30,090 nt of DNA. Source: Candidatus Heimdallarchaeota archaeon. GTDB taxonomy: Archaea; Asgardarchaeota; Heimdallarchaeia; Heimdallarchaeales; Heimdallarchaeaceae. Under the pieces are notes generated by a model that saw only the letters and a list, made by a program, of their open reading frames with translations, searched no databases and had not been told where the DNA came from. Position numbers and translations under genes: made by a program. The stretch is taken from contig JAAFKJ010000080.1 of the NCBI GenBank assembly GCA_021399395.1, positions 1 through 30,090 of the forward strand. The letters are read 5' to 3'. Within the stretch, counting starts at the first letter, position 1. Each line of letters opens with the position of its first letter. Below are positions 1 through 30,090 of the stretch, piece after piece.

Positions 1-1848
1 GATGAATTGGAAGTCAGCCAGCATGATTTTAAAAGAAAAATGGCTCAAGAGATACAGATTAAGGAGAGAATAGAGGATAGATCAACCCTATATGGGAACA
101 TTACTGATTACGAACGAAGGTTGATAAAAGATATTATTTTCTTCAAAGAAAAATTACAATCCTCTAAATATAAGAAAGAGATAGTTGGACCGATTTACGA
201 GATTATCTCTATTAAATCTGGATTTGAAGAATATACTGATGTTATCAAAGCCGCAATAGGACGATACCTTTTTGGTTTTGTAGCTGCATCACATGAAGCT
301 TATACTGATTCGAAAAAGATTTATGATGAAATCTTTCCCTCATACAAACCTAATTTTACGGTCGGTAGAGTTCTTGAAGAAGAGAAAGGACCAAAACCAA
401 ACTTCTTAGTCCAACTAGCACTTGAGTCAAAACCAAGTGGAATTATTGATTATGCTATTAATCTCATTGAAGCACCTTTTCAAGCAAAAATATATCTAAA
501 AAGATTCGTTAAAACTCTATTAGCTACTCCATCAATTTCACCCAATATACTCACTGATTATGCTAAAAGGTATAGGACAAATGTTCTGACCACAGATGGG
601 AAAAGTTTCTATCTTTCGCAAGAAGCTTATTCAAATCCTCCGCGTAAATCCAATATACGACTTGGTGTAGGTTTATCTAAATATCAAACTGTTGAAAGAA
701 TTAGAGAACAGTTACAAGTAGTACAATTCGATATAGAAAAACTTACTGAAGATAAAATAAGAATCAATCGGGAAATTGCAGATGTTGAAGATGAGAAACG
801 AACGTTGGAAAATCAACTCAAACCTTGGACTTTAAATCCAGATGCTATAGAGGATGAATTCCTGAAAATAGAGCAGCTAAAAAGTACAGCAGAAGCACAA
901 ATTCGAACTGAGGAGATAGGTCTCACTACTTTAGATTCATCAATCTCATCATTGTCCAAAGATTTGATCGAGCAAGAATCAATATTGAAAGAAAAAGATC
1001 AATTCTATTCCTTAAAGAAAGAAGAATATAACAAATTGGATGATCAAATTCAATTAGCTATAACAAAAAGAGAGAAACTAATTCGACAACTAGAATTTTT
1101 GAATGCGGAATTCCAAGAAATCAACGAGCAATATCAGATCCTGATGAAAGAGGCTCAAGAAAAAGGTTCTCCACCTGAGAATATCAGAGGAGAGCATGAA
1201 GAAATATTCTCAGAATATAATCAGATAAAAGGTCAGCTCGAGCTTCTTGAAATAACACCAAATATATCACAAGAAGCAATTCTAAAACAGGAAAGCCATG
1301 TTGATATGATTAAGGCTGAAGCACACAAAGCTGAAGAACATCTCCAGAATCTAAAATTAGATCTAAATAAACGAATTACAGAATGGGAAGGTGGCTTACA
1401 CAATATTGTTGATCATATGAATAAGATGTTGAACCTTCTTTTACAAGATATTTTTCTCAACGTATCTATTCAAATAAAGAACTATAACGATGAACGAAAT
1501 GCTGGCCTGTACATAGAAGCTGAGACTAAAGGAGACAATAGAAGATATAGACAATTGTCTGGTGGAGAAAAAACACTACTAGCACAAGCAATTATTTTGG
1601 CTCTACATATGATTAGTCAATCACCAATACATGCAATTGACGAGTTTACTCAAAAACTTGATAGAAAGAATAAGACACTAGCTTTTTCAATGGCTCTATT
1701 GACATATCGACTCGCAAAAGAAAACCGAATGATAACCCCTCAGTTTGTTCTAATAACTCCATCTTTAGATGATGTAGAATTATCAGAGGAATTTTCTCAC
1801 AAAATATTGATAGAAAGCAGAGTAAAAACAAAGGGAGTAAGAAGATGA
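1..1848 (+). CDS. SMC-family ATPase, Smc5/6-like (5'-truncated: hinge, C-terminal coiled coil, C-terminal head lobe)
   Basis: Frame open from base 1. Hinge-like segment IVGPIYEIISIK...IKAAIGRYLFGFVA, long heptad coiled coil, ABC signature LSGGEKT, Walker B/D-loop SPIHAIDEFTQKLD, and terminal PQFVLITP, which resembles the Smc5/Smc6 QxxxITP ending. Confidence 0.9.
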   Translation, partial: DELEVSQHDFKRKMAQEIQIKERIEDRSTLYGNITDYERRLIKDIIFFKEKLQSSKYKKEIVGPIYEIISIKSGFEEYTDVIKAAIGRYLFGFVAASHEAYTDSKKIYDEIFPSYKPNFTVGRVLEEEKGPKPNFLVQLALESKPSGIIDYAINLIEAPFQAKIYLKRFVKTLLATPSISPNILTDYAKRYRTNVLTTDGKSFYLSQEAYSNPPRKSNIRLGVGLSKYQTVERIREQLQVVQFDIEKLTEDKIRINREIADVEDEKRTLENQLKPWTLNPDAIEDEFLKIEQLKSTAEAQIRTEEIGLTTLDSSISSLSKDLIEQESILKEKDQFYSLKKEEYNKLDDQIQLAITKREKLIRQLEFLNAEFQEINEQYQILMKEAQEKGSPPENIRGEHEEIFSEYNQIKGQLELLEITPNISQEAILKQESHVDMIKAEAHKAEEHLQNLKLDLNKRITEWEGGLHNIVDHMNKMLNLLLQDIFLNVSIQIKNYNDERNAGLYIEAETKGDNRRYRQLSGGEKTLLAQAIILALHMISQSPIHAIDEFTQKLDRKNKTLAFSMALLTYRLAKENRMITPQFVLITPSLDDVELSEEFSHKILIESRVKTKGVRR

Positions 1849-2615
1849 CAGATAACGACTTCGTAGAAAGTGAAGCAGAACCAAATGCAGGTTATTTAGA
1901 ACAAGCCAGTGAATGGTCAGAGAATATGTTCTATCTGCTTTTTGAACTTAAGAAGAAATATGATAAATCACTGAAGAACAAAGAAGTTGTAACTGTTAAT
2001 GAATCAGAATCTGACAGAGGAAGTGTGTCAGATGCCTTTCTCTATCTCCATAATGAAAAGGAAAGTTTAGTTGATGCTGCTCTTTATGAAGGGTTCATAA
2101 GAATGAGCGAACTAAGAGAAAAGAGCTTCCTAGATCAAATGCTACATCCAGATCAACGGATGGGAAAATTAGCTGATATTGTTAAGAAACTTTCTACTCC
2201 TATAACCTATTTCTCTAGAGTAAGCAAATTTACTACTGAAGAAATTGTCTCAAGTCTTGACGAACAAATTATAGAACTTGCATCAGATGAAGAGATAGAA
2301 CAATTCATCAATAAGTATCAGCAATATGTTACCAAATTAGCAAATAATTTCTTGAGTAAAGGGGATATTATGAATATTGAAGAAATAATCATAGAAAAGA
2401 TAATCGATAAAAAAATTAGAAAGAGTGAAATTAATCTCATTCTTACAACTGTTGAAGCTGAGATTTTATCTAAAATGATTAGTGAAAGGAAGATTATAGC
2501 AGTTCAAGAAGATGAATTCCTTAGTTTCACATTGAGAAAAGATGATGCGCCTATAAAAGGAATTTCAAGTTCCGTTCTTCTATCTCCAAAAAAACAAAGA
2601 CCTGAAGGTAAATGA
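1845..2615 (+). CDS. Putative kleisin (ScpA/Nse4-like) subunit
   Basis: ATGA overlap with the SMC stop. 256 aa, helical and acidic. C-terminal ILSKMISERKIIAVQEDEFLSFTLR resembles the kleisin C-terminal winged-helix motif (LLxLxxxGKIxLxQEExFGxIxI). Recognised by eye only. Confidence 0.6.
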   Translation: MTDNDFVESEAEPNAGYLEQASEWSENMFYLLFELKKKYDKSLKNKEVVTVNESESDRGSVSDAFLYLHNEKESLVDAALYEGFIRMSELREKSFLDQMLHPDQRMGKLADIVKKLSTPITYFSRVSKFTTEEIVSSLDEQIIELASDEEIEQFINKYQQYVTKLANNFLSKGDIMNIEEIIIEKIIDKKIRKSEINLILTTVEAEILSKMISERKIIAVQEDEFLSFTLRKDDAPIKGISSSVLLSPKKQRPEGK

Positions 2616-2616
2616 G

Positions 2617-3222
2617 ATGGATGAGGACCCCATAGAAGAGGGAGAGGAATCTCTTATTGATCCCACTGTGATTAGCATGCTCCCCCCATCTATATCAGAT
2701 GATGAGAAAGGGCAATTATTCAAGGAATTAACTACAATCTTATCTAGAAAATGGACAAAAGATAAAACCACTGTTTTTGGGTGTTCTGAGTTAGATCTCT
2801 TATTAGCTACAAGATTTGACGTAGCATCGCTCAGGGAAGCATTGGACGAGTATAGATTGTTTGTGAAAATCATAGGATTGGATCTGATTGAATATGATTT
2901 GACTGGTGAAAGGTGGTACTGTTTGAAGTCTTCTTATTACGCACCATCCGAACTTCAACAATCAGAGCTTGTTCTACTTGGGCTAATTATGGCTATGGTA
3001 GAAGAGAATGATCCTAAATCCATAACAACTGAGATAATAAAGAAAAAATTAGTTATCTCAGGAAAAATGAAAGAATATTTAGTAGATTTAGGTTTGAGGA
3101 ACTTAGTCAAAATGGGATACATCCAAAGAAAGAATAATGTTTGGAGTTACAATTACAGAACGTTGATTGAATACGGAGATGAGGAAAGGCAGAAAATATC
3201 TGAGGAGTTCAAAACAATTTGA
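2617..3222 (+). CDS. Putative KITE (tandem winged-helix) subunit, Nse1/Nse3(MAGE)/ScpB-like
   Basis: Starts 1 nt after the upstream stop. IIGLDLIEY...WYCL resembles the WH-A wing. ELVLLGLIMAMV and LRNLVKMGYIQRKNNVWSYNYRTLIEY resemble WH-B of Nse1/Nse3 (…LVxxxYL/WL…xxGxRAxxE). Confidence 0.65.
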   Translation: MDEDPIEEGEESLIDPTVISMLPPSISDDEKGQLFKELTTILSRKWTKDKTTVFGCSELDLLLATRFDVASLREALDEYRLFVKIIGLDLIEYDLTGERWYCLKSSYYAPSELQQSELVLLGLIMAMVEENDPKSITTEIIKKKLVISGKMKEYLVDLGLRNLVKMGYIQRKNNVWSYNYRTLIEYGDEERQKISEEFKTI

Positions 3223-3674
3223 AAGATCAAGATTTGATTCAATGTTATATCCGTTGTACTTTCTGTAATGAAATGGTATCCTTAAAGGAAGCTGCCGTGG
3301 ACGGATGGGAAGTGTGCCAAGGGTGCCAACTTGTCTTCTGTGTAAATTGTAAAACCTCAGCAAAAGACCAAGAACTTTGTCCAGGATCTGTATACACAAT
3401 TAAACACAAAGCTATTTTTCAATTATTACCAGTTGAACAAATTTTGGAAACTGCTCAAGGAATAGAAAAACCAGTAAAAACTGGTAGCTATATTTCAAAA
3501 ATCTTTTTTGATGATGAACGAAGAAAAATAGAATTGCTGAGAAAAGAACAAAACAAAAAAGACCCAATTGATTTCAGTGTTTTTCGATTTAGAGAAGAAC
3601 AGTGGAAAAAGTTTGGAACTGTCCTTGTCAAACGCAAAGATGGTAAGTTCCTTACTTGGGGTCAATTTGAATAA
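3219..3674 (+). CDS. Cys-rich RING/PHD-like zinc-finger protein
   Basis: TTGA overlap with the KITE stop, with GAGGAG at 3202-3207 upstream. Pattern CTFC-x16-CQGC-x4-CVNC-x9-CP…H. Confidence 0.7.
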   Translation: MKDQDLIQCYIRCTFCNEMVSLKEAAVDGWEVCQGCQLVFCVNCKTSAKDQELCPGSVYTIKHKAIFQLLPVEQILETAQGIEKPVKTGSYISKIFFDDERRKIELLRKEQNKKDPIDFSVFRFREEQWKKFGTVLVKRKDGKFLTWGQFE

Positions 3675-3697
3675 AAAAAGAAAAACAGAGTGGGATA

Positions 3698-6586
3698 TTA
3701 TATCCCTGTTATTGCTTCTGCTCTTGATCCTAATATCACATTTGTTATGAATAAGCTAAATATCTGTAGTAACATTAGTAAAACACCTAAAGCACAGAAT
3801 ATTTGGAATTTCAAAGGATTCCAGGCCATATACCATGTGATAGTTCCAGCTTGAGCACTGAAAATCAAGAATATAGTTGTAGATACTTCTGATAGACAAT
3901 ACAAGAACGACACAAGAGAACCTGCAAAGATGTTGAGTGAAATTAGCGGAATAGTTATCTTACCCATGGTCCTCATTCTTGTAGCACCTAAATTGAATGA
4001 TGCTTCTTCAAGAACTGTATCTACTTGTTGTAGACCAGCATACGCAGATCTAAGCGTAAACGGTATTTTCCGTATTGTATAGCTCATTATCAACAGCGTG
4101 ACAGCAACTCCAATAAATGGATCTAATTTCAAACTAGCCGTAACATTCGCCATCATTCTATTAAACCATGTAGGATTGCGACTAACTATACCACTCCAGT
4201 CAAAAGTTCTATAGTATCCTATAGCTAAGACTATACCAGGGATAGCAATTGGGAGAGTCACTATGGCATCTAGTACACCTTTACCTCTGAAGTTTTTACG
4301 GCTGACAACATACGCCGCTAATGTGCCTATCACAATTATGAGCATGGTTGCAATTACACTGTAGATAAGCGTATTAATTACATAGTTCGGTATATTGTAC
4401 CGTGAAGATACGAAGACTAGTTTGTAATTCTCAAACGTGAATTTGATGTCAGACGGCTTCGTACCACCTAGTGTTTCCATAATAGACATCAAGAAAACAC
4501 CCACATGTACTAAGAGCGAAAATGCGAATAGAACAATCAAAAATGGGTAGATAAACAATAATTTCCATTTTGCTTTGGTTAATCTATAATGACCAGCTCT
4601 TCCTTTGCTGACCATTGAATAGGTTCTCAATGAAACATACTTTCGTATAGCAAAGAAACCAAGTAACGCTATTATCAGTAGGATTCCTCCTAAAACACAT
4701 ATCTCAGGCGTAATCTCCGCCGATCCCGCTTTCGAATAATTCTCAAAGATATGATATGGTAGAACTTTCTTTGCTGCATTATCTCCCATTGCTGCAAATA
4801 TGATTGGCGTTCCTACGTCTTCCATAGCAAGGATGAGTACTAAGATTGCACCAGCACCAATACCTGGCATTGCTAGTGGTAAAGTTACAGTAGAGAATAA
4901 TCTGAGTCTTCCTGCACCTAGATTTTCAGCCGATTCTTCCATACTTGGATCTATATTGAGAAAAGATGAAAATGCATTGAGATATACAAGCGCGTAGAAA
5001 TGGGACGTTTGTACAAAGACTATCGCGAATATTCCTGAAAATACAAGTTTAGTCTCGAACGCTGGTATTAGAAAGAAATTATTTAGAAAACCATTAGGAC
5101 CTAGAATTAAACGGAATCCCATACCTGAAATAAAAGGCGGAATAATTAAAGGAGCAAGTGCTAGAAGACTTACTAGTCTCTTACCTGGAAATTCATATCT
5201 GGCCAAGATAAAAGCTAAAGCAACTCCTAAAATAACTGAAAATATAGTAGTTAGAATACCAATTTTGATGGTGTTTAATACCACTCCATGGTTCTTTCCA
5301 CTTAAAGTGATAACTGTTATCATAATTGTATCTTCATAAATGCCTACGTTTTGAAGAACATAGATATCCTGACTATCAATTATCATCAAACCTGCACCCG
5401 ATCGAGCTACGTATATAAGATCATTTGCGGGATCTAACCACAGATCTTCATTGATGTAACCAATAGATTGAAAACTATTTGTTAGAGTAAGATTGGATGG
5501 GTCGGAGATATCGATTATTCTCAGATCATACTCAAAAAGATTATGATTAGATGTTAACAAACATGCATAATCTTCTCCAATATAAACATCATCTGCACGA
5601 GTATTTGTTGTAAGATTATAGAACCCTAATGTGCTCACATTTGCTACATCTGAAATGTTAAATGCAACTAATCCTTCTTTATCTGCCGCAAGATATGCTG
5701 TATCATTGACTATTTCAATACTTTGTGGAGTTAATGTTTCTGTTGAAGCTGGGAAGTGATTATACCTATACAGTTCAATAGGATTTGATTTGTTACTTAT
5801 ATCAAGAACGACCATTCCTGTATCATAACCTACGAGAAACGCATAATCGTCCTTTATTGCAATATCCTTTACTTTTTCTCCAAAAGCATACCCTTCATAC
5901 CTTGTGTTTCTAGATAAAACTTCTGGATTAGATGGATCAGTGGCATTGATAATTGCAAACCCTTGCTCATCAATCCCTAGATAGACATAATCTCCTACAA
6001 CGTTAAGAAAGGTTGTAGAATTAGCAAGATTATAGATCTCAGAAAGTGGTTTGAAACTTTCCTCAATATCTGAGATATTAAAAATCACTAACCCACTTTT
6101 GCCTGCAGCTGTATATAGTAAATCTCCTTCTATTTCTAGCTCCTTAAAACTGGTCAATTCATCATAATATTGCTGAATCTCGACTATGTTATTAGGATCC
6201 GTGACATTAAGTATTTCTATCCCTAGTCCTCTCTCTGCTAAATACGCTATCCCATTGGAAACTGCTACTGCCTCAGTTGGTCCTCCATAGGGTTCCTCGC
6301 CTTTAGTGTAGAAACTTGTTCCTTCCTCTCCTGCAAAATTGAAGTATAATTCATCTGTAAAAACATTGGCGATGGGGGCTCCAGACCATTGACCATTGAA
6401 GTAAACCGCTCCCGTTAACACTGTAAAAAGTGGTATGACCATCCAAATGATGAATACGAACCCAACGAGAACAATGATAAAATTAGTAGAAGGATCTTTT
6501 AAGAGTTTTACATATAATGTATCGATTAATGACCTTTTCTGTTTTCCTCCCCCTTTATCGTCATTTTCTTTACTCGCACTTGCCAT
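3698..6586 (-). CDS. ABC transporter permease (FbpB/ThiP-type, two fused TM modules) with inserted LVIVD-repeat beta-propeller
   Basis: Two EAA loops (MEESAENLGAG, LEEASFNLGAT) and many TM helices. Residues ~100-420 carry ~40-aa repeats such as AYLAERGLGIEILNVTDP, VYLGIDEQGFAIINATDP and AFLVGYDTGMVVLDISNKSNP. Confidence 0.9.
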   Translation of the reverse strand: MASASKENDDKGGGKQKRSLIDTLYVKLLKDPSTNFIIVLVGFVFIIWMVIPLFTVLTGAVYFNGQWSGAPIANVFTDELYFNFAGEEGTSFYTKGEEPYGGPTEAVAVSNGIAYLAERGLGIEILNVTDPNNIVEIQQYYDELTSFKELEIEGDLLYTAAGKSGLVIFNISDIEESFKPLSEIYNLANSTTFLNVVGDYVYLGIDEQGFAIINATDPSNPEVLSRNTRYEGYAFGEKVKDIAIKDDYAFLVGYDTGMVVLDISNKSNPIELYRYNHFPASTETLTPQSIEIVNDTAYLAADKEGLVAFNISDVANVSTLGFYNLTTNTRADDVYIGEDYACLLTSNHNLFEYDLRIIDISDPSNLTLTNSFQSIGYINEDLWLDPANDLIYVARSGAGLMIIDSQDIYVLQNVGIYEDTIMITVITLSGKNHGVVLNTIKIGILTTIFSVILGVALAFILARYEFPGKRLVSLLALAPLIIPPFISGMGFRLILGPNGFLNNFFLIPAFETKLVFSGIFAIVFVQTSHFYALVYLNAFSSFLNIDPSMEESAENLGAGRLRLFSTVTLPLAMPGIGAGAILVLILAMEDVGTPIIFAAMGDNAAKKVLPYHIFENYSKAGSAEITPEICVLGGILLIIALLGFFAIRKYVSLRTYSMVSKGRAGHYRLTKAKWKLLFIYPFLIVLFAFSLLVHVGVFLMSIMETLGGTKPSDIKFTFENYKLVFVSSRYNIPNYVINTLIYSVIATMLIIVIGTLAAYVVSRKNFRGKGVLDAIVTLPIAIPGIVLAIGYYRTFDWSGIVSRNPTWFNRMMANVTASLKLDPFIGVAVTLLIMSYTIRKIPFTLRSAYAGLQQVDTVLEEASFNLGATRMRTMGKITIPLISLNIFAGSLVSFLYCLSEVSTTIFLIFSAQAGTITWYMAWNPLKFQIFCALGVLLMLLQIFSLFITNVILGSRAEAITGI

Positions 6587-6704
6587 ATTTATTCTACTCG
6601 AAGGTATAGATGATGAGATAATGAGCTAATGCTTTTTGAAGTTTCTCCCTAGCTTTAAAAAATAATGAATTAAAAATGCGATTGTATAATTGTTAGAATT
6701 TTAA

Positions 6705-6733
6705 TAAAAGAAAAGGAAAAGGAAAAGAAAAAA
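6705..6733 (-). terminator. U-rich archaeal-type terminator after the solute-binding protein gene
   Basis: Minus strand reads TTTTTTCTTTTCCTTTTCCTTTTCTTTT immediately after the stop codon. Confidence 0.55.
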
Positions 6734-8269
6734 TTATCTTTTCTTTCGTTTGTAGATTAAAGTTACTGTTGCAATAATCAGTGATGCCATCAAAGCTGGA
6801 ATAAATCCAAATGGTGATGGATCTGTTTCAGTTTCAGTTTCAGTTTCTGTTGGATCTGGTCCAGAAGAACAAGGATCGCCTAATACTTCGAGGATATCAC
6901 AATACTGATCAGCGGCATATTCTCTCCATTCTGCATCCTTATCAGCTGCAAATATTGCATCCGTTTGATACTGAGTATTCCAATCCAAAGACTGATTCTG
7001 CGTCATTCCTGGTACTCCTAATTGATTAGAGAGGTCAAGAAACTGTGTTGCATTAATTGTGAGGTCTCTATATTGAGTTACTAATGTTCCCCAAGTTCTG
7101 CGTAGCAAATTGTGTTTTTGTGTGATGGTGTTGTGGAAGTAGTAAATTGTAGTATCTAAATTGTTAGTGGATAGTTCTTCATCGAAATCAATACCTTTAT
7201 TTGCTAATGTTTCATTGTATAAGGCCCATAATTCTGTATAAGTTGAACCTTCAGGAGTATAAAAAGCTGAATCATTTACCGGAAGACGATCAAGACCTTC
7301 TGTCATCCATGCAGTTTGACCTGCTGGTGATGTAACATATTCCAAGAAAATGGCTGCTTCATCATAGTCATCTACATGAATTCCCATTGCTATAGGATCT
7401 CCGTTTACAATAGATTGTCCTTCTGGAATGATATATTCACAAGCAGGATTCTCTCTGTTAGCAATAGTGCCGTAGAAATCAATTGTCATGGCTATACCGA
7501 CTTCACCGCTTACAACTGCACCTCTTGTATCACCTGAACCTGGATAGATACCTGCGTTAGCACCCATTCTGGTTATGATTTTCCATCCTTCATCCCAGCC
7601 AAAAGCTTGGAGAATGATCTGGTAAATTCTGGTGTTAGAAGTAGTTAATGGTGGATCACCCATACTAATTGCTTTCACGCTATCACTGATATAATAGGTA
7701 GGTGTAGCCAGTTCTTCCCAAGTAGTTGGAATTGGCAGACCATATAAATCCAAGAAATCGTGATTTACGGTAAAACCAAAGGATGAGATAGCATTTGCTG
7801 CCCAAACTAAGTCTTCACCTGCATACTTTTTCATTCCTGCTCCTGCTAACTCCATAGGAACACTATCGTTGATGATTGTAAATAAAGCAGCATCAGCTAC
7901 GGGGTCTATATGATATAAAAGTCCCCAGTTTTCCATTGTGTTAAACAATGCTGGTCCTCCACCCCAAGCAATATCGACAGATTTTGCAGGATCCTCTAGA
8001 TATTTCTTCCAACCATCATCAGTTGTGGCATATCTAAAATCCAATACATCAATATCTGCAGCTATAGCTTCAGGTGTTGCCAAAAATCTGTTTGTAAATT
8101 CGTCAGTAATTGTTACGTCGTGTCGAGTAACAATAGTCAAAGTTACACCATCGAGTTCTGGATTTGAAACAATTGTTGAATCTTGTTCTGCAGTAGACAG
8201 AAACATCGTACTACCTGCTGTTAATGTAACAAGTAACAAAACTAGAATAGCTATTCTTTTAATTTTCAT
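6734..8269 (-). CDS. ABC transporter substrate-binding protein (Fe3+/thiamine FbpA/AfuA-like family), C-terminally anchored
   Basis: Signal peptide. Motifs LTIVTRHD, DIAWGGG, PTTWEEL, GDPPLTTS, IDFYG and DPIAM. TE linker followed by TM helix and KRKKR. Adjacent to the cognate permease. Confidence 0.88.
   Translation of the reverse strand: MKIKRIAILVLLLVTLTAGSTMFLSTAEQDSTIVSNPELDGVTLTIVTRHDVTITDEFTNRFLATPEAIAADIDVLDFRYATTDDGWKKYLEDPAKSVDIAWGGGPALFNTMENWGLLYHIDPVADAALFTIINDSVPMELAGAGMKKYAGEDLVWAANAISSFGFTVNHDFLDLYGLPIPTTWEELATPTYYISDSVKAISMGDPPLTTSNTRIYQIILQAFGWDEGWKIITRMGANAGIYPGSGDTRGAVVSGEVGIAMTIDFYGTIANRENPACEYIIPEGQSIVNGDPIAMGIHVDDYDEAAIFLEYVTSPAGQTAWMTEGLDRLPVNDSAFYTPEGSTYTELWALYNETLANKGIDFDEELSTNNLDTTIYYFHNTITQKHNLLRRTWGTLVTQYRDLTINATQFLDLSNQLGVPGMTQNQSLDWNTQYQTDAIFAADKDAEWREYAADQYCDILEVLGDPCSSGPDPTETETETETDPSPFGFIPALMASLIIATVTLIYKRKKR
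6824..6850. repeat. Hexanucleotide tandem repeat (GTTTCA)n encoding a TETETETET linker
   Basis: GTTTCA x3 + GTTTCT seen directly; in-frame low-complexity linker before the TM anchor. Confidence 0.8.
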
Positions 8270-8519
8270 TTTTTAATCAACCTTCTTATTGATATCTAAT
8301 GAATATCATATTACATTCTAGCTTTCAGACTATAAAGTTTTTGCACTTACGATAAAACAAATTTTCGTTTAAAACTTGGTTTAATTAAATAATTTTGATG
8401 TTTGAAAGTATCTAAAAATAGGCATTTTCATTAGCTATCGTTTGTTTATTGATAGCTCTATTATACAACAATGTTCAATAATAGCTAGTGAATTCATCAT
8501 TAAAAAGAAAAGTGATTCT

Positions 8520-10061
8520 ATGAAAAAAAAATTGCTGACTTTAGTTATATTAGTAGCGTTGTTTTCCTCTCTTCAAGGATTTAATACAACGATTTATTCT
8601 CAACAAAAACCTAGCGATTATATAATTCTTAATGATTCTGTTCTACCTTACTTCAAAAATGTAGTTTTCATAACTTGGGATGGAACAAATTACAAGGTTT
8701 TAGAGGATATGATAGGTGATGGATTATTACCAAAGACAGAAAAAATAGATCAAATAGGATACAGACAGACAATCAGGATTACCTCACATGTAACAGGAAC
8801 AAATCCAGGTTTAGCTTGTATGGAAACAGGCTATGGACCTGACATCAATATGATTCCATACAATATGTTTGGGTCTGGAACAACAAAAACATCAATCCCT
8901 GAGAATCTAACTATTGCTGAGAGATTAAAGAACAATTTTGGTGATGATGTAACTACCATGTTCGTCTATGCATGGCAAACAGCTGAAATGGATATGACTT
9001 ATATGAACCAGGATCCAATGATTGACCCAATATATGATAACATGAAGAACGAAACTGATATGTATTTTGCTTCAGAAAATCTTACATGGGTTCCTGGTGA
9101 TCCAGATGCTCTAGCTGCTGCCCTTCATGGTTTCAATGAAGATGTTCAATTATATTATTCTCCTGTAATGAGAGCAGATTATCTAGGAGGTGTTGCAGTA
9201 GATTTCTTGCAAAACGTTACTTCTGAAAGGTTCTATTTGCGTGTGCATATGACTGAACCAGATCAAGCAGGACATGGTTTTGGCGTTACTGATACAACAA
9301 CTGGTGAATACACTGAAGAGTACATGCAATCCTTAGTTGAATGTGATATCGGTACAGGTTTGATTCTTGATCAATTAGAAGCGATGGGTGTAATGGATGA
9401 GACACTTGTTATAATAGGTGCAGATCATGGTATGTATGATCATGGTCACGACGGTGGAGTATGGCCTGAAAATGAAGACGAGATAACTACAAATACATTC
9501 ATCATGAGTAATGATTCAGTAAAACACTCACTAGGTGTTCCTAATTACCAACGCGATATAGCTCCAACAATACTTGCATCTATGGGTATTGACACACTAG
9601 CTGTCGACCCAGCATTTGTAAGAACAAGTCAAATTGGTGTTCCTTTCTGGGATTTAGATGATACAACAGCTCCAAGAATTGATGAGGTTCTGTATAAGGT
9701 AGCTGATGCCAGTTCAGCACCTATAGACGAAAATGCAAGTATTAATGCTATTTTTGATATTAGTATGGGTGTTTTTGATTGGTGTAATCAACTAACCGGT
9801 GTTCTAAAAGTAGGTGATTTAGAATTTCTCTCAACTTCGTCAACATATAAGCGAGTAAAATGGGGTGGAATTGACCTAACCTCTTTAGAAGGGGGACAAA
9901 TTACATTAAACTTCACTATTACAGATGTTTTTGGGAACAGTGTATCACAACTAATAGAAACTCAGGTCAATGTTGAAGAAGCACCAATATCTCTATGGTT
10001 CTCAATAGTTGGTATATTAGCTGTAGGTACTGCAACTTATATGAAAAAGAAACAAAAATAA
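8520..10061 (+). CDS. Secreted alkaline-phosphatase-superfamily (NPP/phosphodiesterase-like) metalloenzyme with C-terminal anchor
   Basis: Likely start is ATG 8520 (MKKKLL… signal peptide) rather than 8442. Metal motifs FITWDG, EPDQAGH and ADHG, candidate Thr nucleophile in TGTNPG…ETG, and DIAPTI. Ends in TM + KKKQK. Confidence 0.85.
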   Translation: MKKKLLTLVILVALFSSLQGFNTTIYSQQKPSDYIILNDSVLPYFKNVVFITWDGTNYKVLEDMIGDGLLPKTEKIDQIGYRQTIRITSHVTGTNPGLACMETGYGPDINMIPYNMFGSGTTKTSIPENLTIAERLKNNFGDDVTTMFVYAWQTAEMDMTYMNQDPMIDPIYDNMKNETDMYFASENLTWVPGDPDALAAALHGFNEDVQLYYSPVMRADYLGGVAVDFLQNVTSERFYLRVHMTEPDQAGHGFGVTDTTTGEYTEEYMQSLVECDIGTGLILDQLEAMGVMDETLVIIGADHGMYDHGHDGGVWPENEDEITTNTFIMSNDSVKHSLGVPNYQRDIAPTILASMGIDTLAVDPAFVRTSQIGVPFWDLDDTTAPRIDEVLYKVADASSAPIDENASINAIFDISMGVFDWCNQLTGVLKVGDLEFLSTSSTYKRVKWGGIDLTSLEGGQITLNFTITDVFGNSVSQLIETQVNVEEAPISLWFSIVGILAVGTATYMKKKQK

Positions 10062-10089
10062 CTTCTTTTTTCTTCTTTCTTCTATTCTT
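10062..10089 (+). terminator. Pyrimidine/U-rich terminator between convergent genes
   Basis: CTTCTTTTTTCTTCTTTCTTCTATTCTT directly after the stop codon. Confidence 0.5.
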
Positions 10090-11691
10090 TTATTGAAAAT
10101 TAATTTTCTTTTGTTCATATCCAATTTTGTTACCATTTTCATCTTGAAATATGAAGTCAATAAAAGTCGGTCCTAAAAAGTTTGTAGCTGGAATTTCAAT
10201 CATTATAGGTTCATGTGAATTTGGCGGAATTAGTAGAGGTAGGAGATGGCTAGTATACAAACCTCCTCGAACAAAGGAAACACGGAGTGTGCCAATCATT
10301 GAAGTTTCATTACGATTGTAGAGATGAATAGGAATATTGAACGGTTTGTGAACAGGAGCTGATTCAGGAGCTGTAACCCTAATCTCTATCTCTTTATCTT
10401 GTTGTTCTAAATCTAGACTTGGCAATGAATATTTGAGATTTAACCCTTCAAAGAAGGTTCCTTTTATTCTATCAGATTCTAATGAGGAAGACTCAACATA
10501 CGCTCCTGAAGGTTGTCTATCCCATATAACATTTTTATGAGAATGAAGATTAATTTGTTTTGAATCCATGTCATCATAACTGTAACGGACTTCTCTGATA
10601 TTGGTGTCTCCCAAAGTATTTCCTCGTTGAATGATAATACAACTTGGGTCTCTGTATAGATACCTGAAATCATGTTGGAGAGTAGGATCTATGGGAATCC
10701 ATATTCCATTTGAGAAAAACTCAGCTTGAGAATGATATACCCAACCCTCATATTCACTGAGAATTATGCTTGTTGTCATTCTTGCTGGAACCTTTGCTGA
10801 ACGGCATAAACTTACAAAAAGTGAAGCAAATTCTGTGCAATCTCCAACGTTGTTCTCAATTGCAAAACCTGCTCCATAATCACCATTTTGAGGAACATAA
10901 GTGATGTTATTTCGAACATACTTCAGAAAAGCAAGAACTTTGTTTATTGGTGTGTGAGAGCTATACTTCCTTGCAACAGCTTTGATTTTTTCATGATCAG
11001 ACTCTAGAAATTCTTCTGGTTTAGTATAATTCTTCTGAGTTTCAGGATAAAATCTCGAACTGTCCTTCTCTTCTCCCTTTATTCTGGTAATGTCATAAGA
11101 AATCAAACGAGTGATGATTAAAGCTCTATATGCGACAGTAATTTTCTCATTTGGATTGACTTGGTGGAAATAGAATCTTAACCACCTATTCCCCTCTTTA
11201 TCAGTTACAAGTTTAGAAGGTTTATAGTTACAACATACTTCTGCAATGTTTTGAGTAGGAGAAATGTTTGGAGGAAGTGCAACGTCAACAACGAAATTAT
11301 TTATTGGAAAGCTATTTGGATTTGTTATTTGAACACCGTAATAAAGTATCCAACGATAAATCAAATGTTTACTAGTTCGAATATTTATCTTCTCTCTAAG
11401 CTTGAAATCACCATCTATTTGCAGTATATACGTACCTGAAAACAGATCTGGAGTAATAGGAAACGAATAGATTCGTTTTAACCCAGTATCATCCAGCCGT
11501 ACTTGATCAGAATCAATAATTGTTCCAATTGGAGAGATAAAAAGAATATGCAATTTTTGATTTCTTTTCGTTTGAACAAAAGGAATAGCATCACGTTTTC
11601 CAGAAATCAAAATAGTGTCCCCTACTTCAGCAGGATTCTTCAAAGAAATCGGTTGAATTCGATTATTTCTAACATGAAATACTTCAATCAT
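10090..11691 (-). CDS. Transglutaminase-like domain protein (putative cysteine protease/transamidase) with flanking beta-rich domains
   Basis: GDCTEFASLFVSLCRSAKVPAR, HSQAE and WIPIDPT give the Cys-His-Asp triad of the transglutaminase-like superfamily. No signal peptide. Confidence 0.85.
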   Translation of the reverse strand: MIEVFHVRNNRIQPISLKNPAEVGDTILISGKRDAIPFVQTKRNQKLHILFISPIGTIIDSDQVRLDDTGLKRIYSFPITPDLFSGTYILQIDGDFKLREKINIRTSKHLIYRWILYYGVQITNPNSFPINNFVVDVALPPNISPTQNIAEVCCNYKPSKLVTDKEGNRWLRFYFHQVNPNEKITVAYRALIITRLISYDITRIKGEEKDSSRFYPETQKNYTKPEEFLESDHEKIKAVARKYSSHTPINKVLAFLKYVRNNITYVPQNGDYGAGFAIENNVGDCTEFASLFVSLCRSAKVPARMTTSIILSEYEGWVYHSQAEFFSNGIWIPIDPTLQHDFRYLYRDPSCIIIQRGNTLGDTNIREVRYSYDDMDSKQINLHSHKNVIWDRQPSGAYVESSSLESDRIKGTFFEGLNLKYSLPSLDLEQQDKEIEIRVTAPESAPVHKPFNIPIHLYNRNETSMIGTLRVSFVRGGLYTSHLLPLLIPPNSHEPIMIEIPATNFLGPTFIDFIFQDENGNKIGYEQKKINFQ

Positions 11692-11728
11692 TTGTCAACC
11701 ACTATTTTGTAATTCGAGCATTAGCTAT

Positions 11729-11743
11729 GAAGTACTGTACTTC
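11729..11743. promoter_or_regulatory. Perfect 7-1-7 inverted repeat GAAGTAC-T-GTACTTC (candidate operator/leader hairpin)
   Basis: Seen directly, ~40 nt upstream of the transglutaminase-like start and downstream of a minus-strand TTTATA at ~11782-11787. Confidence 0.35.
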
Positions 11744-11966
11744 TGCAGTTATTCCTCAAAGTTCATTATCAAAATTTTCAATATAAATATACGTAATATT
11801 GTAGGGTGCTGAAACATCGGAATTCACAAGAAAACACTATACATTCCAATTATTGAAATAAATTCTCGCAGATAGCGGCTTAGTAATTTTGAAGTATTTT
11901 TGTCGGAAACTACGTTTCAATCCCTTTAGCAGAAAAGTTTAATTAGGAGAAGTTTCTCTTTATAAT

Positions 11967-11980
11967 TGCACACATGTGCA
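11967..11980. promoter_or_regulatory. Inverted repeat TGCACA-CA-TGTGCA next to a TATA-like element
   Basis: Seen directly between TTTATAA (11959-11965) and the GGTGA RBS/ATG at 11993. Confidence 0.35.
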
Positions 11981-11992
11981 CGGTGAAATAAA

Positions 11993-13027
11993 ATGAAAAG
12001 AAAACATATTTTCAGTTTAATTCTAATAGTAGGAATGATCGCAGGCATGACACAAACTCAAGCCGCAATTTCTACTGAAATTGAATTTACTGGCCTAAAA
12101 ATCGCTTTTGATTTGTATCATGGTGGTTATCATGCAAATGATGTAGACAACCTTGCTGCAAATCTAACATTAGCTGGTAATACAGTCGTTTACATCAATC
12201 AATCTTGGAGACTTGATGACGATGTTGATGTACTATTCCTAACAGAAGCAGATGTTGGTAGGGATTGGTCTATTAAACAAATAGTTGACATAGCCTTCTG
12301 GTTTGCTCAAGGTGACAAGTTACTTTGGGGCGCTGGAGATTCAGATTATGGCGGTTATTATGACCCATATGCAATCAACAACGTTTTAGAAGGTCTCGGC
12401 TCTATTATAAGACTTGATGCAACCTCAATTTCTGATGCTGTCTATAATGACGGTGCTGCATACAGAGCAGCTGCTACAGAATTTGGTGTTGGAGACCCTC
12501 TATATGATACCGACATCGTTGGAAATGTATCAGAAGGTTGTACAGCTGGTGCAATATTCCATGGACCTTGTTCAATAGTAGCTTTTGATGGAACATATTA
12601 CAAAGACCTACGATATGGTAAATCTATATTCCCAGAAAGAGTTTGGACTTTGATGACATACAGTGTAAATGCTACTTCTGATGACTCAGATGTCAGTGAT
12701 GATTGGCAAGGATTAGATCTATATGCTAACTCTACTACAAATGGATTATATCCAGCTTTAGTATATGAGCATTCATTAACCTATGATAGTCACATCGTAC
12801 TATCTGGTGAAGCAATCTACTCCGACTACAAGTATATGTATGACCAAAAAACAGAAAACGGCGTTTATAACAACGGCACAGCATTCGGTCAAGTAATTGT
12901 AAACAATCTTCTTAACTTCTTACTACCCTTCCCAGAAGACGTAGGAACAGAGGATACAAGTTTCTTTGCTTTAATTCCAGTTGTTGCACTAGGTGTTATT
13001 TACGTAGTTATGAGAAAGAGAAAGTAA
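11993..13027 (+). CDS. Secreted, C-terminally anchored surface protein with class-I GATase-like/GIFT (GldG/IFT52/DUF4350-like) fold
   Basis: Signal peptide. KIAFDLYHG…NLAANL…GNTVVYI…DVDVLFL…GDKLLWGAGDSD pattern. Ends in TM + RKRK. Fold call is by eye. Confidence 0.55.
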   Translation: MKRKHIFSLILIVGMIAGMTQTQAAISTEIEFTGLKIAFDLYHGGYHANDVDNLAANLTLAGNTVVYINQSWRLDDDVDVLFLTEADVGRDWSIKQIVDIAFWFAQGDKLLWGAGDSDYGGYYDPYAINNVLEGLGSIIRLDATSISDAVYNDGAAYRAAATEFGVGDPLYDTDIVGNVSEGCTAGAIFHGPCSIVAFDGTYYKDLRYGKSIFPERVWTLMTYSVNATSDDSDVSDDWQGLDLYANSTTNGLYPALVYEHSLTYDSHIVLSGEAIYSDYKYMYDQKTENGVYNNGTAFGQVIVNNLLNFLLPFPEDVGTEDTSFFALIPVVALGVIYVVMRKRK

Positions 13028-13033
13028 TCTACT

Positions 13034-13061
13034 TTCTGTTTTTTTCTTTTTTTATTTCTTT
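13034..13061 (+). terminator. U-rich terminator
   Basis: TTCTGTTTTTTTCTTTTTTTATTTCTTT shortly after the stop codon. Confidence 0.55.
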
Positions 13062-13132
13062 AATTTATTAGTAAATTGTTCACTAAATTTTTAATGATGA
13101 TTCTATTTCTTCTATTAGTAGAGTTGTGACAT

Positions 13133-13552
13133 ATGCAGGTAATTTGGGGGTACTCACCTGAAGAAATTTTAGACTTCTATAAGGAAGTAGGGAATGAAAT
13201 CGTCGCTGTAAAGCAACTGTTTTCTGCACTTCTATTTAAGAATGGCATAAAAGGAATCTGTGCTAAGATTGCTACATCAGAGTCAAACTCATTGATACAA
13301 ATAGAACTTCACATTGATTCTGAGAAAGTGTTCGAAGAAGTTATTTCCCCTAACGAGAAACAAGAATACTTCTTTGAATTAGATGAAGTTATTGTACCAG
13401 AAATAAAAATAGAAGTTATTTTACAAGTTAAAAACGGCTCTGTACAACTACCTCTATCCTCAATAGGTACAGGAATGGGATTTCAAAAAACTACTGGAGA
13501 CTACCAACCTACAAATCATCTAGCATTAGGGTTAATAATACCTGACTCATAG
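13133..13552 (+). CDS. Hypothetical protein (beta-rich, acidic)
   Basis: 139-aa ORF with ATG and an upstream TATA-like TTTTTAA; no recognised motif. Confidence 0.65.
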   Translation: MQVIWGYSPEEILDFYKEVGNEIVAVKQLFSALLFKNGIKGICAKIATSESNSLIQIELHIDSEKVFEEVISPNEKQEYFFELDEVIVPEIKIEVILQVKNGSVQLPLSSIGTGMGFQKTTGDYQPTNHLALGLIIPDS

Positions 13553-14044
13553 TTTTTTTCTCATCGAAAGGAGTTTAATATCAAAACCTAATTTATTATA
13601 AAAATCAACACCTTCTTTATTCTGTGAATGAACATATAGTGATAATTCATTAGCATCATTTTGTTTTGCAAACCCCTTCTCAAATTTCTGCATGAGTGCA
13701 GTACCTACTCCTGTTCTTCTATACTGCTTGACTACAGCGATATCAGAGATGTGGGCTATTATTCGATTTTTGAAGAATCCAGAATGTTTCTTAACATATC
13801 CAAAAACAAAACCAATAATCTCATTATCCTTTTTGGCAATATACACTGTTTGAGTAGGATCATGAATTGCTTTTGAAACCATGAAACCAAAATTTGATCT
13901 TCCATCTTTATCTAAAGCAAAATCACTATCAAAACTGGAATGCCAATTAATGACCTCTTCCCAAATGTCAACTATTGTTTTTACGACTTCTTTAGAAGCT
14001 AATTTAAGTTCCGTTATGACAAATTCTTCTGAATCACTGACCAT
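13547..14044 (-). CDS. GNAT family N-acetyltransferase
   Basis: HISDIAVVKQYRRTGVGTALM (motif A, RxxGxG) and N…FYNKLGF (motif B). Confidence 0.92.
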   Translation of the reverse strand: MVSDSEEFVITELKLASKEVVKTIVDIWEEVINWHSSFDSDFALDKDGRSNFGFMVSKAIHDPTQTVYIAKKDNEIIGFVFGYVKKHSGFFKNRIIAHISDIAVVKQYRRTGVGTALMQKFEKGFAKQNDANELSLYVHSQNKEGVDFYNKLGFDIKLLSMRKKL

Positions 14045-14163
14045 AAGAATATTATGTCTTTCTAGTTTGTATGTTTTACTGTTGATATCTGAGGAACGGA
14101 TCTTTGTTGATGACTAACTTTTTTAATAATCAATTTGCACTAAAATCAATAGGAGTTGTAACC

Positions 14164-15423
14164 ATGCTTGCTAATAATCCTACAAAAGATTTCTTAATAT
14201 TCGAAAGAGATTTCTCTAACATCCTCAAATTTGAGGAGAAAAAATCGATTTATGATTTGAAAGTCAAAAATAAGAGAGTATTGGTTAGAGTAGATTTTAA
14301 TGTTCCAATAAACGAACTTGGTGAAATTACTGATTCACGAAGAATAGAAAGATCCTTACCAACCATCAAGTACTTACAAGAGATGAATTGTAGAATTATA
14401 CTCATATCTCATTTAGGAAGACCTAATGGGGAAGTAATAGAGAAATTGAAGCTTACTCCCATATTTACCAAACTTCAAGAATTTCTCCCTCTTACAAATA
14501 TCTACAAAGCAGATGATTGCATAGGTCCTGATGTTGAGGATGCTGTTTCAAGATTGGACAAAGGTGAAATACTCTTACTGGAAAATTCCCGTTTTCACAA
14601 AGAAGAAAAAGAAAATGATTCTGGTTTTTCAGAAGAACTTTCTAGGTTAGCTGATGTTTATATTACAGATGCATTTGCGACCGCGCATAGAAGACATTCC
14701 TCAACATATGGTGTTTGCGATTATCTTACTGAAAACGGATATGGTTTCTTGATGAAAAAAGAACTTGAATATCTTACTCAGAGTATCGAAAAACCAAAGC
14801 GACCTTTTACTGTAATCTTAGGTGGTGCAAAAGTCAAAGATAAGCTGGATGTTATTGGTTATCTTCTTGGACTTGCTGACAATATCCTAATAGGTGGAGG
14901 GATGGCATATACCTTTCTCTTAGCAAAAGGTTACTCTATTGGTCAATCTATAAAAGATGAATCAAAACTTGATGAAGTGAAAGAGTATTTTATTACAGAT
15001 TCAAAGGGAACGAAAATCTTCCTTCCTGAAGATGTTATAGTTTGTGATGATATAAACTCCCCAAATAGGGTTGAAGCAGTATCTATAGAGAACATTAAAG
15101 AGAAAGATATTGGTGCAGACATAGGTAAAAAAACTATTACTAAATTTCAAGAAATACTTAAGAATTCGAAGCAAGTTCTATGGAATGGTCCTATGGGAAT
15201 TTTTGAGAAAGAAGAATTTGAAAGAGGAACCAAGGATATTGCTGAATTTCTAGTTGAGAATAAGATTCATACCATAGTGGGAGGAGGAGACAGCGCTGCT
15301 GCTTTTGAAAAATACCATTTACAGGATAAGGTTTCGTTTATTTCCACTGGTGGTGGGGCAAGTTTAGAAATAATGAAAGGCTCCCTTTTACCAGGTATAG
15401 AATGTTTGAAAGACAAAAAATAG
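14164..15423 (+). CDS. pgk: Phosphoglycerate kinase
   Basis: RVDFNVP, SHLGRP, LLENSRF, DAFATAHR, LGGAKVKDK, GGGMAYTF, WNGPMGIFE, GGGDS and STGGGASLE. Start uncertain; ATG 14164 preferred over 14104. Confidence 0.97.
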   Translation: MLANNPTKDFLIFERDFSNILKFEEKKSIYDLKVKNKRVLVRVDFNVPINELGEITDSRRIERSLPTIKYLQEMNCRIILISHLGRPNGEVIEKLKLTPIFTKLQEFLPLTNIYKADDCIGPDVEDAVSRLDKGEILLLENSRFHKEEKENDSGFSEELSRLADVYITDAFATAHRRHSSTYGVCDYLTENGYGFLMKKELEYLTQSIEKPKRPFTVILGGAKVKDKLDVIGYLLGLADNILIGGGMAYTFLLAKGYSIGQSIKDESKLDEVKEYFITDSKGTKIFLPEDVIVCDDINSPNRVEAVSIENIKEKDIGADIGKKTITKFQEILKNSKQVLWNGPMGIFEKEEFERGTKDIAEFLVENKIHTIVGGGDSAAAFEKYHLQDKVSFISTGGGASLEIMKGSLLPGIECLKDKK

Positions 15424-15425
15424 GA

Positions 15426-17042
15426 TTAGAATAATAATATAATCATATAACTAGCAAATGCAAAAGTTGCACCCACAATAATGCTAAATAGATTCACAAA
15501 ATCATTTCTAATCCATTTCACACCAGAATGGTGTTCTGTTTGTTTTTCACAGTGTTCCTTTTTCTCTGTGATTTTGCCACATACTGTGCATTTGTTCATT
15601 TTCTGTATAGTACAAGCAAAAACACTGTCCATATATGCTCCAATAGTACCTCCTATGACAACAGGAATTATGAATTTCCAAAGAGAAGAGGGTAACTCTA
15701 ATGTTGTTAATGTGTCAACTTGTGCAATACCTAAACCTAGGAAAGCTATAATTGCTGCTCCAAGGATTGATGACACTATTCCTAAGAAGGAGATAGCCCC
15801 TGGTGTGCCTCTTGGTACCTTTACCCATGGTTTAGTAGACAAACGTGGTTCTCTTCTAGAAAGAGCACCAATTTCTGTTCCAAGAGTATCTGCCAAGCTT
15901 ACAGCTATAGCACCTGCACCAGCCATAAGTACCATCAGCTCCTGCTGAATAGGTACATGACCTCGGACAAGAACTATTAGAAAGGACATAACAGCTGGAA
16001 TTATACTATTAACCATTGCTTGAACACTATCTCGCGCTGTATCACCCTTTTCATATTCTTGACTAACGCTCTCTTTTGATTTCCTTCCAATAAAAGAGGA
16101 AAGACTGCCTAAAATGAAGAAGATAAAATACATTATACCCCATGTCCAAGATCCTAATCCAAGAATTACTATTCCAAAGTAGAATCCTGCCATTCCCCCA
16201 TCCCAAGTTAGAGCCTTGAAAATGATGCTAACAGTTGCTATGATCAGACCAATAACAGCTGCAATTATAATTGATAAAATCGAAAGTGCTTCATTTAGAT
16301 TAATGAGATTCTCATTGAATAATTTATAGAGACCAAATAGTACTATTGCATTAGCTGCCGGAACAGCTATATTGTCAAACCCTTTAGGAGTTAATGCCTC
16401 AATGAATGCTGTAACAAATCCAGTTAAGAGACCTATATAGATACAAACTGCAACAGATTCCACTGTTCTGAAAAGTATCAAACAACCAATTGTTACCGAA
16501 ATGAATGTTGCAAAAGCAGCAGCCCAACTACCAAGCAAAGTCTTAGTTCCGCCAAAGATCTTGTAAGCTTTATTATTTCCAAATTTCGACCCTATAACTG
16601 CACTAATTCCATCCCCCCATACTAATGGTAGAAATGACCCAAGCAGGATAACATTATTCTGATTATTGGGGTCAGGATCGAAGAAGAGTGCAACTAAAAC
16701 TGTAAGAGAGATGGCATAAAATACTGTCCCATAAGTGTGACCTGATTCTACACCTTTGAGTCTAAATTTCTTGATTGGTGATGCGGGACCTGTAAAGTAA
16801 GTGAAAGGAATAAAAAATACTGGACCGATCAAGGCGAACCAATTATTTGTAAATACAAAAGGGAATATTAGTATTACATTTCCCACAGATAGATGAACTA
16901 TCTTTCTGGATGTTGGTCCTGAGACCTTGTCTTTTCTTCGTAAGATTTCTGCTACTGTAAGAGCAGAGAGAACAAAAACAAATAGACCTAGTAATCCAAA
17001 TATGTTGCTTAGCTCAATAGGTGTTGTAAAGCTGTAATCCAT
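15426..17042 (-). CDS. Fusion of CTP-dependent polyprenol/phytol kinase-like domain (VTE5/dolichol-kinase family) and DUF92/TMEM19 (VTE6-like) domain
   Basis: N-half: SRKIVHL, WGDGISAVIG, KTLLGS and EALTPKGFDNIAVP. C-half: ALTWDG, RDSVQAMVN, ADTLGTEIG, VPRGTPGAIS, DSVFACTIQ, CTVC…HC and NDFVN. Confidence 0.88.
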   Translation of the reverse strand: MDYSFTTPIELSNIFGLLGLFVFVLSALTVAEILRRKDKVSGPTSRKIVHLSVGNVILIFPFVFTNNWFALIGPVFFIPFTYFTGPASPIKKFRLKGVESGHTYGTVFYAISLTVLVALFFDPDPNNQNNVILLGSFLPLVWGDGISAVIGSKFGNNKAYKIFGGTKTLLGSWAAAFATFISVTIGCLILFRTVESVAVCIYIGLLTGFVTAFIEALTPKGFDNIAVPAANAIVLFGLYKLFNENLINLNEALSILSIIIAAVIGLIIATVSIIFKALTWDGGMAGFYFGIVILGLGSWTWGIMYFIFFILGSLSSFIGRKSKESVSQEYEKGDTARDSVQAMVNSIIPAVMSFLIVLVRGHVPIQQELMVLMAGAGAIAVSLADTLGTEIGALSRREPRLSTKPWVKVPRGTPGAISFLGIVSSILGAAIIAFLGLGIAQVDTLTTLELPSSLWKFIIPVVIGGTIGAYMDSVFACTIQKMNKCTVCGKITEKKEHCEKQTEHHSGVKWIRNDFVNLFSIIVGATFAFASYMIILLF

Positions 17043-17115
17043 GATGTTTCCTCAAATGTAACTGGGTTAAATCTTAATCAACTTTAATGGAGAAATCAAG
17101 TGGGTGGTTAAAAAT

Positions 17116-17709
17116 CTACTGCTCGCTAAATGCATCGCCTTTTTCTAGACTTTCTAGTGCTTTAGCTTTATCAACAGCAGACCCCATTCCTTCACAACGA
17201 GGGTGATAAAATTGTTCACAATTTCTGCATACTTGTTCATTCTTTCGGTCTCTGAATCTAGTGAAATAAGCACGACTAGAGAAATAGATAAACAAAGTTA
17301 TGAGAATAACAGCAAATGCTCCCCAATCCATTCCTTTGGTTATAGCAACTATACCAAGTATAACTGATAAACCAGCACTGATCATAGCAATTCCCAATAA
17401 AAATCTACTAACATCTTTAAACCACCTAGGGGGTTCAAGAAAAGCACTAATTGGTGTAAAAATGAACATGGAATTGGTAGCTATAAACGCAACCCAGAAG
17501 TTAATATGTAAAACAAAAACAACAATTGGGGCTAGAATCAATCCAAAAATCATTCCGCTATATAAATTGACACAACCTCTACACACTTTTTTTCCTCTGA
17601 TTCTATAGACATGTTCATCAAATTTAGAGCAAAGTGGATGGTGGGCTAAACGATAAGGTGAAAGCACCCATTTTTCGCGTCTAGTAAGCTTCTTCGGTTT
17701 TTGGACCAC
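17116..17709 (-). CDS. Membrane protein with Cys/His metal-binding motifs (DUF2085-like)
   Basis: HHPLC…H…VCRGC…YSG before four TM helices, and C-terminal CRNC…HPRC. Overlaps the TPR gene end. Confidence 0.6.
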   Translation of the reverse strand: MVQKPKKLTRREKWVLSPYRLAHHPLCSKFDEHVYRIRGKKVCRGCVNLYSGMIFGLILAPIVVFVLHINFWVAFIATNSMFIFTPISAFLEPPRWFKDVSRFLLGIAMISAGLSVILGIVAITKGMDWGAFAVILITLFIYFSSRAYFTRFRDRKNEQVCRNCEQFYHPRCEGMGSAVDKAKALESLEKGDAFSEQ

Positions 17710-19789
17710 TTAGTTCACCTGAGTTAATTAGAGAAATAATTCTAACCACCAAATCTGCAACAATTCCTTGTAATAATAGTTTCGTTTCAACATTACTACT
17801 TTCTATCTTGTTGAACAGATTTTGAGTAATTTTACCATAAAGTAATTTCGCATTCTTATATGAAATATTATCTTCAAATCCTCTTACATCTTCTTGTTCA
17901 TCTTTTAGGAAACTGATCATCAAGTTTTGCTTTATCTTTACTAGCTCCTTCTGGTTTTCCTCTACGATAGTTGACCATTTGAAATCAAACAAATATTTCT
18001 TCGATATAAAACCTAAAATTATACTATAATAGATGATATCAAGATTCAACATCTGGGTATGTAAGCTTACTATTTTTTGAGATCTTATCCTTTCTATATT
18101 TTCTCTGATATCTTCAGTAAGAACTTGCTTTCTAGCTATTCTTGACAATAAGGAATGTAATTTACTTTCGTTCTGCAGAGATGGTAAGAATTTCTCCCTT
18201 TCTTCTTGCTCTATTTGGATAAGATTCAACATTAGTAAGAAATATGGCGATAATTGAGCTTCAGCAGCAGGATTTCGTGATTTGAAATTAATCACCAATC
18301 TTTCCAATTTAGATAAGGTAAGTTTGCTAGAATAGATAGTAGACAGTAAATCTAGGTAGAACAAAGGAATATGGGTTTCTTCAAATAGAAGATTATGCTC
18401 CCTGCTGTGAGATTTTATGTGTCTTTCATTTTCAGCTAATTGTAAGGTACGGATAATGGTATCCAAAACAGGTTTTCTGTTTATCTGAACATATTGACTT
18501 AGTTCCTTTGCAGAGACAATACATTCAGAAAAATTAGATTGTTTCCAATCTATTCCAAAAAGTAGATCTAAGAACGCAATTGAAGTAGGGTCTTTATGTT
18601 TAGATGATAGCTTAAATCCCGATTGAGCTAATTCCTTCGCCTTGCTCAAGCTACCCATTACATACAGAATTTGTGATTTTGAAAAATGAATAGCTATCAA
18701 ACTTTTATCATCATGAAAAAGTGTTGCAAGTTTTTCTAGTTCTTCTAAGACATTTAGAGAACTTTCGTATTTCTCGTTTTTGAACAAATATTGACTTTTC
18801 AAATGCATTAAATTGGCAATTTCTGATATATGCAACTTCTTCTTTTCTTCATCAAATGTCTTTGCAGCTTCTAAGGCTTTATCTGTAATTTTATCTGCTT
18901 TAAGTGATTCACCATTTTGAAGTAAAGAATCTATTAACAATATCACCATAGGTAAATTCTGGCTTGTAATGCTTTTAGCTGAAATCGTTTGAAGATATCG
19001 TAAATTCTTAATTACAGAAGCATAGTTTTTGAGATTATAGTACATTCGTGCTTTAGTGTCTAACACTGTATGTTCTCCCTTTTGATGACCCAATTTTCTG
19101 AAGATCTTTTCCGCTTTGGTTAGATACGATAAGGCATTCTTTTCACTAAGCATATTAGCGTATGTGGAACCTAAATTGAATAAGATGGTTGCTTCACCTA
19201 CCAAATCCTTGTTTTTAGAACGTATTTTCAAACTTCTACCATAATAATCAATAGCTTGATCATATTCGCCCAAATAAAAAAATAATCCTCCTAGTCCTGA
19301 GAAACTTTGTGCTAACCCCTTTTCATTCTTGTTCCTTTTATCGATTTCAATAGCTTGTTCAAATAATGTTTTACTCTGTTCAAAAGTACCTTTTTCAAGA
19401 TAGAGATTAGCTAGATTGTGATAGATGGTTGCTTTAGTATCTTCATCTAAATTTTCTTGATGAACCTTTAGAATCTTATCGTATATGTGTAAAGATTTCT
19501 CCTTCTCTCCCAATCTTCGTAGAATTTTCGCTCTTTGTATTTCTACATTAATAGTTTCCTCAGTTGTACTAGATACTTCACTCAGTAATTTCTTACAACT
19601 TAAAATGTCTTCCAGTGCTTGTTTATTTCTACTTAAGAAATAATTTGATTGAGCAGAAAAGAGTAACATCTCCTTCCTCTCATTAGCACTCTCTACTCCT
19701 TCTAAATTTGAGTTTACAATATTAGATACTTCTCTATACTTTTGTTGTTCAAACAATTCCTGTATTTGAGCTATGAGCGAGTTTGACAT
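17681..19789 (-). CDS. Tetratricopeptide-repeat protein
   Basis: Repeats such as ATIYHNLANLYLEKGTFEQSKTLFEQAIEI, AQSFSGLGGLFFYLGEYDQAIDYYGRSLKI and ATILFNLGSTY. Confidence 0.9.
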   Translation of the reverse strand: MSNSLIAQIQELFEQQKYREVSNIVNSNLEGVESANERKEMLLFSAQSNYFLSRNKQALEDILSCKKLLSEVSSTTEETINVEIQRAKILRRLGEKEKSLHIYDKILKVHQENLDEDTKATIYHNLANLYLEKGTFEQSKTLFEQAIEIDKRNKNEKGLAQSFSGLGGLFFYLGEYDQAIDYYGRSLKIRSKNKDLVGEATILFNLGSTYANMLSEKNALSYLTKAEKIFRKLGHQKGEHTVLDTKARMYYNLKNYASVIKNLRYLQTISAKSITSQNLPMVILLIDSLLQNGESLKADKITDKALEAAKTFDEEKKKLHISEIANLMHLKSQYLFKNEKYESSLNVLEELEKLATLFHDDKSLIAIHFSKSQILYVMGSLSKAKELAQSGFKLSSKHKDPTSIAFLDLLFGIDWKQSNFSECIVSAKELSQYVQINRKPVLDTIIRTLQLAENERHIKSHSREHNLLFEETHIPLFYLDLLSTIYSSKLTLSKLERLVINFKSRNPAAEAQLSPYFLLMLNLIQIEQEEREKFLPSLQNESKLHSLLSRIARKQVLTEDIRENIERIRSQKIVSLHTQMLNLDIIYYSIILGFISKKYLFDFKWSTIVEENQKELVKIKQNLMISFLKDEQEDVRGFEDNISYKNAKLLYGKITQNLFNKIESSNVETKLLLQGIVADLVVRIISLINSGELSGPKTEEAY

Positions 19790-19823
19790 TTTTTCATCAA
19801 CAGAGAAAAATATGTAGAAGATT

Positions 19824-20381
19824 TTATCTATCTTCTAATACAATAGTACCTGCTAAATAATCCCCAACTCTTCGACCTTCTTCATTACACAATGGCACAA
19901 TATAGTCTATTCCAAAGAGAACACCTAAACATAAAGTTCTGACACATGATTGACCTGTTGTTATTGGTTGTCCTGTGTCATAGTCAACTACTCTGATATT
20001 GAGCATTGATTTTCCAAAAGACTTCCCTTTTTCAGGAATAACATCTCTGAAACACCAAAGTGGCGGACATAAATTGTATAAGACACTGTCTATAAGTAAA
20101 GCAAGGCAACGATCCATATAACTTGCTTTGAATTGGATATAGTTCGCTGGTAAGACTGCTTGTGGACCTGGTTGAGCTTGTGGATATGGTGCTGGTTGTA
20201 CTCGATCATAAGGGCCTGATTGAACTGGTGCATAAGGACCAGATTGGGCTGGTGCGGGGGTTTGCTGAGCTTTAGGCGCAGGAACAGATTCTTCTAATAG
20301 TTTGTGACCACAATTCAAACAAAACTTGTCTTCTGGTGCAATAGAAGACCCACAATTTGGACAGAAATACTTTTTCGACAT
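19824..20381 (-). CDS. Zinc-ribbon + Pro/Gln-rich linker + RDD domain membrane protein
   Basis: CPNCG…FCLNCG, QSGPY/QPAPY repeats, RCLALLID, GKSFGKSMLNIRVV and RRVGDYLAGTIV. Confidence 0.88.
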   Translation of the reverse strand: MSKKYFCPNCGSSIAPEDKFCLNCGHKLLEESVPAPKAQQTPAPAQSGPYAPVQSGPYDRVQPAPYPQAQPGPQAVLPANYIQFKASYMDRCLALLIDSVLYNLCPPLWCFRDVIPEKGKSFGKSMLNIRVVDYDTGQPITTGQSCVRTLCLGVLFGIDYIVPLCNEEGRRVGDYLAGTIVLEDR

Positions 20382-20444
20382 TTAGTGAGACACCTTTCGT
20401 TAATATTTATACTGTTAGAATATTTAAGGGTATTTTAATCAAGA

Positions 20445-20718
20445 TGATGAGTTTTTGTCATGTTGGCATGTTAGGCAAACATGGTTGAGCATATTTAGTA
20501 GCAGATGTGAGTGTCATTCCTTGTGAATCTACACACACCCTACAGGGGTACATCACGTACCCTCCTACCCCGTTCACACTACAAGTAGTGCTTTCGGATC
20601 GCTTGTTTCCCATTCTTGATGGGTATAGTGGAAAGGGTTCCATTTCTCTTGCAACTTGACTACAATCCCCTGTGGGAGGTGGTCGCATAGGTTACTTGAG
20701 CGGCAAACCTCACTCCTA
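20445..20718 (-). ncRNA. Candidate structured non-coding RNA of unknown family (~275 nt)
   Basis: GC-richer intergenic island with at least seven hairpins plus a long-range helix (20538-20545 with 20670-20676). Minus-strand TTTATA at 20739-20744 lies ~25 nt upstream. Confidence 0.6.
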
Positions 20719-20864
20719 TTTTATACTGATTTTTTGACTATAAATACCCAGTAATATCTTACTTTCAGTCTTCTTTCAAAGAGATTTGTCGTAAGATTAA
20801 TATGACTATATGACAAATTTACTTTATAAAATCTTTCTCGATTGTTGGCGTTCTTATCTAAAAA

Positions 20865-22088
20865 CTAATTTGATTGTTTTATAATTTTCTTATAAATTTT
20901 TACAAGATTTTTTCCTATAATTGCATAATCGTAATTCTTCAAAGCATGATTTTGTGATTTATATGCTATTTCCTCACTAATTTTCTTATTATGCACAATT
21001 TGAAGCACTTTATCTACTATTTGCTCTCTTTTATTCGGAGGATATAACCAACCACTATCAGGAGGTAACATCTCGTTCATAGGTGGTCGATCCATAGCTA
21101 TTACTGGCAATCCGGATGCCATAGCTTCGATTAATGGGGTTCCAAAACTCCCTTCTCTTGAAGGATAGAGCAGAATGTTACTAACATGGTAAGCTAATAA
21201 CAATTCTTCATCTTTTATGTAACCTGTTATTGTGATTGCATCTTCAATTTTCAAATCAACGACTTTTTCTTTAATATCTTTTAGAAGTGGTCCGTCTCCA
21301 ATTATTAAGAAATGCGTATCAGGTTGTCTCTTAAGAATTTCAGGAAAATATTCAATAACATCGAGTTGAGATTTACGTGTTATAAAGGGCCCTTGTAGTA
21401 AAATGGTTGTTTTATCTTGAGTTAGATCATATTTATCTCTAAATTCTTCAGTATCTTCTATTTTTGAAATTTGAGAGAATTTCTTGCAATTCAGAGCATG
21501 TTGAACTAAAATAACTTTGTCTTCAGTTTTACTTGGTAATCGTTTGACTTTATCTAGTAATGACTTTGAATTAGTTATAATAATGTCACAATATTTAACA
21601 ATTCTTCTAAGAAGTTTGGAATAAGGTCGTTTGACCCACAATCTAGATTTAAAATTGCCTGTTGTTACAGCTCCATGAATGGAAACAATTAATGGGATAG
21701 CCAGTTCTTCCTTCTTCTTCGCAATGGCAAAAGAAAGGGCTGAAACTTCCATTGCATGAATGAGTGAGAATTCTTTTTCAGCTGAAAGTTCAGTGAAAAC
21801 ATCAAATGCTTCCTTAGAGAATTTTCTGTGGTTTTTAGCATTAAAATTTGTTAGGGTACTATAAGCTCCTCTAGCTGAAATTTGTTCAGGTAAAAGATAA
21901 AAATTAATATTTTCTCTGTTCATCAATTCATCGTCAGAAGACAACGCAGTTGTTGTTGCGATGTGGATTTCTATATCTTGATTTGCTAAAGCTTGAATTA
22001 AAGAATAGGCATATCTGCGAAGTCCAGCCATAGGGCCTATATATGGTGGTCCTATCTCTATCGTAGAGACAAAGATGGAGAAATCCAT
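20865..22088 (-). CDS. Glycosyltransferase family 4 (GT-B)
   Basis: FLIIGDGPL, ITGYI and YPSREGSFGTPLIEAMASGLPVIA; N-terminal GT4 domain. Confidence 0.92.
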   Translation of the reverse strand: MDFSIFVSTIEIGPPYIGPMAGLRRYAYSLIQALANQDIEIHIATTTALSSDDELMNRENINFYLLPEQISARGAYSTLTNFNAKNHRKFSKEAFDVFTELSAEKEFSLIHAMEVSALSFAIAKKKEELAIPLIVSIHGAVTTGNFKSRLWVKRPYSKLLRRIVKYCDIIITNSKSLLDKVKRLPSKTEDKVILVQHALNCKKFSQISKIEDTEEFRDKYDLTQDKTTILLQGPFITRKSQLDVIEYFPEILKRQPDTHFLIIGDGPLLKDIKEKVVDLKIEDAITITGYIKDEELLLAYHVSNILLYPSREGSFGTPLIEAMASGLPVIAMDRPPMNEMLPPDSGWLYPPNKREQIVDKVLQIVHNKKISEEIAYKSQNHALKNYDYAIIGKNLVKIYKKIIKQSN

Positions 22089-22181
22089 ATGTAAGAATAT
22101 AGTTTACCTAAAAAAGCGTTTTGGTGAACATTTCTAAAAGTATTTTGAAAGATTTTTGTTCAACCACAATAATAAAAAGAA

Positions 22182-22991
22182 TTGAGAGCTGAACTTATTC
22201 TTATGAAAGAAACTGAAGACAGAATATACGACTATGTTATTGATAATGGTCTTTCCTCTAGTTCTGTTAATCTAATTAAGGAAAACATTTCCAGTGTTTC
22301 TAGTACGTTTCTTGCAGACATATTAGTGGAAAATATCAATTTACATCTTGAATACAAATTACTACTTGAATTCCTTCCAAATGTTTGGAAAGAGGATAAT
22401 CAAAGTTCTAATCTTCTCGCTTATATTAGCGGTGTTCTTCATAGGATGTTCTATTTGGTAAGAGAACAACCGTTGGGAAAAGAAATCTCAAAATTTCATA
22501 AGAAAGAGTTTGATTTATTTCATCAGAAACTTTGTGATTTTAGATCTGAATGTTTGGATGCGGTAGAGATTCTAGAACAATATCAGTTTGGTAATGTCGA
22601 ATCTTTAGATGATTTAATCTCAACATTAGATTCGTTACCTCAAATGTCTCCTGAAATTACAGAAATGCTAAGAATAGTATCTGTGTTATTTCTTCAATTC
22701 GCAACTCACAAAGAACAAACAATTAACAACATTGATGAATTAAGTTTGTTCTTGAGTAGATGCCTTATTTTATGGAAACTTAAAACTCTAACAAATTTTG
22801 AACTTAATGAATGCTTGAATGGAGCATTAGAGAAGTATTCAACACCTATCGACTTAACAAAATTTGAGGAGATTCTATCTCTTGAAATACAGACCTATCA
22901 GTTTCTTCAGTATGGTTTAAATCACGATGCTCTAAAGTTGATAGCTGGTACATTTAAGAAAATCTACGACAGTAAAATCTATACAAAATAA
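22182..22991 (+). CDS. Hypothetical alpha-helical protein
   Basis: 269-aa ORF (alternative ATG at 22203); Leu/Glu-rich with no recognised motif. Confidence 0.7.
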   Translation: MRAELILMKETEDRIYDYVIDNGLSSSSVNLIKENISSVSSTFLADILVENINLHLEYKLLLEFLPNVWKEDNQSSNLLAYISGVLHRMFYLVREQPLGKEISKFHKKEFDLFHQKLCDFRSECLDAVEILEQYQFGNVESLDDLISTLDSLPQMSPEITEMLRIVSVLFLQFATHKEQTINNIDELSLFLSRCLILWKLKTLTNFELNECLNGALEKYSTPIDLTKFEEILSLEIQTYQFLQYGLNHDALKLIAGTFKKIYDSKIYTK

Positions 22992-23022
22992 ATTAGAATC
23001 TAGGATTAGATTGTTTCTTAGT

Positions 23023-23463
23023 CTACTTGCTATTAACGTAGGATTTTAATTCCTCAGAAATTCTCGATGCTTTCTTGAATTCTGGAGCAAGATAATTTAA
23101 TAGATCTCTGGGTACTCCCTTTCTACTGAATATGTTTGTTAGTATTTCATCTAAAACATCATTCTTAAGATCCGGATTATGAAGCATTTCTTTAACAGAA
23201 GTGATTTTCATGCTTGCTGGTAAATTATCTTCTAACATTGTAATTGATGACCATGCTTGAATAGTAGAATAAACTGCCATATCGGGAGTTACTATATCTA
23301 AAGCCATTCGAAAACGCCATTTCTTGACCTCTAAGGGGGCACTATCATCAGCTATTGCCCTACCTAATTTCATAGCATTATCCTGATTTGGCTTGAGACT
23401 ATATTCTTCAAGCAAATTCCTAATTGTTTCTTTCGATGGTTCTTTGTCCACTCTATTCCCCAA
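23023..23463 (-). CDS. Hypothetical alpha-helical protein
   Basis: 146-aa ORF with TTG start, AAGGA upstream and TATATATA at 23492-23501. Confidence 0.7.
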   Translation of the reverse strand: MGNRVDKEPSKETIRNLLEEYSLKPNQDNAMKLGRAIADDSAPLEVKKWRFRMALDIVTPDMAVYSTIQAWSSITMLEDNLPASMKITSVKEMLHNPDLKNDVLDEILTNIFSRKGVPRDLLNYLAPEFKKASRISEELKSYVNSK

Positions 23464-23714
23464 CTGTTCCTTAATAAGATACTAGTTCGAGTATATATAT
23501 ACCTTATTCTTCAAAGGTGTAGAGGAAGCGTTTTCAAGAAAGTAGAACGCCTACCTTCTTATAATACACCTTCTGCTAAAGATGACTATGTAAAAAAGGT
23601 GGGTTTACAGAGCACTTACTAACCTTTCCGCAAGGTTTCACCTGTTTTTCATGAAAAAAATTCTTCTAGATTGTAATTCAAAGCTTATGTGTTGATATAA
23701 CAGTAGAATAGAGA

Positions 23715-23760
23715 AAAAGGGTGAAAGTGTAAGACAGAGAACTCTTACCTTACTCCTTTT
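23715..23760 (-). terminator. Hairpin followed by U-rich tract directly after the amidohydrolase stop
   Basis: GTAAGA(23729-34)/TCTTAC(23743-48) and AAAAGG(23715-20)/CCTTTT(23755-60). Minus strand continues UUUUUCUCUAUUCU. Confidence 0.4.
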
Positions 23761-24946
23761 ATGATTTGAAGAGATTATAGAAGGCTAAAATCGAATAAAT
23801 CGCTGTTCCTTTCCATAAAATTTCTTCATCTATATCGAATTTAGGATGGTGATGAGGGTGTATTATACCCTTTTCTTCGTTATATAATCCAAGCGCAATG
23901 AATGCTCCTTTTGTTTTATTGAGATAGAAAGCAAAATCTTCTCCACCCATAGTTAGATCTACTTCTTTAACTTCATCGAGAGGTTTTAGAATATCAATAA
24001 CATCCTCTACACTATCATCATGATTGATTGTTGGTGGATAATAAATCCCATCAATTGCATATTCGAACTTGCCTTCACATCTCCAAGCATGACTGTACCC
24101 CTCAATAATCTCTTGCATTCTCTTCAAGATGTGATCTCTTACCTCATTGCTGAAAGTTCTGAAAGTTCCTTCCATTTCTGCAGTACCTGGTATAACATTG
24201 CTAGCATCACTTCCCCTTAACATAGGGGTAGAGATAACAGCTTTGTCTAGTGGATCTATTTCTCTACTCACGATCTTTTGAATTGCATTATAGATATCTA
24301 CCATAACAGATGTTGGGTCGAATGTTTGATGTGGACTAGCTGCATGACCACCTTTACCTTTAATCCCAATCTTAAATTGATCAGCTGATGCTAAGAAGGG
24401 TCCCTTTCTGGTTCCTATTACTCCGCTTGGTAGTTCTCTCCAAACATGTATGCCGAAAATTTGATCTACATCATCAATATGACCTTCTTTGACTATCTTA
24501 TCTGCTCCTCCCCCACCTTCTTCAGCTGGTTGGAAAATGAGCTTAATTTTACCTTCAAGTTTATCTTTATGCTTATAGACGATATGGGCAGCAGCAAGTA
24601 ACATTGCAGTGTGTGAATCATGACCACATGCATGCATTTTACCAGGTATTTTACTGCAGTATGGTTTATCATTTTCTTCTGTAACATTAAGCGCATCAAT
24701 GTCTGCTCGTAGAGCAATTGTCCTTCCTTCCTTCCCTGAATCAATAATCGCAATTAACCCAGTCTTTGCAGTTGTAACAACATCATAACCAATTTTAACT
24801 AATTCTTCTTTAAGATAAGCAGATGTCTTAACTTCTTCATACCCTGTTTCCGGATACATATGGAAGTGTCTTCGCTTTTCAACAATATATTCTTGCATGT
24901 CTTTTGATTCTTGTATTAGAATCTGTTTGAATTCATTAATATCCAT
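23759..24946 (-). CDS. M20D-family amidohydrolase/carboxypeptidase
   Basis: RRHFHMYPETGYEE, ALRADIDAL, MHACGHDSH, FQPAEEGGGG, GKGGHAASPH, GGEDF and HHHPKFDIDE. Confidence 0.95.
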   Translation of the reverse strand: MDINEFKQILIQESKDMQEYIVEKRRHFHMYPETGYEEVKTSAYLKEELVKIGYDVVTTAKTGLIAIIDSGKEGRTIALRADIDALNVTEENDKPYCSKIPGKMHACGHDSHTAMLLAAAHIVYKHKDKLEGKIKLIFQPAEEGGGGADKIVKEGHIDDVDQIFGIHVWRELPSGVIGTRKGPFLASADQFKIGIKGKGGHAASPHQTFDPTSVMVDIYNAIQKIVSREIDPLDKAVISTPMLRGSDASNVIPGTAEMEGTFRTFSNEVRDHILKRMQEIIEGYSHAWRCEGKFEYAIDGIYYPPTINHDDSVEDVIDILKPLDEVKEVDLTMGGEDFAFYLNKTKGAFIALGLYNEEKGIIHPHHHPKFDIDEEILWKGTAIYSILAFYNLFKS

Positions 24947-25116
24947 AGGATTTTTGAAGTTACTCGCTATTTTTACTTTTCTCTTAAACTATGGATATTT
25001 ATGGTGTTAATTACTGTTTTTTGGAATTACGTTTCTATTTGTCTGTAAGTTTTGGGGGATAAAAACTTAAAATTAACACATGGAGTAGCGATTTTGTATT
25101 TGTGGAGGTACCTCAA

Positions 25117-26415
25117 ATGAATAATGAATACGATGTTATTGTCGTTGGAGCAGGATGTGCAGGTCCAGCCGCAGCAAAGAAAGCAGCAGAATTGGGGTTG
25201 AGCGTTCTATTACTTGAAAAATCCCAAGTTCCTGGAGAGAAAAATGTTTCTGGAACATGCTTAAATGGTGCTGCAATTTTGGACCCAGATTTACAATATA
25301 TTGTTGAATGTCCAACTGAACGATTAATCAAAGAAATGCGAACCTATCATATCAATGATGACAGAACAACTGTCTTTCATGAGATTCCCTCAGAAGGAGT
25401 ATTGTTATTGTCTGTAAGAAGAGATCATCTTGACTCTTGGCATACAGAAGAAGCTAAGAAAGCAGGAGCAGAAGTGAAACTATCAACCACTGTTGTTGAT
25501 ATTATTGAAGAGAATGATTACGTTAAAGGTGTAATTACAGACTCTGGTGAGAAGTATTTTGGTAAAGTTGTAATTGATGCAGCTGGAGTTAACTCCATAG
25601 TTGGTCGTAAAGCTGGGTTGATTCCTAAAAGAAAAGGTACAAGCATGATTCTTTACATCACTGCAGCTGTAAAATTAGGTGAAGAGGTGATCAACGAGCG
25701 ATTTGGAGATTGTATTGAATATTATCTATCTCCAGACATTCAGTATAAAACCTGGCCGTGGATATTCCCAAAGAAGGATACTGTTACTCTAGGAACAGGG
25801 GGATATATGGATGAGAACCTAATAAATGATGAATTTCCAAATGTTAAGAAATATATGGATAATTTCATGAATTTACCTATAGTTAAGAAGAAAATTGAAG
25901 GTGGAGAGATTGTTTCTTGGGGAGTACATCTTGAGTACGATGAAACTATAGAAAGAAGAGTTAGAAATGGTTTGATCTTGACTGGAGAAGCTGGTGGATT
26001 TGTGATACCTTTCTTAGGTGAGGGTATGCCTGAAGCATTCTTCACTGGAATTTATGCAGCAATTTCTGCAGCAGAAGCAATAGAAGCTGGAGATTTTTCT
26101 GAAGCTAAATTGTCAGAAAGATATGAACAGCTACTTGGTGATAACTTCTTCATGCAAGCTTTTCGACATATTGCTGCAGTGAACAAAGAAGCAATTCTTA
26201 GTAAATCTGATGAAGAAATAACCCGAATGATGCAACAAGTAATTATGGGTGGGGGATTTATCTCAAATGCAATTCACACGAAGTGGATGAAAGGTGTCGA
26301 AGACGAAGATATGGAGTTAATTCAAGAAGCATATGACTTTCAAGAATTAATTGTACCTTATGCATCTGTTGATCCGGATTTTGAAAATCTCATAAAAGAG
26401 AGGGGAAGAAAATGA
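25117..26415 (+). CDS. FAD-dependent oxidoreductase, FixC/geranylgeranyl-reductase family
   Basis: YDVIVVGAGCAGPAAA, PGEKNVSG, RDHLDSW, IDAAGVNS, WPWIFPK and GEAGGFVIPFLGEG. ATG 25117 is preceded by GGAGG. Confidence 0.88.
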   Translation: MNNEYDVIVVGAGCAGPAAAKKAAELGLSVLLLEKSQVPGEKNVSGTCLNGAAILDPDLQYIVECPTERLIKEMRTYHINDDRTTVFHEIPSEGVLLLSVRRDHLDSWHTEEAKKAGAEVKLSTTVVDIIEENDYVKGVITDSGEKYFGKVVIDAAGVNSIVGRKAGLIPKRKGTSMILYITAAVKLGEEVINERFGDCIEYYLSPDIQYKTWPWIFPKKDTVTLGTGGYMDENLINDEFPNVKKYMDNFMNLPIVKKKIEGGEIVSWGVHLEYDETIERRVRNGLILTGEAGGFVIPFLGEGMPEAFFTGIYAAISAAEAIEAGDFSEAKLSERYEQLLGDNFFMQAFRHIAAVNKEAILSKSDEEITRMMQQVIMGGGFISNAIHTKWMKGVEDEDMELIQEAYDFQELIVPYASVDPDFENLIKERGRK

Positions 26416-26672
26416 AGATAGAAATGAAATTCAATTATTATCCAGGTGACACTGGAGAGTTCATAAAAGTTGTCGAAGACAATTGTGTTGGTTGTGGTGA
26501 GTGTGCTAAATTCTGTACTGCTGGTGTATGGGAAGCTGATGGGGCAATTTATCGTCCTATTAATCTCAAACAGTGTTTAGAATGTGGTGCATGCTGGAAT
26601 GTTTGTGAATATGACGCTGTCATCTTCGGTGACCCCAAAGGTGGAACTGGAATACGTTTCAGTTACGGTTAG
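26412..26672 (+). CDS. 2x[4Fe-4S] ferredoxin (FixX-like)
   Basis: CVGCGECAKFC and CLECGACWNVC, and a FixX-like end PKGGTGIRFSYG. ATGA overlap with the oxidoreductase. Confidence 0.92.
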   Translation: MKIEMKFNYYPGDTGEFIKVVEDNCVGCGECAKFCTAGVWEADGAIYRPINLKQCLECGACWNVCEYDAVIFGDPKGGTGIRFSYG

Positions 26673-27023
26673 GTGATTAACATGGTAAATATGGATGAAG
26701 TAATGGATACTCTAGAGAAACAAAAAGATAAGTATACACACGAAAGTGTTGCTAAACATTTCAAAGACTGGAACAAGAAATTACAATATCACTTTACTGA
26801 CATTGATGAATACTATGTTATAGAATTAGTCAATGGTCAACCTCAACCTGTTTTAAAGGAGAAGTTGGACAATCCAGATATCTCGTATGCAATGAGTACA
26901 GATACTTTTCTTAAACTAAATAAAGGCGAAATTAGTGGCTTTAAGGCTTATCAAAGAAAGCTTCTAAAAATCAAAGCTACAATGCAAGAAACGATGAAAC
27001 TTCAGAAGTTAGATAAAATCTAA
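26673..27023 (+). CDS. SCP2 (sterol carrier protein 2) lipid-binding domain protein
   Basis: LQYHFTD…YYVIELVNG…PDISYAMSTDTFLKLNKGEISGFKAYQRKLLKIKA matches the SCP2 pattern. True start may be ATG 26682, after GGTGA. Confidence 0.82.
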   Translation: MINMVNMDEVMDTLEKQKDKYTHESVAKHFKDWNKKLQYHFTDIDEYYVIELVNGQPQPVLKEKLDNPDISYAMSTDTFLKLNKGEISGFKAYQRKLLKIKATMQETMKLQKLDKI

Positions 27024-27092
27024 CTCTGTCTCTAATTTTTTTGTTAAAGGATAATTTTTAAGTGATTACAAGGATAACTGTTTCTGAATACA

Positions 27093-29231
27093 ATGCCTGA
27101 GCTACGTGGAATTGTCAAAGGGATGGACTGTGCTAACTGCGTTGCTAAAGTAAAGAAGAACATAGAGAACTTACCAGGCATTGAAGATGTAAAAATCAAT
27201 CTTATTTCAACGAAGTTGATAGTTGATTATAACGAAGATGTATCTTCAGAACGAGATATCATCAAGAGTATCAAGAGGAGCGGGTATGGATTTGATAGAG
27301 CTTATGAGGCGAAGTCATTTTTCAATCTTAAACATAATAGGAATTTGCTTTTTTTTCTAATAGGTGCAGTGTTTTTAATTATTGCTTTATGTTTTGATTA
27401 TCTAGAAATAGACCATTTCTATCCATGGTTCTATCTACCAATAATAATCATCGGTGGAATACCTATTTACATAAAGGCTTTTGCTTCAATTAGAGCAAAA
27501 ACAATCGATATTGATATCCTAATGGTTATAGCAGTAATTGGGGCAATGATAATCGGTTTCTGGGAGGAAGCTGGAGCGATTATAGTTCTTTTTACCCTTG
27601 CTGAGTTATTAGAAGCATTTTCTATGGATAAAGCTCGAGAGTCTATTAGATCTTTAATGGATTTAACACCTCCAACAGCTACTAGATTGTTGAAAGGAAG
27701 AAAACACGAAGAAGTGCCATTAGAGGATCTGGTAGTAGGCGATAGAGTGAGTATAAAACCCGGTGGAAGGGTACCTATCGATGGTAAAGTAGATTGGGGA
27801 ACTACAACAGTTGATCAGAGTCCTATTACAGGAGAATCTTTACCAGTACATAAGAAGATAGGAGACCAAGTGTTCTCCGGTTCCATTAATCTTGACGGAT
27901 ATATTATCATTCGTGTAACCAGTATGCCAGAAGAAAGTACAGTTGCAAGAATAAGAAAATTGATCGAGGAAGCAGAACAACAGAAATCAAAAAGAGAACA
28001 ATTTATTCAGAAGTTTGCTAAATATTACACACCAGCAATGGTTGGAATCGCTCTGCTAGTTTTTCTAATTCCAGGGATTTTTCTAAACATACCAGTAGAT
28101 ATTTCAGTACTGCAAAATTGGCTTTATTACAGCATTGTAATCTTGGTAATATCATGTCCATGTGCATTGGTTCTTTCAACACCAATTACTGTTGTTACAG
28201 CAATAACACGTGCCTCTAAAAGAGGAGTGTTAGTAAAAGGTGGGAAATATCTTGAAGCAATATCTGATATAAAGACAATAGCCGTGGATAAAACAGGCAC
28301 ACTATCCACTGGCAGACTCAAATTATACAAGACAGAAGCGTTTGAAGGTTTTACTGAAAGGGAAATTATAGAGATTGCTTATAGTCTTGAAACTCATTCC
28401 GAACATAAAATCGCTGAATCGATTATTGAACTAGGAAAGAAAATGGGTGTTAGACAACTTGGTTTTAAGGATGTTAAAATCATTCCAGGTAAGGGAATAC
28501 AAGGAACAAGGAAGAAGAAAACTTACTACATTGGAAATGAAGCTTTGATTGACGATGTCATCGGTTTGGAATCTTGTGATTTAGATTGTGAAGAAAGCGA
28601 AAGTGTAGTTAGTTATATCCTGGAAGATAAGAAAATAATCGCACATCTACACATGTCCGATGAATTAAGAAGCGAAACAAAGGAATCAATTGATGAACTA
28701 AAAAAATTGGGTATAAAAGAAATTGTCATGCTGACTGGAGATAACGAAGAAGTAGCATCGAAGATAGCAGCTGAACTTGAGATTTCCTATGCAGCTGAAC
28801 TATTACCCGAACAAAAGATGCAGTATATACAAAATCTGAAAGACCAAAATCAACCAATAGTCATGATTGGCGATGGAATCAATGATGCCCCCGCTCTTAC
28901 TCTAGCTGATGTAGGTGTAGCTATGGGGGCAGCTGGTACTGCAATTGCTATCGAAACAGCTGATATAGTTCTCTCATCGGATAACTTGTTCAGTATCCCC
29001 TATTTGTTCAAATTAAGTAAGGATACTAAACGAACTATCCAGATCAATATTGCTATATCTTTATTCATCAAATTCATGTTTTTTGCTTTAGTCTTCTTAA
29101 GCGTAGCAATCCCTAGCATTGCCAGTTTCTTTGGAAACTCATTATTGTGGATTTCAGTTCTTGTTGGGGACATGGGTGCTTCTTTATTGGTTATCCTAAA
29201 TGCTATGTTAGTTGGCAAAAAAAGATACTAA
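27093..29231 (+). CDS. Heavy-metal-translocating P1B-type ATPase (Zn/Cd/Pb ZntA/CadA-like)
   Basis: HMA GMDCANC, TGES, CPC, DKTGTLS, MLTGD and GDGINDAPAL. TM Lys (LFIKF) and GDMG are typical of P1B-2. Confidence 0.93.
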   Translation: MPELRGIVKGMDCANCVAKVKKNIENLPGIEDVKINLISTKLIVDYNEDVSSERDIIKSIKRSGYGFDRAYEAKSFFNLKHNRNLLFFLIGAVFLIIALCFDYLEIDHFYPWFYLPIIIIGGIPIYIKAFASIRAKTIDIDILMVIAVIGAMIIGFWEEAGAIIVLFTLAELLEAFSMDKARESIRSLMDLTPPTATRLLKGRKHEEVPLEDLVVGDRVSIKPGGRVPIDGKVDWGTTTVDQSPITGESLPVHKKIGDQVFSGSINLDGYIIIRVTSMPEESTVARIRKLIEEAEQQKSKREQFIQKFAKYYTPAMVGIALLVFLIPGIFLNIPVDISVLQNWLYYSIVILVISCPCALVLSTPITVVTAITRASKRGVLVKGGKYLEAISDIKTIAVDKTGTLSTGRLKLYKTEAFEGFTEREIIEIAYSLETHSEHKIAESIIELGKKMGVRQLGFKDVKIIPGKGIQGTRKKKTYYIGNEALIDDVIGLESCDLDCEESESVVSYILEDKKIIAHLHMSDELRSETKESIDELKKLGIKEIVMLTGDNEEVASKIAAELEISYAAELLPEQKMQYIQNLKDQNQPIVMIGDGINDAPALTLADVGVAMGAAGTAIAIETADIVLSSDNLFSIPYLFKLSKDTKRTIQINIAISLFIKFMFFALVFLSVAIPSIASFFGNSLLWISVLVGDMGASLLVILNAMLVGKKRY

Positions 29232-29299
29232 AATGAAAACTAATTGCCAAAGAAGTAGATTAATAAACATTTTTGTTAAATGAGAATTGGTTAATAATT

Positions 29300-30090
29300 A
29301 TGAGTAAATCAGATAAGACCTTAAGTAAACCAGTTGTTTATGTTTTAATTGGGTTGATTATATTAAGTTCTATTTTCGCAATAATGATGTTTGGACCCGG
29401 TCCTGGCCCTACAAATTCGTTGTTTGATACTTCATTGCGTTTTTACACTAAAGGTACTCAAGAGTTATATTATGTTGATTATGCACAAGATATTATTCAA
29501 GATATAAGAGAAATTGGTGTAGATGTTACAGGCTTGCCATCAGAGTACACAATTTTTCTTGATGAGGTATTTGGTTCAAAAGAATACGAAATGGCTGTGG
29601 TAGAATTTGAAGGGTTAAATTCGCCGCATCTTGATTTATTACTCAGAGAAAATTCGAGTTATAACATTTTCAATTTTAACGATGATATGGATAATGAAAT
29701 TACTCTGAACCTACTGAATAACATCACAATTGAGACTGATTTTAATACAAGACAAACACTAATGTATCAATTACAAGAGCATGTTATGTCCAATGTTCTT
29801 CCCATGGTTCCCTTATTCACCCCCGTAAGAACATTTGCTTATTGGGATAATATAGAGGGTTTCACTAGTACTATGGGTATATCAGATAGTTTATCCTACA
29901 TGACTTTCAATGGTTTACATGAATATCAAGACTCATTAGATGAATTGTTTATCGGAGCTGGGCGATGGTTTGATCTTAATCCGTTATCAATGAGTGAAGA
30001 TGCAGAAAAATTGATTGTCTCACTGATGATGGACAAACTCATTGCAGTAGATGAAGAAGGTAGGGCTACTAAATCGGGGTTAATTGATGA
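29300..30090 (+). CDS. ABC transporter substrate-binding protein, family 5 (OppA/DppA-like), 3'-truncated; absent from the supplied ORF track
   Basis: Manually translated, open to the window end: MSKSDKTLSKPVVYVLIGLIILSSIFAIMMF (TM)…AQDIIQDIREIGVDV…RQTLMYQLQEHVMSNVLPMVPLF…DLNPLSMSEDAEKLIVSLMMDKLIAVDEEG. Confidence 0.8.
   Translation, partial: MSKSDKTLSKPVVYVLIGLIILSSIFAIMMFGPGPGPTNSLFDTSLRFYTKGTQELYYVDYAQDIIQDIREIGVDVTGLPSEYTIFLDEVFGSKEYEMAVVEFEGLNSPHLDLLLRENSSYNIFNFNDDMDNEITLNLLNNITIETDFNTRQTLMYQLQEHVMSNVLPMVPLFTPVRTFAYWDNIEGFTSTMGISDSLSYMTFNGLHEYQDSLDELFIGAGRWFDLNPLSMSEDAEKLIVSLMMDKLIAVDEEGRATKSGLID

Follow-up and report, generated by a model that had tools for sequence, protein, structure and literature searches.

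The SMC operon in the window, which is the whole 30,090-nucleotide stretch analysed here from a contig of a Heimdallarchaeaceae archaeon, carries a conserved gene for a small zinc protein with a predicted RING-like domain directly after its KITE gene. In several sister families of Asgard archaea, this gene is linked to a cassette for ubiquitin-like (Ubl) conjugation. The reading preferred here, given a probability of about 60%, is that the zinc protein is a RING-like adaptor tying the SMC–kleisin–KITE complex to Ubl conjugation, and that it has been orphaned in the window's own family. Because a RING-type gene follows the SMC genes and adjoins a tagging cassette in relatives, the link between SMC complexes and protein tagging may predate eukaryotes.

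Table 1. Coordinates of the operon genes and of features within the KITE and zinc protein genes (window numbering)
Feature	Position	Strand	Remarks
SMC-family ATPase, C-terminal 615 aa	1..1848	+	5′ part cut by contig end; partial matches to Pfam SMC_N and NCBIfam SMC_prok_B
256-aa gene in kleisin position, between SMC and KITE	1845..2615	+	assigned by position only
KITE-like ORF	2617..3222	+	201 aa; tandem winged helix
GAGGAG, Shine-Dalgarno-like, within the KITE coding end	3202..3207	+	11 nt upstream of TTG
151-aa zinc protein ORF (operon gene 4)	3219..3674	+	TTG start; 29 homologues found
TTGA start/stop overlap	3219..3222	+	TTG start of the zinc gene, TGA stop of KITE
Predicted RING-like two-zinc domain, residues 8–84	3240..3470	+	C13/C16, C33/C36, C41/C44, C54/H63, then helix
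Basic C-terminal motif, residues 121–149	3579..3665	+	R-F-R-E-E-Q-W ... V-K-R-K-D-G-K-F ... W-G-Q; invariant columns, 22-sequence alignment

Pfam and NCBIfam searches on the four window proteins return a match for the SMC alone. Full-length orthologues in relatives have 943–1019 aa, and one of these, at locus L002, matches Smc, SMC6, SMC1/3, and SMC5 in the PDB at E values of 3e-9 to 1e-5. In two closed genomes of Heimdallarchaeaceae, the operon SMC is the sole SMC_hinge match, and ScpB over cut-off is absent from both. The 256-aa gene is retained at the same place in 20 loci and is called a kleisin by position; its product has no Pfam or PADLOC match, 0 PDB matches at E ≤ 10, and no usable match in the ESM Atlas.

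That the third protein has a KITE fold, as the earlier note held, is borne out by fold searches with its model. The best Foldseek match is 7dg2_A, a chain of the Nse1–Nse3–Nse4 complex (E 1.2e-4), and the matches include Nse1/Nse3 chains and JetB. The protein thus presents the tandem winged helix of a KITE next to an SMC gene and a gene that is a kleisin by position. In a sequence search against solved structures, the KITE protein has no significant match (cullin WHB, E 0.19), and no Nse1 is aligned at E ≤ 10. Since there is a single KITE gene and a single SMC gene, homodimers are expected.

The KITE and zinc genes are translationally coupled. The features of their junction described in the earlier note all hold in the ORFs: the zinc ORF lies in the −1 frame relative to the KITE ORF with an overlap of 4 nt, GAGGAG precedes the TTG, and RTLIEY, a putative Nse1-like motif, occupies residues 181–186 near the KITE end. 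A single base inserted before 3219 would join both frames, as expected of a single gene disrupted by an indel in sequencing or assembly, or of two frames that the cell joins through programmed frameshifting. The chance of either is close to nil. The junction at 3219–3222 is bridged by contigs of 4/4 other sequencing runs from two studies, with 0 gaps and 0 differences, and the identical overlap recurs in 27/27 loci of the window's family, always with a start-capable codon (TTG in 24, GTG in 2, and ATG in 1). In other lineages, the genes are separated by spacers of 0–38 nt containing a stop. A comparison of junction loci across lineages reveals no conserved slippery sequence ahead of the KITE stop, and the zinc reading frame has a stop at 3201–3203. 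These are therefore two real genes, as had been proposed. A GGAG, GGAGG, or GGTG core lies 8–12 nt upstream of the zinc start in most lineages, non-coding spacers included. In Heimdallarchaeaceae, GAGGAG also codes for a conserved Glu-Glu-Phe, so that its conservation there has two possible causes.

The genome has one copy of the zinc gene, and in relatives, too, this gene is associated with the SMC operon. KITE stands directly upstream of it in 40/41 Asgard genomes examined, and the order SMC–kleisin–KITE–zinc is found in 20 loci, those with enough flank. The same KITE–zinc order is seen in 10 of 12 metagenome loci whose upstream flank is available, in a scan that used the narrower alignment A8 (the broader A3 and A6 being too diverse) and is thereby biased towards one subgroup. 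On a short contig of genome G079, the zinc gene lies behind a GTPase-like ORF rather than KITE, and the surroundings of two homologues (L080 and L081) are bacterial-like, with neither KITE nor kleisin nor cassette. The zinc gene occurs in 61 of 400 Asgard genomes and the KITE family in 70, both in one and the same set of families; related genomes do not count as independent samples. The zinc gene of family f3 is missed by the 22-sequence profile (A1) and found with the 42-sequence profile (A3), while none of the 12 genomes of f4, from the same order, and none of the 22 of f5, from the same class, has a zinc gene. A search of 1.84 billion representatives with the zinc profile returns 40 clusters, 39 of them 69–192 aa in length. 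One candidate fusion, P0105 with 2155 aa, was judged spurious: this Ig-like repeat protein aligns to the profile at positions 121–144 alone, ten times over.

The zinc protein harbors eight ligands that form four pairs, spaced in a way compatible with a RING, C13-x2-C16-x16-C33-x2-C36-x4-C41-x2-C44-x9-C54-P...H63. This pattern had been read correctly from the outset and is no chance arrangement: conservation extends to all eight positions in the 22-sequence alignment and to most of them in the 42-sequence alignment. In the latter, ligand 2 is C, H, or D, and ligand 8 is either H63 or, in seven sequences, a cysteine five residues past C54. Pair 2 is kept in 42/42 sequences and pair 3 in 40/42. 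The two sequences without pair 3 (P0109 and P0112) also lack pair 1 and retain pairs 2 and 4; with 33% identity between them, they fall into one group, so the joint loss was probably a single event.

A cross-brace RING-like domain is predicted. In three fold-search lists for the domain, nearly all rows are RING, U-box, SP-RING, ZZ, or p44 RING structures, and both these matches and the conservation and joint loss of ligand pairs are compatible with the putative cross-brace pairing. The TFIIH p44 RING is among the best fold matches of the model with the highest identity (23–33%), and Nse2 SP-RING chains are among the 50 best matches in two lists. The fold matches, and the fact that pairs 1 and 3 are lost together, speak against sequential, IBR-like zinc sites. 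At the sequence level, none of the 42 members scores above the cut-off of a Pfam RING model; the best sub-cut-off scores are for zf-RING_UBOX (E 1.9e-4, two members) and zf-C3HC4 (E 0.001, three members). In a sequence search against solved structures, the zinc protein has no significant match (RPA12, E 0.021; RNF4, E 0.052).

The IBR profile weakly matches 12/42 members (E 0.04–0.13), and the ESM Atlas places the protein near IBR-bearing clusters at 0.88, below the 0.9 line and hence a lead only. IBR is not a cross-brace fold, and these weak sequence matches count against the RING reading.

No part of the zinc protein is better conserved than the C-terminal motif, which is rich in lysine and arginine (22-sequence alignment). 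In the 42-sequence alignment, W129 is invariant, and E127, V135, R139, G142, and W147 are nearly so. The region has low confidence in the AF2 model. Paralogues that consist of the RING part without this motif also exist; these RING-only paralogues are located inside the Ubl cassette of family f12.

The cassette itself, private to the zinc locus, comprises genes for JAB, E1, Ubl, and E2-like proteins and is present in five Asgard families (f6, f7, f8, f12, and f29). It also adjoins the zinc gene in 10/15 metagenome loci, with JAB and E1 directly downstream in 10 of the 12 that have downstream flank. At L054 and L055, the zinc gene is followed by Prok-JAB (E 4.6e-9 and 1.6e-8) and ThiF (E 1e-38 and 2e-36); L054 additionally encodes a 103-aa ORF with a terminal glycine and an E2-like ORF (UQ_con E 0.0042) with an invariant HPR...AC. 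Cassette and zinc gene share their family distribution: the private E2-like family occurs in 32/400 Asgard genomes, all in families that have the zinc gene (f6 2/2, f7 10/12, f8 1/1, and f12 19/19). The general distribution of E2 proteins does not discriminate, as UQ_con is present in 296/400 Asgard genomes. One zinc-bearing genome of 93% completeness (G001) has no UQ_con match, yet encodes the private E2-like protein.

In Heimdallarchaeaceae, the cassette is absent from the locus. The private E2-like family is found in 0/30 genomes of this family, nor is it found in G000, which has no orthologue of the private Ubl, the E2-like protein, or orf98. Heimdallarchaeaceae either lost the cassette or never had it. 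The window's own genome has four UQ_con, three ThiF, and two ubiquitin matches over cut-off, and canonical RING genes are also present. The ubiquitin-like connection suggested in the earlier note is thus upheld by gene context in relatives and finds no counterpart at the window's locus.

These observations can be accommodated by a model in which the 151-aa protein would be a dedicated accessory subunit of the Asgard SMC–kleisin–KITE complex, made from its own gene coupled to that of KITE. Its N-terminal half would form a cross-brace RING-like domain of the archaeal “small RING finger protein” type known from eukaryote-like ubiquitin operons, while the basic C-terminal motif may serve as its anchor, either on DNA or on KITE, the kleisin, or the SMC head within the SMC module. 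As the zinc gene lies directly beside the JAB/E1/Ubl/E2-like cassette in relatives, the protein is most likely an E3 or adaptor, through which Ubl conjugation would reach the SMC complex or the cargo that it holds. We infer that the zinc protein binds the SMC complex; its E3 activity and its targets are likewise putative. Its role could be analogous to those of Nse1 and Nse2 in eukaryotic SMC5/6. In Heimdallarchaeaceae, the protein may work with the genome's eukaryote-like E1, E2, and ubiquitin genes or may have a structural role only.

The last point bears on an alternative that is possible but rather improbable, namely that the zinc protein, if only in the lineage of the window, is a structural or DNA-binding zinc subunit that takes no part in conjugation. 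The cassette is absent in Heimdallarchaeaceae, yet the eight ligands and the C-terminal motif are invariant, and a Lys/Arg-rich motif as the best conserved part of the protein fits such a subunit. The positions presumed to contact E2, which correspond to the E2-binding positions of canonical RINGs, are unconserved: the residue two past C13 is F in Heimdallarchaeaceae and G, A, or T elsewhere. The high-ranking p44 match is also consistent with a structural function, as the p44 RING of TFIIH binds p34 structurally. However, a merely structural protein would hardly account for the tight coupling to JAB/E1/Ubl/E2-like genes, both in position and at the family level, across five families and 10 metagenome loci, and the window's own genome does encode E1, E2, ubiquitin, and canonical RING proteins.

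A close archaeal parallel to such an adaptor is the small RING finger protein (srfp) encoded in the Ubl-E2-E1-srfp/Rpn11 cluster of Caldiarchaeum subterraneum, for which the motif C-X2-C-X11-C-X2-C-X4-H-X2-C-X10-C-X2-C is given in the portion of the report consulted (PMC3082918). Each of the two is a small RING-type protein of archaea that stands alone, the zinc gene of relatives adjoins JAB, E1, Ubl, and E2-like genes, and the central spacing C-x2-C-x4-[C/H]-x2-C-x9/10-C is equal when compared by the printed motif. In contrast to srfp, ligand 5 of the zinc family is a cysteine and its last pair is C-x8-H or C-x4-C; the family lies in an SMC–kleisin–KITE operon and has the C-terminal motif. 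In the same consulted portion, the Caldiarchaeum SMC operon is described separately from the Ubl cluster. The srfp-type context beside E1, E2, Ubl, and JAB is seen in f6, f7, f8, f12, and f29 and in 10 metagenome loci, and is absent in Heimdallarchaeaceae.

Eukaryotic Nse1 likewise consists of a tandem winged-helix KITE followed by a RING-type two-zinc domain and is attached to an SMC–kleisin complex. The earlier note raised the possibility that the KITE and zinc proteins represent an unfused, ancestral Nse1. On this reading, the zinc domain would be directly homologous to the Nse1 RING, and the fusion would have taken place on the eukaryotic stem. The shared domain order, the 4-nt overlap, the match of the KITE model to the Nse1–Nse3–Nse4 complex, and the predicted RING-like fold of the zinc domain are compatible with this proposal. 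So is the four-residue gap between ligands 4 and 5, which is also found in C4HC3 RING variants such as Nse1. In the sections consulted of 10.1101/2024.01.07.573240, the Nse1 RING is described as “absent in ... archaeal kites” and as a eukaryotic innovation, such that a precursor would fill a stated gap.

Nevertheless, the proposal appears decidedly unlikely, and the searches did not sustain it. SMC_Nse1 (PF07574) does not match the window KITE and scores under cut-off on 1/35 KITE members (E 0.0022), and zf-RING-like (PF08746) matches neither the window zinc gene nor any of the 42 zinc members (0/42). Thus, of the hallmarks of Nse1, the KITE fold is present, while the SMC_Nse1 sequence match and a zf-RING-like domain in the same chain are missing. 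KITE and zinc genes are separate in all loci examined. The zinc profile found no Nse1 and no natural KITE–zinc fusion, for which a search had been proposed, among the 1.84 billion representatives; a word search for longer proteins with the KITE profile, which constitutes weak evidence, also gave no fusion. In two fold-search lists for the zinc domain, the 50 best rows include the Nse2 SP-RING and no Nse1 chain, although a family outside these 50 may still match. As no sequence or fold search tied the zinc domain to the Nse1 RING, a split Nse1 is not shown. Further differences from Nse1 are the extra C-terminal motif and the single KITE and SMC genes with their expected homodimers. The closer kin of the zinc gene are the RING-only paralogues in the Ubl cassette, and the lack of the gene in f4 and f5 also argues against this ancestry.

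The Nse2/Mms21 SP-RING SUMO ligase binds one zinc ion and docks on the SMC5 arm. In contrast, the zinc protein has eight ligands, and its gene adjoins KITE. No SMC complex other than eukaryotic SMC5/6 is known to have ubiquitin and SUMO ligases built in. It is conceivable, albeit unlikely, that the coupling of SMC, RING, and Ubl arose in Asgard archaea and that the zinc gene is a forerunner of the E3 arm of SMC5/6, giving rise to the Nse1 RING by fusion or corresponding functionally to Nse1/Nse2. If true, the Nse1 RING would not be a eukaryotic innovation. Recombinant proteins would allow direct tests of whether archaea regulate an SMC complex through protein tagging and whether the SMC5/6 ligases may have an archaeal root.

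SMC5/6-related SMC–kleisin–kite operons of TACK and Asgard archaea have been described (10.1101/2024.01.07.573240; PMC8665677). They share the three-gene core and the homodimer logic with the operon of the window. In contrast to the latter, they are presented with three subunits and a RING absent from archaeal kites, and “zinc” is not mentioned in the parts of these sources consulted. A literature search found no description of the zinc gene.

Bacterial E1-E2-JAB-Ubl operons (Bil/Bub and CBASS Cap2/Cap3) resemble the cassette in make-up and are mostly not known to include a RING. The Asgard cassette differs from them in being tied to an SMC module and in including RING-like proteins. Its JAB and E1 match the PADLOC CBASS-type JAB and E1-E2 models (E 5.8e-8 and 5.9e-18), and there are weak matches of the SMC to Lamassu LmuB (E 3.5e-14) and to JetC (E 1.6e-5). 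With JetB among the KITE fold matches, and with eukaryotic SMC5/6 also restricting extrachromosomal DNA, the module together with E1, E2, and JAB could be regarded as an anti-plasmid or anti-virus island of the Wadjet, Lamassu, or CBASS-regulator kind rather than a housekeeping system. This is considered very unlikely, as the kleisin-position, KITE, and zinc proteins have no PADLOC match, and of the Wadjet or Lamassu models only those for the SMC are matched. Moreover, the module is single copy, its distribution follows families, and it contains the only SMC_hinge gene of the two closed genomes without ScpB over cut-off. Its neighborhood is stable across the family's genera, with the same 1030-aa ORF upstream and a large, similar-sized ORF (~960 aa) nearby downstream.

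The database gene call for the zinc protein comprises 133 aa and omits the N-terminal 18 residues, which are kept in the 150–151-aa homologues. Many database gene calls of the family begin at Met19, thereby cutting off the first zinc ligand pair, a common annotation error that the present start assignment corrects.

The gene for the zinc protein is shown to be a conserved fourth gene of an SMC operon, translationally coupled to the KITE gene. The window holds four ORFs, head to tail on the + strand (see table), the last two sharing TTGA as overlap. The earlier note had favored two real genes over an indel, and this holds: contigs of four other runs (two studies) span the junction at 3219-3222 with 0 gaps and 0 differences, and the 4-nt overlap is kept in 27/27 loci of the window's family (f1, Heimdallarchaeaceae), where the zinc gene starts with TTG (24), GTG (2), or ATG (1). 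In other lineages, the genes abut, have a spacer of at most 38 nt, or share ~13-90 nt, the extent varying with the start codon assumed, and an SD-like GGAG/GGTG core lies 8-12 nt before the zinc start. The KITE and zinc ORFs are thus two genes, with no error. The natural fusions envisaged earlier for other genomes were not encountered, with none fused among 40 zinc-profile matches in 1.84 billion representatives; 39/40 span 69-192 aa, and the single long match was rejected as a spurious repeat protein.

Features of the operon, its flanks, and related loci (L0xx, loci from relatives or metagenomes; G000, source genome, with contigs C179 and C180)
Feature	Location	Strand	Remarks
SMC-family C-terminal part	window 1-1848	+	cut by contig end
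256-aa ORF, kleisin position	window 1845-2615	+	ORF
201-aa ORF, predicted KITE	window 2617-3222	+	ORF
GAGGAG	window 3202-3207	+	SD-like motif
151-aa ORF, zinc protein	window 3219-3674	+	ORF, TTG start
Segment before Met19	window 3219-3272	+
962-aa ORF	window 3698-6586	-	convergent to operon
511-aa ORF	window 6734-8269	-	convergent to operon
~1030-aa ORF	L002:2443-5541; L004:1386-4505; L062-L065		upstream of SMC; weak CARDB/DUF11-like matches only
187-aa ORF	L060:849-1412 (G079:C115)		upstream of zinc gene
Prok-JAB peptidase	L054, after zinc gene	same as zinc gene	E 4.6e-9
ThiF-type E1	L054	same as zinc gene	E 1e-38
103-aa ORF	L054	same as zinc gene	C-terminal Gly
E2-like, 259 aa	L054	same as zinc gene	UQ_con E 0.0042; invariant HPR...AC
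98-aa ORF (orf98)	L054	same as zinc gene	ORF
RING-only zinc paralogues	L054:18105-18482; L057:2021-2413; L058:9360-9755; L059:9407-9766		119-131 aa
Aromatic amino acid lyases (1-2)	L054:11942-15640; L083, L087, L088, L089		after cassette
Cassette with kinase	L078:1960-4914		one metagenome lineage
Zinc homologues	L080:10001-10465; L081:9989-10465		47% identical to P0093
Eukaryote-like ubiquitin cluster	G000:C179:13783-19610		E1, ubiquitin-like gene, weak RING, weak JAB, E2
Eukaryote-like ubiquitin cluster	G000:C180:12309-14091		ubiquitin, ThiF E1, UQ_con E2

The order SMC-kleisin-KITE-zinc protein is found in 20 loci with enough flank. The KITE gene lies directly 5′ of the zinc gene in 40/41 Asgard genomes examined (28 in f1 and 12 in families f2, f3, f6, f7, f8, f12, and f29), which bears out the proposed tie of the zinc gene to the operon. 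In the sole exception (genome G079), the zinc gene lies behind a GTPase-like ORF with a small-GTPase-like W-D-V-G-G-Q motif, on a 2.6-kb contig, and the KITE gene ends another contig. Profile searches of 400 Asgard genomes give 61 zinc-protein and 70 KITE matches, in the same families; because the genomes are related and not independent, these counts show conservation, not statistics. Both genes are missing from the same three f1 genomes, and weak KITE matches in families f14 and f5 belong to other SMC operons without a zinc gene. In several genera of the window's family, the SMC gene is immediately preceded by a conserved ~1030-aa ORF, a position that the contig of the window does not reach.

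Archaeal SMC operons are described as three-gene, and the Nse1 RING is termed absent from archaeal kites, in the accessible text of 10.1101/2024.01.07.573240, where the word “zinc” does not occur; the accessible part of PMC8665677 treats SMC proteins only. The literature searched yielded no paper describing a RING-like gene within archaeal SMC operons. A reading of the operon as a defense system is weak: 3/4 operon proteins have no PADLOC match, and the single-copy locus is stable.

The Cys/His pattern quoted earlier for the zinc ORF matches the sequence exactly. The public gene call (P0001, 133 aa) starts at Met19, and the 18 residues before it hold the first CxxC, conserved in the 150-151-aa homologues of a 22-sequence alignment. 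This start is common in public calls (also P0006-P0008, P0016, P0019-P0021, and P0023), from which the first zinc ligand pair is therefore lost. The protein has three parts: residues 8-84 (model pLDDT 80-90), a Lys/Glu-rich linker, and an invariant, poorly modelled basic motif at residues 121-149. Ligand pair 2 is retained in 42/42 aligned sequences and pair 3 in 40/42, and C13 is missing only from two calls that are truncated and from the two homologues without pair 3. Most sequences have C, H, or D as the second ligand; the eighth is H63, with a Cys five positions after C54 as the alternative in 7 sequences.

The matches listed in fold searches with the zinc-protein model are almost only RING-type domains, including APC11, Rbx1, Ring1b, ZZ domains, and the Nse2 SP-RING, and the fold is predicted to be RING-like. 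Two homologues (P0109 and P0112) lack both pairs 1 and 3 and keep pairs 2 and 4, a joint absence that fits the predicted cross-brace and not a sequential arrangement. Since the two (33% identical) belong to one subgroup, this loss is probably a single event; the cross-brace RING supposed in the earlier note is thus favored by the fold matches and by a pattern that probably arose once. The zinc protein most resembles the small RING finger protein encoded in the Caldiarchaeum Ubl cluster; the motif printed for that protein in the accessible part of PMC3082918 has the same central spacing.

By sequence, the 201-aa protein matches no known family, and its homologues match MksE (8/35), MAGE (5/35), and SMC_Nse1 (1/35) only weakly. 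The AF2 model of the 201-aa protein (pLDDT 82) is a tandem winged helix. Foldseek matches it best to 7dg2_A, a chain from the Nse1-Nse3-Nse4 complex (E 1.2e-4), then to Pyrococcus ScpB (E 2.3e-4); MAGE-G1/NSE1, MukE, and JetB come next. On these fold matches, the protein is assigned as a KITE, its modelled nearness to Nse1/Nse3 versus ScpB being a tie. The “split Nse1” idea is not supported, as no test run placed the zinc protein in the Nse1 family; its putative function would be analogous to that of Nse1 and Nse2 in SMC5/6.

The 256-aa protein is named a kleisin by position only. The operon SMC matches PDB Smc, SMC6, SMC1/3, and SMC5 at E 3e-9 to 1e-5, falls far from the cut-off of the canonical SMC model, and is judged by sequence similarity to be a true SMC relative. 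It is the sole SMC_hinge match in two closed genomes of the window's family (G015 and G016), in which no ScpB exceeds the cut-off. The family appears to be without canonical SMC-ScpAB, and the operon seems to be its only SMC complex.

In relatives, position and family distribution show the zinc gene to be wired to a Ubl conjugation cassette. In family f7 (L054), JAB, E1, a 103-aa ORF, an E2-like gene, and orf98 come after it, all in its orientation; JAB and E1 follow it in f8 (L055) and f29, and a JAB fragment at a contig end in f6. The f12 cassette, divergent from the SMC gene, comprises Ubl, E2-like, a small ORF, and a RING-only zinc paralogue, with E1 and JAB nearby. Of 15 metagenome loci gathered with a subgroup alignment, 10 carry JAB and E1 directly 3′ of the zinc gene, 3 lack sequence downstream of it, and 2 (L080 and L081) show a bacterial-like context with neither KITE nor cassette. 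The private E2-like family occurs in 32/400 Asgard genomes (f6 2/2, f7 10/12, f8 1/1, f12 19/19), with none in any other family.

The zinc homologues of L080 and L081 are flanked by an NtrC-type sigma-54 regulator upstream and MiaA downstream; a 928-aa SMC_N/AAA_23 ATPase lies two genes upstream, with no kleisin. The cassette of L078 encodes a 647-aa Ser/Thr protein kinase and a 322-aa fusion of Ubl and E2-like protein, with Gly-Gly at the joint. One of the aromatic amino acid lyases of f7-like loci has an inserted rubredoxin domain. The RING-only paralogues keep the zinc ligand pattern and lack the C-terminal motif; those of f12 lie directly 3′ of orf98, inside the cassette, and that of f7 ~9.5 kb downstream of the operon.

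The C-terminal motif may dock the zinc protein on the SMC module or DNA, and the RING-like domain would recruit the charged E2-like enzyme. Subunits or cargo of the SMC complex could be tagged as a result, with the JAB peptidase reversing or processing the tag.

The ubiquitin-like link suggested earlier finds support in the gene neighborhoods of these relatives but not at the window's own locus: f1, f2, and f3 have no cassette beside the operon. The private E2-like family is absent from G000 and 30/30 other f1 genomes, and G000 (81.8% complete) has no orthologues of the private Ubl, E2-like gene, or small ORF. The zinc protein is fully conserved in the window's family despite the absent cassette, as an orphan that would either draw on other E2s or serve a structural role. 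Matches over the cut-off in G000 comprise 10 zf-RING_2, 4 UQ_con, 3 ThiF, and 2 ubiquitin, the last three kinds partly clustered on C179 and C180.

What the first reader, a model, noticed from the sequence alone, without database searches (positions are those of the whole stretch)
20445..20718. Unannotated multi-hairpin RNA with its own promoter
Seen (minus-strand RNA, + coordinates): hairpins UUGUAG/UUGCAA (20649-65), UGGAA/UUCCA (20629-42), CCCAU/AUGGG (20609-23), CACUA/UAGUG (20577-90, enclosed by CCG/CGG) and GGGUAC/GUACCC (20546-62). These are enclosed by a long-range helix CCCACAG/CUGU(A)GGG (20670-76 with 20538-45), forming a multibranch junction. Further stems: GUGUG…CACAU (~20505-38), CAUGUU/AACAUG, a 5' GGAG…CUCC arm, and possible 5'/3' end pairing GUGAG/CUCAU. 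TTTATA lies ~25 nt upstream. The downstream RDD gene has its own TATA-like element, so this looks like a standalone transcript. I could not find the SRP helix-8 motif, RNase P CR-I/CR-V, tRNA or 5S signatures. Inference: a novel or highly diverged structured ncRNA.
Basis: partly seen in the sequence, partly recalled or inferred. Interest (0 to 1): 0.75.

Follow-up and report, generated by a model that had tools for sequence, protein, structure and literature searches.

The report
Guide-RNA-only relic of a TnpB transposon
The hairpin-rich stretch is a 382-base miniature mobile element that has lost its TnpB nuclease gene but kept that gene's promoter and guide-RNA scaffold, so it is a new family of a known kind and not a new class of RNA.

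Summary
The region is real and structured, but it is not a unique cellular ncRNA. It is one copy of a dispersed repeat: 33 nhmmer hits in its own genome and matches in 27 of 61 related genomes.

Its 3' 163 nt (20606-20444, minus strand) are homologous to the last ~165 nt of TnpB genes (NF040570, 145-150 bits). That is where TnpB guide RNAs (omegaRNAs) are encoded.

The upstream part, including the TATA box, is homologous to the left end and promoter of the full-length TnpB insertion sequences. The ~112-nt 5' module is a diverged piece from the middle of tnpB.

Fourteen genomes of the genus have both flanking genes next to each other without the element. In the three read across the junction, the insertion lies directly 3' of TTTAT with no duplication.

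Covariation supports four stems and a pseudoknot. The pseudoknot pairs a hairpin loop with the last 6 nt before the flank, as in the solved ISDra2 omegaRNA.

Expression could not be tested. Best reading: a TnpB-less omegaRNA gene used in trans.

The parts
20826..20830 (-). TTTAT target/TAM-like motif immediately 5' of the element's left end
   Evidence: Empty sites in G021, G017 and G001 read ...GAGAAAGATTTTTAT|TC... with no element. The own-genome left ends listed mostly show TTAT, with a few variants, at the same distance from the conserved TTTGTCA.
20719..20825 (-). Left end (LE) of the element with the inherited tnpB promoter region
   Evidence: Aligns with the LE of full-length TnpB elements on C15, C131, C161, C170 and C106, and with other deletion derivatives. 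An LE profile finds 18 copies in the own genome.
20739..20744 (-). TATA box (TTTATA), about 23 nt upstream of the conserved RNA start
   Evidence: Kept in the long copies and in full-length elements. In the full-length elements the tnpB start codon sits at the corresponding distance. Function is inferred, not shown.
20607..20718 (-). 5' module of the predicted RNA, a diverged remnant of the middle of tnpB (codons for ..IDLG..LVTFVDNLGNQPIV.KDHGK..)
   Evidence: A profile of the module hits tnpB interiors at one fixed position. This holds in the own genome and in 16 of 49 TnpB loci, with 0 hits in the reversed control. The joint alignment is collinear.
20658..20684 (-). Hairpin H-b (GACCAC...GUAGUC, with inner UC/GA pairs)
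   Evidence: 98.0% of cells paired in 51 sequences (20 mini-elements and 31 tnpB genes). Four pairs changed on both sides, for example GAUAAC/GUUAUC in tnpB against GACCAC/GUGGUC in mini-elements.
20444..20606 (-). omegaRNA-scaffold block, homologous to the last ~165 nt of tnpB genes plus the right end (RE)
   Evidence: The block lies at the 3' end of tnpB in 37 of 49 named loci. It starts about where the TnpB profile match ends (residue ~386-390 of 424-436).
20569..20598 (-). Stem S1 (UCCG/CGGG outer, GCACUAC/GUAGUGU inner)
   Evidence: helices 1 and 2 are 98.2% and 95.8% paired, with 5 pairs changed on both sides.
20546..20562 (-). Stem-loop S2 (GGGUA-CGUGAUG-UACCC). Loop 20556-20551 is the 5' strand of the pseudoknot.
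   Evidence: helix 3 is 99.5% paired (AU 25, GC 14 at one pair). Loop variants are listed.
20444..20449 (-). CAUCAU, the last 6 nt of the element and the 3' strand of the pseudoknot with the S2 loop
   Evidence: GUGAUG/CAUCAU, GUGAUU/AAUCAU and GUGAAU/AUUCAU co-vary. The helix is 99.2% paired with 2 pairs changed on both sides.
20498..20543 (-). Stem S3 (closing GUAG/CUAC, inner GUGUG.../...CACAU arm)
   Evidence: The closing stem is 94.0% paired. The inner part differs between subfamilies.
20459..20483 (-). Subterminal RE hairpin S4 (CAUGUU ... AACAUG)
   Evidence: Compensatory versions appear in other copies (CCUUGU/ACAAGG, CUUUGUCA/UGACAAGG), read. No formal count was made.
20424..20443 (-). 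Predicted guide (flanking DNA directly after the RE: CUUGAUUAAAAUACCC...)
   Evidence: Inferred from its position, by analogy with TnpB omegaRNAs. The first 16 nt have their only perfect match in the assembled genome here. No listed site with up to 3 mismatches has TTAT beside it.
20458..20688 (-). 76-aa open frame, a remnant and not a gene
   Evidence: Its C-terminal half matches the TnpB tail (..VNGVGGYVMYP.RVCVD..). It has no Pfam family. Frames are not kept among the 21 copies.
20865..22088 (-). Upstream neighbour: family 4/group 1 glycosyltransferase (not part of the element)
   Evidence: Pfam PF00534, E 5.6e-31.
19824..20381 (-). Downstream neighbour: zinc-ribbon/RDD protein (not part of the element)
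   Evidence: Pfam PF06271 and PF13240. Its upstream region (CCCTTAAATAT...) is present in the empty sites too.

Best explanation
Window 20825-20444 (minus strand, 382 nt) is a non-autonomous miniature derivative of an IS200/IS605-type, TnpB-only insertion sequence. It sits in an archaeon whose relatives' records are titled Candidatus Heimdallarchaeota.

The element keeps four things:
- the left end with the tnpB promoter;
- a ~112-nt remnant of the middle of tnpB that contains a conserved hairpin;
- the last ~163 nt of tnpB together with the right end, which in full-length elements encodes the omegaRNA scaffold;
- the transposon boundary itself.

The TnpB reading frame is gone.

Inferred mechanism: the inherited promoter drives an RNA of roughly 290 nt. 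It would start near 20718, run through the scaffold and continue into about 16-20 nt of flanking DNA, which serves as the guide. TnpB proteins made by full-length elements elsewhere in the genome would bind this RNA in trans. They would cut any copy of the locus that has lost the element, because there TTTAT lies next to the guide match. Recombination with a filled copy would then restore the element, the selfish retention shown for bacterial TnpB.

Shown here: the homology, the element boundaries, insertion without duplication next to TTTAT, multi-copy spread, loss of coding capacity, and a conserved fold that includes a guide-adjacent pseudoknot.

Inferred only: transcription, binding by TnpB, and cleavage.
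For: 1. Repeat family. There are 33 nhmmer hits in the own genome. Matches occur in 27 of 61 related genomes, including 23 of 24 other genomes of the genus.

2. Link to tnpB. The short copies lie at the 3' ends of ORFs that score 144.9 and 149.8 bits on NF040570 guided_TnpB (cut-off 100). These ORFs also match Pfam OrfB_IS605 and Cas12f1-like_TNB. In 49 TnpB loci from named MAGs the block was found at the gene's 3' end in 37; most of the other 12 loci stop at a contig end before the 3' end of tnpB.

3. Inherited promoter. The left end and TATA box are homologous to those of full-length elements.

4. Insertion. The glycosyltransferase and RDD genes are adjacent in 14 other genomes of the genus (coordinates). 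Three junctions read base by base show ...TTTTTAT|TC... with no duplicated target.

5. Fold of the scaffold. On 41 scaffold copies, 97.5% of cells pair, against 30-49% when the partners are slid. Ten pairs changed on both sides, and 0 of 500 shuffles reach the observed values.

6. Fold of the whole RNA. On 21 whole mini-elements, 95.2% of cells pair, 18 pairs changed on both sides, and no shuffle reached the observed value on 4 of 5 measures (23 of 500 on further pair types).

7. Pseudoknot. The S2 loop pairs with the last 6 nt before the flank and co-varies: GUGAUG/CAUCAU, GUGAUU/AAUCAU, GUGAAU/AUUCAU. In the solved ISDra2 omegaRNA, nucleotides -2 to -6 pair with -102 to -106 (PMC10097598, passages read). 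Here the partners are -1 to -6 and about -108 to -113.

8. RNA of this strand. Invariant G-U pairs on the given strand (U12:G45 in 41 of 41 rows; G63:U189 in 39 of 41) favour RNA of this strand over double-stranded or opposite-strand signals.

9. Trans-acting protein available. There are 22 TnpB matches in the own genome, 14 of them over the cut-off and none with an internal stop.

10. No coding capacity. No reading frame is kept among the 21 copies.

11. Precedent. Meers et al. write that PATE elements 'often encode omegaRNAs' that would need TnpB in trans (10.1101/2023.03.14.532601, passages read).
Against: - No expression data. No RNA run holds the stretch, so the transcript, its ends and its use by TnpB are all inferred.
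- The single-sequence fold is not unusually stable (z = -1.08).
- No Y1 transposase (PF01797) was found in the own genome or in any of the 24 other genomes of the genus. How the element moved is therefore open. All are incomplete MAGs (72-92% complete).
- Copies within the genome are only 74-84% identical to the window's copy. The family is old, and this copy could be a relic.
- Where a mini-element sits at the same locus in five closely related genomes, it is no better conserved (0.87-0.97 identity) than its flanks (0.81-0.97).
- The sequences are related, and many scaffold copies also code for the TnpB tail, so the covariation counts overstate independence.
- IS200/IS605 elements move as single-stranded DNA that also uses hairpins and short guide pairings. 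Part of the conserved pairing near the right end could serve transposition and not the RNA.
- DNA contigs from four runs showed no allele without the element. Contigs drop rare variants, so this says little.
Confidence: 0.74

Rival explanations
1. It is an inert, decaying remnant of a TnpB insertion sequence. The deletions simply destroyed the element, and the surviving pieces have no present function. The conserved pairings are inherited from the time when the sequence was part of working elements.
For: Copies are 74-84% identical to the window's copy. The orthologous copy in five genomes is no more conserved than its flanks. No transposase was found in the genus. No expression data exist. 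Other, different deletion derivatives occur in the same genome, on C197, C174 and C132.
Against: The same two-deletion architecture occurs at different loci. There are 8 copies in the own genome by the 5'-module profile, and mini-elements come from 10 genomes in alignment A1. So it multiplied after it arose. Among these copies the stems keep pairing through compensatory changes while reading frames decay. The promoter and both ends are retained.
Confidence: 0.15
2. It is a host-domesticated or otherwise cellular regulatory RNA. Examples: a guide that directs TnpB or a dead relative to a fixed target, or a promoter-bearing insertion whose read-through changes expression of the downstream zinc-ribbon/RDD gene.
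For: The element has the same orientation as the RDD gene. It ends about 63 nt before that gene's start codon, with no run of five or more T after the right end. TnpB relatives have been domesticated as RNA-guided repressors in bacteria (10.1101/2023.11.30.569447, passages read).
Against: The insertion is absent from the same locus in 14 related genomes, so it is not a conserved part of that gene's control. The guide differs at every copy, because it is just the flank. In the five genomes that share one insertion, a 9-nt indel alters the first guide positions. The full-length TnpB ORFs keep IDLG and NADVNAA motifs, which from memory look like intact RuvC motifs; I did not test this.
Confidence: 0.07
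3. It is a novel stand-alone structured ncRNA family unrelated to mobile elements, or a small protein gene (the 76-aa frame).
For: There is no Rfam match. An open frame of 76 aa exists.
Against: There is direct homology to the tnpB 3' end, the tnpB middle and the IS left end. The element is multi-copy and is a clean insertion. The frame has no Pfam family and is not kept among copies.
Confidence: 0.02

Closest known systems
TnpB omegaRNA (reRNA) of IS200/IS605 elements, e.g. ISDra2 (Karvelis 2021, seen only in a search listing; Nakagawa 2023, PMC10097598, passages read)
   Same: The homologous block overlaps the 3' end of tnpB and runs to the right end. The guide would be the flanking DNA. A pseudoknot joins the nucleotides just before the guide to a hairpin loop about 105-113 nt upstream. 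A short T-rich motif lies next to the left end.
   Different: There is no detectable sequence similarity to any curated family. The scaffold has an additional well-supported stem (S1) 5' of the pseudoknot hairpin. The window's copy has no tnpB and carries an extra 5' module. Binding and cleavage are untested.
PATEs, the protein-less IS200/IS605 derivatives that 'often encode omegaRNAs' (Meers et al., 10.1101/2023.03.14.532601, passages read)
   Same: It has left and right ends like those of resident TnpB elements and no protein gene. It would depend on TnpB, and on a transposase, supplied in trans.
   Different: Here the element keeps the archaeal tnpB promoter directly in front of the RNA. 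It also keeps a second piece from the middle of tnpB that is under nucleotide-level constraint. The host is an Asgard-related archaeon. The supplements and extended figures of that paper, which show their PATEs, could not be seen.
Haloarchaeal sotRNAs (Rfam RF02656/RF02657), sense-overlapping transcripts of IS1341-type tnpB (named in PMC12558985, passages read)
   Same: These are archaeal RNAs that overlap the 3' end of TnpB-only elements and are now regarded as omegaRNAs.
   Different: The window gives no match to these or any other Rfam model, even at E <= 10. Those RNAs lie within intact tnpB genes.
MITEs of cut-and-paste transposons
   Same: Short, non-coding, multi-copy deletion derivatives.
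   Different: There are no terminal inverted repeats of the usual kind and no target-site duplication. The ends are asymmetric, as in IS200/IS605.

Membership tests
TnpB omegaRNA | Encoded at the 3' end of tnpB, overlapping the ORF and reaching the transposon right end | tested here: met
   Window 20606-20444 is homologous to the last ~165 nt of TnpB genes in the own genome and in 37 of 49 named loci. In the window itself the gene is deleted.
TnpB omegaRNA | Pseudoknot between guide-adjacent nucleotides and an upstream hairpin loop | tested here: met
   The helix between the S2 loop and the last 6 nt is 99.2% paired over 41 copies, with 2 pairs changed on both sides. The variants are listed. 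Geometry is comparable to ISDra2. This rests on covariation only.
TnpB omegaRNA | Guide is the DNA flanking the right end, and the target lies beside the motif found at the left-end flank (TAM) | tested here: inconclusive
   Empty sites show TTTAT directly followed by the flank that would be the guide match. That TTTAT is the TAM of these TnpBs is inferred.
TnpB omegaRNA | Transcribed, bound by TnpB and supporting RNA-guided DNA cleavage | not testable with these tools
   No RNA holder was listed.
IS200/IS605 non-autonomous element (PATE-like) | Insertion 3' of a short specific motif without target-site duplication | tested here: met
   Three empty sites were read at base level. Both flanks are adjacent in 14 genomes.
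IS200/IS605 non-autonomous element (PATE-like) | Left and right ends homologous to those of a resident full-length element | tested here: met
IS200/IS605 non-autonomous element (PATE-like) | No protein-coding gene | tested here: met
   There is no conserved frame in 21 copies, and the 76-aa frame has no family.
IS200/IS605 non-autonomous element (PATE-like) | A Y1 (HUH) TnpA transposase available in trans | tested here: not met
   PF01797 gives 0 matches in the own genome and in 0 of 24 other genomes of the genus. It is present in 4 of 6 genomes of sister genera. All are incomplete MAGs, so absence is not proven. Filing the element under this family rests on the other features.
Any Rfam family (including sotRNA RF02656/RF02657, SRP RNA, RNase P RNA) | Score at or above the family's gathering threshold | tested here: not met
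   There are 0 matches at gathering in the window. At E <= 10 there are only three weak hits, all in or overlapping the upstream region 20687-20830. RNase P and SRP RNAs are on other contigs.

The most novel reading that the evidence does not exclude
The mini-element may be more than a stripped transposon. It may carry the complete RNA that this TnpB lineage needs, in two parts.

The hairpin from the middle of tnpB (H-b) is under nucleotide-level constraint inside intact genes. Synonymous diversity there is 0.20-0.29, against a mean of 0.446. It is kept, with compensatory changes, in the protein-less elements. A 4-bp pairing between the 5' module and the S3 loop also co-varies (helix 1).

On this reading the hairpin is a second functional module of the guide RNA, or a TnpB binding, processing or autoregulation site. 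The mini-elements would then be RNA-only parasites of TnpB elements. They would persist in a genus where no TnpA transposase is detectable, mainly through TnpB-driven retention.
Probability: 0.2. Interest if true: 0.7.

Novelty: new member of a known kind. Interest (0 to 1): 0.42.

Why it matters
It turns an 'unknown structured RNA' into an annotated mobile element, with exact boundaries, a target motif and a testable guide.

It gives a covariation-supported fold, including the guide-adjacent pseudoknot, for the omegaRNA of a TnpB lineage in relatives of Heimdallarchaeota. I found no paper treating TnpB or its RNA in that group. The search for TnpB, Heimdallarchae and Asgard listed one paper with all three terms, a review on Sulfolobales. 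The Heimdallarchaeum mobilome paper PMC8813620 does not contain IS605, IS200, OrfB or MITE.

Protein-less, promoter-driven guide-RNA elements are natural experiments. They show which parts of a TnpB element are needed at the RNA level. Here they point to an unexpected constrained hairpin in the middle of the gene.

The apparent lack of TnpA across 25 genomes of the genus bears on how TnpB-only elements persist.

Tried and rejected
- SRP RNA or RNase P RNA: rejected. Both are elsewhere in the genome.
- tRNA or tmRNA: none in the window.
- Rfam at permissive thresholds: only weak SNORD58, TtnuHACA28 and psRNA6 hits in or overlapping the upstream region 20687-20830, taken as chance.
- Small protein: rejected.
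- Expression: no RNA holder listed.
- Laying the contigs of four DNA runs showed summed depth about 20-fold higher over 20512-20613 than over the flanks. Contigs broke inside the repeat, and no joint skipped the element. This gives no evidence on excision.
- Excess conservation of an orthologous mini-element over its flanks: not seen. The five genomes are too close.
- Serine-recombinase (IS607-type) mobilisation: 4 resolvase-domain hits in the genome. One lies near a weak TnpB-like hit on C195. None was linked to this family, and I did not follow it further.
- Other targets of the predicted guide: the first search used a guide displaced by 3 nt through a coordinate slip. It was repeated correctly and found no TTAT-flanked site.
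- I built no covariance model and did no protein fold or complex prediction. They were not needed.
- Supplementary files of papers were not opened. The extended figures and supplements of Meers et al. on PATEs may show similar elements.
Full report
**What is there.** On the minus strand, 20718-20444 reads as a 275-nt stretch with raised G+C: 0.44 against about 0.25-0.33 on its upstream side. A TTTATA box lies at 20744-20739. Rfam finds nothing at gathering scores in the whole window and only three weak hits in or overlapping the upstream region (20687-20830) at E <= 10. No tRNA or tmRNA is found. The minimum-free-energy fold of the single sequence is not unusual: z = -1.08, and 28 of 200 shuffles fold as well. 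Archaeal RNase P RNA (165.3 bits, contig C55) and SRP RNA (95.7 bits, contig C129) are elsewhere in the genome. The neighbours are a group-1 glycosyltransferase (20865-22088) and a zinc-ribbon/RDD protein (19824-20381), both on the minus strand.

**It is a dispersed repeat.**
- A DNA search found the region in 27 of 61 genomes (own genome included). It was in 23 of 24 other genomes of the same genus and in 2 of 2 of a sister genus, mostly in many copies and often at contig ends.
- nhmmer finds 33 hits in the own 2.8-Mb, 82%-complete genome.
- Copies fall into two classes. 'Long' copies of about 340-390 nt resemble the window's copy along their whole length, including the TATA box and a block upstream of it. 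'Short' copies match only the 3' ~165 nt, window 20606-20444.

**The short copies are the 3' ends of TnpB genes.**
- Upstream of the short copies the homology continues as a reading frame of 424-471 aa ending ...INADVNAAYNIL.KSDPKA...VNGVGGYVMYP....
- Two such ORFs score 144.9 and 149.8 bits on NCBIfam NF040570 (RNA-guided endonuclease TnpB; cut-off 100). They also match Pfam OrfB_IS605 and Cas12f1-like_TNB. Weak matches to solved Cas12f/TnpB-type chains follow (E about 6e-4).
- The family profile ends at about residue 386-390. The remaining ~35-50 residues are encoded by the conserved 165-nt block.
- The own genome holds 22 TnpB matches, 14 of them over the cut-off.
- A scan of species-representative genomes with one of these TnpBs returned 49 loci. 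Nearly all carry record titles 'Candidatus Heimdallarchaeota archaeon', so the organism is an Asgard-related archaeon.
- The block lies at the 3' end of tnpB in 37 of those 49 loci. Most of the other 12 stop at a contig end before the gene's 3' end.
- This is the position at which TnpB guide RNAs (omegaRNA, reRNA) are encoded. The window's 76-aa frame (20458-20688) is a remnant of the TnpB tail.

**The rest of the window's element also comes from the insertion sequence.**
- The ~107 nt upstream of the RNA start align with the left end of the full-length elements, including their TATA box. In full-length elements the tnpB start codon follows the TATA box at about the distance where the mini-element's conserved RNA begins.
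- The ~112-nt 5' module (20718-20607) is a diverged piece from the middle of tnpB. A profile built from 21 long copies hits tnpB interiors in the own genome at one fixed place, about 520-595 nt upstream of the 3' block (best E 0.0067 genome-wide).
- In the 49 independent loci the profile hits 16, all on the coding strand and at the same place. There were 0 hits on the reversed sequences.
- MAFFT aligns the two sets collinearly. The RNA's first bases, UAGG, fall on the codons of the ..IDLG.. motif.
- So the element is left end plus promoter, a mid-gene fragment, the 3' block and the right end. It is a derivative with two internal deletions. Other, different deletion derivatives exist on C197, C174 and C132.

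**It is an insertion with exact boundaries.**
- In 14 other genomes of the genus the two flanking genes are matched on one contig with no room for the element between them (coordinates).
- At base level, three of these read ...GAGAAAGATTTTTAT|TC(T/A)TTT..ATTAAA.TACCCTTA.. The window reads ...GAGAAAGATTTTAT|AAAGTAAATTTGTCA...[element]...CTCATCAT|CTTGATTAAAATACCC...
- The element is therefore 20825-20444. It was inserted directly 3' of TTTAT, and no target is duplicated. This is the IS200/IS605 pattern.
- Most of the own-genome left ends listed have TTAT (a few show variants) at the same distance from the conserved TTTGTCA.
- A copy 91-92% identical to the window's lies at a different locus in another genome, G013:C40.

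**Structure.**
- On 41 distinct scaffold copies, both TnpB-linked and protein-less, I counted a hand-drawn model: S1 outer and inner, S2, the S3 closing stem and a pseudoknot. Of the cells, 97.5% form standard pairs, against 30-49% when partners are slid by 1-3 columns. Ten of 26 pairs changed on both sides (59 cells), and 0 of 500 shuffles reach the observed values.
- The pseudoknot joins the 7-nt loop of S2 to the last six nucleotides of the element. It co-varies as GUGAUG/CAUCAU, GUGAUU/AAUCAU and GUGAAU/AUUCAU, with GUGGUU/AAUCAU and GUGAUG/UAUCAU as wobble variants. The helix is 99.2% paired.
- In the cryo-EM structure of ISDra2 TnpB, omegaRNA nucleotides -2 to -6 pair with -102 to -106, which lie within the span of stem 1. 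The authors call this pseudoknot conserved among Cas12 guide RNAs (PMC10097598, passages read). Here the partners are -1 to -6 and about -108 to -113.
- On the 21 long copies from 10 genomes, the model extended by the 5'-module helices H-a and H-b and by a 4-bp long-range pairing gives 95.2% paired cells. Eighteen pairs changed on both sides; no shuffle reached the observed value on 4 of 5 measures, and 23 of 500 did on further pair types.
- Near-invariant G-U pairs on the given strand fit an RNA of this strand.
None is supported.
- No reading frame is kept among the 21 copies.

**An unexpected detail: a constrained hairpin in the middle of tnpB.**
- Hairpin H-b of the 5' module also exists inside intact tnpB genes. 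There it reads GAUAAC...GUUAUC or GUUGUC in 32 of the 33 rows that gave sequence.
- Over 51 sequences (31 genes and 20 mini-elements) it is 98.0% paired, with four pairs changed on both sides. The genes have U-A and A-U where the mini-elements have C-G.
- A synonymous-site diversity profile of 29 tnpB genes has a mean of 0.446. It dips to 0.20-0.29 over residues 187-215, which is the 5' module. It dips to 0.20-0.36 from residue 369 to the last window at residue 410, which is the omegaRNA block. A smaller dip to 0.28 lies at residues 24-32.
- The mini-element has thus kept exactly the two parts of tnpB that are constrained at nucleotide level. What the mid-gene hairpin does is unknown.

**Mechanism.** The best reading is a TnpB-less omegaRNA gene in a non-autonomous element.
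- The inherited promoter would give an RNA that ends in the flank, with guide CUUGAUUAAAAUACCC...
- TnpB from full-length elements would use this RNA in trans to cut an empty site, where TTTAT lies next to the guide match.
- The filled site is protected because the element separates the two.
- The guide's only perfect match in the assembly is its own flank.
- This is the retention mechanism shown for bacterial TnpB. The existence of omegaRNA-bearing, protein-less PATEs has been noted (10.1101/2023.03.14.532601, passages read).
- Transcription, binding and cleavage are inferred. No RNA run holds the stretch.

**Open points.**
- No Y1 TnpA (PF01797) was found in the own genome or in the 24 other genomes of the genus. 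It was found in 4 of 6 genomes of sister genera. All are incomplete MAGs, so either the transposase escapes assembly, comes from elsewhere, or was lost.
- Copies are old (74-84% identity to the window's copy).
- An orthologous copy in five close genomes is not better conserved than its flanks.
- Some pairings near the right end may serve single-strand DNA transposition and not the RNA.

**Novelty.** This is a new family of a known kind (omegaRNA of TnpB; PATE-like element). It is not in Rfam. I found it in no paper that I could search (passages only, supplements closed).

Noticed in passing
tnpB genes of the family, e.g. L033:294-1604 (-), residues ~187-215; window equivalent 20607-20718: There is a nucleotide-level constrained segment with a conserved hairpin (GAUAAC/GUUAUC) in the middle of intact tnpB genes, far upstream of the omegaRNA block. 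Synonymous diversity is 0.20-0.29 against a mean of 0.446. A smaller dip lies at residues 24-32. Its function is unknown.
   Followed up: partly
genus g1 (G000-G024) versus sister genera g2-g5: No Y1 TnpA (PF01797) was found in any of 25 genomes of the genus, although TnpB elements and their derivatives are multi-copy there. It is present in 4 of 6 genomes of sister genera.
   Followed up: partly
TnpB ORFs on G000 C15, C131, C170, C161, C106: The region where TnpB usually has zinc-ribbon cysteines (recalled) reads ..YTSKSSFLDNE...RGLFTS..GH.INAD.. It has no cysteine, or only one. This would be a TNB domain that may have lost its zinc site.
   Followed up: no
G000 C197:6177-6640, C174:91996-92540, C132:9667-9833: Other, independent deletion derivatives of the same insertion sequence occur here. 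Examples are a 119-aa fusion of the first 18 TnpB residues to the last ~100, and a copy with the TATA box directly in front of the 3' block.
   Followed up: partly
L013, L048, L049 versus L050, L051 (orthologous mini-element in five genomes): A 9-nt indel lies exactly at the right-end/flank junction (...AATCAT[AACATTTAT]TTCCC...). The extra piece ends in TTTAT, the target motif.
   Followed up: no
G000 C195:1027-3358: A resolvase-domain ORF (77.4 bits) lies near a weak TnpB-like match on the same strand, an IS607-like arrangement. Three more resolvase hits are on C28, C86 and C20.
   Followed up: no
L076 and L103: A 2.8-kb contig titled Candidatus Cloacimonadota bacterium carries a TnpB 77% identical to the query, plus the scaffold block. 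A contig titled Thorarchaeota carries a TnpB 68% identical. This may be a binning error or transfer between lineages.
   Followed up: no
G000 C129:7838-8145: The genome's SRP RNA scores 95.7 bits, just under Rfam's gathering score of 96.5, so standard annotation would miss it.
   Followed up: no
window 20424-20443 and 20381-20423: The element ends about 63 nt before the start codon of the zinc-ribbon/RDD gene, in the same orientation and with no T-run after it. The predicted guide overlaps the conserved AAAATACCCTTAAATAT stretch upstream of that gene, so read-through into the gene is possible.
   Followed up: no
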